A stretch of DNA of 35,038 bases. It comes from Candidatus Micrarchaeota archaeon (GTDB lineage: Archaea; Micrarchaeota; Micrarchaeia; Anstonellales; Bilamarchaeaceae). The position numbers and the translations under genes were made by a program. Shown one piece after another: positions 1 to 35,038 of this stretch. Numbering within the stretch: the first letter of the stretch is position 1; every line of letters begins with the position of its first letter. The stretch is taken from assembly GCA_040754495.1 (NCBI GenBank), contig JBFMCO010000065.1, forward strand, positions 1 through 35,038, read 5' to 3'. The notes under the pieces are model-generated. The model did not search any database. It saw only the letters and a list, made by a program, of their open reading frames with translations, and was not told the DNA's origin.

Positions 1-63
1 GAAGAGGGTTTTGACATGATGGGCATTCGGAAACAAGCAAATTAAACCTATCATCCGGGAATT

Positions 64-807
64 CTACAGCTTTCCGGCGTAGTGGAACGATATCCATCCG
101 TTGTCGTATGCTTCGCTCCCGTAGGGAGCCATGAACTCGGCCTGCGACGCCCAGAGCCGCTCGCGAAGGTTCTGGAAGAGTCCCGGGAACTCCTTCTTGA
201 ATTCCTGATAAACCGAGAAGCAGTCGCTGTGGAACGTCTGCGCGTTCGCCCAGCGTGCGCCCAGGTTCATGAATACCGCAAGGCGCTTCTCGAAGAATTC
301 CACGAACTTCTCGCCGACCTCCTTTTTCATCTCCGGCGGGTCCTCGCTCTCGAGGATTATAGCCGGGCAATACGCCGAGGCGGCGCCGATGAAGAAAAGC
401 GCCTGGATTGCCGAGGTCGTCTCGAGGTCGCGGTCGTCGGTCGCGGGGAACCTCTCGAACTTGCTCTGCATGAACGGCACGGCAGCTTCCAGGGATTCCT
501 TGAAGACGCCGGACGCGTCCTGGCCCACGTCCTTGGCCGCCGCATTGCCGGATTCGGAGGCATCCGAGGCAAGCTGGTCCGAGAACTCCATGTCGAAGAC
601 GGATGCGTCCTTGTACGGCCTGATTGCGTTGAGCATGTCGATGCCGCGGCCGCGGATGTCGTCGAGCCTGGATATAAGGGCTGGCGGGAGCTGGCCACGT
701 GTTGCATTGGACACGAAAAACCTGCGCATATCTGAGCGCACATCCTGCACGCCCTTGGATTCCGGCGCTTTTTCGCCTCCGGCAGGGCCTTCTTGTCCTT
801 TCTGCAT
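64..807 (-). CDS. hypothetical helical protein
   Basis: Long ORF. Start moved to ATG 807 (MQKGQEG), which has GAGG upstream and avoids overlap with the gene ending at 824. No recognised motif. Confidence 0.7.
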   Translation of the reverse strand: MQKGQEGPAGGEKAPESKGVQDVRSDMRRFFVSNATRGQLPPALISRLDDIRGRGIDMLNAIRPYKDASVFDMEFSDQLASDASESGNAAAKDVGQDASGVFKESLEAAVPFMQSKFERFPATDDRDLETTSAIQALFFIGAASAYCPAIILESEDPPEMKKEVGEKFVEFFEKRLAVFMNLGARWANAQTFHSDCFSVYQEFKKEFPGLFQNLRERLWASQAEFMAPYGSEAYDNGWISFHYAGKL

Positions 808-823
808 ATTCAACCTCTTCAAC

Positions 824-1372
824 TCAGCACGAACTGAGCATCCCGTCACTAACCATCGCGAAATTGAACTCATCGCCCCTTTCAGCGAGGTAGCGCGCAT
901 GCTTCAGCGCGTCCTTCAGGTCGGCGGCAAACGAAACCCATGAGCCTTCATCCGCGAAAGCGTTGCGCACGGGGCTGCATACGATTATTTTCCTTTTCTT
1001 GTCAAGGAGCGTGCAGAATGCGTTGCCGCCCTGCGAGCTGATGATTATCCCGAAATCCGGAACCGCCGCCGGGAAATCGAGACCCCTGAGGAGATGCCCA
1101 GCCACTCCGGAAATATCATTGCCGGGCTCCGATGATAGCGATGGCTGGCTTCCGCCTCCTGCGTCTATCAGGAACATCCGCTCCGGAAGCCCGAGGAGCC
1201 CGGCCAGTTCCTGGTCCAGGGGGGCGATGTTCCGGAGCATCTTCAGGCAGTCCTCCCGCGTCAGCATGCCCTGCTCGTGCATCCCGGCGCCGAGCTTTCT
1301 GAACTCTGCCAGGTCCACGACGTTCCCTGCGCCGCTCTCCGCCGCGCCGGCTTTCCTGCCCCTTGTGGCCAT
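824..1372 (-). CDS. hypothetical protein, paralog family A copy 1
   Basis: ORF with visible similarity to 5068-5616 and 5650-6183 (ELAGLLGLPERMF...PDFGIIISSQGGNAFCTLLDKKRKIIV). Confidence 0.8.
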   Translation of the reverse strand: MATRGRKAGAAESGAGNVVDLAEFRKLGAGMHEQGMLTREDCLKMLRNIAPLDQELAGLLGLPERMFLIDAGGGSQPSLSSEPGNDISGVAGHLLRGLDFPAAVPDFGIIISSQGGNAFCTLLDKKRKIIVCSPVRNAFADEGSWVSFAADLKDALKHARYLAERGDEFNFAMVSDGMLSSC

Positions 1373-1439
1373 ATTCTGGTTTGAGGGGGAACTGTTTAAA
1401 ACACGTATTTTTAATCATTTCCATACACGAATTGCAACG

Positions 1440-2153
1440 ATGAAGCCCCGTTATATCTGCTGGGACCTGGACGAGACGCTGGGATATTTCAGGCCCGGCA
1501 AGAAGTCCGAGCCGCTGAAAGGGCTTAAGCCCCTGCTCGAGCGGCTGCAGGGGGAAGGAATGAGGCACGTGGTGACGACCGCCTCGCCAAGGATATACGC
1601 CGAAGCAGCGCTCCGGCGCACGGGCCTGCGAGGCTACATCGATGCCATTTTCCCTGACGAGGTCGTAGTCCCCAAAAACGTCCACAAGAGGTATCTCCCG
1701 GTCGCGAAAAGCCTCGGCATAGACAGGTACTACGCGCCTGACCGGATGCTGGTCATAGGGAATGACGTGATGGGGGGGAGGGATGCTCCCGAAGACCTTC
1801 CGCTGGTCACGATACTGTTCCCGGATGCGATAAAATACCACGCATCGGTCCTCGGCACGCTGATAGTCGCCCTGAGCGAGCACAAATCGTTCTGGTGGAG
1901 CTTCGAGACCCTGCTCTCGAAAGCCAGGGACAGGAGGAGCAACGGGATTTTCCAGGGCGGCGAGCTGGAAATCGACGGGGTAGAGTTCATGATAGGCCAC
2001 CTCGCCCCGAACGACCTCACTTTCCATGCGGAGAACCTCATACTTGTCAGCGGGGCCGGGGAGGAGCGGCGCGCCACCATAGCAACCGAGGACGAGCCGG
2101 TTGAAGTCAGGGTGCGTGAGATAGAGGAGCTGCAGGCCGCCGCCAACTTCTAA
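1440..2153 (+). CDS. HAD-superfamily hydrolase
   Basis: Motif I CWDLDETLG (DxDxT), motif II VVTTAS and motif IV LVIGND. Start set at ATG 1440 just before motif I. Confidence 0.85.
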   Translation: MKPRYICWDLDETLGYFRPGKKSEPLKGLKPLLERLQGEGMRHVVTTASPRIYAEAALRRTGLRGYIDAIFPDEVVVPKNVHKRYLPVAKSLGIDRYYAPDRMLVIGNDVMGGRDAPEDLPLVTILFPDAIKYHASVLGTLIVALSEHKSFWWSFETLLSKARDRRSNGIFQGGELEIDGVEFMIGHLAPNDLTFHAENLILVSGAGEERRATIATEDEPVEVRVREIEELQAAANF

Positions 2154-2190
2154 GAACTCCTTTTTTAAAATGCAGGAGGCATAATCCTGC

Positions 2191-2616
2191 GTGCCAGAAA
2201 ACAACAAGAACCGGACACTACCACAAATACTCGATGCCCTGACTGGAAAGCGGCCACCCAAGGACTACCAGGATGACAAAGGGCTTCTCAGCCTCCTTAA
2301 TCGGGCTCCTCGTCCCAAAGCCCCCCAAGGGGACCGGATAACAGAGGATAACATCGAGCGCTTCGAGAACGAGACCATAGAGATGGCAAGCAAAGCGATA
2401 TCCGTCCTCGAGGACGCCCTTTCCAAGTGGGATGGGCTGAAGGAAAAACCCGATGAACTCAGGCCGGAATTCGACAATTTCAGAAGTTTCCATAAGGAGA
2501 TAGTCCAGTGGGAGCGGGACATCCTGAAATCGCGCGCGAATAAAGAGGTGCTCGATTTCGAATCGAGGGTGGACCGGCTCAGGGAATACGCCAGGATTTG
2601 CAGGACTCACAGGTGA
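2191..2616 (+). CDS. hypothetical helical protein
   Basis: GTG start with AGGAGG upstream, charged helical composition, first of three co-oriented genes. Confidence 0.7.
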   Translation: MPENNKNRTLPQILDALTGKRPPKDYQDDKGLLSLLNRAPRPKAPQGDRITEDNIERFENETIEMASKAISVLEDALSKWDGLKEKPDELRPEFDNFRSFHKEIVQWERDILKSRANKEVLDFESRVDRLREYARICRTHR

Positions 2617-2642
2617 GCGGATTGGGTGGAAAAGAAGCCCAG

Positions 2643-4494
2643 ATGCCAGATGAAGCGGCCCGCCAGGCAGCCATGCAGCAACAGGCCCAGCAGCCTCAGG
2701 GGCCGATGATAGCCCGGCCTCCGCCTTCCCAGGTGGATGCGGGAAGCGTGGCGAATCAGGCGAGGCAGGGACTCTACGGAACGCGGGTTCTCCGGCTCAG
2801 AGGCCGACAGGGCGATATTGCGCGTCCTCGAGCCTGCGCTGCTCCCGATGCTCCAGGAGGCCGGGGGCATGGAAAGCGTCAGGGCGAAGCTGCAGGAAGT
2901 GGGATTCTCCGGGACCAATCTTGATGCGGCGCTATCCTCGCTGATGGAGCCGAGGAACATGCTGGTGGATTCTGCCAGGCTGAGGACCGAGCTGCAGGGC
3001 TATGAGGAGGTCTTCGAGTTCGGAAGGGACGTCAATCCCCTCCTGTCGCATCTCCGGGAGAAGATGCCGAGGGAGGATTTGAAGAACCGGAGGACCGGAG
3101 ACACTGGCGTGGACGAAATCCTGAACATGCCAGGCGGCGAGGCGGCCCTGAACACGCCCATAGCGCTCTGGACGCGCCAGAACCAGGCCAAGCTCGACAA
3201 CTACAACCAGCTCGCAGCGCAGGGGAAGCCGCCCAAGAACCCTCCACCGAACCGGGAAAAATTCGTCGGGAGCGAGGAGATTGCAGGCGCGCTCGCGGGC
3301 TTTGAGCGGCAGGTGGAGACCGGCTACGGAGCCGAGTTTGCAAAGAGCCTCAAGCTGATGGCAGCGGAGGGGAACACGGGCCTTCTCGAGGAATACAGGA
3401 GGCTCGGCCTGAGGCGGGAGGGAGAGGAGAACGGGGACGAGGGAAGGGAGAGGCAGCAGTCCTTCCTGGAGGGCCTGCTGGAAGACCGGGCACTGCTTGA
3501 AAAGTACATAGGCGATGAAGGCCTTCGCTCATACATACTTGCAGAGCCCGAGAGGCTGGGGATGCTTTTGGATGCGCGCTCTTCCATGGCTGGCATGGAG
3601 GAGGCCGGAAAACGTGTAGCGGCGGAAGACGGCAGCGTCACTTACCTTGACGTTCTCCGCCCGCTGGAGAACATGCAGAAATTCCTGGAAAGGCTTTTCG
3701 TTCCGGTCACATTCAGGGTGGAATCCAGGGACGGGAAGATAGTATACAACATAACGATGGACCCCGCCACTATAAGGCACTTTGTCGAGGGGCATGCGAA
3801 TGAGACCGTGCTGATGCCGGACGGGGAGGTCAACGTCGGCACTGCGGACGGGGCGTTCAGGCTTATCCAGCAGGCCATAGCAGCGCAGCCGTATGGGCGG
3901 CTGACATTCAGCGAACTTGGGAGGGAGGTTGCCAGGGGCATAGTAAGCGGGGCCGCACCCGGCAAGCCGCTGGAAAAAAGGGCAAGGGAGATTCTCGATA
4001 GCTCGATTGCGAACGCTGCGCCGGATTCGCCCTTCACTGCAAGGGCCAGGGAACTCCGCGAAGGCGGGATGCGTGAGGAGGACGCTTCCGCGCAGGCGCT
4101 GAAGGAGGGCGTCGCAGACATCAACAAGAAGGCAGACACCAAGCAGCAGAAGGAGCTGAAGGAACAGGTCCAGAGGCTTCTTGGCGATGCATCCAGGCAG
4201 GCTGTCCGGGAGATGGTCGGGAAGAATACCTCCCTGCAGCAGTTCAACGCGGGTTACGGCGATTACCCTGCCCCGGGAGTGGCATTCAGCTATTATGATT
4301 CCGCAAGAAGCTGGGAAGGAAGCGGAACCTTCGTCCAGCTCGCGGCGGCGCCGAAGGAGGGCGCGGAGCCGCTCAGGGAACTGCCAGACGGGCGGTTGGA
4401 ATACAATCTTACGTTCATAACGCTCTATCCGAACGGCGGGAACGGCGAAGGCCACTACAGGACGACGCTGGGCGCAGTGCAGGGAAGACGATAA
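2643..4494 (+). CDS. large hypothetical protein (~616 aa) with probable +1 frameshift near 2775; the uninterrupted ORF is 2737-4494
   Basis: ORF 2737-4494 is clearly coding. The Q/P-rich N-terminus from ATG 2643 lies in another frame and joins it if T2775 is removed. Confidence 0.7.
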
Positions 4495-4519
4495 CGATTA
4501 AGTTACTATGTGAGAGGTA

Positions 4520-5065
4520 ATGTATATGGAAGAGAAATCCAAGGAGGGAGGGCCGCATACCATGGAGCGCAGGTTCCCCAAAAAATTCAAGGTATCCCCC
4601 AGTGGGCCGGACAGCCATCTTGACCTGGGACTGCCGCAGGCTAAAAAGAAGCTGACTTTCATGCTGAGCTCCAGCGCCGATTCCAGGGCGCTGAGGATAA
4701 CCTTCAGCGGCAATGTGAGGGCGAGTGAGGAAAGTGTAGGGGACCGCCTGGAGGCGAGGGCCACCTCAGGGGAGGTCGTCGAGCATTTCATTCCGGGCTT
4801 CGGAGTCTATGGCGAGGAGAAGACGTACGATTTGCCGACCCCTGTTGAAGGCACGCGGCTCATGGCAAGAAGAAGCGCCGAAGGGGACCTCACTGTGTGG
4901 GTATCAGGCTATGACCTGTCCGAGGCCGAGAATGTCCAGCATGGACGGAAGTTCGTCACGGTCCACAGGATAGGCGGAAAAACAGTCGGGTACACGATAA
5001 AGGATTTCCTGCGGAATGTCAATTTCCACTTCAACCGCGCGGAGATGCAGCTTGAGCTTGAATGA
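4520..5065 (+). CDS. hypothetical protein
   Basis: 181-aa ORF with GAGGT upstream, fills the gap between neighbouring genes. Confidence 0.7.
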   Translation: MYMEEKSKEGGPHTMERRFPKKFKVSPSGPDSHLDLGLPQAKKKLTFMLSSSADSRALRITFSGNVRASEESVGDRLEARATSGEVVEHFIPGFGVYGEEKTYDLPTPVEGTRLMARRSAEGDLTVWVSGYDLSEAENVQHGRKFVTVHRIGGKTVGYTIKDFLRNVNFHFNRAEMQLELE

Positions 5066-5067
5066 GG

Positions 5068-5616
5068 TTATTGAACGTTTGCTGCGAGTAGCACCTGGTC
5101 ATACACTGCGGTCTTGTTCCCGCTCCTTCCCGCAAGGGCGAGCGCCTCCTTTATCCGAGTCTTGACCTCGCCCCAGTCCTTTTCCGGGGGCTTTTCATGG
5201 AAGCAGTATATACGCTCGCGCACGACTATCCTGCGGTTCATGTCAGCAAGTATGAAATAGACCGACCCGCCCTCTCCGTATAGCGCTATCCCGTAATCGG
5301 CCGGGGGCCTCTTAAGCGTCCCGGAGCCCATCGAGAGCATCATGTCGCTGAACCCGAACCGGTTTTCGCTCGAATAATAAGTGGCGTCGTCCGTTTGGAG
5401 CATGAAGAGCCTGTCCGGAACATTCAGCAATTTTTCGAGCTCGGCGTCCCACCCCTTTCCATACGCCTTCAGGGTGCCAAGGACCTGCTTGGATGAGACC
5501 TGCCTGGCTTCGGGGGCGGGAATCCTTGAATCCGCGGGACTGACGCGCGAGAAGAAGTCCTTGTCCGGCAGCCTTCCGGGGGTCACCGGGCTTGCGCTCG
5601 AAGCGTTCTTGGCCAT
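5068..5616 (-). CDS. hypothetical protein, paralog family A copy 2 (divergent)
   Basis: ELEKLLNVPDRLF...PADYGIALYGEGGSVYFILADMNRRIVV aligns by eye with copies 1 and 3. Confidence 0.75.
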   Translation of the reverse strand: MAKNASSASPVTPGRLPDKDFFSRVSPADSRIPAPEARQVSSKQVLGTLKAYGKGWDAELEKLLNVPDRLFMLQTDDATYYSSENRFGFSDMMLSMGSGTLKRPPADYGIALYGEGGSVYFILADMNRRIVVRERIYCFHEKPPEKDWGEVKTRIKEALALAGRSGNKTAVYDQVLLAANVQ

Positions 5617-5649
5617 GGGGATAATTGGCAGGCAACGGTTTTTAATCAG

Positions 5650-6183
5650 TCAGAAGTGGGCCACGATGCCCTCGTTGCATATCACGAAGCTGAATGCAGT
5701 CCCGAGAGCGCCAAGCCGCCTCGCTTCCTCTAAGGCATCCCGCAGGCTGGACTGGAATGAACTCCAGGAGCCGCCCTCCGGGACGTGCATGTTTCCCACG
5801 CTTTCGAAGACAATTACCTTTCGCTTGCTGTCAATGAAGGTGCAGAACGTATTGCTTCCCCGGGAGCTGATGTTTATCCCGTATTCCGGAAGCCCCTGGG
5901 GCAGGGGGGACTTGAGGATGAACGCATCGGCGAGCGCCTGGACGGACTTGCCTTTCTCGGAAGTGAACGACCAGCGGTTTTCTTCGTGCAGCTCGCCCGG
6001 GAGGCTCAGCATCCCGGCCAACTCTTTCCCGAGCGGAGCGGCCTTCCCGAGCATGGCAAGGACTGGCGAGGCCTCAGCGGATTTCCTGTCCGGCTCTGGC
6101 TTTGCCTGCGGGCCGGGGAACTTCTTCCCGGCCGTTTCCTCATGCTTGTGCTTCGGGACTTTTCTGTCTGTTTTCTTGGGCAT
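5650..6183 (-). CDS. hypothetical protein, paralog family A copy 3
   Basis: ELAGMLSLPGELH...LPEYGINISSRGSNTFCTFIDSKRKVIV...EGGSWSSF closely parallels copy 1. Confidence 0.8.
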   Translation of the reverse strand: MPKKTDRKVPKHKHEETAGKKFPGPQAKPEPDRKSAEASPVLAMLGKAAPLGKELAGMLSLPGELHEENRWSFTSEKGKSVQALADAFILKSPLPQGLPEYGINISSRGSNTFCTFIDSKRKVIVFESVGNMHVPEGGSWSSFQSSLRDALEEARRLGALGTAFSFVICNEGIVAHF

Positions 6184-6245
6184 CAGGCACCCCTTCCTGT
6201 CATATTTAAGCCCGGAAAGGTATAAAAGCCGGGGTTTTAGGGGCG

Positions 6246-6974
6246 TCAGGGGGCTTCAAGAGGCAGCCTGAAGGCCGCTGCGGCCTCCTCGACGCGTATG
6301 ATGCCGGTAACGCCCTCGTAATACATCCGGGCGGTGAATGATTCGGAGCGCAGGCTGGAAGCCGGGTGCAGCGGAGCATCGCTGTTTCCGGCAGGCGCAA
6401 GGCAACCCTTGAGGAACATTTTCGAAAAGCCTTCGGCCGCATCCCCCCCGCCCTCCTGCAGGAGGAGCCCGATTATGGCGCCCGGTATGTGCGCGCTATA
6501 CGACGGCGCATGGGGCTCGTATATGAACACCCCCCGGGGAGGGCGGTCTATCTGATGGATGTCGCCCACGAAGAGCGCCCTCCGCCAGAAATCTTCCTCC
6601 TGGAGCCCGAGCGCCTCCGCAACGACAGGATAGTCCTTCCTCCCTCCGGACAGGATGGTTTTTTCGGTAAAGACCCCGCTGAAAAACCCGGCAAGGCCGA
6701 ATCTCCGCAGCGCCTCGTGCGCATAGTCGTCCGGTGCCGCGGTCGTGAGGATATGCGAGAGGCCGATGCCCGAAAGGCTGGCGAGGACCGCCTTTATCCC
6801 CGGCCGAAGGCCATCCGTTCCCTCGTAGCGGTAGCCGTTCCTTTCCGCGGCTATCCCGTAAAAACGGCCGAGCGTCTCATCGAGGTCCCAGCAGACCAGG
6901 TTGTCGAGAAGGGGGGTATGGGCGGCGCGCGGCCTGGCTGGGGGGTTTAGAGCGGGAGGCGCCAGTTTTCTCAT
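6246..6974 (-). CDS. HAD-superfamily hydrolase (paralog of 1440-2153)
   Basis: CWDLDETLG, ILTTAA and LFVGD motifs. Start set at ATG 6974 (MRKLAPP) after an AT-rich gap. Confidence 0.85.
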   Translation of the reverse strand: MRKLAPPALNPPARPRAAHTPLLDNLVCWDLDETLGRFYGIAAERNGYRYEGTDGLRPGIKAVLASLSGIGLSHILTTAAPDDYAHEALRRFGLAGFFSGVFTEKTILSGGRKDYPVVAEALGLQEEDFWRRALFVGDIHQIDRPPRGVFIYEPHAPSYSAHIPGAIIGLLLQEGGGDAAEGFSKMFLKGCLAPAGNSDAPLHPASSLRSESFTARMYYEGVTGIIRVEEAAAAFRLPLEAP

Positions 6975-7024
6975 ATGGGATTGTTGTGTGGTAAAGTTTA
7001 AAAATATGTTAAAATACGGTTTTC

Positions 7025-7618
7025 TCAGCTTTTCTGCAGCAGTTTCACGCTGGAGACGTTCCCGTCCCTCCTGAGAAGCAGGTCGTATGAATAGCCGGCG
7101 GACGGCGAGTCCCATACGACCTTCCACGAGTCCTCCTGTTCCATTACCGCCGGGACCGCGTCGGGAAAGAGCCTCAGGTAGCCGCTTATCTCCCCGGTCC
7201 CGCTGAAAGTGTGCGACGCTATGACGGCCTCCTCGGGGAATGCGATGGTGCAGATGCCCTCGGTGCATACCAGGCACCCGGATGTTATCACTTCCGGAAG
7301 CTGGGGCACGAAGTTCTGCGCCGGATAATTGTAGAATATGTGCGAGCGCTCGGGACACGGAGTGCCAGCGCCCTCGGTGACGCGCGCCTTGACTTCGAAA
7401 TAGCGCTGTCCGTACTGGTTCGTCTTCTGGATGATTGTCATGATTTCGATGTCCTTCTCCGGGTCCACCTCCGGGTATTTGGAGCGCAAATCCTCAAGGA
7501 CGAACTTGCTCGCGTCGGCTTCCACGACATTGACCTGGAAGAACTCGATGAGCTTGACGAGCACCGCTATCACAAGAATAAGGGCCAGGATAAGCAGAAT
7601 CTCGCGGCGTATCGCCAT
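7025..7618 (-). CDS. membrane-anchored or secreted hypothetical protein
   Basis: N-terminal hydrophobic helix (ILLILALILVIAVLVKLI) and four Cys in the soluble part. Confidence 0.75.
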   Translation of the reverse strand: MAIRREILLILALILVIAVLVKLIEFFQVNVVEADASKFVLEDLRSKYPEVDPEKDIEIMTIIQKTNQYGQRYFEVKARVTEGAGTPCPERSHIFYNYPAQNFVPQLPEVITSGCLVCTEGICTIAFPEEAVIASHTFSGTGEISGYLRLFPDAVPAVMEQEDSWKVVWDSPSAGYSYDLLLRRDGNVSSVKLLQKS

Positions 7619-7642
7619 GGAACGACAACTCGCCCAATGTTT

Positions 7643-7978
7643 TTATTCCTTGCCTTCGGTCAGGAGGACGATGGCCTCTGCTATGTCGCCGCCGCTTTTC
7701 TCAAGAGCCTCGCGCGCCTGCTCCTCGGAGCATCCGGCCTGCTCCATGACCATTTTCACATCATCGGCGGATGCGCGCGCCTCGGTCCGCACGTTGCCGC
7801 TTATCTGGAACGACTTCTGCCCCTGCATGGTTATCTGGACGACCTGGGGCTGCTCGATGATTATGGCTCCTGAGGAGGTCTCGATGACGACCTTGCTCGA
7901 CTCTATTTCCTCGCTCCGTATGCCCATCTGCTTCATGAGCGCCTGCATCTTCTTGGGGTCCATTCCGCCGGGTATCAT
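7643..7978 (-). CDS. nac: nascent polypeptide-associated complex protein (archaeal NAC)
   Basis: MDPKKMQALMKQMGI...SFQISG followed by UBA-like DDVKMVMEQAGCSEEQAREALEKSGGDIAEAI. Confidence 0.95.
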   Translation of the reverse strand: MIPGGMDPKKMQALMKQMGIRSEEIESSKVVIETSSGAIIIEQPQVVQITMQGQKSFQISGNVRTEARASADDVKMVMEQAGCSEEQAREALEKSGGDIAEAIVLLTEGKE

Positions 7979-8011
7979 AGGGACATCTCACATTCCGCAG
8001 GATAAGCCGGT

Positions 8012-8046
8012 GGGTTTCCGGTTTCCTGTTTTCGGTTTCCGGTGTT
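8012..8046. repeat. degenerate 7-bp tandem repeat (5 units, CGGTTTC-like)
   Basis: GGGTTTC CGGTTTC CTGTTTT CGGTTTC CGGTGTT read directly. Confidence 0.8.
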
Positions 8047-8092
8047 TGTTCTTTGAAAAATGAAGGACAGAACGCTGGAACAAAAACCTCAG

Positions 8093-8139
8093 GAAGTTTC
8101 GCGAGCCTTTATCCTGAGCCGTGACCGAGGAAAGGCTCA
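8093..8139. repeat. 47-bp palindromic dispersed element, copy C
   Basis: GAAGTTT-CGC-GAGCCTTTA-N15-GAGGAAAGGCTCA, same layout as copies at 26523 and 26865. Confidence 0.75.
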
Positions 8140-8730
8140 CTTGAAGACTTCGCCGCGCTCGGACTTGCGTATCTCGACGCGCCTCATCTTCGTGACCTGC
8201 TTTAGCCTGCTGAACACCCTGGAGGAGAACCTGCCGTATATCACGTCCTGGATTACCTCCTCGAAGTTCTTCTCGGCAATCCCCTTCTTGCACTCCTCGA
8301 CTATGATGTTCCGGAGGTTCCTGCGCGTGTTCTCGCTCACCCGGGCCCCGGTCACCGCGATTATCTTCAGCCGGAGGCTCTCGTTGTCCTTCGTCTTCTC
8401 GTCCACCACCTGGTGGATGAGGGACTTGCCGCGCCTTGCGAAAGTCCTGATGAAAGACGGGGCGATCTCGTGCCCGAGCAGTATCGTGGATGCGTCAGTC
8501 CCGTTGACGCCGCTGATGCGGAAGCGGAGGGTGGTGAACATCGCCATCTGCGAGGCCCCGCCCATGCCAAGCTCCAGGAGGCTCGAGCGCACCACGCGGT
8601 TGAGCAGCCTGGCGTCTTCCGAAGCGACCACTTCGCAGAGCTCCTTGCTCTCGAACATAGTCGGCGACTTGACGCTGTACCATTTCTTGGCCTTCCATTT
8701 GTCTACAGTCTTGACTTTCTTGCCAGCCAT
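8137..8730 (-). CDS. rps3ae: 30S ribosomal protein S3Ae (eS1)
   Basis: VDKWKAKKWYSVKSP...RVVRSSL...RRVEIRKSE. Start set at ATG 8730. Confidence 0.95.
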   Translation of the reverse strand: MAGKKVKTVDKWKAKKWYSVKSPTMFESKELCEVVASEDARLLNRVVRSSLLELGMGGASQMAMFTTLRFRISGVNGTDASTILLGHEIAPSFIRTFARRGKSLIHQVVDEKTKDNESLRLKIIAVTGARVSENTRRNLRNIIVEECKKGIAEKNFEEVIQDVIYGRFSSRVFSRLKQVTKMRRVEIRKSERGEVFK

Positions 8731-8751
8731 AAAAATCACGGATTTTTATAC

Positions 8752-8771
8752 TTGACCGGCTCGCCGGTCAA
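8752..8771. promoter_or_regulatory. intergenic hairpin between rps15 and rps3ae
   Basis: TTGACCGGC-TC-GCCGGTCAA is a perfect inverted repeat; function not known. Confidence 0.4.
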
Positions 8772-8786
8772 TCCAAAGGATCACCA

Positions 8787-9242
8787 TCACTTTACGAGCA
8801 GGGACGCCTTCTCGCGGTCGTATCTCCACCCTGCCGGGAGCATCCCGCGGGACGAGTAGTACTTTGCCAGCCTGTGGATTTTCGACTCCACATGGCCGAG
8901 TTTGACCTGGTTGTGAACGTCGTTCTTGGAGGCCTTGAGGTGCGCGGACACGCGCACGGCTTTCCGGATAAGGTTGATGAGGTCCTCGGGGTATTCAGGC
9001 GTGGCCTTCTCCTTGGCCAGGTACTGCTTGAGGCTCATCCCGAGCGCCGCCCGGATGTTGGGGACGCCATGCTGGTCGCGGAGCGCCAGGCCGATTCTGG
9101 CCGGCGTGACGCCCTCGCGGGCCATCTTGAGGATTGCTTCCCCCAGCTCCGCCTTCTTCATCGGCGTCCACTCCGGCGAGGCCGTGCTTTTGGGCCTCTT
9201 GGTGCCGGACTTGCCCTTTTTCTTTGAATGCAATCTTGCCAT
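8787..9242 (-). CDS. rps15: 30S ribosomal protein S15 (uS15)
   Basis: MARLHSKKKGKSG...IGLALRDQHGVP...PEDLINLIRKAV...ESKIHRLAKYY. Confidence 0.97.
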   Translation of the reverse strand: MARLHSKKKGKSGTKRPKSTASPEWTPMKKAELGEAILKMAREGVTPARIGLALRDQHGVPNIRAALGMSLKQYLAKEKATPEYPEDLINLIRKAVRVSAHLKASKNDVHNQVKLGHVESKIHRLAKYYSSRGMLPAGWRYDREKASLLVK

Positions 9243-9246
9243 AGGT

Positions 9247-9804
9247 TCACCTTAAGGTGTGTAGACTCTTGGAGAATTCTAGAAGAGATTTATATCTATG
9301 AGATAGCTTGTTTTTTAATTGTATGCTTTCGGCGAACGTCTGTGAATGCCCTTCCGGCACGAAGATGGAGTCATAGCCGAATCCGGAGCTTCCGCGCTCC
9401 CCCAGGGCTATGCTGCCCCGGCATGCCCCTGCAAAACACGAAACACGAAACCCGTCATGGTACGCGATGCAGGTAGCGAATCGCGCCGAGCGGTCTTCCA
9501 CGCCGGCCATGATCTTCAGGATGCCGGCATTGCCGAGCTTCTTCTGCACCCATCCCGAGAACGTCCCGGGAAAGCCGTTCAGGGCGTTTATGAAAAGGCC
9601 GGTGTCCTCCACGAAGACCGGCATCCGGCACCTCCTGAACGCCTCGGCAGCAGCGTCGCGCGCCACTTCCTCCAGGTCGTCCGAGCGCAGCTCACGGTAT
9701 TCGAAGGGAAAGTGCCTTACGGCTATCCCCTCCCTCCCCAGGACTTCGGTAGCCTCAGCGACCTTGTTGCTGTTGGATGTTGCGAAAAATACCTCGTGAA
9801 TCAC
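9247..9804 (-). CDS. rdgB: non-canonical purine NTP pyrophosphatase (RdgB/HAM1)
   Basis: FATSNSNKV, VEDTGLFINALNGFPG, GFGYDSIF and SHR motifs. GTG start. Confidence 0.95.
   Translation of the reverse strand: MIHEVFFATSNSNKVAEATEVLGREGIAVRHFPFEYRELRSDDLEEVARDAAAEAFRRCRMPVFVEDTGLFINALNGFPGTFSGWVQKKLGNAGILKIMAGVEDRSARFATCIAYHDGFRVSCFAGACRGSIALGERGSSGFGYDSIFVPEGHSQTFAESIQLKNKLSHRYKSLLEFSKSLHTLR
9434..9454. repeat. 7-bp tandem repeat (3 units) inside rdgB
   Basis: AAACACG AAACACG AAACCCG. Confidence 0.6.
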
Positions 9805-9840
9805 GCTGATTTAATAATCGGATTGCATTATAAAGGCCTC

Positions 9841-10686
9841 ATGAAAAAGGACGAGCGCAAGGCATCCGAGGAAGGCAGGATGGGCCCTGCAGCCGGGGCT
9901 TCCGCCTCCGGGGCAGAGCAGCCCAAAACCCCAAACCCGAAACCAGAAACACCCGCAGCTCCGAAACCTGCAGCCGGAAACCCGGAACAGGCTGCTATCG
10001 ACCGGAAAACCGATGCCGGCCAGCAGGAGATGGCCGCGCTCCTGAAGGAAACCGAGAGCGCCATGTTCGCCATAAGGTTCTATCCGGTGGCGGTGAACGA
10101 GCAGGCGAAGGACGAGGCGGTCGCGAAGCTGGAGAGCGTATACTCCAAGGGAAGCGAGACCGTGAGGCAGATGCTCCTTTACATGCTCCATGAGAGCCTC
10201 GCGACGAGCGTGGACCTCAAGGTGATGCACACCCTTGATTATTTCAAGGTGAAGACGCCGGGCGTGGAGCCATCGCAACAGAGGATGAGCGTCTACCGGG
10301 CCATATTCAACTACAACACCTCGCTGGAAGGCCTAATTGAACTCATAAAGCTCCTTGGGCGCCTGAGGGGGAGCGACGACGCTGCCAAGCTCCTCACGTA
10401 CCATTTCTCCCACCTGTGCTCCTACGAGAACGAGGCCAGCCACGTGCTCAGGGCGGCCGTGCTCGGCGCGCTCGGCGAATCGGAATCGAGATACGCGCTT
10501 CTTGCGCTCTTGGATTACGCCCACTACACCGACAACGAGCGCACCTTCAACCGCGTCGTGAGCGCGCTCGTGGAGTGGGAGGGCAAGATAGGCTCGCTGA
10601 AGATGCCGGAGAAGGAGAAGGCGAAAATCAGGGAGATGCTGAAGGAGATAATAACGAGCGAATTCAGGGGGAGCCATTACGGGTAG
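9841..10686 (+). CDS. hypothetical protein with low-complexity N-terminus and HEAT-like helical repeats
   Basis: Start set at ATG 9841 because the upstream part of the ORF is antisense to rdgB. VLRAAVLGALGESESRYALLALLDYA is HEAT-like. Confidence 0.75.
   Translation: MKKDERKASEEGRMGPAAGASASGAEQPKTPNPKPETPAAPKPAAGNPEQAAIDRKTDAGQQEMAALLKETESAMFAIRFYPVAVNEQAKDEAVAKLESVYSKGSETVRQMLLYMLHESLATSVDLKVMHTLDYFKVKTPGVEPSQQRMSVYRAIFNYNTSLEGLIELIKLLGRLRGSDDAAKLLTYHFSHLCSYENEASHVLRAAVLGALGESESRYALLALLDYAHYTDNERTFNRVVSALVEWEGKIGSLKMPEKEKAKIREMLKEIITSEFRGSHYG
9926..9991. repeat. 7-bp tandem repeats inside a CDS (PKTPNPKPET...)
   Basis: AAACCCC AAACCCG AAACCAG AAACACC, then AAACCTG CAGCCGG AAACCCG GAACAGG. 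Confidence 0.7.
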
Positions 10687-10687
10687 C

Positions 10688-10729
10688 CGGTTTCCGGCAG
10701 CCGGTTCCCGATTTCGGGTTTTGCGTTTT
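10688..10729. repeat. degenerate 7-bp tandem repeat (6 units) between convergent genes
   Basis: CGGTTTC CGGCAGC CGGTTCC CGATTTC GGGTTTT GCGTTTT. Confidence 0.7.
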
Positions 10730-10743
10730 TGGCTCCACTTGAT

Positions 10744-11745
10744 TTAGACGTGCGTGAACTCGAGCTGCGTCCTGCACTGCGAGTCCTCGCCGAAATAGCC
10801 CGAGATGAACAGCTTGAAGTAGCCGAGAAGCGGGATTCTGCCGATGACCTTGCCCCGCGAGTTCTCCTCCGGGATGGGGCGGTTCATGAGGTCCCGCCCG
10901 TAATCATAGACCTGCATGTCAAGGACCGGGTTGTTGTCCCCGCGCGTTATGTAATAGCCTTTCCCGTCCGCGTCTATCCTGAACAGCACCCGGTGGACGA
11001 TGTCGCCTATCTTCGCATATGCATCCCCGGCACCGGGCTGGTAGACTATGACGTCATTGGAGAAATTTGTGAGGTATTCGGTGCCATGGAACGCGACTGA
11101 TTTCAGGCAGGGCATCGAGCCGGCAGTGCCGTTCGAGAACGAAATGCCGCACCGCTCGTAGCGGTACGTGAATGCGCCCTTCTTTTCCAGGAACGAGCCG
11201 GGGGAAGTTATGAACGCCTGGCACATCTGGCTCCCCCTGCTCGCGATGCAGTACGGGAGCAGAGAGCCCTTTATGGTCGCGTTCCCGCCGTCGTAGGTTA
11301 TCATGGAGTCGGACGTGAGGGATTCGAGCTCTGCCCCGCTCATGTCGAGCTGGTATGCGCGGACAGGCGCCCCCTGCACAAGCACGAAATCCCCGCGCTG
11401 GAGATTAGGGAGCATGCTGCATGAAACCACGGCGGATAGTGGGGAACTCGTGTTCAGCACCAGCGAGGCGCCGAACCAGATGCCGACCGCGACGAGCAGG
11501 GCGACGACCGTGTCCACGACCTCGTGCTTCCAGCCGTGCTTCTTGGCGCCGTCCTTAACCTCCAGGGCGACGAAATAAGCGATTTCGACTACGATGAGGA
11601 TGCCGAAAAGCGGCGAGAGGAGGTTCAGCGGGAACCCTGAATCGCGGAAAAGAAAGTTCGACAGGAGCGCGAGGACGAGCGTGCCAAAAAGCGCCAGGAG
11701 CTGGACCTGGGGCTTCTTGATATTCTCCCGGGTGATTTGCATCAT
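10744..11745 (-). CDS. signal peptidase I (S26, archaeal Sec11-type) with large insertion
   Basis: Catalytic VVSCSMLPNLQRGD, IVHRV and YITRGDNNPVLD motifs, with N-terminal TM helices. Confidence 0.9.
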   Translation of the reverse strand: MMQITRENIKKPQVQLLALFGTLVLALLSNFLFRDSGFPLNLLSPLFGILIVVEIAYFVALEVKDGAKKHGWKHEVVDTVVALLVAVGIWFGASLVLNTSSPLSAVVSCSMLPNLQRGDFVLVQGAPVRAYQLDMSGAELESLTSDSMITYDGGNATIKGSLLPYCIASRGSQMCQAFITSPGSFLEKKGAFTYRYERCGISFSNGTAGSMPCLKSVAFHGTEYLTNFSNDVIVYQPGAGDAYAKIGDIVHRVLFRIDADGKGYYITRGDNNPVLDMQVYDYGRDLMNRPIPEENSRGKVIGRIPLLGYFKLFISGYFGEDSQCRTQLEFTHV

Positions 11746-12017
11746 TTCACGATGTCCGAAAACTGCCCCCGGAAATCCGCGAGCTCCTTCCGTATCTCCT
11801 CGAGCTTCTCCAGGACGAGCTTGGCCGGCTCGCCTTTCTTCGTCCTGACGATGAGCTTCGGGGAGGTGACGAGCGGGTGCTCGACCTTGTAGGACGCGAA
11901 CTCGACGTCCTTCTCGTCATTCAGCTTCTCAGCAAGGAGCTGGGCCAGGGACTGGTCCGCGCCCGTAAGCTCCATCTCGAGCGTGTTCTTCTCGTTCAAA
12001 AGTACCTTCATCTCCAT
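11742..12017 (-). CDS. rpoL: DNA-directed RNA polymerase subunit L (Rpo11)
   Basis: LAQLLAEKL...VEFASYKVEHPL...PKLIVRT, in conserved position after csl4. Confidence 0.93.
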   Translation of the reverse strand: MEMKVLLNEKNTLEMELTGADQSLAQLLAEKLNDEKDVEFASYKVEHPLVTSPKLIVRTKKGEPAKLVLEKLEEIRKELADFRGQFSDIVK

Positions 12018-12062
12018 AAAAACCCTCTACGCCTTTCTAGGTGGGGTTTTTGACCCCCATCA

Positions 12063-12764
12063 TCAGTATGAGCCGGGCCTTCCCCCTGGTCCGGGCCTTC
12101 TTCCGAACGGCCTGCCCCTGCGCTCGCCGCCCCTTCCGCCTTCGCGCCGGAAGCCTCCGCGCTCCCGGAACGGCGGGCGCCCGCGGCGCTCACCCATCTC
12201 CTCGGGCGGCGGGGCCTCCCCCTCCGCGAGGGGAAGCTTCTTCCGGTCCTTCCACGAGCAGGACGGGCAGGTGAATATCCTTTCCCGCAGCTCCATGCGC
12301 ATGCGGCAGCGCGGGCAGAACGAGACGAGCACCCCGCACTCCGGATGCTTCATGCTTATCTCGAAGCCGGTCTTGTCTATGGTCAGTATCCTCGCCTTGA
12401 TTATGTCCCCGACGCGCACCTCGTCGCGGACCTCGCGGACGTAGCTGTTCCTTATCGCGGTCACTGGGAGGACGGCCTCTATCTCCACGCCCCTCTGCCC
12501 GCCTTCTGCCTCTCTGGCAGGAATGCATCCGGCGATAGCCTTGTTCATGCCGGCCTTGGTTATCAGGCAGAAGACGGCCATGCCCACGGCAGGCTGCTCG
12601 AGAAACCTTCCCTTCGTCCTGACCGCTGCCTTTCCGGGCTCGCTCAGGTTCTCCCCCGCGGCCGCGGAGTATACCTCGTCCTTTTCAGTGTAAGTGTTCT
12701 CCCCGGGCTCGGCCTCCTCGGCACTCGAGAGATGGTCTCCCGGAAGAACTAGCTTCTTTTCCAT
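12063..12764 (-). CDS. csl4: exosome complex RNA-binding protein Csl4
   Basis: VLPGDHL, S1 domain (VRVGDIIKARI), Zn ribbon CPRC..CPSC, and an Arg/Gly-rich tail. Confidence 0.92.
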   Translation of the reverse strand: MEKKLVLPGDHLSSAEEAEPGENTYTEKDEVYSAAAGENLSEPGKAAVRTKGRFLEQPAVGMAVFCLITKAGMNKAIAGCIPAREAEGGQRGVEIEAVLPVTAIRNSYVREVRDEVRVGDIIKARILTIDKTGFEISMKHPECGVLVSFCPRCRMRMELRERIFTCPSCSWKDRKKLPLAEGEAPPPEEMGERRGRPPFRERGGFRREGGRGGERRGRPFGRRPGPGGRPGSY

Positions 12765-12861
12765 GGCAATGCCTCTGTTTTAAAGAGGAATTACCATTGG
12801 ATGGAAGGGTTTTTAAGGATGAACAATACAATAAAATTCACTTATTGACACAAGTGAGCCT

Positions 12862-13665
12862 ATGATTGGACAAACACCCTGCTTCGCCGGCCTGCCGGCA
12901 TTGGCCGCCTCGAAAAAATTCGGCAGGTATGGGCCTGAAGCCGAAAAGGCTTCCAGGACAGGCCAGTATAAACGCGAGGAATTCAACGATATAATGGACC
13001 TGTGGCAGAGGATGTGGGATTCGCAAAAAGCCACCAGGGACCTGGAAAAGATGTACGAGGAGGCCGCAAAGGGGGTGGAGGCCCTCGGGATGGCCGGGAT
13101 CGAATTCGGAGAGTTTGCCGCCAGGGTAGCGGAATTAAGCATACTGCTCCCCGAGGATGAGGGGGTGGGGCTGATAAAGCATAACAACTTCAGGGCAGGA
13201 ATCGCCCTCAGCGCCGTCATAAATTGCAGTTCCCGCGAGCTTTTCGATATAGACCTTGATGGGGTGGGGATAGCACTTGCCGAACTCGGTTACCGGAATG
13301 TAAAGGAAGTCACTTTCCGCAGGGGCGCGCCCCTTTATGGCACTGCAAGCGATTTCAATTTAGGGAACTGTATGGAGAAAGGCTCGATAGACTACCATGG
13401 GGGCATTTTTGGGCGGGTAGGCAGGAAGATGAGCGGCGGGGTGATAAGGATTCACGGGGACGCCATAAGCTCCCCGGTCGGAAATCTGCCAATCGGGGCG
13501 AAGATGACCGGCGGCGAGATCTGGGTATTTGGCAATGCGGATAATCTGGTCGGCCCGGGCATGAGGGGCGGTGAGATACACTTCGAGGGCGATTTCGGCG
13601 GGATTTCGGAAACCATGATTTCCGGAAGGATATACCATAAGGGAAGGCTGATTGTCGATAAGTGA
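12862..13665 (+). CDS. GXGXG beta-helix (FwdC/GltB-C-like) domain protein, paralog family B copy 1
   Basis: GNCMEKGSIDYHG..VGRKMSGGVIRIHG..IGAKMTGGEIWVFG..VGPGMRGGEIHFEG repeats, and N-terminal ALAASKKFGRY. Confidence 0.85.
   Translation: MIGQTPCFAGLPALAASKKFGRYGPEAEKASRTGQYKREEFNDIMDLWQRMWDSQKATRDLEKMYEEAAKGVEALGMAGIEFGEFAARVAELSILLPEDEGVGLIKHNNFRAGIALSAVINCSSRELFDIDLDGVGIALAELGYRNVKEVTFRRGAPLYGTASDFNLGNCMEKGSIDYHGGIFGRVGRKMSGGVIRIHGDAISSPVGNLPIGAKMTGGEIWVFGNADNLVGPGMRGGEIHFEGDFGGISETMISGRIYHKGRLIVDK
12902..12930 (+). repeat. 29-bp exact direct repeat, copy 1
   Basis: TGGCCGCCTCGAAAAAATTCGGCAGGTAT, identical to 13711-13739. Confidence 0.9.
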
Positions 13666-14117
13666 CTGGCATGATGAGACATACGCACCGGACATCCGGA
13701 TGGGCTGCGCTGGCCGCCTCGAAAAAATTCGGCAGGTATAAAGGCGAGAGCGGGGGCCCCGTAAGGGAGGCCCGAAAGGACGAGGTCCTGGACCGGCTCA
13801 TTGCGCTTTGGGATGTCCGGGAGAAGGAACTGGCCGGGCGGATTCAGCAAATCAGGCATTCAGCGGACGATGTGGAGCGGCTGAGCGTTGCCCTCGGCGC
13901 CCTTGAGGGCGAGCCGGATTTCTATGACCGGGCAGGGAGGCTGCTGAGAGCCCTCGTTATCCACGGCAAGGATAGCGAATTCAGGATTCATACGAAACGT
14001 TTGAGAGATGTGGAAGGCGTCTGGAAACTAAGAAACCGCATCATAAACGGGGAGTTCTGGAAGGAAGAGGCGCACTATAGCATCGACCGCAATCCATGGA
14101 GAGGTATAACTGGCTAG
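13662..14117 (+). CDS. family B copy 2, lacking the beta-helix domain
   Basis: ALAASKKFGRY N-terminus and GTGA overlap with the upstream stop. Ends where the GXGXG repeats would start. Start may be 13671 or 13674. Confidence 0.7.
   Translation: MTGMMRHTHRTSGWAALAASKKFGRYKGESGGPVREARKDEVLDRLIALWDVREKELAGRIQQIRHSADDVERLSVALGALEGEPDFYDRAGRLLRALVIHGKDSEFRIHTKRLRDVEGVWKLRNRIINGEFWKEEAHYSIDRNPWRGITG
13711..13739 (+). repeat. 29-bp exact direct repeat, copy 2
   Basis: Identical to 12902-12930. Confidence 0.9.
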
Positions 14118-14153
14118 ACGAAGGTACGAATCGGCCATAAGCGGATAAGTGAG

Positions 14154-14164
14154 TTTTATAAATA
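14154..14164 (+). promoter_or_regulatory. putative TATA box
   Basis: TTTTATAAATA about 30 nt before ATG 14184, the spacing expected for a leaderless archaeal transcript. Confidence 0.55.
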
Positions 14165-14183
14165 AGACAAGAGTGGTTATCTT

Positions 14184-15425
14184 ATGAAACGGCCCATCCT
14201 TGTCCTCTGTATCGACCGCGACAACGACCTCTTCGAGAAAGGGAGGGTCAGCGGGCCCCTTGTCGGGCGCGAGAGGAACCTCGAAGGGGCGATGGCACTC
14301 GCCCTCGCAGACCCGGAGGACCCGGACTCGAACGCCATCTTCTACGCCGTCAAGATTTTCGACAAGATGCGAAGCGAAGGGGAGAACGTGGAGGTCGTAA
14401 CGCTCACCGGCGACAGGAAGCTCGGCTACAGGGCCGACCGGGAGATAAGCTCCCAGCTCGAGAAGATAATCACCGAGCTCAACCCCGTCTCGTGCGTCCT
14501 TGTCTCGGACGGCGCGTCCGACGAGGAAATCCTGCCCATCATCAAGTCGAGGCTGAAGGTGGATTCGACCAAGATAGTGTTCATCAAGCAGGCGAAGGAG
14601 CTGGAGAAGACGTATTTCGTGCTGCTCGAGAAGCTGCGCGACCCGTCGTTCTCCAAGACGATAATCGGGATTCCCGCCCTTCTGCTGCTTCTCACCGCCA
14701 TCTCAGTCTACATGGGGTGGGGATTCGTCCCGATATTCATAATCGTCGCCATCTACGCCCTCATGCGGGTTTATGGAATCGAGGACCTTTTCCTCGACGT
14801 GGTGAAGGACTTCAGGTTCTCGTTCGAGAGGACGAGCTGGATAGGGTACATCGGCTCGCTCGCCGTGTTCGGAATAGGGATTTTCGTCGGCTACCAGACG
14901 CTGCAGAAGGGAATCTCGCTCAGCCTCGCGAACGACAAGCTGATAGCGCTCGTTTTCGGGAGCGTGAGCTGGGTGTTCTTCACGGGCGCCCTCCTCATCC
15001 TCATCGGGAAGAGCATAGACGCCCTGATGGAGAAGAAGAAGTTCAAGATAACCAAGTACATGCTCTATGGGGCCGCGGCAGGGCTCTCCACTTTCGTCAT
15101 CCTCGTTGGAAGCAGCTGGATAGTGAACCTGAACGAGCCGTATGTCGACTTCGGGACTTTCCTGCTCGCTATAGGCGTGTCGGTCGTCCTCGGGTATTTC
15201 GCGACCTCGTTCGTGAACTGGTACCGGAAGGAGGTGCTCATGGAGATGAAGATAGAGGGCAAGGAGGCCATCTCCGAGCACGGGACTTACGTCGGCAAGG
15301 TCGTGGGCATAGACGCGAGGAGGGGCAAGCTCATCATCCAGACGATTTTCGACAAGAGGTACGCGATTTCCATGTCGGCCGTGAGCGCGGTGGACGACAA
15401 CGTGGTGCTGAAGTCGGGCGAATGA
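14184..15425 (+). CDS. DUF373 family membrane protein with C-terminal PRC-barrel-like domain
   Basis: LVLCIDRDNDL...GPLVGRERN...ALADPEDPDSNAI, several TM helices, and KEAISEHGTYVGKVVGI at the C-terminus. Confidence 0.88.
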   Translation: MKRPILVLCIDRDNDLFEKGRVSGPLVGRERNLEGAMALALADPEDPDSNAIFYAVKIFDKMRSEGENVEVVTLTGDRKLGYRADREISSQLEKIITELNPVSCVLVSDGASDEEILPIIKSRLKVDSTKIVFIKQAKELEKTYFVLLEKLRDPSFSKTIIGIPALLLLLTAISVYMGWGFVPIFIIVAIYALMRVYGIEDLFLDVVKDFRFSFERTSWIGYIGSLAVFGIGIFVGYQTLQKGISLSLANDKLIALVFGSVSWVFFTGALLILIGKSIDALMEKKKFKITKYMLYGAAAGLSTFVILVGSSWIVNLNEPYVDFGTFLLAIGVSVVLGYFATSFVNWYRKEVLMEMKIEGKEAISEHGTYVGKVVGIDARRGKLIIQTIFDKRYAISMSAVSAVDDNVVLKSGE

Positions 15426-15429
15426 CTGC

Positions 15430-17409
15430 CTAGTCGGCCTGCAGCTTCATCTTGCGCAGAAGCTCCTTCTTTCCCTTGCAGTCGGCAAGCGCGTGCTCGA
15501 GGACGTCCACCATGTCGTTCACGAGCACTATGTCGATTTTCTGCTTCCTCTCCTTTTGCAGATAGACGTCCTGGGCGTTCGCCTTCGGGATGAGCACCTT
15601 CTTTATGCCGCTCTCGATTGCGGCCTCGATTTTGCCCGTGATGCCCCCGACAGGGAGAACGCGGCCGCGCACGTCCAGCGAGCCGGTCATGGCCACATCC
15701 TGGCGCACCGGTATGTTGGAAAGGGCGGAAATAACCGCCACGGCCGTGGAGATGGACGCGCTGTCCCCCTCGACGCCCTCGTACGTCTGCAGGTACTGTA
15801 TGTGCAGGTCGGTCCGCGCGATGGCCGTGCCTATGTATTTCTTGAATATGGCCGAAACGTTGTCCACTGCCTCCTTCGCTATGAGGCCGAGCTTCCCGGT
15901 AGCGATGACGCGGCCCTCGCTAATCGATGCGGCCGGAGTCGCCTCCGCGACGATGGGGAGGACGAGGCCTGCCCGCGAATCGCCGAGGACCGCAAGGCCG
16001 TTCACCCTCCCGACCTCTGCGCCGCTCGTTATGATTGTCTGGTATTCCCTCTTGTGCTCGATTATCTTCGCGCCGAGCTGGCTCTCGATTGACTTGAACA
16101 CCAACTTCGCCCCCATCACCTCTGCCTTGGTGACGAGCGGCAGGCTCTTGTCGCGGGCGATGTCGCCTGCTGCCCGGACGAGGCCGCCCAGTTCGCGCAG
16201 GTTGAGCGTGAGCTTCTTCCTGCGGCCGGACATCTTCCTGGCCTCCTCAATTATCTCGGCCACGGCCCCGGAATCGAAATGCGGAATCTTGCCGTCCCTC
16301 TTGACCTCCTGGGCTATGAACCGGACGAGGTTCTCCTGGTTCTCCGGCGTATCCTCCATGGAGTCCTCGACATAGACCTCGTAGCCCCCGCCCCGGATGC
16401 GCGAGCGCAGGGCCGGGTGTATCTGGGCCATGTCCGGCAGGTTTCCGGCCGCCACAAGAACGAAATCGGTGGGCACCGGCTGCGTCTTCACGAGGGCGCC
16501 CGAGCTCATCTCGCTCTGGCCCGTTATCGGATAGCGCTTCTCCTGCATCGCGGTGAGTATCTCCTGCTGCCAGTTCAGCTTCATGGAGGCGATTTCGTCT
16601 ATGAAGAGCACGCCCTTGTTCGCCTGGTGGATGGCGCCGGCTTCCACGCGCAGGTGCGCCGGAGTGCCGAGGCCCCCGGACTGCAAGGGGTCGTGCTTTA
16701 TGTCGCCAAGCAAAGAACCCGCCCTCGATGCGGTCGCGTCCACGAACGGGGCCGCGAACTTCTCGCTGTTGTCCACTATCAGCTTCGGGACGCTCTGGTC
16801 GGTCAGCATGAGCCTGCGGCCGAGGCCCGCGGTCGCGGTGGAGATTATGTAGAGCAGGCCGAGGCCGAGGATGGTCACGATCGCCAGGAGCTTGACGTTC
16901 TCCGGGATTTCAGCTGCGAGCATCACGCCGAGGATTATGAGGCCGAGGAATGCGATTACGAAGATGGAGGATGGGCCGCGCGACTCCTCCTTAGGCTTCT
17001 GGAACGAGACGAGCCGCCTGCCAAGGCCGGTGCGCAGCGCCTTCGCGAGCGCGTCCCCGCTTCCGAGCTTCTTTATCTTCTCGAGCTCCTTGGGCGAGAA
17101 GAACTGGCTGAGCTGCCGGTTCTTCTGCAGGTACGCCTGGTCCGGGTACGTCCGCACCACCCGCACCATCGGCTGGTTCTCGTTGTTCGGGTTCTGGTAG
17201 ACGAGCACGTCCTCCAGGACCTCGCTCTGCATCAGCTCAGCCATCGCCTGCGCCATCATGCTCTTGCCCGTTCCCGGCGGGCCTATCAGGAGCACGTTGC
17301 GCTTCTGCTTGGCGGCTTTCTTGACTATCTCCACGGCATTGTCCTGGCCGATTATCTGGTCTATTATCCTGTCCGGGACTTTTACCTCTGCGGTGGACTT
17401 GAAATTCAT
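15430..17409 (-). CDS. lonB: ATP-dependent protease LonB (membrane-bound archaeal Lon)
   Basis: Walker A GPPGTGKS, two TM segments, Walker B LFIDE, and catalytic GDSAS ... VGGITGK Ser-Lys dyad. Confidence 0.97.
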
Positions 17410-17476
17410 AAGTATCGACAGCTATATCACCTTCGGGAGAATTAAATAGTTTGCCGTAAGCACCATGTGCCGAACT

Positions 17477-17485
17477 CTTTATAAC
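17477..17485 (+). promoter_or_regulatory. putative TATA box
   Basis: CTTTATAAC about 32 nt before ATG 17510 in an AT-rich divergent gap. Confidence 0.45.
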
Positions 17486-17509
17486 ACTTATTACCATTAA
17501 TCTAAACTA

Positions 17510-18304
17510 ATGTCCGTGATATTGGCTGCCAGCACGATTCGTGGCGCAGGGCACGCCCTTGCTCTTTCCGCTGCAAAACGCTTCGGGAGGTATACGCCTG
17601 AGGCTGAAGGGAGGCTCAGGGAGCTGCAGAAAGCGGGGACCCCCGTGCTGGATGCCCTCCATGCCGCATGGCGGGAATGCGCGGGCAGGGACGGAACAGG
17701 CGACGAGAGGTATTTCTGGACGACTGAGGCCATCCGGTACGCCTTCTATTCCCCGGCGGACGTCGAGGCATTCAGCATTGCCATGAGCGGATTCCCGGAC
17801 GGGTCCGGATTCCCGGCCATGGCCGGCTATTTCCTCAGCGCGCTCGTGAACGGCGGCCCGCCCGGCGCATACACGCTCCATGCGACCTCGGCGGGCAGGA
17901 TGATAGACCACCTCGGCTACTGGAACTCGAAGGACCTTCTGGTGAAAGGGCCGGCGGGCCTTTCGGCCGGGGAGGAGATGCTTGCCGGGACGCTGACGAT
18001 AGAAGGTAACGCCGAGCACTACCTCGGCCTCGATGCCGGGGGCGGGATGATTCATGTCGAAGGTAGCGCAGGGCACTACGCAGGCAGGAAGCTGAAGGGC
18101 GCGGAAATCCTCATCGAGGGCGATGCCGGGAACGGCCTTGGCGCGTTCATGTCGAGGGGGAGGATAACCGTCCTCGGCAGGGCAGGGAAGGAGGCCGGAA
18201 GGTGCATGAGGGGCGGCAGGATAGACCTCGAAGGCGATTACGAAAGCATGAGCAGGCACGTTATTGGCGGGGAGATATACCACCGGGGAGCCAGGATAAG
18301 ATAG
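17510..18304 (+). CDS. GXGXG beta-helix (FwdC/GltB-C-like) domain protein, family B copy 3
   Basis: ALSAAKRFGRY N-terminus, then AGEEMLAGTLTIEG, AGRKLKGAEILIEG, LGAFMSRGRITVLG and AGRCMRGGRIDLEG repeats. Confidence 0.85.
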   Translation: MSVILAASTIRGAGHALALSAAKRFGRYTPEAEGRLRELQKAGTPVLDALHAAWRECAGRDGTGDERYFWTTEAIRYAFYSPADVEAFSIAMSGFPDGSGFPAMAGYFLSALVNGGPPGAYTLHATSAGRMIDHLGYWNSKDLLVKGPAGLSAGEEMLAGTLTIEGNAEHYLGLDAGGGMIHVEGSAGHYAGRKLKGAEILIEGDAGNGLGAFMSRGRITVLGRAGKEAGRCMRGGRIDLEGDYESMSRHVIGGEIYHRGARIR

Positions 18305-18316
18305 CCGGAGCCACGC

Positions 18317-19537
18317 TCACGAAACCACGCGCACGTCCCGGAACGCTATGCGCGGCGCAATCAGCGAGCCCTGCACCCGCTGGCTGCTCTCTATGGCCTC
18401 GATGTTCGAGAACATGTCGAAGACGTTTCCGCTCAGCATGAAGCCCTTCATCGGCCTGCGCTTTCCCTTCTCGACGAGGAACGCAGCGCTGACCTCCAGC
18501 CCTATGTCCCCGCTCGTGATGTTGGCCGTGTGCGAGCCGTGCGCGTAATGGACCTCTATGAATCTCTCCAGGTCGCCGAGGTCCTTCCGGTCGCCCGGGG
18601 AGATGACTATGTTCGAGGCGCCGATTGAAGGCGGCGAGTCGTAAGAGCCGCGGGTGCATGCACCGGAGCGCTCCTCCCTGGCGAGGGCGGCGGTCTCGCG
18701 GTCGTACATGAACGACTTCACCTCTCCGTTCTCGATTAGCGCCCGTCTTGCTGAGGGCGTGCCTTCATCGTCGAAGGGGCGCGCATTCACGCCCGCGGAA
18801 AGGCCGTCGTCGTATATGGAAAGCGCCCCGGAGAACGCCTTCCCCTCGGCAAGCCGGGTTATGCCCCTCCGCTTCCAGTCCCCGGAGAATGACGGCAGGA
18901 GCGTTTCCACGAGGCTTTCCAGCGCCTCCACCTCCATCACCACCGTGTAAGAGCCGCCATCGGGCTTGCCCGCATTCTGCATGGAGCGGGCCATCTCCGC
19001 CGCCCTCAGGCCGAGGGATGCGGTCTCCCCGGGCTTCCGCGTCGAGGCGAGGTAGGAGAGCCCGAACCCGTCCCCGTCCATGCACTCGACATAGAGGGAG
19101 GCAGTGGTCTTGGCGTACGCACCCGAAAGGCCGGCGGTGTTCTCAAGCCTCACCTCCTCCCGCTCCATGGAGGATATCACGCGCGGCTTGCCTCCCTTCG
19201 ATGCGGCGGCATCCTTCGCCTCTTCCACCAAATAGCGCAGGAGGTCGATGTCATCCGGCTCAAGTGCAGGGTCCGCCACATCCAGAGGCGGGAATTGCGA
19301 TTGAGGCGCGAACGAGAAGCCGCTTTCGACCGAGAATTTCGAGAGCCTGCGGGCCCGGGAAAGCGCCTCGTCCAGCCCTGATTCGGCCTGGCAGTAGGCG
19401 AAGCCGAGCCGCCCGGCCTCGAGGACGCGCACGGAGATGCCGGCCGTTGCGTCGCTTTCCTTTATCTTCATCTGGCCGCCGCTGAAGGTGAGCATGGACG
19501 CGCCCGCGGACATCCGGTAGACCTCGCTCCCCGACAT
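18317..19537 (-). CDS. pmbA: TldD/PmbA family protein (PmbA-like)
   Basis: GISVRVLEAGRLGFAY, RPFDDEGTP, LIENGEVKSFMYD and ITSGD...SAAFLVEKG. No TldD HExxGH motif seen. Confidence 0.88.
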   Translation of the reverse strand: MSGSEVYRMSAGASMLTFSGGQMKIKESDATAGISVRVLEAGRLGFAYCQAESGLDEALSRARRLSKFSVESGFSFAPQSQFPPLDVADPALEPDDIDLLRYLVEEAKDAAASKGGKPRVISSMEREEVRLENTAGLSGAYAKTTASLYVECMDGDGFGLSYLASTRKPGETASLGLRAAEMARSMQNAGKPDGGSYTVVMEVEALESLVETLLPSFSGDWKRRGITRLAEGKAFSGALSIYDDGLSAGVNARPFDDEGTPSARRALIENGEVKSFMYDRETAALAREERSGACTRGSYDSPPSIGASNIVISPGDRKDLGDLERFIEVHYAHGSHTANITSGDIGLEVSAAFLVEKGKRRPMKGFMLSGNVFDMFSNIEAIESSQRVQGSLIAPRIAFRDVRVVS

Positions 19538-19569
19538 ATAGTTTTAATCCGTGCGCTGGATTAAAAAGC

Positions 19570-20106
19570 ATGAGACTGTTCGTCGCGGTTCCGGTTCCTG
19601 ATGAACTGAAAGGCCGCCTTGCCGCCCTCGGCATGGAGATTGCGCAGGACGGAATAAGCCTGGTGAAGCCGGACAACATGCACCTCACGCTCAAGTTCCT
19701 CGGCGAAACCCGGGACGCGGAACTCAAAACCATCGGGAAAAGGCTGGCCAGCGTAAGGTTCGCACCTTTCCAGTGCGAACTCAGGGGGGTGGGCGTTTTC
19801 CCGAGCGAGCAGTACGTCCGCGTCGTGTGGGCAGGGGCCGAGAGCGGCGGGAAGCTGGAATCCCTTGCAAAGGACGTCATCGGGGCGCTCTCCGGATACG
19901 GGGCGGACGATAGGTTCACGGCGCATCTCACAATCGCGAGGGTGAAGAGGAAGCTGGCCCTGTCGCCTTTCCTTGAAAAGCACAAAGGCGAGAGCTTCGG
20001 CCGGTTCGACGTGAGCGTATTCCGGCTCATGCAGAGCGAACTCGGGCCTTCGGGGCCGAAATACTCGGTGCTCGCGGAATTTCCGGCGGGGCAATCGGAT
20101 GCTTGA
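19570..20106 (+). CDS. thpR: RNA 2',3'-cyclic phosphodiesterase (2H family, 2'-5' RNA ligase-like)
   Basis: MRLFVAV, HLTLKFLG and HLTIAR (two HxT motifs), SELGPSGPKY. Confidence 0.95.
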   Translation: MRLFVAVPVPDELKGRLAALGMEIAQDGISLVKPDNMHLTLKFLGETRDAELKTIGKRLASVRFAPFQCELRGVGVFPSEQYVRVVWAGAESGGKLESLAKDVIGALSGYGADDRFTAHLTIARVKRKLALSPFLEKHKGESFGRFDVSVFRLMQSELGPSGPKYSVLAEFPAGQSDA

Positions 20107-20935
20107 GCTTCTCCCAGCGCTAGGCTCGCTGTTATTCGTCGGCGCAAGCGGCGCCGCCACGAAGCTCGCCATAGCGAAGGCTGGCAGGCACAAGGCGCTG
20201 ATGTACAGCTACGTCGTCATGGTTGCACTGCTTTGGGCAGGCGCCTTCGCGGCAGGCATCACGGTCTCCATGCCGGAGGGGATGTGGGCGGCGTATGCCA
20301 TCCAGGTGGTGGTCGGGGCCGGGGCGGTCATCGCGTTCTTCAAGGCCATGGAGCATGGCAGCTCCAGCGTGATGATTGCGCTCTCGGAATCCTACGTGCT
20401 GATTGTGATAGGCGCCGGCGTCCTGCTGCTGGGAGAAAGCCTGCCTGCAACGGACATTCTCGGCTCGCTGCTGATAATCGGGGCCTCTGCGCTCCTCGCC
20501 TTCGAGGGACGGAACTGGAAACTGGAGAAGGGGGCCGCGTACATGGCGCTTACAGTGCTCGGCTGGGGATATTACTATGCTTTCCTGAAGGTTTTCGTGT
20601 CCTCCATGGGATTTTATGAGGCGACGCTGGCCCTCGAGAGCGGGATTTTCGCGCTGATAGCGGCTTACTATATGCTAAGGGGGAGGGACGTGACGCTTCC
20701 GCCGCCCCAGTGCAGGCAGGTCATCATCATGCGGGGCGGCATCGTATTCTCCAGCGCGCTTCTCTACGCGCTTTCGGTCAGCATCATCGGAGTCGCCCTC
20801 ACGGCCGCAATCGGCGCAGGCTCGCCAGTTGCCAATGCGGTCGTATCCAGGATAATCCTGAAGGAAAGGCTGGATGGCTACAAATGCGCCGCGATACTGC
20901 TGATGGCTGCAGGGCTCGCGCTGATAGCGCTCTGA
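20099..20935 (+). CDS. EamA/DMT family transporter
   Basis: About ten hydrophobic helices in two repeats, ending ILKERLDGYKCAAILL. Confidence 0.85.
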   Translation: MLELLPALGSLLFVGASGAATKLAIAKAGRHKALMYSYVVMVALLWAGAFAAGITVSMPEGMWAAYAIQVVVGAGAVIAFFKAMEHGSSSVMIALSESYVLIVIGAGVLLLGESLPATDILGSLLIIGASALLAFEGRNWKLEKGAAYMALTVLGWGYYYAFLKVFVSSMGFYEATLALESGIFALIAAYYMLRGRDVTLPPPQCRQVIIMRGGIVFSSALLYALSVSIIGVALTAAIGAGSPVANAVVSRIILKERLDGYKCAAILLMAAGLALIAL

Positions 20936-20973
20936 AAATAGGTAAAAATAGAGAGAATATAGAAAAAGAAAAA

Positions 20974-21828
20974 TCAGTAGTTGACTTCGCTCAGCACCGT
21001 GTTGAACGCGGTGTACGGGTATGCGCCCGGTATCAGGACGACATACTCGTTGTCGTTCTCGAAGAGCTCTATGCCCTGGCCGTACTGCGAGTTCAGCGAG
21101 GAGACGGCCCCGCTTATGTCAGCGAGGCTCACCTTGCTCTTCGGGATTATGAGGAAGTTCGACGGGGTCCCGCTCACGCCGTAGGTCTGGCCCTGCGCCA
21201 TGTCCGCGTTTATCTCGGACTTGGGCTCCTCGGAATCGTAGCACGTGCCGAACGTCGCGGCGTTCAGGCCGAGGTCGGATGCGTAGCCCTTGAACGTGTC
21301 GCCTGCGTCATCCAGGCCGGACCACGACGACTGGCTTTCGAAGAGCTTGTCGTGCATCTCCCAGAACTTGCCCTGGGCATCCGCGCAGCTTGCGGCGATG
21401 GCCGCGGGCATCGCGTTCGGGTGGAACGAAAGCGGGAAGTCCCTGAAATAGACCTTGACCTTGCCGGAGTCCACGTAGTTCGTCTTCACCTGGGCCAGCG
21501 CATCGCCGTAGAGCTTGGAGCAGAACGGGCACTGGAAGTCGGAGAACTCCACGAACGTGACTGGAGCGGACGAGCTTCCGAGGACCGGATGGTTCCCGGC
21601 AGCCACCTGGAGCTTCTGCAGCTGCGTCGGCTGGGTCGGCTGTGTCGGCTGCGTGGGCTGCGTCGGTTGCGCCGGCGCGGCCGGCTGCGTCGCATTCGTT
21701 GCCGGGCCCTTCACTATGCCGAATCCCCCGGTCAGGACCGAGAGCAGCAACATAGCGCCAAGCCCTACGATGATTATCCCGTAGAACATGTCCTTGCTGA
21801 CAGTTATTGTGCTTTCCTTCTCCGCCAA
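20974..21828 (-). CDS. DsbA family thioredoxin-fold protein, membrane anchored
   Basis: APVTFVEFSDFQCPFC, VYFRDFPL, GKFWEMHDKLF and GVSGTP. TTG start with GAGGTGA upstream. Confidence 0.92.
   Translation of the reverse strand: MAEKESTITVSKDMFYGIIIVGLGAMLLLSVLTGGFGIVKGPATNATQPAAPAQPTQPTQPTQPTQPTQLQKLQVAAGNHPVLGSSSAPVTFVEFSDFQCPFCSKLYGDALAQVKTNYVDSGKVKVYFRDFPLSFHPNAMPAAIAASCADAQGKFWEMHDKLFESQSSWSGLDDAGDTFKGYASDLGLNAATFGTCYDSEEPKSEINADMAQGQTYGVSGTPSNFLIIPKSKVSLADISGAVSSLNSQYGQGIELFENDNEYVVLIPGAYPYTAFNTVLSEVNY
21622..21675 (-). repeat. 9-bp tandem repeat encoding a (PTQ)n linker
   Basis: CTGCGTCGG-like units x6 on the + strand, encoding PAQPTQPTQPTQPTQPTQ. Confidence 0.85.
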
Positions 21829-21971
21829 TATATCACCTCATGCTTGGAAAATGCGTGATTCCAACAGATGTTCGCTCTCATATATAATTGTTTTGAAATG
21901 CTGCTGTGCCAAAAGTAAGTTCCGGCTCAGGTTTATAAGATTTGCAAGGCAGTGCGTAAGCGGCTGAGTTT

Positions 21972-22667
21972 ATGACGACGCTCGATCGCGCGATAATCGC
22001 ATCTTACGAGAAGGATGGGAAGAGGTTCGAGCTTTACGTGGACCCGGACGCGGCGTACGCCTTCATCGAGAAGAGGAAGCCGGACGTGAAGAACATCCTC
22101 GTGGCCGAGGAGATTTATGCCGACGCGAAGAAAGGCGAGAAGGCGAAGGCCTCCGACGTCCAGAAGGTGTTCGGCACCACCGACGTTGTTGTGATACTCG
22201 AGTTCGTCCTGAGGAACGGGGAGGTCCAGCTCACGACCGAACAGAGGCGGAAGAAAGTAGAGGAGAGGAGGAAGCAGATAATCGCCATACTGCTCCGCGA
22301 GGCCATAGACCCGAGGACGAAGGCGCCGCACACCCAGATAAGGCTCGAGCAGGCGATGGAGCAGGCGAACATCCATGTGGACCCCTTCAAGGACCCCCGT
22401 GAGCAGCTCGAGGACGTAGTGAAGGCATTGCGGCCCCTCCTTCCGATGAAATTCGAGAAGGTGAAGATTGCGGTGAAGGTGCCGGCACCTTTCGCGCACA
22501 AGTGCTACGGGACGCTGAAGAACTACGGCATAGAGAGGGAGCAGTGGCTCAACAACGGGGACCTTGTCGTAGTGGTGGAGATTTTCGGCGGCCTGCAGGG
22601 CGAGTTCTACGACAAACTGAACAAGCTCACGACCGGGCAGGTCGAGACGAAGATTCTCCCGGGCTGA
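21972..22667 (+). CDS. sdo1: ribosome maturation factor SBDS/Sdo1
   Basis: KRFELYVDP, IYADAKKGEKA, GEVQLTTEQRR and IDPRTKAPHT. Confidence 0.96.
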   Translation: MTTLDRAIIASYEKDGKRFELYVDPDAAYAFIEKRKPDVKNILVAEEIYADAKKGEKAKASDVQKVFGTTDVVVILEFVLRNGEVQLTTEQRRKKVEERRKQIIAILLREAIDPRTKAPHTQIRLEQAMEQANIHVDPFKDPREQLEDVVKALRPLLPMKFEKVKIAVKVPAPFAHKCYGTLKNYGIEREQWLNNGDLVVVVEIFGGLQGEFYDKLNKLTTGQVETKILPG

Positions 22668-22670
22668 GAT

Positions 22671-22952
22671 TCACTGATTGCCGGATACTTCGAGCGCGGC
22701 CGCCTCTCCCGAGAGCCTGAGATATATTTCCTCGCTCAGGGCCTTGTCCTCGCCCTCCAGGAAAGCGTACAGACCCGGCTCGGAGCTGCGCATCTTCGAG
22801 AAGAATTCCTTTTTCTCCCGGAGGATTCTCATCGCCTCGGCCCGGCTTGCTGTCCTCAGCTTCTGCATCCATCTGACGTATTTGGAGATGGCTTCGCGGT
22901 AGGGCGCGGAATTGACGAGCTTTGCCAGCCGTTCGCCGAATTCAGACGCCAT
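22671..22952 (-). CDS. small helical hypothetical protein (93 aa)
   Basis: Start set at ATG 22952 (MASEFGERL) with GGAGGT upstream, overlapping the protease stop. Confidence 0.7.
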   Translation of the reverse strand: MASEFGERLAKLVNSAPYREAISKYVRWMQKLRTASRAEAMRILREKKEFFSKMRSSEPGLYAFLEGEDKALSEEIYLRLSGEAAALEVSGNQ

Positions 22953-24105
22953 GCGCAAGACCTCCCTGCTGCTCCATCCTGGCCCTCGCCCCGCTGACAA
23001 TCGGGTCCTGGTCCCATGTCGAATGGTCGATTCCCTGCGCATCCATGCGCCCGACTATGTAGGAAAGCGCCTCGGCCGCCCCGCGCTTGCCCATGAGCGT
23101 ATCGAAACTCCCTGCGCCAAGCTGCGAGTCCAGCCGCGTGCGCACTTCCGTGAAATCGCCCGTGAAATACGCGGTGCGGAGCACGGCCTCGCCGCCCTCG
23201 CCGAGCAGCTGCTGGAGATAGAAGCTGGTGGTCGTTTCGGCCGGGTAATTCACAGAACGGGGCCCGAGTCCGCGCGAGCGGATTTCCTGCTGCGTGATGA
23301 GCTCTGTCAGGCCCTCGTGGGCCATCCACCCCATCCGCTGGTCGCAGGAGTAGAGGTTCCCGTCGTCCCCCCTCCAGCGCATATCGGCCCCGCCGCCGAG
23401 CCAGGCAGCGTAATGCAGCTGCTCGTGGAGCAGGATGTGCCGTGATTCGCCTTCCCCGTATCCGAGAAGGGCGTCCTGGCCGCTGATGATGATTGCGTTA
23501 GCCCCTGGCAGGAACGCCCCGGGCGAGCCGAGCATCTGGAGGGAAACGAACAGCTCCTCGCCGCGTATGTCCTCGCCATGGTGCATGACCGCTACGACAG
23601 GCGGCGCGCCGGAAACCCGCTCCGCGAGGTCCGCCCCGGCGATGGATGGCAGCCAGTTCTGGCATATGTCGGCTGACAGCTCCCCGAGCGTCGCATCTTC
23701 CAGCGGCCCGAGGTAGGGGATGGCTGAGTAGTCGTCTTCGGAAATGACGCGCTCCGGCCCCGCATGCCCTTCGGCCATGCGCGACCATTCCTCTTCGCTG
23801 ATGGCAGAAACAGGCCCCTGCGCAATCCTGCCCCTCGTGGCGCGGAGCATGGACTGCCACCTCTCCCCCTGCAGTTGCCCCAAAGACCCGGGCCGGCTCC
23901 CGCCCCGCGAATCATCCTGCGGGAGCGACTCCTTGACCGTAGCGGCGTAGGTTATCAGCCCCATCAGGGCATTTTCCGCGGCACGCAGCGACCTCTCGAG
24001 GAGCACTGGCAAAGTAAGCCTCGGAACCGGGGATTGCGACTCCTCGCGGTGCTGGGGCAAAGGATTGGCAGTCTTCCTTCCCATTTCGGCCTCGGCGCCC
24101 CCCAT
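22942..24105 (-). CDS. putative zinc metallopeptidase (HExxH, gluzincin-like)
   Basis: ILLHEQLHYAA followed by HEGLTELIT (candidate third ligand Glu). Confidence 0.8.
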   Translation of the reverse strand: MGGAEAEMGRKTANPLPQHREESQSPVPRLTLPVLLERSLRAAENALMGLITYAATVKESLPQDDSRGGSRPGSLGQLQGERWQSMLRATRGRIAQGPVSAISEEEWSRMAEGHAGPERVISEDDYSAIPYLGPLEDATLGELSADICQNWLPSIAGADLAERVSGAPPVVAVMHHGEDIRGEELFVSLQMLGSPGAFLPGANAIIISGQDALLGYGEGESRHILLHEQLHYAAWLGGGADMRWRGDDGNLYSCDQRMGWMAHEGLTELITQQEIRSRGLGPRSVNYPAETTTSFYLQQLLGEGGEAVLRTAYFTGDFTEVRTRLDSQLGAGSFDTLMGKRGAAEALSYIVGRMDAQGIDHSTWDQDPIVSGARARMEQQGGLAHGV

Positions 24106-24290
24106 GCGGATATGATATGTGAAAGAGATTTTAAATGAGGCCGATATGCCATTTTTAAAATCTTTCCGTCCCTAATCCTTTTCGGATTGAGACACAAAAA
24201 GGAACATAGCTGATGCTATATCCTGTTTTTGGTGAAAAAACGAGCGCCAGCCCTTGAGCTATTGGCGGGCACGCAAAAAGAGGTTTTGAG

Positions 24291-24962
24291 ATGGAAAAAC
24301 GGGTGATATTGCCAGGCGAGAAGATAGCCGACGGCAGGATAAACGCCCCGAACACCTTTTACGATGGCGGCGCGACTTACGCAGCCGTAATCGGCATGGT
24401 GGACGACGAGGGCAGGTACATACCGCTTGAGAATCGGTACCGGCCGGTAGTAGGGGACGTGGTCGTGGGTAGCGTAGTGGACGTGCGCCATGCGGGCTAC
24501 GAAGTGGACCTGAACCTCCCGCAGGGCGGATTCATACCGACGAGAGACGTCCGGCTCACGCTCCAGCGTGGCGACTTCGTGATATGCAAGATAAAGTCGG
24601 TAACCGAGGTCGGCGACGTGGACCTCGGCGAGGTGAGGCGCCTGCCCAAGGGGAAGATAATAGAGTTCCCCTCTGCGAAAGTCCCGAGGCTGATTGGAAA
24701 GAAGAGCAGCATGATAACCCTGCTCAACAACTACACAGGCGGGGACATCATGGTCGGGAACAACGGCTATGTCTGGATGAGCGAGAAGAGCGACATGCCC
24801 CTGCTCCTCCGGGCCATAAAGATGATAGAGAGGAAGGCCCACAAGTCCGGCCTCACGGACGAGATGGCGGCTTTCCTCAGGAAGGAAACCGGCGACAGGC
24901 CGGTCCAGGCGCCCCAGAGGGAAGAGGGCGGAGAGGAAGGTGAAGGATATGGCAGACAGTAG
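24291..24962 (+). CDS. rrp4: exosome complex RNA-binding protein Rrp4
   Basis: VILPGEKI, YRPVVGDVVVG (S1), KVPRLIGKKSSM (KH) and IMVGNNGYVW. Confidence 0.95.
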   Translation: MEKRVILPGEKIADGRINAPNTFYDGGATYAAVIGMVDDEGRYIPLENRYRPVVGDVVVGSVVDVRHAGYEVDLNLPQGGFIPTRDVRLTLQRGDFVICKIKSVTEVGDVDLGEVRRLPKGKIIEFPSAKVPRLIGKKSSMITLLNNYTGGDIMVGNNGYVWMSEKSDMPLLLRAIKMIERKAHKSGLTDEMAAFLRKETGDRPVQAPQREEGGEEGEGYGRQ

Positions 24963-25695
24963 CGGAAAAGTCCAGCTCATAATAGACGGGAAGAGGACCG
25001 ATGGCAGGGCCATGGAAGACCTGAGGAACCTGCGCATCGAGGTAGGAGTGATATCCGAGGCCGACGGCTCTGCCTACGTGGAGTGGGGAGGCAACAAAAT
25101 CGTGTGCGGCGTCTACGGCCCGAGGGAATGCATCCCGAGGCACGAGGCGAGCCCGTATCATTCGCTCGTGAAATGCAGGTACATGATGTCTCCATTCGCA
25201 TCGCTCGAGGAGCACAGCAGGAGCGGCCCGTCAAGGAGGAGCACGGAGCTCTCCAAGGTCATACGCGAAGTCTTCGAGAACCTGATAATAGCAGAGAGGT
25301 TCCCGAACACGCAGATAGACATTTACATAGACGTCCTCCAGGCGGACGGCGGAACCAGGACCGCTTCGGTGACCGCAGCGGCGGTCGCGCTCGCGAACGC
25401 CGGCATCCCCATGAAGGACATGGTGGCCGCGGTGGCCGTGGGAAAGGCCGGGAACATGCTTGCCCTCGACCTGAACAAGCTCGAGGACAACTTCGGCCAG
25501 TCCGACATGCCAATCGCCATCTCGCACAGGGACGGCAAGCTGCTCCTGCTGCAGATGGACGGCCTGCTCACCAGGGAGGAGGTCGTGACCATGCTCGACA
25601 TGGCGGCCAGGGGCTGCGAGAAAGTGAACGCGATGCAGTCCGATGCCCTCAAGAGGTTCTACGAGAAGGGCGAGGAGGAAGAGGTTAAGTGGTGA
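24949..25695 (+). CDS. rrp41: exosome complex exonuclease Rrp41
   Basis: GKRTDGRAMEDLR, ADGSAYVEWG, VYGPRE, RRSTELSK and QADGGTR active site. Start set at ATG 24949. Confidence 0.97.
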   Translation: MADSSGKVQLIIDGKRTDGRAMEDLRNLRIEVGVISEADGSAYVEWGGNKIVCGVYGPRECIPRHEASPYHSLVKCRYMMSPFASLEEHSRSGPSRRSTELSKVIREVFENLIIAERFPNTQIDIYIDVLQADGGTRTASVTAAAVALANAGIPMKDMVAAVAVGKAGNMLALDLNKLEDNFGQSDMPIAISHRDGKLLLLQMDGLLTREEVVTMLDMAARGCEKVNAMQSDALKRFYEKGEEEEVKW

Positions 25696-25699
25696 TGAC

Positions 25700-26497
25700 A
25701 TGGGCGAAGAAGTAAAAGACATAATCATGTCCCACATCAGGAGGGACATCATGGGGAACACCCTCGGCAAGGGGGTACGGTTCGATGGCAGGAAATTCGA
25801 CGAATTCCGGCCGATATCCGTGCAGAGAAGCGTGATAAAGACGGCCGAAGGCTCGGCCATCGCGAAGATCGGCGACACGCAGGTGCTGGTCGCAACCAAG
25901 TTCGACATCGTGAAGCCATTCGCGGACAGGCCGACCGAGGGCGTCCTTGTGACGAACTCCGAGCTGCTGCCTCTCGCATCGCCTTCCTTCGAGCCTGGCC
26001 CGCCGAACGAGAACTCCATTGAAGTGGCGAGGGTGGTCGACAGGGCGGTCCGCAGCGCCGAATGCGTAGACCTCAACTCCTTCTTCGTTGAAAATGAGAA
26101 GGTCCTCGGCCTCTACCTCGACATATACGTGCTAGACCATGCCGGCAACTACACGGATGCAGCGACCATCGCGGCCACCGCCGCGCTCCTGGACACGAAG
26201 ATGCCCAAGGTCGAAGGCGGCAAGATTATCCGCGGGGAGTACACCGGCATGCTGAACCCGAGCAAGCTGCCCGTAACGACCACGATGATAAAGGTCGGCG
26301 AGCACTGGCTGACAGACCCCTCGCGCGATGAGGAGCGCGTGCTCGAGACCGTCCTCACGATTGGCACTACCGAGGAGCACGTGTGCGCCATGCAGAAGGG
26401 AAGGGGCTCCCTCACAAGGGACGAGCTCGTGTCGGCGATGGAGATAGCTTTTAAAAGAGGGGACGACATAAGAAAGATACTGAAAGGGGTAGAGTGA
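25700..26497 (+). CDS. rrp42: exosome complex protein Rrp42
   Basis: RFDGRKFDEFRPI, AEGSAIAKIGDTQV and FEPGPPNENSIEVARVVDR. Start set at ATG 25700. Confidence 0.96.
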   Translation: MGEEVKDIIMSHIRRDIMGNTLGKGVRFDGRKFDEFRPISVQRSVIKTAEGSAIAKIGDTQVLVATKFDIVKPFADRPTEGVLVTNSELLPLASPSFEPGPPNENSIEVARVVDRAVRSAECVDLNSFFVENEKVLGLYLDIYVLDHAGNYTDAATIAATAALLDTKMPKVEGGKIIRGEYTGMLNPSKLPVTTTMIKVGEHWLTDPSRDEERVLETVLTIGTTEEHVCAMQKGRGSLTRDELVSAMEIAFKRGDDIRKILKGVE

Positions 26498-26502
26498 TTC
26501 AG

Positions 26503-26526
26503 CTTCCTGCGGTGTGCCGCAGGAAG
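26503..26526 (+). promoter_or_regulatory. GC-rich hairpin between rrp42 and rpl37ae
   Basis: CTTCCTGCGG-TGTG-CCGCAGGAAG, a perfect 10-bp stem. Confidence 0.5.
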
Positions 26527-26569
26527 TTTGATGAAACTTTATCTGGCGTGCAATAGGAGGAAAGTTTCA
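26523..26569 (+). repeat. 47-bp palindromic dispersed element, copy A (overlaps rpl37ae start)
   Basis: GAAGTTT-GAT-GAAACTTTA-N15-GAGGAAAGTTTCA(TG). Confidence 0.8.
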
Positions 26570-26805
26570 TGCAGACTGCAAAATTCGGCGCTTCAAACAG
26601 GAAGCTGGTCGACAAGGCCATAAAATCCAAGAAGGCCAGGTACGAGTGCCCCAAATGCCACAAGCTCAAGGTCACGCGCAAGGCAACGGCGCTCTGGGCA
26701 TGCAAGGCGTGCGACGCCAGGTTCGCGGGCGCAGCCTACTCGTTGCGGAGCGAGGCGGGCGAGATATCCGCGCGCGTAATCAGCGAGTACACCAAGTCGT
26801 CTTGA
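26569..26805 (+). CDS. rpl37ae: 50S ribosomal protein L37Ae (eL43)
   Basis: KFGASNRK, YECPKC...WACKAC..FAGAAY, in conserved position after rrp42. Confidence 0.93.
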   Translation: MQTAKFGASNRKLVDKAIKSKKARYECPKCHKLKVTRKATALWACKACDARFAGAAYSLRSEAGEISARVISEYTKSS

Positions 26806-26864
26806 AATCGTCTGTACGGACGTAGGCCGGATGACGTTTGATGGCCGGGCGGGGTTCATCGGAA

Positions 26865-26911
26865 GAAGTTTGATGAACCTTTAACCGGAGTTTATGCGGA
26901 GGAAAGGTTCA
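26865..26911 (+). repeat. 47-bp palindromic dispersed element, copy B (overlaps rpoP start)
   Basis: GAAGTTT-GAT-GAACCTTTA-N15-GAGGAAAGGTTCA(TG). Confidence 0.8.
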
Positions 26912-27042
26912 TGGGAGATTACAAGGACCCTAAGACCGGCGTATCGGTCGCAGTAGGGGAGAAATTCGCTTTCCCCACCACCGGGGCCAAGATACTGCTC
27001 AAGGCCAGGCCGCCGGTTGCCAAGGAAGTAAGCACGGATTAG
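26911..27042 (+). CDS. rpoP: DNA-directed RNA polymerase subunit P (Rpo12), cysteine-free variant; absent from the ORF track
   Basis: Hand translation MGDYKDPKTGVSVAVGEKFAFPTTGAKILLKARPPVAKEVSTD. KILLKARPP matches the Rpo12 C-terminal motif and the gene sits in the rpoP slot between rpl37ae and Brix. Confidence 0.85.
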   Translation: MGDYKDPKTGVSVAVGEKFAFPTTGAKILLKARPPVAKEVSTD

Positions 27043-27044
27043 GG

Positions 27045-27314
27045 ATGATAACCACCAGCAGGTACGCGTCTCCGGCCACACGGCTGCTTGCCAGGACGAT
27101 GGCTAGGAAAGCCGGGGAGCGCTATGTCGCGAGGGGCAAGAAGACGATAGCGCAGCTGGCGGATGAGGCCCGCAGGGCGGGCGACGATTCGATAAGCGTG
27201 GTTGAGGAGCGCGGGGGAAAGGCGGCAGTTCTCGCGCGGATAACCGTTGATGAGAGGGGCCGGTGGGCCTGGGCTGAGGAAAGGCTTTTGAACACAACGG
27301 AGAAAGAACAGTAG
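27045..27314 (+). CDS. short Brix-domain protein (Imp4-like)
   Basis: ITTSRYAS..TR.LAR...ARGKKTI and synteny in the exosome operon. Confidence 0.8.
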   Translation: MITTSRYASPATRLLARTMARKAGERYVARGKKTIAQLADEARRAGDDSISVVEERGGKAAVLARITVDERGRWAWAEERLLNTTEKEQ

Positions 27315-27321
27315 GTTTTCC

Positions 27322-27552
27322 ATGAAGGCCAGGTGCTCGATTGAGGTGCGGTTCCCGGACGGGAAACGCGCCGAAGCCGCCATGAAGGCGGTATCGCACG
27401 AAGGCGGTGTCGGAAGCCGCTCCGGGACGATTATCAGCCGTGAGGGCGGGATTCTCCGGATGGACGTGGATGCGGAAGACGTCGTGGCCATGAGGGCCGC
27501 GCTGAACGCGTACCTTCGCGCCCTGCAGGCCTTCGAGGCCATAGAGGATTGA
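27322..27552 (+). CDS. pcc1: KEOPS complex subunit Pcc1
   Basis: LRMDVDAEDVVAMRAALNAYLRAL, with conserved synteny. Confidence 0.88.
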   Translation: MKARCSIEVRFPDGKRAEAAMKAVSHEGGVGSRSGTIISREGGILRMDVDAEDVVAMRAALNAYLRALQAFEAIED

Positions 27553-27562
27553 GAGGTGCTTT

Positions 27563-27916
27563 ATGAAGAAGGAACAGGAGGACTTGAACAAGGAGCTCAT
27601 CGAATACGAGAACATGGAGAAACAGCTCGAGGTGCTGCTCATACAGAAGCACCAGCTCCAGATACAGCTGAACGAGGTAAAGCACGCTCTCGACGAGCTG
27701 AGGAAATCGAAGGGAGAGGTGTACCGCTCCGTAGGCTCAATACTGCTCCATACGACCAAGGAGGTAGCCGAGGCGGACCTGAAGGAGAGGAACGAACTCA
27801 TAGAGGTCAAGTTGAACGCCATCTCCAAGCAGGAGGAGAAGCTCCGCGCAACAGTGATGGACACCCAGAAGAAGCTCCAGGAGAGAATGAGAGGGTATGC
27901 CAAAGGAGGCCAGTGA
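27563..27916 (+). CDS. pfdB: prefoldin subunit beta
   Basis: Coiled coil - ALDEL..GEVYRSVGSILL - coiled coil. Confidence 0.93.
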   Translation: MKKEQEDLNKELIEYENMEKQLEVLLIQKHQLQIQLNEVKHALDELRKSKGEVYRSVGSILLHTTKEVAEADLKERNELIEVKLNAISKQEEKLRATVMDTQKKLQERMRGYAKGGQ

Positions 27917-28850
27917 ACTGTTCCTGGAGTTCCTCAAGAGGCATGATGGCAAAAAGATAGCCATCGCCACCCACAACAAGGCCGACCCCGACGCCATCTC
28001 TTCCGCATTCGCGCTGAGCAAAGCCATCCCCGGCAGCGTCATCTGTACCGACGAGGAGCCCAGCGAAGGCGCGAGGCTGCTGATAAAGCGGCTCGGCATC
28101 GAGACCAGGAAGCTTACGGGGCTCCCCAGGGACGGGTTCGAGGGCCTCGTAGTGGTCGACACGAGCGCTTACACGCTTATTCCTGCAGCCCGCGGCTGGA
28201 GAATCCTGTGCCTCATCGACCACCACCGCGGGGAAGGGCGCGACATGTCGGGCGAGCTGGAGATGATAGAGCCCGAGTCGCCGTCCGCGGCAGAGATAGT
28301 GGCCTCCATCCTGCCCGCGATAGACAAGGACTCGGCCTTCGCGCTTTGCGCAGGCATAATAGCCGACGGGGCACGGTTCAAGTCCGCCCGGGCGCGGACC
28401 TTCGAGGTTCTCGCATCCCTCATGAAGATTTCCGGGGCCAGTTACCCGGAGCTGCTATCCATTGCCGAGCCTGAGCCGAGGCCCGAGGCCAAAATCGCGA
28501 TGCTGAGCGCCATGAAAAGGCTGGAGTTCGTGTATGCCGCAGGATACCTGGTGGCGACGACCGAGGTCGGGAGCAACGAGAGCGACGCGGCTTCCCTGAT
28601 ATCCGAGGCCGCGGACGTGGCCTTCGTGGCCAAGTGGAAGGATGCCGAGAAGGAGACGCGCATTTCCGCAAGGGCGCGAAAGAGCGTGGCGGTTCCGCTG
28701 AACAAGGTGCTGGCAGAGGTGGGCAAAAGCCTCGGCGGGGCAGGCGGGGGCCACCCCAAGGCCGCGGGAGCCGCACTCAAGGCTCATACGGACGAAGCGC
28801 TCAAGAGATGCGTGGAGACATTCATCAGCATGGCCGAAGGCCAGGCATAA
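27897..28850 (+). CDS. DHH/DHHA1 family phosphoesterase (NrnA-like)
   Basis: THNKADPDAISS, VVVDT, LIDHH and GGGHPKAAG. Confidence 0.92.
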   Translation: MPKEASELFLEFLKRHDGKKIAIATHNKADPDAISSAFALSKAIPGSVICTDEEPSEGARLLIKRLGIETRKLTGLPRDGFEGLVVVDTSAYTLIPAARGWRILCLIDHHRGEGRDMSGELEMIEPESPSAAEIVASILPAIDKDSAFALCAGIIADGARFKSARARTFEVLASLMKISGASYPELLSIAEPEPRPEAKIAMLSAMKRLEFVYAAGYLVATTEVGSNESDAASLISEAADVAFVAKWKDAEKETRISARARKSVAVPLNKVLAEVGKSLGGAGGGHPKAAGAALKAHTDEALKRCVETFISMAEGQA

Positions 28851-28856
28851 AACCAT

Positions 28857-30113
28857 TCATGCTATTGTCTGGTCTCTCTTGGGGCCGACCGACACTATTT
28901 TCGCCTTCACTGAGAGGGCGTTCTCCAGGAATGCCACGTATTTCCTCGCATTGGGAGGAAGGTCTGCCCTTTTCCTGCACCCGGATATGTCTTCCTCCCA
29001 GCCCGGAAGCGTTTCGTATACCGGCCTTGCGCATGCGAGCCGCTCGGGCGTGATTGGGAACTCGTTTGTCTTCCTGCCGTCTATCTCGTATGCCGTGCAT
29101 ACCTTCAGCCCGCTCAGGCCGCAAAGGACGTCGAGCTTTGTCAGCGCCAGCTCGGTGGCTCCGTTCAGCATGCAGGTGTAGCGCAGGATTACGAGGTCGA
29201 GCCATCCGCACCTGCGCGGCCTTCCGGTGGTGGTGCCGAACTCATGGCCGACTTTCCGTATGCGCTCGCCTGTCTCGTCCTTCAGCTCGGTCGGGAACGG
29301 CCCTTCCCCAACGCGGGTCGTGTAGGCCTTTACTATGCCTATCACCCTCCCTATGCCCTGCGGCGGAATGCCCGTCCCTGTGCACGCCGCGCCGGAGGTC
29401 GTGTTCGAGGACGTGACGTAGGGGAAGGTGCCGTGGTCTATGTCGAGAAGGGAGCCCTGCGCGCCCTCGAGAAGTATCTTCCGGCTCGGCGCCTTCGCAA
29501 GCAGGAACTGGGTGTCGGCGATGTGCGGGCGCACCTTCTTGGCCTTTGCCATCACGTCGTCCGATATGGCGGAGGCATCGATGGATGGCAGGCCGATGGC
29601 CGGGAATATCCTGTTCTTGTGGGCTGCTATCGCCCCTATCTTCTTCCGCAGGGCGGCCTCATCGAGCAGCAGGTCGCAGGCGCGCAGGGCGAGCGTGCGG
29701 GAAGCCTTGTCGGAATACGCCGGCCCGATGCCTTTTCTTGTCGTCCCTATCTTCCCGGACGACTCCAGGGCGCCGTCCATGGCGATGTGCCAGGGGAGTA
29801 TTATGTGCGCGGCGGAGCTCAAGACGAGGTTCTTCATGTGGTATCCGCGGCCCTCGGCCTCCTCCATCTCCTTGACGAGGGTGGCGAGGTTAACGACAAC
29901 GCCGTTCCCTATGACCTTGTATTTCTCAGGATAGAAAACGCCTGACGGGACCAGGTGAAGCTTGAACTCCTCGTTTCCCTTCATCACGGTGTGGCCGGCG
30001 TTGTCCCCGCCATTGAACCGCACGATGTAGTCGTAATCCCCAGCGAGCATGTCTACTATCTTGCCTTTGCCTTCGTCCCCCCACTGAAGGCCGAGGATGA
30101 GAGTGGCTGCCAT
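28857..30113 (-). CDS. purA: adenylosuccinate synthetase
   Basis: GLQWGDEGKGK, GGDNAGHT, EGAQGSLLDIDHGTFPYVTSS and GTTTGRPRRCGWLD. Confidence 0.98.
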   Translation of the reverse strand: MAATLILGLQWGDEGKGKIVDMLAGDYDYIVRFNGGDNAGHTVMKGNEEFKLHLVPSGVFYPEKYKVIGNGVVVNLATLVKEMEEAEGRGYHMKNLVLSSAAHIILPWHIAMDGALESSGKIGTTRKGIGPAYSDKASRTLALRACDLLLDEAALRKKIGAIAAHKNRIFPAIGLPSIDASAISDDVMAKAKKVRPHIADTQFLLAKAPSRKILLEGAQGSLLDIDHGTFPYVTSSNTTSGAACTGTGIPPQGIGRVIGIVKAYTTRVGEGPFPTELKDETGERIRKVGHEFGTTTGRPRRCGWLDLVILRYTCMLNGATELALTKLDVLCGLSGLKVCTAYEIDGRKTNEFPITPERLACARPVYETLPGWEEDISGCRKRADLPPNARKYVAFLENALSVKAKIVSVGPKRDQTIA

Positions 30114-30146
30114 AATCCGATTGGAAAGGAAGGGAATAAAAAAAGC

Positions 30147-30542
30147 TCAGGATTTGAGTGCTTTGAGCGCGGCATGGTTGTCCGAGGCGCCGAGAAGCAC
30201 GTACGACATGGTTGGCGTCATTGCCACCGAGAACGCGTATATGAGGTTCACGCCCTTGTCCGCGATTTTCTTCGCCGCATCAGCCATGGTCCCGGGCTTG
30301 TTCTCAAGGCGTATGATTATGACTTCCTTGTCCTGCGCCTCAACGCCGAGAGCCTTAAGTTTCGTCCTTGCCTTCTGCAGGTCGGAGTTCTCTATTATCA
30401 GATGCGCATTTATGCCGCGGTCCTCGGGTGGCATGATAAGGACTTTCACGCCTGCCTTTTCGAGCTCCTTGGCGACCCTGGACACTTCCTTGAAGTTCGG
30501 TTTTTCCAAAAACAGCTCTGTAACGATGCGGTCTTCATCCAT
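30147..30542 (-). CDS. ACT domain-containing protein
   Basis: IRLENKPGTMADAAKKIADKGVNLIYAF. Start set at ATG 30542 with AGGTGA upstream. Confidence 0.85.
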   Translation of the reverse strand: MDEDRIVTELFLEKPNFKEVSRVAKELEKAGVKVLIMPPEDRGINAHLIIENSDLQKARTKLKALGVEAQDKEVIIIRLENKPGTMADAAKKIADKGVNLIYAFSVAMTPTMSYVLLGASDNHAALKALKS

Positions 30543-30716
30543 CAGATCACCTGCCAAGATATCCAATGGGTAACGTATTAAAATTAGCGGTTTGGGCAGG
30601 ACAGATAGGTTTTTTTGCCTGATCCTCCATTCATGGGAGTGTCAAAAGCCGGGCCCGCCAAGCTTGCTCATTCATCCCCCAAAAAGAATGAGAGTTTCCG
30701 GGCCCTGCTGGCAAAA

Positions 30717-30902
30717 TCAGCCGCCGATGCGGATGCCCTGCGCCTTCCCGACCTCTTCCGTGAGGCCGGCCCTGTGCATGGGGCAGCGGGTGAAGACCTG
30801 CTTCTGGGGGCGGGATATCTCCGCCCTGGACCAGCCGAGCTGGATGAGCCGCTCGACTTGGCCAGTGCAACTGGCCTTGCACTTGTCGCACTTGACCTTC
30901 AT
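30717..30902 (-). CDS. small putative zinc-binding protein (61 aa, CxxC...CxxH)
   Basis: MKVKCDKCK...TRCPMH, with a strong AAGGAGG five nt upstream of ATG 30902. Confidence 0.7.
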   Translation of the reverse strand: MKVKCDKCKASCTGQVERLIQLGWSRAEISRPQKQVFTRCPMHRAGLTEEVGKAQGIRIGG

Positions 30903-31203
30903 GATTTGCCTCCTTAATGAATTTGCATTTATATAGTGTTTGAACGTGTTATTAAAGCGATAATGCGGGATTGAACGCTGCCGCAATCGCATTTCCAGCA
31001 GATTATAGTCGGATTTCGTTACTTTTTGCGGCGTATGGAACCAATACGGCCAGCCACGCCAGGAGGCTCCCTGACATTGCCCCGGTTACATGGATTTCGT
31101 CCGGTATGCGGGGGATTGCGAGGTTTCCTATATCTCCCCATCTGCCGATTTGGGAGCAAACACGATGCGGGCGCACTATTCTTTGTTGCAGTCGTGCCCA
31201 TAG

Positions 31204-34200
31204 TCACTCGACAACTGGCACTCCCGAATCCCCCGCGATTTTCCTCAAAGCGGCTTCGATTTCCCCCGTCTCGACCTCTCCCAGATATTTCTTCATCTTT
31301 TCAAGGTATTTTCTTGTCAGCTCCAGCCTCCTTTCCCGGCCCAGATAAAGGAAGTCCTTGACGGCACCCCCCTCTTCATCGGGAAAACGCCTGATGGCCT
31401 CTCCCGTTCTGGCCGCCTCACGCGTCGCTTCGCGCGCAAGAGCCAATAGTCTTTCCGGCTTGGTCTTCAGATAAGAACCGAGCATGACGCTATCGACACG
31501 GCCCTCGAAATCCGCATAACAGTCTTTCAGGAATTTAGTCCGGTCTCCGATTTTGGCCGGGTCGTCCAGCCTCTTGGGAAGGTCGATTATCGCAAGATGC
31601 CCTTCCGGCCTGGAAGCCCCGTTTATTTCGGACTCCGCGTCCGTAATCTTTATCTCTATATCGCCCGGATTGTAGCCCTCATCCAGCAAGGTTTTCATGA
31701 ATTCCTTCACCTTGGCCAGCTTTTCAGGCGTCATATGCTTCTTCAGGACTTCAGCGGTGATGAGCTTCGGCTCGACGACGCTTCCGGGGACGTAATCCAT
31801 CGCATATCCAATATTGCCGTCAACGTTTACGATGCCGTAGACCCTTGGCGCATGGTCCCGGAAGCCAGGGTATTTGCCCATCGAATCGATGGCCGCGTAC
31901 TCGGCAAGGACCGCCTCGATTGGAGTTTTTGATGTTTTCGAGACATCTTTGAAAATCTTCACCGCCACAGTTTTCGGGTTTCCATCGATAATGACTTCAG
32001 CCCGATAAACACGGCCAGAGCTTCCCATCTCGCGCCCGCCAGCATCAAGGTCTATCGCTTCCAGCAGGCGGGCCCGCGGGGCGTCCTCAAAAAATCCTTC
32101 CGTAGTCATTCCGGATCCGGACAGGGGTACTTTTCTTTTGTAGATGTCGGCTCCGACGCCCTTGAAAGCCCCTGCATCGGCTGATGATAGCGGCACCGCG
32201 TGCGGCCTGAGCGCTGCGTCTTCGAAATAGGCGATGGCTGCATCGCGCCGGATGCCTTTACCTACAAGGGACTCCACTTCCGCGACGAGTCTCGCTTCTT
32301 CAAGGCTTAGCGGTTCTCCCTTTTCACGCTTCTCATATATCGCATCGATTCTCCTCTTCAGCGAAGCTTCTGGAGGTTTCGGCGGAACCGCTACCGCAAT
32401 CTTTTCCGCCCCCGCAGCAGCAGCGGCGAATTCGTTCTCTATCTTAGGTACATAATCCCTCGCGATCGTAACGAGGTCGAATTTCATGAAAACAGTCGTG
32501 GCGGTTTTGAACCGCTTCTTTCCTTTCGCATCCAAGACCATGTCCTTGATGATTTTCGCTACGGGCGTGTCGCCGAGGCCGGCGAGCCTCTTTTCCGCAT
32601 CCGCCTCGTTTCTCAGAAGCCCCCGCACGAAGTCTGCGAGTTTCTCGGGATTGCCGAGCTCTTTCGTCCCTGATGAATATTTTTCCAAAACGCCTGCAGC
32701 GAATTCTTCATGCTTCCCTCCGATTTCCAGTTTTGGACCCGGAGGTTCGGGCGGGCGCATCCCCGGTGGACCGGAAACGCCGGAAGGAGGGTGGCCGGAG
32801 GGTGCCGCGGGAGGTTTGCCCGCCTCCGCTTCGTATTTGGAAATGGCCGATTCAGCGAACTTTTCGTGCTTGAGCTCTATCGTCCTGTATGGAGGAATGT
32901 CCATAGCGACAGCGAAATTGCCATCGACGTTCACAAAGCCGTAGAAATTGGGGCCGCGCCCCTCTTTTGCGAACAATCCCAGCGAGTGGGATTTCAATTC
33001 ATCGGCTTTTTTCAGGGCATCCGCAAATGCCATGTCCCAGCTTCCGCCTTCGCCGGGTTTGGGGGAGATGATCACTATGACTTCTTTCGGTTTTCCATCC
33101 ACCATTATTTCGGCAAGATAGTGGCCTCCTGTCGTGGTGTGTTCCCCCGCCTCGAAGCGAACTCCCGCGGCTGCCGCAACCTCTCCGGCTGGTCCGGTCG
33201 ATGGAATATCGAGCCTCTTTATCAGCCTCGCCCGCGGGGCGTCCTTGAGGGGTGCTTCTTTAAGAGTGGCAATGCCGAGAGGGTTAAGCTTCTCCAATAG
33301 CGGAACTTTCCGCGCGTAATAGTCCACAGGCATTCCTGTAAAGGCATCATCCAGAGCGGCTGCATGGGGCCGCAAGATAGCATCTGCCGCGTAAGTGAGG
33401 GCTTCCGCGCTCGTCATTCCCCGTTCGTATTCCAGCTTTTCTGCAAGTCCGGCCTCCGGTTTAGGACGAGCTACTTCCGGAGTGATTTCGAAATGTTCCG
33501 GCGGCGCCGGGTAATAGCGCAATGATTCTATGTGCGAGGCTATCTCGTGAAGGCTCCTTCCTTCAACTATCATGCGGATCGCTTCGACGCCCTCTGCCCC
33601 ATGAAGTGCTCCCCTGCTGCTTTCCAATTTTTTGTAGGCGCCCAGATGCTCCGGGTCCAGCCGGCCTTTGAGCCGTAAATGCTCTTCCTCGAGCCTGGCA
33701 TGGCTTGCATGCTCCAGCTCTTCCGCAGATATCCCGAAAAGCACCTTGCTCGTGAACCTGTGCACAACTTTTCCCGCCCTGCTTCTGGGGCTCATCCTAG
33801 CGACATAGCGGGCACCGCCCATATGCAGAAACGGCCATGCGGACATGAGGCCCTCGAAAGCGACGGTGCCTGCACCCTCCCCGCTCTCTATCGCATGGCT
33901 TATGGCAAGGCCGCCGCTGACGGCGCCATACCCGAGAAGGCCCATATTAACAGTATCTACCCCGTACTTCAGCGCCTTCAATCCTGCCGATTTCGCCACC
34001 GCAGATTCTCCTGCGGCAAGCAGCTTCATCGAACCAAGATCAGAAAGAACACCAAGGGCATCGGCGGCGATGTTTATGACCATCATCGTCCTTTCGCTTT
34101 CGGGTATGTAGTCCCAGGCACCGTAAGTAACCATCGCCTCGGATGTCTCTACGATGCTTCTCGACAAATAGACTCCGGAAACGACCGCAGTCATGCCCGT

Positions 34201-34890
34201 CGGTATCGCGGCTATGTTTATGACGATATCAAGACCGTGCTTTATGTTCGCGGCGACCTTGTCCCATTCCCTCGCCTCCGACGCGAACATCTCCACCTCG
34301 CTGATCATCAGATTCTTACGGGCTTCGATTCTCGCTGCGGTCATGGAGGCCGGCTCCGTCCTCACCATCTCGTAGCCTGCGGACCGGTCCGCGGCATCCC
34401 GGACTATTGAACCGGAATCGGCCGCAATCGCGCTGGCGCCGCCCTTCACCGCCTCCACGCCCAAACGGCGCTCATCAAGGCTCAGGATGCTTTTCGGCCC
34501 CGCAAGCTCCTCGAGGCAGCCCGTCGCGGCAGCAAGGCTTCCGTACGCATCAACGAGGGCATCTTTATCTTCCGAAGACAGCCCGAGTGCCCTCCATTTG
34601 CCGCCGCTGTCTTTGCCCACATCGAGCATAAAGCCCATGAGCGCCTCGGCCCTTCCAATGGCCGCCACCTTCGCCCCTTCGACCAGGAATGGATATTTTT
34701 CCGCCGCTTCCTCCTCTAGCGCAGCCGGTGCTCCTGCCGCTATGCCCACGATGAGCTCGTCAAGTGCGGCCATCCTTCCTTCCGGAGCCGAAATCGATCT
34801 CGGCGTCATGTACTCTCCGGTATATGCCAGGTCATATCTTGGCACCGGAGGAAGCTTTACCAGGGCGCCCTTCGTTATCGTATCTGACAA
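31204..34890 (-). CDS. large protein with hydrophobic N-terminal region, degenerate kinase-like repeat and C-terminal protein-kinase-like domain; 5' end uncertain
   Basis: MGSSGRVYRA, VAVKIF, EYAAI, VYGIV...YAMDYVPG, PGDIEI and IIDLP, plus an internal duplication of the LRPHA...DAPRARL...NVDGN module. Confidence 0.8.
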   Translation of the reverse strand: MSDTITKGALVKLPPVPRYDLAYTGEYMTPRSISAPEGRMAALDELIVGIAAGAPAALEEEAAEKYPFLVEGAKVAAIGRAEALMGFMLDVGKDSGGKWRALGLSSEDKDALVDAYGSLAAATGCLEELAGPKSILSLDERRLGVEAVKGGASAIAADSGSIVRDAADRSAGYEMVRTEPASMTAARIEARKNLMISEVEMFASEAREWDKVAANIKHGLDIVINIAAIPTGMTAVVSGVYLSRSIVETSEAMVTYGAWDYIPESERTMMVINIAADALGVLSDLGSMKLLAAGESAVAKSAGLKALKYGVDTVNMGLLGYGAVSGGLAISHAIESGEGAGTVAFEGLMSAWPFLHMGGARYVARMSPRSRAGKVVHRFTSKVLFGISAEELEHASHARLEEEHLRLKGRLDPEHLGAYKKLESSRGALHGAEGVEAIRMIVEGRSLHEIASHIESLRYYPAPPEHFEITPEVARPKPEAGLAEKLEYERGMTSAEALTYAADAILRPHAAALDDAFTGMPVDYYARKVPLLEKLNPLGIATLKEAPLKDAPRARLIKRLDIPSTGPAGEVAAAAGVRFEAGEHTTTGGHYLAEIMVDGKPKEVIVIISPKPGEGGSWDMAFADALKKADELKSHSLGLFAKEGRGPNFYGFVNVDGNFAVAMDIPPYRTIELKHEKFAESAISKYEAEAGKPPAAPSGHPPSGVSGPPGMRPPEPPGPKLEIGGKHEEFAAGVLEKYSSGTKELGNPEKLADFVRGLLRNEADAEKRLAGLGDTPVAKIIKDMVLDAKGKKRFKTATTVFMKFDLVTIARDYVPKIENEFAAAAAGAEKIAVAVPPKPPEASLKRRIDAIYEKREKGEPLSLEEARLVAEVESLVGKGIRRDAAIAYFEDAALRPHAVPLSSADAGAFKGVGADIYKRKVPLSGSGMTTEGFFEDAPRARLLEAIDLDAGGREMGSSGRVYRAEVIIDGNPKTVAVKIFKDVSKTSKTPIEAVLAEYAAIDSMGKYPGFRDHAPRVYGIVNVDGNIGYAMDYVPGSVVEPKLITAEVLKKHMTPEKLAKVKEFMKTLLDEGYNPGDIEIKITDAESEINGASRPEGHLAIIDLPKRLDDPAKIGDRTKFLKDCYADFEGRVDSVMLGSYLKTKPERLLALAREATREAARTGEAIRRFPDEEGGAVKDFLYLGRERRLELTRKYLEKMKKYLGEVETGEIEAALRKIAGDSGVPVVE

Positions 34891-35038
34891 ATCGTATTCC
34901 AGCCCGCCTTTTGATAGTCAGGGACATAAATAGGCGAACATTTTGGGCATCACGAAACCCTTCTTGACAAAGTTGCGGATAGACTGCTGGACCGCATGTA
35001 TGTTCCGATAATACCTATTCCACAGTGGCTTCTTGATC

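Follow-up and report, generated by a model that had tools for sequence, protein, structure and literature searches.

What delimits one gene from the next in a tightly packed archaeal genome? The genomes of DPANN archaea are tiny and dense, and how their genes are started, ended, and separated is poorly understood. The window that we analyzed, by which we mean the whole 35,038-nt stretch of DNA, is contig 65 of a 1.63-Mb genome (59.5% GC, 80% complete), and it raises this question in a concrete form. A 47-nt element with complementary arms ends on the first base of rpl37ae, a second copy ends on the first base of an RpoP-like open reading frame (ORF), and a third lies against the stop codon of rps3ae. 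We asked what this element is and what it might be doing at the edges of genes.

Three copies of a hairpin element in the window

A pattern search found the 47-nt consensus as an exact match at three sites, all on the plus strand and here called copies A, B, and C (Table 1). There was no further match in the window with up to three mismatches allowed, and 100 shuffles gave an expectation of zero. A repeat finder grouped the same three sites as one repeat family. The initial annotation had described three copies with identical spacing and with variable dinucleotides that stay complementary. Both descriptions are exact, and the pairing is in fact longer than it had claimed, with element positions 10/11–18 pairing with 39–46/47 in a stem of 8–9 bp. 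It had also placed a GGAGG motif just inside the stem, which is incorrect: the motif occupies positions 34–38, in the 3′ part of the loop and adjoining the stem, and G37 and G38, which may pair with C21 and C22, are the only bases of the motif that could pair. As for its statement that the right arm of copies A and B includes the ATG, the final element base is indeed the A of the ATG, in rpl37ae for copy A and in the 43-aa RpoP-like ORF for copy B. The predicted RNA fold of copy B has an energy of −16.4 kcal/mol (z −4.7).

Table 1. Coordinates of the element copies, adjoining genes, and other repeats in the window
Feature	Position	Strand	Remarks
Copy A, forward	26523–26569	+	61 bits (covariance model)
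Copy A, tag GAAGTTT	26523–26529	+
Copy A, 5′ arm	26532–26540	+
Copy A, GGAGG	26556–26560	+
Copy A, 3′ arm	26561–26569	+
Copy B, forward	26865–26911	+	68.6 bits (covariance model)
Copy B, 5′ arm	26874–26882	+
Copy B, GGAGG	26898–26902	+
Copy B, 3′ arm	26903–26911	+
Copy C, reversed relative to neighbor gene	8093–8139	+	arms 8103–8110 and 8131–8138; bases 8137–8139 (TCA) form the minus-strand TGA stop of rps3ae
rrp42-like RNase PH gene	25643–26497	+	ends 25 nt before copy A; conserved TTTTAAAA near its 3′ end, at about 26450
Local hairpin, 8–11 bp, CTTCCTGCGG/CCGCAGGAAG	26505–26524	+	fold prediction only; first bases of the copy A tag paired with its 5′ flank
rpl37ae, 78 aa	26569–26805	+	PF01780, 2.1e-19; starts at the final base of copy A
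43-aa cysteine-free ORF	26911–27042	+	in the exosome superoperon, at the rpoP position; conserved throughout the genus
nac, 111 aa	7643–7978	−	next minus-strand gene after rps3ae; 115 nt past the copy C tag
rps3ae, 200 aa	8137–8739	−	PF01015, 1.7e-45; stop codon overlaps the hairpin end of copy C
T-rich heptad-like repeats, (GGTTTCC/GGTTTCG)n	8012–8055; 10681–10731
Seven tandem 9-nt units, GCTGCGTCG-like	21612–21701
Diverged direct repeats, 67–69 nt, 70–74% identity	12862–12930 and 13671–13739; 13531–13597 and 18176–18242		probably starts or ends of paralogous genes

All three copies had been said to flank genes of the translation or transcription machinery. Copy C precedes no gene and instead overlaps the stop codon of rps3ae, a position that is kept in 8 further species, and the ORF called rpoP has no Pfam match. 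That ORF also has no cysteines, and RpoP is ordinarily a zinc ribbon. We infer that it is RpoP from synteny and from our interpretation of its C-terminal motif, and it is possibly a zinc-free RpoP. It carries the genus-conserved motif MGxYKD...GAKxLLKxRPP.

A repeat family of Micrarchaeota

The initial annotation had proposed a covariance-model scan of the genome and of other Micrarchaeota. A fuzzy pattern found 13 copies in the genome, and a covariance model built from those 13 raised the number to 20 and had matches in 12 of the 18 congeners first searched, with 1–36 copies each; among congeners, copy number ranges from 0 to 36. Further copies and conservation in relatives, both anticipated by the annotation, were thus found. 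The same search gave no match in any of the 12 other genera that it covered within the order. In a species-representative collection, a 22-mer taken from the element was present in 48 stretches, from about 20 MAGs whose titles read Micrarchaeota, Micrarchaeia, Bilamarchaeum, or plain "archaeon," with the exception of two oddly named bins. The repeat family is Micrarchaeota-specific. No Rfam family matches it and literature searches found no published description, in agreement with the annotation, which had called it undescribed. The tag, GAAGTTT, is usually preceded by CTCAG or CGGCT, and there are two subfamilies in which the type of flank is linked with the type of loop.

Pairing is kept while the arms change

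In the alignment of the first 13 copies, 93% of cells were paired and five pairs had changed on both sides, and none of 500 shuffles and no slid register came near the observed pairing. RNAalifold agrees with the stem. The covariation that the annotation had seen in three copies extends to larger sets: 66 distinct copies contain 25 arm sequences, each with its complement, and overall there are at least 25 arm types with about 98% of stem pairs Watson-Crick. Forward copies contain no G·T pair at all (0/320 stem pairs), and the other classes contain 1–3 G·T or A·C pairs, so that both kinds of mismatch are too rare to tell the transcribed strand.

Compensated changes are also found between orthologous copies. 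At rps3ae the arms are GAGCC/GGCTC in this genome and GAAAA/TTTTC or GAAAC/GTTTC in other species, and orthologous copies at rpl37ae, at rpoP, and at a Pyr_redox_2 gene differ in the same manner. Orthologous copies persist at one locus across species whose coding DNA has only ~75% nucleotide identity, and their tag is fully conserved, reversed copies included. Judged by these comparisons, the stem is under clear structural selection. Because the tag is equally conserved in reversed and forward orthologues and G·U pairs are missing, these data suggest that part of the constraint is on the DNA, and the conservation of the tag in reversed orthologues argues for a function at the DNA level that is independent of the strand.

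The hairpin end contacts the boundaries of genes

We classified 123 distinct copies across the genome and its relatives, with hand corrections. About 30 are forward copies that end at a start codon, at an offset of −1 to +2, and 11 are forward copies that end at tRNA +1. Among the reversed copies, about 17 abut a convergent ORF's stop codon or overlap it with their final bases (11 at rps3ae orthologues and at least 6 at other genes), at least 10 lie 0–3 nt past a tRNA 3′ end, and 3 lie at the 3′ end of RNase P RNA. Seven copies lie within tRNA introns, all in relatives and none in the window, 13 are followed by another unit in an array, and the remaining copies carry no context class. In every class the neighbor is contacted by the hairpin end and the GAAGTTT tag points away. 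The start codon falls at −1 to +2 and tRNA +1 at −1 to +3 of the element end, every junction that we read is pyrimidine-purine, and the hairpin end falls exactly on the 5′ splice site of three tRNAs.

The genes that start at a copy include rpl37ae, the RpoP-like ORF, rpoN, rpoA1, rpoE, nusA, and ftsY, and also a HerA-like ATPase, HMG-CoA reductase, and a Pyr_redox_2 enzyme. Operon-junction copies are found at rrp42–rpl37ae–rpoP, before rpoA1 (Rpb1 domain 1), and before a NusA-like KH protein. The list of downstream genes that the annotation had asked for therefore holds rpl37ae, rpoN, rpoA1, rpoE, and nusA, as it would lead one to expect, but it also holds the two metabolic enzymes and tRNAs. 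Its tie to the starts of translation and transcription genes does not survive as a general rule: about 40% of classified copies are reversed, facing a convergent gene, tRNA, or RNase P RNA from its 3′ side, and others lie in arrays, in tRNA introns, or before metabolic genes.

At the hairpin end of copies in several species there are conserved sequences, GTCAGACGCTGTTGAC and GAGTGGGAGGNGGGA (G000 contig 5 at ~28235–28250 and contig 64 at ~8728–8770; relatives L031, L063, L090, L098, L108, L112, and L115). The one of these searched against Rfam, downstream of the contig 64 copy, had no match.

Translation and transcription signals

The GGAGG motif is kept in 28/30 copies at protein starts compared with about 10/41 copies at tRNAs, at stop codons, and in introns, counts that include orthologues and so overstate independence; the loop bases that neighbor the motif vary. 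Since GGAGG is kept at protein starts and in only about a quarter of the other copies, it would have a Shine-Dalgarno role there, and its bias to protein-linked copies points to a transcribed leader for protein genes. One subset of the genome's genes has a GGAGG peak at −13 to −11, in which the element's GGAGG, at −13, takes its place. In a separate subset of genes there is a TTTAW peak at −29/−28 from the first start codon, and the element's TTTA, at −31, is inside this peak. Across the whole genome, about 16% of confident gene starts have TTTAW at −32 to −26, so leaderless mRNAs should be frequent.

The annotation had likened the TTTA at −31 to other promoters. Its position does fall within the genome's leaderless peak, but as a TATA box it is weak by the genome's own matrix: just 7% of ordinary promoters share its C at +5, and TTTG takes the place of TTTA in some copies. 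Several tRNA-linked copies have a canonical TATA box upstream, and the upstream TATA profile, with an enrichment of about two-fold at −31 to −22 from the tag, is not decisive. In 173 ordinary leaderless promoters we found no arm complementarity beyond control, and we rejected the idea that such complementarity is a general property of promoters here. No transcript-derived contigs are on record for rpl37ae.

The DNA that lies past the tag of reversed copies is rich in A, and so rich in T as the convergent gene reads it; runs of four occur in 12/33 reversed copies vs 6/40 forward copies. This lends weak support to the idea that reversed copies may be read through into a T-tract. The T-rich heptad-like repeats of Table 1 recur after many tRNA genes and between genes, also in congeners; they may be the lineage's terminators or another repeat family.

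Arrays, introns, and empty sites

In congener G008, arrays of 2–5 units with a 72-nt period lie beside at least five tRNA 3′ ends, and G008 and G011 also have successive units spaced about 52 nt apart with only CTCAG between them. In G011, complete and incomplete units facing either way occupy 500 nt of non-coding DNA, G011 and G006 have tail-to-tail inverted pairs and mixed clusters, and G038 has tandem and nested copies before nac. The tRNA introns of relatives that bear the element are those of Leu(TAA), Gly(TCC), and Pro(CGG). In two species the whole tRNA-Gly(TCC) intron is a single reversed unit together with 9 nt of its usual flank, and the intron copy of tRNA-Leu(TAA), also in two species, has an intron-less counterpart in this genome.

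Beside some copies lie duplicated pieces of a tRNA 3′ exon and of the 3′ end of RNase P RNA, and these duplications are best explained as recombination between copies. An RNase P RNA gene on G000 contig 61 (L007, 155–351 and 336–643) scores 71 bits, below the Rfam cut-off. Its 3′ end bears a miniature version of the element that lacks the loop, and a 16-nt duplicate of the same 3′ end adjoins a full copy 134 nt away.

Element-free congeners have a short spacer with a Shine-Dalgarno, 4–18 nt, before rpl37ae and the RpoP-like ORF, and 16–38 nt between rps3ae and nac. In L147 (G038) and L146 (G047) the rps3ae-nac spacer is filled by other hairpin module families, for example AAAGGAAC-N4-GTTCCTTT three times and CCAATTGGAGC-ATT-GCTCCAATGG.

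With respect to mobility, the inverted repeat is internal to the element and one end is a non-palindromic tag. We saw no target-site duplications at the junctions inspected, and neither terminal inverted repeats nor a parent element, in a parent search that covered the Y1 transposase domain (Y1_Tnp). Y1_Tnp is absent from this genome, at its 80% completeness, and is present in 9/40 congeners, none of which are the genomes with 36, 22, 20, and 14 copies. We rejected the Y1 transposase as the mobilizing enzyme, as over the 40 congeners it has no correlation to copy number.

Several known classes were considered and set aside. As a C/D-box sRNA, the element has a C-box-like TGATGA at positions 7–12 that is missing in many copies, and it has no D box; the defining motifs of H/ACA RNA and of integron attC sites are absent. 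The 25-nt inter-unit segment of the 72-nt arrays is itself repeated, with no unique spacers of the kind a CRISPR array would have. Leader-trailer pairing around the contig 9 tRNA was rejected because the stems of the flanking copies are unrelated and only their tags are complementary, and a bulge-helix-bulge (BHB) within the element was rejected because the predicted inner-helix bulges are level, not staggered. A structured cis-regulatory RNA leader class would account for the covariation, but forward copies lack G·U pairs, the contexts are mixed, and Rfam has no match.

A proposed REP-like module at gene boundaries and its rivals

We favor, tentatively and at somewhat less than an even chance, the reading that the element is a REP-like, self-propagating tag-plus-hairpin module that has been co-opted as a leader or trailer at gene boundaries. 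The module would consist of the fixed 5′ tag followed by a hairpin whose stem is free to vary as long as it pairs, and copies would have multiplied in intergenic spacers, been retained there, and been co-transcribed with their neighbors. A forward copy would be the final 47 nt before a gene, and at a protein gene it would supply a loop Shine-Dalgarno (GGAGG at −13) and an 8-nt spacer to the AUG. A reversed copy would be the first 47 nt past a stop codon, tRNA, or RNase P RNA, forming a 3′ hairpin with a T-rich first arm, and a few copies would constitute tRNA introns. Spread would occur through a DNA-level process that recognizes tag plus hairpin, and the hairpin would act on RNA ends or on translation. 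Against this reading, no enzyme, transposase or otherwise, is tied to the family, 1–36 copies per genome is low for REPs, the near-absence of G·U is unusual for a stem selected only in RNA, target-site duplications were not seen at the junctions inspected, and the strand-independent conservation of the tag argues for a DNA-level function that the model does not name.

The main rival places the function on the DNA, as a promoter cassette in which CTTTAWCC (positions 15–22) would serve as TATA box and the 5′ arm as BRE region, with transcription beginning at positions 46–48 and giving leaderless mRNAs and nearly leaderless tRNAs; the repeats would then be portable strong promoters. The fixed spacing to the start codon or tRNA +1, the pyrimidine-purine junctions, the prevalence of leaderless transcription in the genome with the element's TTTA inside the TTTAW peak, neighbors that are mostly highly expressed genes, and promoter-carrying intergenic repeats known in an archaeal virus (PMC8707807) all speak for it. 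We nevertheless consider it unlikely, since some 40% of classified copies point into 3′ ends and are conserved there, arrays of 2–5 units point into tRNA 3′ ends, the TATA box is weak against the genome's own consensus while canonical ones lie further upstream of several tRNA-linked copies, and the conservation of GGAGG in protein-linked copies requires a leader. Ordinary leaderless promoters, moreover, are without the inverted repeat, and a promoter would give no reason for the arm covariation. The dyad operator of the initial annotation is a poor fit, as the arms are free to vary provided that pairing is kept. Its other suggestion was an RNA stem that hides the Shine-Dalgarno and AUG. The covariation, a working-looking Shine-Dalgarno, and forward copies that end at the ATG agree with this; the Shine-Dalgarno, however, is not hidden by the stem. 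A dedicated 5′-leader riboregulator could instead sequester the spacer between Shine-Dalgarno and AUG together with the first base of the AUG, and release both when GAAGUUU pairs with the 5′ arm instead; in this way it would adjust how ribosomal and RNA polymerase genes are translated. Here the stem covariation, the loop Shine-Dalgarno with the AUG at the stem foot, and the copies at the operon junctions named above are joined by the complementarity, read from the sequence, of GAAGTTT (1–7) to AAACTTT (12–18) in the commonest subfamily. Yet the element also occurs before tRNAs, reversed after genes, and in introns, the tag is invariant while its proposed partner arm varies, G·U pairs are lacking, the gene set includes metabolic enzymes, and there is no Rfam match, all of which makes such a regulator very improbable.

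A purely selfish miniature mobile element, whose abutment to genes is only what insertion and streamlining tolerate in a compact genome, would explain the range of 0 to 36 copies among congeners, the arrays, nested copies, and partial modules, the recombination products with fragments of neighboring genes, the empty sites in congeners, and the same spacers filled by other hairpin module families. The MITE-like alternative of the annotation gains much support from the variable copy number, arrays, nested copies, and empty sites and from the intron copies, but placement is far from random and the inspected junctions are free of target-site duplications. Retention of orthologous copies with compensated stems and a conserved tag over ~75% identical coding DNA, a Shine-Dalgarno kept selectively where a protein gene follows, and the missing terminal inverted repeats, target duplications, and parent element also weigh against a purely selfish origin, and we regard it as improbable. 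We give a similarly low probability to the idea that the hairpin end marks RNA ends and that the element is tied to RNA processing, as a punctuation signal or through spread by an RNA intermediate. It derives from the single fact that the hairpin-end boundary coincides with start and stop codons, tRNA +1, tRNA and RNase P RNA 3′ ends, and three 5′ splice sites. As punctuation, the hairpin foot would be the cleavage site of an endonuclease, such as the Micrarchaeota splicing endonuclease with its broad specificity, and cleavage there would free leaderless mRNAs, both ends of tRNAs, and the 3′ end of RNase P RNA from long transcripts; with an RNA intermediate, the module would be joined to processed RNA ends and copied back into DNA.

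What these observations describe is a lineage-wide module, under clear structural selection, at dozens of gene boundaries that include conserved operon junctions and tRNA and RNase P RNA ends. If the module is REP-like, the class extends to archaea in a form fused to translation start signals, and a link arises between extragenic repeats and the way tRNA introns originate. Should the module prove to be a promoter or processing signal, it would open a route into the gene expression of organisms that are difficult to grow. The element is also an aid to annotation, as its end predicts start codons and RNA gene ends within 0–3 nt.

Comparison with known systems

REP/BIME elements (REPINs) are bacterial, are mobilized by RAYT (Y1) transposases, and have a GTAG or CGTC tag. 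The element shares with them a short conserved tag beside a hairpin, pairing that is kept through compensated changes, and an extragenic, multicopy distribution as single units, tail-to-tail inverted pairs, and mosaic clusters. REPs often lie directly after stop codons or between cistrons and affect mRNA stability, termination, and translation, as summarized in PMC3733652, PMC2817692, and PMC12306157. The element differs in its tag, which is GAAGTTT, not GTAG/CGTC, in a loop of about 20 nt that contains a Shine-Dalgarno, in its 1–36 copies per genome and archaeal host, in having no RAYT (Y1_Tnp is absent here and bears no relation to copy number), and in forward copies that are welded to start codons and tRNA 5′ ends.

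Fujishima et al. 2010 reportedly described transposing BHB tRNA introns of Thermoproteales and the multi-intron tRNAs of ARMAN-2. Going by the summary in PMC3239211, such introns resemble the present ones in that related enzyme-spliced introns are found in different tRNAs while orthologous tRNAs elsewhere are intron-less. They differ in that only 7/123 copies of the element are intronic and most lie at gene boundaries outside tRNAs.

The intergenic repeats of halovirus HF2 were identified as promoters by reporter assay, according to the abstract of PMC8707807. They too are archaeal intergenic cassettes, of 29–58 bp, just upstream of genes and conserved in position among relatives, but the same abstract reports no covarying hairpin, and the element described here is known from its sequence alone and has many copies that face 3′ ends. 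Hairpin elements of sponge mitochondria, as summarized in PMC2800124, belong to another domain of life and have other sequences, but like the present family they are small hairpin families that have invaded the intergenic regions of a very compact genome.

What the first reader, a model, noticed from the sequence alone, without database searches (positions are those of the whole stretch)
26911..27042. Uncalled RNA polymerase subunit Rpo12 that has lost all four zinc-ligand cysteines
Seen: the 43-aa ORF reads YKDPKTG and AFPTTG where Rpo12/RPB12 has the two CxxCG knuckles (YxCxxCG, xCPxCG), yet keeps KILLKARPP and the operon position. Established: Rpo12/RPB12 is a C4 zinc ribbon involved in polymerase assembly and open-complex formation. 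Inference: a zinc-independent variant, analogous to C-minus ribosomal protein paralogs. Neighbouring L37Ae and Csl4 keep their cysteines, so this is not a genome-wide loss.
Basis: partly seen in the sequence, partly recalled or inferred. Interest (0 to 1): 0.7.

Follow-up and report, generated by a model that had tools for sequence, protein, structure and literature searches.

The report
Zinc-free RNA polymerase subunit Rpo12
This groundwater archaeon, and every sampled member of its clade of about 117 Micrarchaeota species, has as its only copy of the smallest RNA polymerase subunit (Rpo12/RpoP) a conserved form with all four zinc-binding cysteines replaced, so this otherwise universal zinc site appears dispensable in nature.

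Summary
The 43-aa ORF at 26911-27042 (+) is real and has a GGAGG ribosome-binding site. It lies in the canonical slot rrp4-rrp41-rrp42-rpl37ae-[rpoP]-brix-pcc1-pfdB.

It is homologous to the four-cysteine (C4) Rpo12 of sister families (hhalign 98.4%, E 4.7e-15). Its profile's best solved-structure match is RNAP subunit P (4qiw_P).

The four ligand positions read Asp6, Thr9, Phe21 and Thr24. These replacements are nearly fixed in 139 relatives, none of which has a Cys at a ligand position.

In 176 species genomes of the order, no C4 Rpo12 was found in family f1 (0/98) or f9 (0/19). Nearly all genomes of the other ten families have one. A tree of the linked genes puts all Cys-less genomes on one side of a single branch (SH-aLRT 100), which fits one loss. 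In a 301-genome phylum sample, only f1 and f9 lack the cysteines.

Both halves of the peptide are under purifying selection. Some lineages have eroded the N-terminal half but kept the tail. This matches published in vitro data that a C-terminal 17-aa peptide of P suffices.

Zinc independence and RNAP binding are inferred, not shown.

Two reader details are wrong. The ORF is already called in public data, sometimes as RpoP, and the upstream gene is Rrp4, not Csl4.

The scan has already reported this variant from other Micrarchaeota genomes.

The parts
26911..27042 (+). rpoP/rpo12 coding sequence (43 codons plus TAG stop): Cys-less Rpo12 ortholog
   Evidence: ORF; hhalign against C4 orthologs 98.4%, E 4.7e-15; profile hit to 4qiw_P subunit P; conserved in 95/98 f1 genomes
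26911..26985 (+). Residues 1-25, the former zinc-ribbon half. Ligand positions are now Asp6, Thr9, Phe21, Thr24. The knuckle residues Gly10, Pro22 and Gly25 are kept.
   Evidence: hhalign column mapping. Frequencies in 139 sequences: D 123, T/S 136, F 130, T/S 137. pN/pS 0.31 with saturated pS.
26986..27039 (+). Residues 26-43, the conserved basic C-terminal tail (A-K-I-L-L-K-x-R-P-P-x-A-K-E-V-S-T-D). It corresponds to the part of P that suffices in vitro.
   Evidence: Alignments A1 and A2; pN/pS 0.19; the weak NCBIfam RpoP hits map to residues 15-41; Reich et al. 2009, PMC2680338
26898..26902 (+). Shine-Dalgarno-like GGAGG, 8 nt upstream of the ATG
   Evidence: Sequence; similar GGAGG/GGTG motifs upstream of orthologs
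26873..26912 (+). 10-bp perfect inverted repeat (ATGAACCTTT ... AAAGGTTCAT) enclosing the SD and the first two bases of the start codon. A sister copy lies at the rpl37ae start (26531-26570).
   Evidence: Sequence. Found upstream of rpoP only in the window and its two closest relatives. Function not tested.
26569..26805 (+). rpl37ae (eL43), the upstream operon partner; keeps CxxC...CxxC
   Evidence: Pfam PF01780, E 2.1e-19; sequence
27045..27314 (+). Short (89 aa) Brix/IMP4-like 'rRNA maturation protein' gene, the downstream operon partner
   Evidence: NCBIfam NF002093, E 1.9e-7, N-terminal 60 aa only and below cutoff; no Pfam hit

Best explanation
The ORF is this organism's only Rpo12/RpoP, the smallest RNA polymerase subunit. 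It descends from a normal C4 zinc-ribbon Rpo12.

In the common ancestor of two families of this Micrarchaeota order (f1 and f9 here; relatives carry the names Ca. Bilamarchaeum and Bilamarchaeaceae) all four zinc ligands were replaced. The changes were Cys1 to Asp, Cys2 to Thr/Ser, Cys3 to Phe and Cys4 to Thr/Ser. The replacement set then became fixed.

Inferred mechanism:
- The subunit still docks between Rpo3 and Rpo2 and supports open-complex formation through its unchanged basic C-terminal tail. In vitro, that tail alone is enough.
- The N-terminal half persists as a metal-free beta-hairpin module. Phe21 fills the space of the former metal site. Asp, Thr and Ser side chains replace the sulfur-to-backbone hydrogen bonds of the two knuckles.
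- The module is helpful but not essential, because some lineages have since eroded it down to about 35 aa.

Shown: homology, synteny, sole copy, loss of all ligands, clade-wide fixation and purifying selection.
Inferred: absence of metal, the fold of the N-terminal half, and incorporation into RNAP.
For: Existence and signals.

Homology:
- hhalign of 25 Cys-less against 14 C4 orthologs gives 98.4%, E 4.7e-15 over 41 columns.
- The profile's best PDB hits are 4qiw_P (E 7.9e-4) and Rpo12 36ro_P.
- The only NCBIfam hits are four RpoP equivalogs.

Synteny: rrp4-rrp41-rrp42-rpl37ae-rpoP-brix-pcc1-pfdB is kept across the order. This matches the published rpl37Ae-rpoP operon (PMC10450193).

Sole copy: PF03604 is over its cut-off in 0 genomes of f1 (98) and f9 (19), against 52 of 59 in the other families. 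In the rest of the phylum sample, every family that lacked a hit proved to carry a C4 copy when examined.

Single event: one branch with SH-aLRT 100 separates 21 C4 from 29 Cys-less genomes.

Constraint:
- pS is saturated at 0.78 while pN is 0.20. pN/pS is 0.31 for the N-terminal half and 0.19 for the tail.
- The replacement residues are nearly fixed. There are 6 Cys in 139 sequences, none at a ligand position.

Functional plausibility: the 17-aa C-terminal peptide of P. furiosus P restores open-complex formation and about 80% of single-round activity (PMC2680338).

Not a general loss of zinc sites: L37Ae and Rpo10 keep their Cys.
Against: - There is no direct evidence of expression, RNAP association or metal content.
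- AlphaFold2 models are of low confidence (pLDDT 64 and 58), so the metal-free fold is not established.
- Pfam PF03604 does not recognise any of the 25 tested members.
- In P. furiosus a Cys27/30-to-Ser mutant of P was strongly impaired (14% activity). Simple ligand loss is therefore harmful in a canonical background. Compensating changes must be assumed here and were not identified.
Confidence: 0.75

Rival explanations
1. Tail-only subunit. After zinc loss the N-terminal half no longer folds and is a dispensable, disordered leader. Only the C-terminal 18 or so residues act on the polymerase.
For: - Low pLDDT in both AlphaFold2 runs.
- Several lineages have shortened or scrambled the N-terminal half while keeping the tail: G003, genus g24 at 35 aa, P0133/P0136/P0143 and genus g44.
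- The C-terminal peptide suffices in vitro.
Against: In most of the clade the N-terminal half is strongly conserved, including the four replacement residues and the knuckle Gly and Pro. Counts out of 139: Y4 139, D6 123, G10 131, F21 130, P22 133, G25 137. pN/pS is 0.31 with saturated synonymous sites. A disordered, functionless leader would not hold such a pattern.
Confidence: 0.15
2. The peptide is no longer an RNAP subunit. It is either a decaying remnant or has been recruited to another role, and the polymerase of this clade works without Rpo12.
For: The family-defining zinc site is gone. Pfam does not recognise the peptide. Delta-P RNAP assembles and elongates in vitro.
Against: - The peptide is conserved as an intact ORF of constant length in at least 108 sampled species genomes (95 f1, 13 f9), plus diverged copies in genus g44.
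- It is under purifying selection.
- Its most conserved part is exactly the tail that acts on RNAP in vitro.
- It keeps the operon slot and translation signals.
Confidence: 0.05
3. The site still binds a metal, through non-cysteine ligands (Asp6 plus hydroxyls or backbone) or through ligands donated by Rpo2 or Rpo3.
For: Asp is nearly invariant at the Cys1 position: 123 of 139, and Glu in 7 more.
Against: - Cys3 is replaced by Phe, which cannot coordinate a metal, and Thr/Ser are poor zinc ligands.
- His is almost absent, 8 in 139 sequences.
- Own Rpo3 has a single Cys.
Confidence: 0.04
4. A canonical C4 Rpo12 exists elsewhere and was missed because the genome is only 80% complete.
For: Genome completeness is 80%.
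Against: There is no PF03604 hit over the cut-off in any of 117 clade genomes, many at least 90% complete. In contrast, 52 of 59 genomes of the sister families have one. Sub-threshold hits lie inside long unrelated ORFs of 111-426 aa.
Confidence: 0.01

Closest known systems
Archaeal RNAP subunit P / Rpo12 (eukaryotic Rpb12/ABC10-alpha; Pfam PF03604 Zn_ribbon_RPAB4; NCBIfam PRK00398 models; PDB 4qiw_P)
   Same: Same length (43 aa). Same operon slot after rpl37ae. Same knuckle Gly and Pro spacing. Same basic tail G-x-K/R-I-L-x-K-x-R-P. Profile-profile homology 98.4%.
   Different: All four CX2C...CX2C zinc ligands are gone (D/T/F/T instead). The conserved Arg before Cys3 is also gone. The peptide falls below the Pfam and NCBIfam thresholds.
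C+/C- forms of zinc-ribbon ribosomal proteins (Makarova, Ponomarev and Koonin 2001; cited from my own knowledge, not read here)
   Same: Evolutionary loss of the Cys ligands of a small zinc ribbon while the protein keeps its place in a large complex.
   Different: Ribosomal C- forms usually coexist with, or alternate with, C+ paralogs and are linked to zinc-limitation regulation. Here there is no paralog: the Cys-less form is the sole copy, fixed in a whole clade by one event.
Engineered P. furiosus subunit P variants (Reich et al. 2009, PMC2680338)
   Same: The 17-aa C-terminal peptide lacking all four Cys supports open-complex formation and transcription. The natural 35-aa forms in some lineages approach this minimal design.
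   Different: The laboratory Cys27/30-to-Ser mutant was badly impaired (14% activity). The natural variant uses a different, fixed replacement set that includes a hydrophobic Phe at Cys3.

Membership tests
Rpo12/RpoP/Rpb12 (PF03604, COG1996) | Detectable sequence homology to family members | tested here: met
   hhalign A1 against A2 gives 98.4%, E 4.7e-15. The profile hits 4qiw_P at E 7.9e-4. The only NCBIfam hits are RpoP models, at E 0.008-0.18.
Rpo12/RpoP/Rpb12 (PF03604, COG1996) | CX2C...CX2C zinc-ribbon ligands | tested here: not met
   0 of 4 ligands are present; the positions read D6, T9, F21, T24. For this reason it is filed as a descendant variant, not as a zinc-ribbon member.
Rpo12/RpoP/Rpb12 (PF03604, COG1996) | Score above the Pfam gathering threshold | tested here: not met
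   No PF03604 hit at E <= 10 for the window ORF or any of the 25 A1 members. C4 orthologs of sister families score 24-44 bits.
Rpo12/RpoP/Rpb12 (PF03604, COG1996) | Conserved basic C-terminal tail (functional core in vitro) | tested here: met
   K27, K31, R33, P34 and P35 are each conserved in at least 128 of 139 sequences; alignment with the C4 tail; PMC2680338.
Rpo12/RpoP/Rpb12 (PF03604, COG1996) | Gene position rpl37ae-rpoP-IMP4/brix-pcc1-pfdB | tested here: met
   published operon in PMC10450193.
Rpo12/RpoP/Rpb12 (PF03604, COG1996) | Only candidate for the subunit in the genome | tested here: met
   Own genome; 0 of 117 clade genomes have a C4 copy.
Rpo12/RpoP/Rpb12 (PF03604, COG1996) | Physical incorporation into RNAP (contacts Rpo3 and Rpo2) | not testable with these tools
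   Needs biochemistry or proteomics.
Rpo12/RpoP/Rpb12 (PF03604, COG1996) | Zinc-ribbon three-dimensional fold | tested here: inconclusive
   AlphaFold2 pLDDT 64 and 58, with short strands in ribbon-like positions. No significant structural match.
C-minus zinc-ribbon paralogs (ribosomal protein type) | Coexisting or alternating C+ paralog | tested here: not met
   No C4 copy in any clade genome.

The most novel reading that the evidence does not exclude
A naturally zinc-free Rpo12. A universal RNAP zinc ribbon was converted in one step into a metal-free knuckle module with a fixed Asp/Thr/Phe/Thr core. It then eroded in some lineages towards a tail-only subunit of about 35 aa. This would show in vivo that the zinc site of Rpo12/Rpb12 is dispensable, and it would give a ready-made natural series for mapping what the ribbon actually contributes.
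Probability: 0.5. Interest if true: 0.6.

Novelty: new variant of a known kind. Interest (0 to 1): 0.5.

Why it matters
Rpo12/Rpb12 is shared by the archaeal RNAP and all three eukaryotic nuclear polymerases, and its C4 zinc ribbon is treated as a defining feature.

A whole clade that has lived without the ligands, using a specific conserved replacement set, has three uses:
1. It is a natural counterpart to the in vitro finding that the C-terminal peptide suffices.
2. It provides sequences for testing what the ribbon adds, such as stability, assembly or exchange rate.
3. It shows that HMM-based annotation (Pfam, NCBIfam) silently misses an essential core transcription subunit in these genomes. 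That matters for completeness estimates and for claims of gene loss in DPANN archaea.

I found no paper describing this variant in six literature searches on Rpo12/RpoP/Rpb12 and zinc. A 2026 survey of archaeal small-subunit evolution does not mention zinc or cysteine.

Tried and rejected
- Complex prediction of Rpo3 (alignment A3) with the Cys-less peptide (A1): no verdict. The score was 0.47 against the best control's 0.29, below the required margin. It is not used as evidence either way.
- AlphaFold2 on 25 and on 139 sequences: pLDDT 64 and 58, so the fold is uncertain.
- Foldseek against the PDB: nothing at E <= 0.001.
- VIA-align wide search: best Z 2.7, to cytochrome c oxidase subunit chains. 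This is too weak to use.
- Sequencing runs: no RNA holder is listed. Only DNA runs hold the stretch: two groundwater runs from one study hold about half of its sampled words, and two others (groundwater, wetland) hold small shares. Expression could not be examined and read laying was not run.
- A whole-library search with the Cys-less profile over 1.84 billion representatives returned 25 hits. The 19 small ones (35-146 aa) I retrieved are all Cys-less and resemble the forms seen in this clade, so no second Cys-less lineage was detected. A lineage with different replacements would not be found this way.
- I looked for a correlated architectural change in Rpo3. The short form of about 190 aa occurs in both C4 and Cys-less families, so there is no gross difference.
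- TFS/TFIIS zinc ribbon: 0 of 91 genomes in the order, so its absence is not linked to the Rpo12 change.
- The pseudogene, missed-paralog and chance-ORF readings were rejected on conservation and census data.

Full report
**The ORF and its setting**

The ORF at 26911-27042 (+) encodes 43 residues with no Cys or His. A GGAGG motif (26898-26902) lies 8 nt before the ATG. The surrounding genes are:
- Rrp4 (24291-24962), Rrp41 and Rrp42;
- L37Ae (26569-26805; Pfam E 2e-19);
- the ORF itself;
- an 89-aa Brix/IMP4-like gene (27045-27314; NCBIfam 'rRNA maturation protein', E 1.9e-7, N-terminal part only);
- Pcc1 (27322-27552) and prefoldin beta (27563-27916).

This is the rpl37Ae-rpoP-IMP4-pcc1-pfdB arrangement with upstream exosome genes that has been described for Euryarchaeota and DPANN (PMC10450193). 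The window has 59% G+C. Named relatives are Ca. Micrarchaeota, Ca. Bilamarchaeum and Bilamarchaeaceae. The DNA is held by groundwater metagenome runs.

**Is it Rpo12?**

- Pfam gives no hit for the ORF or for any of 25 relatives.
- Genomes of other families of the same order carry a textbook 43-aa C4 Rpo12 in the same slot. Example motifs are M-Y-V-C-P-K-C-G and V-R-C-P-Y-C-G, followed by S-R-I-L-x-K-K-R-P-P-I-A-K-E-V-S-T-D.
- A profile of 25 Cys-less sequences (A1) matches a profile of 14 C4 sequences (A2) with probability 98.4% and E 4.7e-15 over 41 columns.
- That alignment maps Cys1 to Asp6, Cys2 to Thr9, Cys3 to Phe21 and Cys4 to Thr24. Gly10, Pro22 and Gly25 are retained.
- Against all PDB chains, the A1 profile's best hits are RNAP subunit P of T. 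kodakarensis (4qiw_P, E 7.9e-4) and an Rpo12 chain (36ro_P).
- The only NCBIfam families touched are four 'DNA-directed RNA polymerase subunit P' models. The hits are weak and run through the tail.

**Is there a canonical copy?**

There is none in this genome, which is 1.63 Mb and 80% complete. Results for 176 species genomes of the order, in 12 families:

| Group | PF03604 over cut-off | Cys-less profile match at E <= 0.001 |
|---|---|---|
| Family f1 | 0 of 98 | 95 of 98 |
| Family f9 | 0 of 19 | 13 of 19 |
| Other ten families | 52 of 59 | not separately counted |

- The six f9 genomes without a match belong to one genus (g44) with genomes of 0.5-0.6 Mb. Four of the five g44 genomes examined carry a further diverged 42-49-aa ORF right after rpl37ae, without ligand Cys and ending E-(V/I)-S-T-D; the fifth locus is cut short by its contig end.
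- I fetched 33 further loci from f1 (one or more per genus) and f9, and 22 loci from the other families. Every f1 and f9 sequence lacks the four ligands and every other sequence has them.

**Phylum-wide check**

In a phylum-wide sample of 301 genomes (33 families), some families or genomes other than f1 and f9 gave no Pfam hit. When examined, all of these carried C4 copies that were either sub-threshold or located elsewhere in the genome. Two genomes of that sample (G195, G306) are flagged unpublished. They contribute only two of the 171 over-cut-off counts and no other claim rests on them.

**One event or several?**

I built a maximum-likelihood tree of the linked proteins Rrp4, Rrp41, Rrp42 and L37Ae. 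It used 50 genomes and 797 columns with IQ-TREE quick under LG+C20+F+G4. Six short loci were left out. The tree has a single branch with SH-aLRT 100 that separates all 21 C4 genomes from all 29 Cys-less genomes.

C4 is the state in the rest of the phylum, in other archaea and in eukaryotes. The change is therefore a single loss in the ancestor of f1 plus f9. The tree comes from genes of the same operon and from a quick search, so it describes the history of the locus.

**Selection**

- Among 23 genus-level and 43 family-level coding sequences, synonymous sites are saturated (pS 0.78-0.81) while pN is 0.20-0.26.
- The pN/pS ratio is 0.31-0.38 for residues 2-25 and 0.19-0.24 for the tail. These are upper bounds on dN/dS.
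- In 139 Cys-less sequences the replacement residues are themselves nearly fixed: Asp 123, Thr/Ser 136, Phe 130 and Thr/Ser 137. Y4, G10, P22 and G25 are also nearly fixed.
- There are only six Cys in total, none at a ligand position, and eight His.

This argues against decay. It favours a new structural solution with a hydrophobic residue in place of the metal. That last step is inference.

**Erosion in some lineages**

Several lineages have lost the first knuckle or most N-terminal similarity while keeping the tail. They are G003, genus g24 (35 aa), three 35-36-aa representatives and genus g44. This shows where the indispensable part lies.

**Fit with experiments**

Reich et al. (PMC2680338) reported the following for P. 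furiosus:
- delta-P RNAP cannot form stable open complexes;
- a 17-aa C-terminal peptide lacking all Cys restores footprinting and about 80% of single-round activity;
- a Cys27/30-to-Ser protein is much worse (14%).

So a zinc-free Rpo12 is functionally plausible. However, naive ligand loss is harmful, which fits the highly specific replacement set seen here.

Work in M. maripaludis shows that Rpo12 pairs with Rpo3 and that its dosage is critical (PMC13556214 and PMC10450193).

**What could not be shown**

- Both structure predictions are of low confidence.
- Structure searches are uninformative.
- The complex prediction with Rpo3 gave no verdict.
- No RNA data were found.
- Zinc-free status, fold and RNAP incorporation therefore remain inferences.

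**Not a general loss of zinc sites**

L37Ae next door keeps CxxC...CxxC and Rpo10 keeps CxxC...CC. The TFIIS/TFS-type ribbon is missing from all 91 sampled genomes of the order, whatever their Rpo12 type, so it is unrelated.

- The ORF is not uncalled in public data. The identical protein is in the protein collection, and some relatives are already named RPC12/RpoP by JGI.
- The upstream gene is Rrp4, not Csl4.
- The comparison with C- ribosomal paralogs is imperfect because no C+ partner exists.

**Novelty**

Six searches on Rpo12/RpoP/Rpb12 and zinc found no description of a Cys-less Rpo12 (a seventh search was only for the organism name). A 2026 survey of archaeal small-subunit evolution does not mention zinc or cysteine.

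Within this scan the same variant has already been reported and followed up from other Micrarchaeota genomes. This window is another member of the same clade, and my independent analysis agrees with those reports.

I rate it a new variant of a known kind, of moderate interest.

Noticed in passing
window 26873-26912 and 26531-26570: Two copies of a 10-bp perfect inverted repeat enclose the SD and start codon of rpoP and of rpl37ae. One is ATGAACCTTT/AAAGGTTCAT and the other ATGAAACTTT/AAAGTTTCAT, and they differ by a compensatory C:G versus A:T pair. The rpoP copy sits in a 105-nt spacer found only in the window and its two closest relatives. In other genomes of the genus, rpoP follows rpl37ae within about 25 nt. 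It may be a dosage control, comparable in purpose to the internal terminator before rpoP in M. maripaludis (PMC10450193).
   Followed up: partly
window 27045-27314 (+): The gene after rpoP is an 89-aa protein that matches only the N-terminal 60 or so residues of Brix/IMP4 'rRNA maturation protein' models of about 160 aa. It has no Pfam hit, so it is a half-size Brix-like protein. One public relative (P0134, 146 aa) is a read-through fusion of Cys-less Rpo12 with this protein.
   Followed up: partly
whole order (91 genomes), own genome: No TFIIS/TFS-type zinc ribbon (PF01096) was found in any of 91 sampled genomes of the order, including 50 of high quality. The transcript cleavage factor TFS may be absent or unrecognisable in this order.
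   Followed up: partly
window 24291-24962 (+); own genome: The exosome cap gene in the operon is Rrp4 (S1 and KH domains). No Csl4 (PF10447) was found in the 80%-complete genome.
   Followed up: partly
L107-L111 (genus g44, family f9): Genomes of only 0.5-0.6 Mb carry the most diverged Rpo12 descendants (42-49 aa) directly after rpl37ae. These are recognisable mainly by the terminal E-(V/I)-S-T-D. They are followed by a secreted or membrane-type protein of about 260-280 aa instead of the Brix-like gene.
   Followed up: no
L112:1288-1989 (own genome, contig C56): Rpo3/RpoD is a short form with a core of about 190 aa, a single Cys and a Lys/Glu-rich C-terminal extension of about 45 aa. The short core is shared by C4 and Cys-less families.
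   Followed up: partly
window 22942-24105 (-): A minus-strand gene of 387 aa lies between SBDS (21972-22667; Pfam) and rrp4, interrupting the usual gene order.
   Followed up: no

Follow-up and report, generated by a model that had tools for sequence, protein, structure and literature searches.

A divergent protein-kinase-like domain encoded by an IS630-clipped gene of Candidatus Micrarchaeota, probably a free-standing relative of modules within giant proteins

Little is known of how DPANN archaea, the Micrarchaeota among them, act on the host cells that they depend on. Among kinase-fold proteins, the RIO kinases are universal ribosome-biogenesis factors, OspG and HopBF1 are minimal effectors and substrates of bacterial type III secretion, and several atypical members catalyse AMPylation, glutamylation or other reactions or bind nucleotides non-catalytically. 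Among very large DPANN proteins, the nanohaloarchaeal surface proteins named ‘SPEARE’ are reported to combine a Sec signal and a membrane anchor with Ig-like arrays and a VirB4/TraG-like ATPase (PMC10266531).

The window analysed here is the whole of a 35,038-nucleotide stretch of DNA from a Candidatus Micrarchaeota archaeon (assembly GCA_040754495.1, contig JBFMCO010000065.1, positions 1 to 35,038). Its minus strand holds an open reading frame (ORF) at 31204..34890, uninterrupted over 1228 codons from a TTG. On balance we consider it probable that this gene is a free-standing, IS630-clipped copy of a modular cassette otherwise found inside the giant proteins of the genus. Such a cassette would consist of a helical module of ~400 residues with 2–4 conserved Gly-rich hydrophobic helices, the sole membrane-like segments of the giants; a degenerate, N-lobe-only repeat that is missing in close relatives; a Pro-rich linker with a short middle region; and a complete, compact protein-kinase-like domain with a helical tail.

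A preliminary description of this DNA had read the C-terminal module as a kinase, and this withstood structure prediction: the predicted fold is that of a kinase, with the ATP-binding and catalytic residues kept. The model of residues 851–1228 (378 residues; pLDDT 88.6, pTM 0.85) comprises a protein-kinase-like domain (aa 851–1110; 31561..32340, minus strand; delimited from the model and its structure matches), with N-terminal helices, an N-lobe and a short C-lobe without an activation loop, and a C-terminal tail of modelled helices (aa 1111–1228; 31207..31560, minus strand) ending in SGVPVVE. The tail is conserved in the family members P0003, P0004 and P0012, and in genome G089 a Gly/Pro linker follows it. 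At E ≤ 0.001, Foldseek matched the predicted domain to at least 500 structures; all of the 50 listed were kinases, with low TM-scores (0.27–0.45 among the matches listed). The 50 rows listed in the VIA structure comparison all have titles that name a kinase, a pseudokinase or a complex containing one; among the top rows were AfRio1 (198 residues aligned, Z 10.4), Rio2 (Z 10.1), OspG (Z 9.5, 160/169), PknB (Z 9.4) and HopBF1 (Z 8.9, 167/176), where a Z of about 10 is moderate. The family profile aligned with the genome’s own RIO1 over the N-lobe (hhalign, 79% probability, E 1.6e-5), matched StkP (E 1e-4) and Rio1 (E 0.024) among PDB sequences, and also matched RIO kinases in other genomes. At the level of sequence the C-lobe matched no kinase (the hhalign and HMMER alignments end at the hinge), and searches with the single protein returned no Pfam, NCBIfam or PDB sequence match (0 Pfam families even at E ≤ 10). 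As modelled, residues 851–1228 are a compact, very divergent protein-kinase-like domain with the bilobal fold of the protein-kinase-like (PKL) superfamily, a new family of a known fold.

Across the 17 sequences of the family alignment, G956 of the Gly-rich loop (32023..32025), the β3 (VAVK) lysine K978 (31957..31959; aligned to the VAVK of RIO1 and StkP), the helix-C glutamate E997 (31900..31902) and the catalytic-loop aspartate D1077 in PGDIE (31660..31662), all on the minus strand, are invariant, which bears out the assignment of these four elements in the preliminary description. D1103 in IIDLP (31582..31584, minus strand), a DFG-like aspartate placed at a strand end by the alignment and the model (strand 249–253), is kept in most relatives, and wherever the alignment reaches that position. 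The kinase-fold domain appears able to bind ATP, and its N-lobe is related to those of RIO and Hanks kinases. The metal-binding Asn of HRDxxxxN is missing: there is none at +5 from D1077, and a strand begins two residues after this Asp, so that classical phosphotransfer is unproven. Position +2 from D1077 is occupied by E here and by Q in most relatives; this protein and P0003 have DIE and IIDLP as against the family consensus DFQ and WDAG. In the proposed mechanism, Mg-ATP would be bound between the lobes in the usual way, the Gln or Glu two residues past the catalytic Asp would substitute for the absent Asn, and the γ-phosphate would be passed to a partner, possibly docked by the helical tail, or else the domain would act as a RIO-like ATPase or autophosphorylating switch. 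The same non-canonical catalytic loop (no Asn, shortened, with the motif D-x-Q/E), together with the missing activation loop and substrate-binding lobe, could instead point to a kinase fold put to other chemistry (AMPylation, glutamylation) or serving as a non-catalytic nucleotide-binding scaffold; this seems unlikely, however, as the Gly-loop, Lys, Glu and two Asp are all conserved in their usual positions, which fits ordinary ATP binding, and at the level of sequence nothing indicated a flipped mode of nucleotide binding.

The earlier claim that a module occurs twice proved correct, in the nucleotide ranges then proposed: residues 490–674 and 878–1042 share 66/196 identities (34%; BLASTP E 2e-23), with a Smith-Waterman score of 217 versus 36.1 ± 5.6 in 200 shuffles (z = 32). 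All of the motifs quoted were present in their places (DAILRPHA at 503, DAALRPHA at 891, VIVII at 604, NVDGN at 654 and 1022, MGSSGRVY at 955, VAVK at 975, PGDIE at 1075 and IIDLP at 1101). According to the repeat alignment, copy 1 (aa 490–674; 32869..33423, minus strand) is a degenerate duplicate of the kinase-like module, reduced to the N-lobe, with T at the position of G956, I at those of A976 and K978, and no C-lobe; beyond the lysine and C-lobe already reported as missing, it therefore also lacks the Gly-loop glycine and the Ala of VAxK. The Pro-rich linker in which it was said to end is present (aa ~697–725; 32716..32802, minus strand; seen in the sequence), and the middle region (aa ~726–850; 32341..32715, minus strand) follows, of which only the last ~65 residues weakly match P0004, beside that protein’s kinase-like module. 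In at least one relative of ~94% identity, the segment aa ~417–673 that includes copy 1 (32872..33643, minus strand; defined from the joint in a related-strain contig) is replaced by 163 other bases, with a net change of −609 nt and the frame kept. The joint was seen in record 7 of related-strain run X2, the X5 contig diverges at 32871, and contigs of X1 and X3 extend over portions of the segment. Of the proposed tandem of pseudokinase and kinase, the intact kinase-fold copy 2 stands, but copy 1, an N-lobe fragment missing in close relatives, was ruled out as a full pseudokinase.

At its 5' side the gene meets an IS630-type element, which begins 24 nt before the TTG (at ~34915) and leaves the annotated frame uncut; its outer end, with the last 39 codons of a DDE_3 transposase, occupies 34915..35038 (minus strand), where the contig breaks. 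This sequence is identical at 8 contig ends of the genome and recurs at 6 ends in genome G050 with 92% identity. On sequence grounds the element belongs to the IS630 family (DDE_3 transposase, N-terminal HTH, multicopy), an assignment made via the copy in genome G402 (56% identical over the last 39 residues; HTH_33/32/29/23 and DDE_3, E 8e-19), the body of the element being unassembled in the present genome. Related strains lack it at this site: contigs 90–97% identical to the gene reach 34914 in 4/4 related-strain runs, and past that position all four share one and the same other sequence. Upstream of the TTG the frame stays open here to a TGA at 34918–34920, inside the element, and in the related strains it is open for at least 19 more codons (10 visible past the insertion point), with two in-frame ATGs, which precede the TTG by 19 and 12 codons, although the 30 upstream bases seen in these relatives are open in all three frames and do not fix the extent of the native ORF. 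Met28 is not the start codon, since all four relatives have Ile there. The insertion has cut the gene off from its native 5' end, and the 1228-residue start is an artefact; the ORF described earlier is real, but neither its length nor its start is native.

Strain differences (20/40 of those listed, out of 128 in all, are synonymous, and 22/40 lie at third codon positions) count toward coding constraint on the gene. Position −24 is a core-promoter position of an archaeal gene; having lost its own start or core promoter, the gene may therefore be silent in this genome. Were it instead an intact, naturally short gene starting at the TTG, with the element landed intergenically and the protein made normally, the uninterrupted 1228 codons, the uncut annotated frame with the element’s boundary 24 nt away, and the existence of small stand-alone family members (349 aa in genome G255; 334–427 aa among representative matches) would all be expected. 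We regard this as fairly unlikely: the relatives’ frame continues upstream with its two ATGs, an element landing at −24 would, regardless of this, hit the core-promoter position, and all remaining copies of the N-terminal module are embedded deep in ORFs of at least 2805 aa. Moreover, the identical copies of the element suggest a recent insertion, and the open frame therefore says little about present function.

The profile of the N-terminal all-helical module (about aa 48–460; 33511..34749, minus strand; defined by this profile, A2, and the model) was found in 15/401 genomes of the phylum; all copies other than the present one lie within ORFs of 2805–7702 aa. True members of the kinase-like family were present in 7/401 phylum genomes, mostly in ORFs of 2805–8609 aa, and in genome G089 the N-terminal module is followed by the kinase module, in the same order as here, inside an ORF of at least 3094 aa. 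Only 14 of 1.84 billion representative proteins (334–7279 residues long) match the kinase-like family at E ≤ 1e-3, and the ten looked up are unnamed or ‘hypothetical’, save one named for an HD-GYP domain. The family is rare and lacks a Pfam or NCBIfam model, and together with the N-terminal module it is nearly confined to 2,300–8,600-residue ORFs of one Micrarchaeota genus. Domains of the metallophosphatase or HD/HD-GYP type, or an M24-like match below threshold, occur in other members; the architecture of homologues is highly variable rather than invariant, which supports the preliminary description on this point. The giant proteins have almost no Pfam domains, no N-terminal signal peptide and 1–2 internal hydrophobic segments.

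The N-terminal module was modelled as all helices at low confidence (pLDDT 65), with no specific fold match; the helical bundles that it matches, pore formers (Z 8–9.5) among them, stay within the noise stated for helical folds. Hydropathy and conservation delimit Gly-rich hydrophobic helices at about aa 222–242, 268–290, 316–336 and 340–362 (33805..34227, minus strand), the only such peaks in three giant proteins of the same genome. Kyte-Doolittle 19-residue means here are 1.79, 1.33 and 1.25, of which only that of segment 222–240 (1.79) exceeds the transmembrane threshold of 1.6; the same positions are more hydrophobic in homologues, at least one segment reaching 1.6 or more in 12/15. The several hydrophobic N-terminal helices claimed earlier are hence conserved and Gly-rich, but a single segment passes the transmembrane threshold in this protein. 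These helices may hold the protein at a membrane.

The preliminary description went further and proposed a delivered effector of a DPANN symbiont, in which the Gly-rich helices would be a membrane-insertion or translocation device carrying the kinase-fold enzyme into the host archaeon; for the giants, this would mean many enzyme modules carried, as in large multi-effector toxins. Such a role would suit conserved helices that are the sole membrane-like segments of soluble-looking giants without a signal peptide, the presence of OspG and HopBF1 among the close structural matches, and the metallophosphatase, HD/HD-GYP or M24-like parts of family relatives; the genes are also patchy, genus-restricted and accessory, in a variable slot beside mobile DNA, and host interaction has been proposed for other giant DPANN proteins in one report (PMC10266531). 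Atlas searches gave leads to the pre-toxin families PT-TG (0.85), DUF4225 (0.85) and ToxA_N (0.84), but these are weak, below the lead threshold of 0.9; effector kinases match at best as well as RIO and ordinary kinases do, and the pore-former matches of the N-terminal model lie within helical-fold noise. The protein lacks a signal peptide and is matched by nothing in Pfam, NCBIfam or PADLOC. Genes for a secretion system, a processing protease or immunity were not found either, with Pfam and PADLOC empty in this respect. The downstream neighbours are housekeeping in character (a small conserved ORF, an ACT-domain gene and purA), the small ORF being conserved in a relative without this gene, and the supposed protease cassette of an arsenal consists of ordinary LonB and PmbA/TldD. 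Searching with the N-terminal module alone (A2, 401 genomes) yielded no short proteins with variable C-terminal toxins, as a polymorphic-toxin layout would have, its other copies being exclusively in the long ORFs given above. Delivery is accordingly not supported, and we hold it to be distinctly improbable. Less probable still is its widest form, in which the conserved Gly-rich module would be a self-inserting translocation device and the giants, with this short copy, archaeal counterparts of multi-effector toxins; if true, kinase-fold, phosphatase, HD and other modules would be carried across the membrane of a host archaeon by a symbiont-to-host route of protein delivery that is not known from archaea.

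A genus that devotes a large share of its 1–1.6 Mb genome to giant, almost wholly unannotated proteins now has two of their recurring parts as definable modules, the compact kinase-fold domain and the sole membrane-like module. Both are concrete handles for biochemistry: the 378-residue domain folds confidently in prediction and could be produced on its own, and natural variants (with or without copy 1, with or without the insertion) show which parts can be dispensed with. As the kinase fold itself is known, the contribution is a useful new family, not a new principle.

Regarding described systems, JAK-family pseudokinase-kinase tandems, whose regulation can serve only as an analogy for this protein, share with it a degenerate copy N-terminal to an intact one (TYK2, 4oli, is among the structure matches), whereas copy 1 here is an N-lobe fragment missing in close relatives. 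Like SPEARE, which are suspected of a role in host interaction, the giants are very large, lineage-specific DPANN proteins; unlike SPEARE as reported (PMC10266531), they lack an N-terminal signal peptide, have 1–2 internal hydrophobic segments and carry almost no Pfam domains. OspG (4q5h) and HopBF1 (6pwd) are of similar size and have the same core, with nearly whole chains aligned, but no sequence relation to them was detected, and the secretion context of these type III substrates was not found here. The Hanks-type Ser/Thr kinases (StkP, PknA/PknB; PF00069) are approached through the StkP N-lobe and the PknB structure, although PF00069 itself gives no match and HRDxxxxN, DFG, APE and an activation segment are absent. 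RIO kinases (A. fulgidus Rio1, 1zp9; Rio2, 6fdo; PF01163) are the best structural matches, with the N-terminal helices covered; the N-lobe is alignable with the genome’s own RIO1 over a stretch that takes in the Gly-loop, VAVKxxK and the helix-C Glu, both have a compact C-lobe without an activation loop, and both are archaeal. Even so, PF01163 gives no match to this protein, the hhalign match is confined to the N-lobe, the RIO catalytic loop (HaDLSEYN in the genome’s own RIO1) is replaced by GD(F/I)(Q/E)(F/I) without the Asn, and RIO IDxxQ by xxD(A/L)(G/P). Unlike the universal RIO factors, this protein is the product of an accessory gene, and its kinase-like core is extended by a long helical tail and built into multi-module or giant architectures.

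A genuine ORF of 1228 codons, beginning at a TTG, occupies 31204..34890 of the minus strand. Its protein contains the internal repeat reported in the preliminary description, residues 490-674 aligning with residues 878-1042 at 34% identity (BLASTP E 2e-23; Smith-Waterman score of 217 against 36 ± 5.6 for 200 shuffles, far above chance), and every motif quoted there was found in place. Used singly, the protein matched no family in Pfam, NCBIfam or PADLOC and no relative among PDB sequences (a chance match only, E 0.8), while a whole-protein homologue search among proteins of near length returned only the query itself.

An alignment of residues 851-1228 with 16 relatives (A1) yielded an AlphaFold model with a pLDDT of 88.6 and a pTM of 0.85. 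Foldseek comparison of this model with the PDB gave at least 500 matches at E ≤ 0.001, and the 50 listed were all protein kinases (best E 7e-6; TM-scores low, 0.27-0.45). A VIA search, which is independent of Foldseek, listed 50 rows that by title were all kinases, pseudokinases or complexes containing one, led by Rio1 of A. fulgidus (Z 10.4, rmsd 4.2, 198 residues aligned) and followed, among the rows listed, by Rio2 (Z 10.1), OspG (Z 9.5; 160/169 residues), PknB (Z 9.4) and HopBF1 (Z 8.9; 167/176). The confidence of the model, together with the kinase-only listings of both searches, bears out the kinase fold proposed for the C-terminal domain. At the sequence level, hhalign paired A1 with the RIO1 kinase of the same genome (79% probability, E 1.6e-5) through the Gly-loop, VAVK(I/V)(F/Y)K and the helix-C Glu, and the A1 profile matched StkP (E 1e-4) and Rio1 (E 0.024) among PDB sequences and, in other genomes of Micrarchaeota, also recovered RIO kinases and a single Hanks kinase; these sequence-level links to known kinases are confined to the N-lobe. 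The best-supported reading makes the domain a compact and new addition to the protein-kinase-like superfamily, with an N-lobe related to those of RIO and Hanks kinases.

Within A1, the residues G956, G970, A976, K978, E997, G1025, N1026, G1036, G1072 and D1077 are invariant. A further Asp, D1103 of the IIDLP motif, is retained in all sequences whose alignment extends to it. The catalytic loop is non-canonical: the family has the motif G-D-(F/L)-Q-(F/Y), which reads G-D-I-E-I in the present protein and its closest relative, P0003, and in the model a strand begins two residues past the catalytic Asp, with no Asn at +5. Nor does the model contain an activation loop, the chain passing directly from D1103 into helices. 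The ATP site looks intact and the catalytic loop is unusual; the fold and the ATP-site residues are in place, and phosphotransfer is a predicted activity.

The preliminary description had proposed a pseudokinase and a kinase in tandem. Its first copy (residues 490-674) does lack the Lys and the C-lobe: in the alignment of the repeat it has Thr at the invariant Gly-loop glycine and Ile at both A976 and K978, and it ends at the hinge, where a Pro-rich linker follows. It is a degenerate piece of an N-lobe rather than a complete pseudokinase. The distance of copy 1 from copy 2 is about the same as from the modules of other proteins, and for this reason a recent duplication of copy 2 was rejected as its origin. 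Contigs of four public sequencing runs from three studies were compared with the gene. One contig of 1361 bases from run X2, about 94% identical to the gene, joins position 32871 to 33644 with 163 other bases between them, a net change of -609 bases (203 codons) that keeps the frame, and a contig from run X5 diverges at 32871, the same point as the X2 joint; contigs from runs X1 and X3 cover parts of the copy-1 segment. Copy 1 is thus dispensable, as seen in these close relatives.

With residues 471-1228 as the query, an exhaustive phmmer search of 1.84 billion representative proteins gave 14 hits at E ≤ 1e-3, the query included, and the other 13 are 2308, 1975, 1456, 777, 2857, 6174, 7279, 6756, 985, 3575, 334, 427 and 374 residues long. 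The names of 10 matches were looked up and were absent or 'hypothetical protein', except for one named for an HD-GYP domain; additional domains in the relatives comprise a metallophosphatase in one, an HD domain in another and a sub-threshold M24-like match in a third. When restricted to longer proteins (749-2135 aa covered), a search with the A1 profile retrieved only the query and the relative P0004. Across 401 genomes of the phylum the same profile matched 10, three through ordinary RIO or Hanks kinases and seven through true members of the family. Five of these seven, counting the present genome, belong to the genus of the window, where the module lies in ORFs of 2805-8609 residues and in the present ORF, there counted at 1237 residues. 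The remaining two genomes have small stand-alone forms of 349 residues (L019, contig C52 of genome G255) and 179 residues (L020, contig C12 of G061), which, like P0013-P0015, are small stand-alone members outside the genus; both the D-(F/L)-Q motif and the second-Asp motif are preserved in these, and they may offer the simplest versions to study.

Three ORFs of more than 6000 residues in the present genome (6842, 6659 and 6149; C22:20175-40700, C42:26730-46706 and C42:3460-21906) each carry one copy of the kinase-like module, and Pfam recognises almost nothing in these three largest giants. At least six further ORFs of 2000-4000 residues lie on contigs C57, C15, C16, C67, C56 and C51, those on C57, C15 and C67 being cut by contig ends; the left end of C15 and the right end of C67 are 91% identical over 298 bases and therefore belong to paralogous giant genes. 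Among the papers listed by full-text literature searches, none dealt with kinase-fold modules in giant proteins of Micrarchaeota.

The N-terminal part of the protein also recurs in giant ORFs of the genus. Residues 85-447 match the relative P0007 just upstream of its kinase module (E 9e-15), and a profile of this helical module (A2) matched 15 of the 401 genomes, namely the present one, 13 of the 28 others in the genus and one from a sister genus; all copies outside the present ORF lie within ORFs of 2805-7702 residues. An ORF of at least 3094 residues in genome G089 has the two modules in the same order, the N-terminal module at residues 1745-2085 and the kinase module at 2600-2859, with a Gly/Pro linker after the helical tail. 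The model of the N-terminal module is all-helical and of low confidence (pLDDT 65); with it, Foldseek gave no specific match (best E 0.13, TM about 0.1), and the VIA matches were all generic or designed helical bundles (Z ≤ 12.7, under the stated noise level for helical folds). An atlas search gave weak leads only. Gly-rich hydrophobic helices are conserved near positions 222, 270, 315 and 343, and a Kyte-Doolittle 19-residue mean of at least 1.6 is reached in at least one helix in 12 of the 15 homologues and in the present protein. The three giants of this genome have only one or two such peaks per protein, and in the one with a mapped module (C42:26730-46706) the peak falls inside the N-terminal module; no N-terminal signal-like segment was found in any of the three. 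Given the conserved helices and the few peaks of the giants, the N-terminal module is their only candidate for a membrane element.

The window is an entire contig (C65, 35,038 bases) of an assembly of 1.63 Mb (72 contigs, 80% complete), and the neighbours of the gene are archaeal housekeeping genes, including those for exosome subunits, SBDS, LonB, ribosomal protein S15, PmbA/TldD, purA (closest relatives 66-72% identical, in Candidatus Micrarchaeota MAGs) and an ACT-domain protein. Sizeable ORFs without a Pfam family are also present at 2737-4494 (+), 6246-7358 (-), 10744-11745 (-) and 22942-24105 (-). Directly downstream of the gene lies a small Cys-containing ORF (30717-30992, minus strand; CxxC ... 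CPxH) whose conservation is limited to residues 31-91 (61 residues, 70% identity in locus L053), so that Met31 is its likely start; no paralogue was found in this genome. The gene order DHH-purA-ACT is kept in four relatives, one of which also retains the 61-residue small ORF, and on the far side of this block each of the four has a different large ORF. These syntenic ORFs were rejected as counterparts of the gene, all being unrelated to its protein; three of them, upstream of ACT-purA at the position of the gene in Micrarchaeota MAGs (L054:3-3587, L056:182-3823 and L055:3-2459), encode from more than 818 to 1214 residues, lack a Pfam domain and are also unrelated to one another. Because of this turnover beyond a conserved block, the gene appears to occupy a variable, accessory slot for large lineage-specific proteins. 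The ORF of L056 has a signal-like N-terminus and matches contigs C31 and C48 of the present genome.

The contig ends in an IS630-type element (34915-35038) that starts 24 bases upstream of the TTG. Seven other contig ends of this genome (both ends of C10 and ends of C61, C32, C56, C46 and C19) repeat the last 125 bases (34914-35038) without a difference, and six ends in genome G050 do so at 92% identity; all eight junctions in this genome read A-TAGTCAGGG. The element end encodes the last 39 residues of a protein whose relative in genome G402 (56% identity) is an HTH and DDE_3 transposase of IS630 type; the body of the element is unassembled here. The 39-residue upstream peptide had no match among the giants and turned out to be a transposase tail, and the in-frame TGA that closes the frame (34918-34920) lies within the element. 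Identical stretches of ~125 bases also recur at other contig ends, in three more families of 7, 7 and 13 ends, and suggest that several additional multicopy elements fragment the assembly.

Each of the four public runs has a contig that matches the 5' part of the gene at 90-97% identity up to 34914 and then continues into another sequence, the same one in all four. On the strand and in the frame of the gene, the 30 visible bases of the relatives give ten sense codons (MDAFQLGMLL) joined to SKGGLEYD and the TTG codon, so their frame stays open upstream of the TTG for 19 codons or more; since those 30 bases are open in all three frames, this upstream frame taken alone is weak evidence. All four relatives have Ile in place of Met28, and codons 13, 22 and 23 differ only synonymously, so the region before Met28 is coding; among the 40 strain differences listed out of 128, third codon positions account for 22, and 20 are synonymous. 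Exact-match scans of metagenome contigs with the 30-base relative flank and with window positions 34885-34914 gave no match, no upstream gene fragment was found at other contig ends of the genome, and the first 120 residues, as a query at near lengths, found no fragment with a native upstream end. The native gene may start at one of two upstream ATGs or may be a giant gene of much greater length. In both cases the insertion has taken away the native start or the position of the core promoter, so the gene may be silent in the present genome; no RNA run was among the sequencing runs listed.

Our best-supported interpretation is that the ORF represents a cassette of the genus-specific giant proteins that here stands alone, clipped by an IS. 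In this cassette a membrane-type helical module is paired with a kinase-fold domain that most likely binds ATP, and either phosphorylation of a docked partner or a RIO-like ATPase switch at a membrane would most likely follow. No secretion, trafficking or immunity feature was found in support of the delivered kinase effector that had been proposed for the gene; the location of the giants' only hydrophobic segments in the N-terminal module (mapped in one giant) keeps that idea alive as a less likely reading. The module could be either an internal anchor or an insertion device. Among giant DPANN proteins, the nanohaloarchaeal 'SPEARE' proteins have, in the passages of PMC10266531 that describe them, a Sec signal, Ig-like arrays and a VirB4-like ATPase, and on that description the Micrarchaeota giants are built differently.
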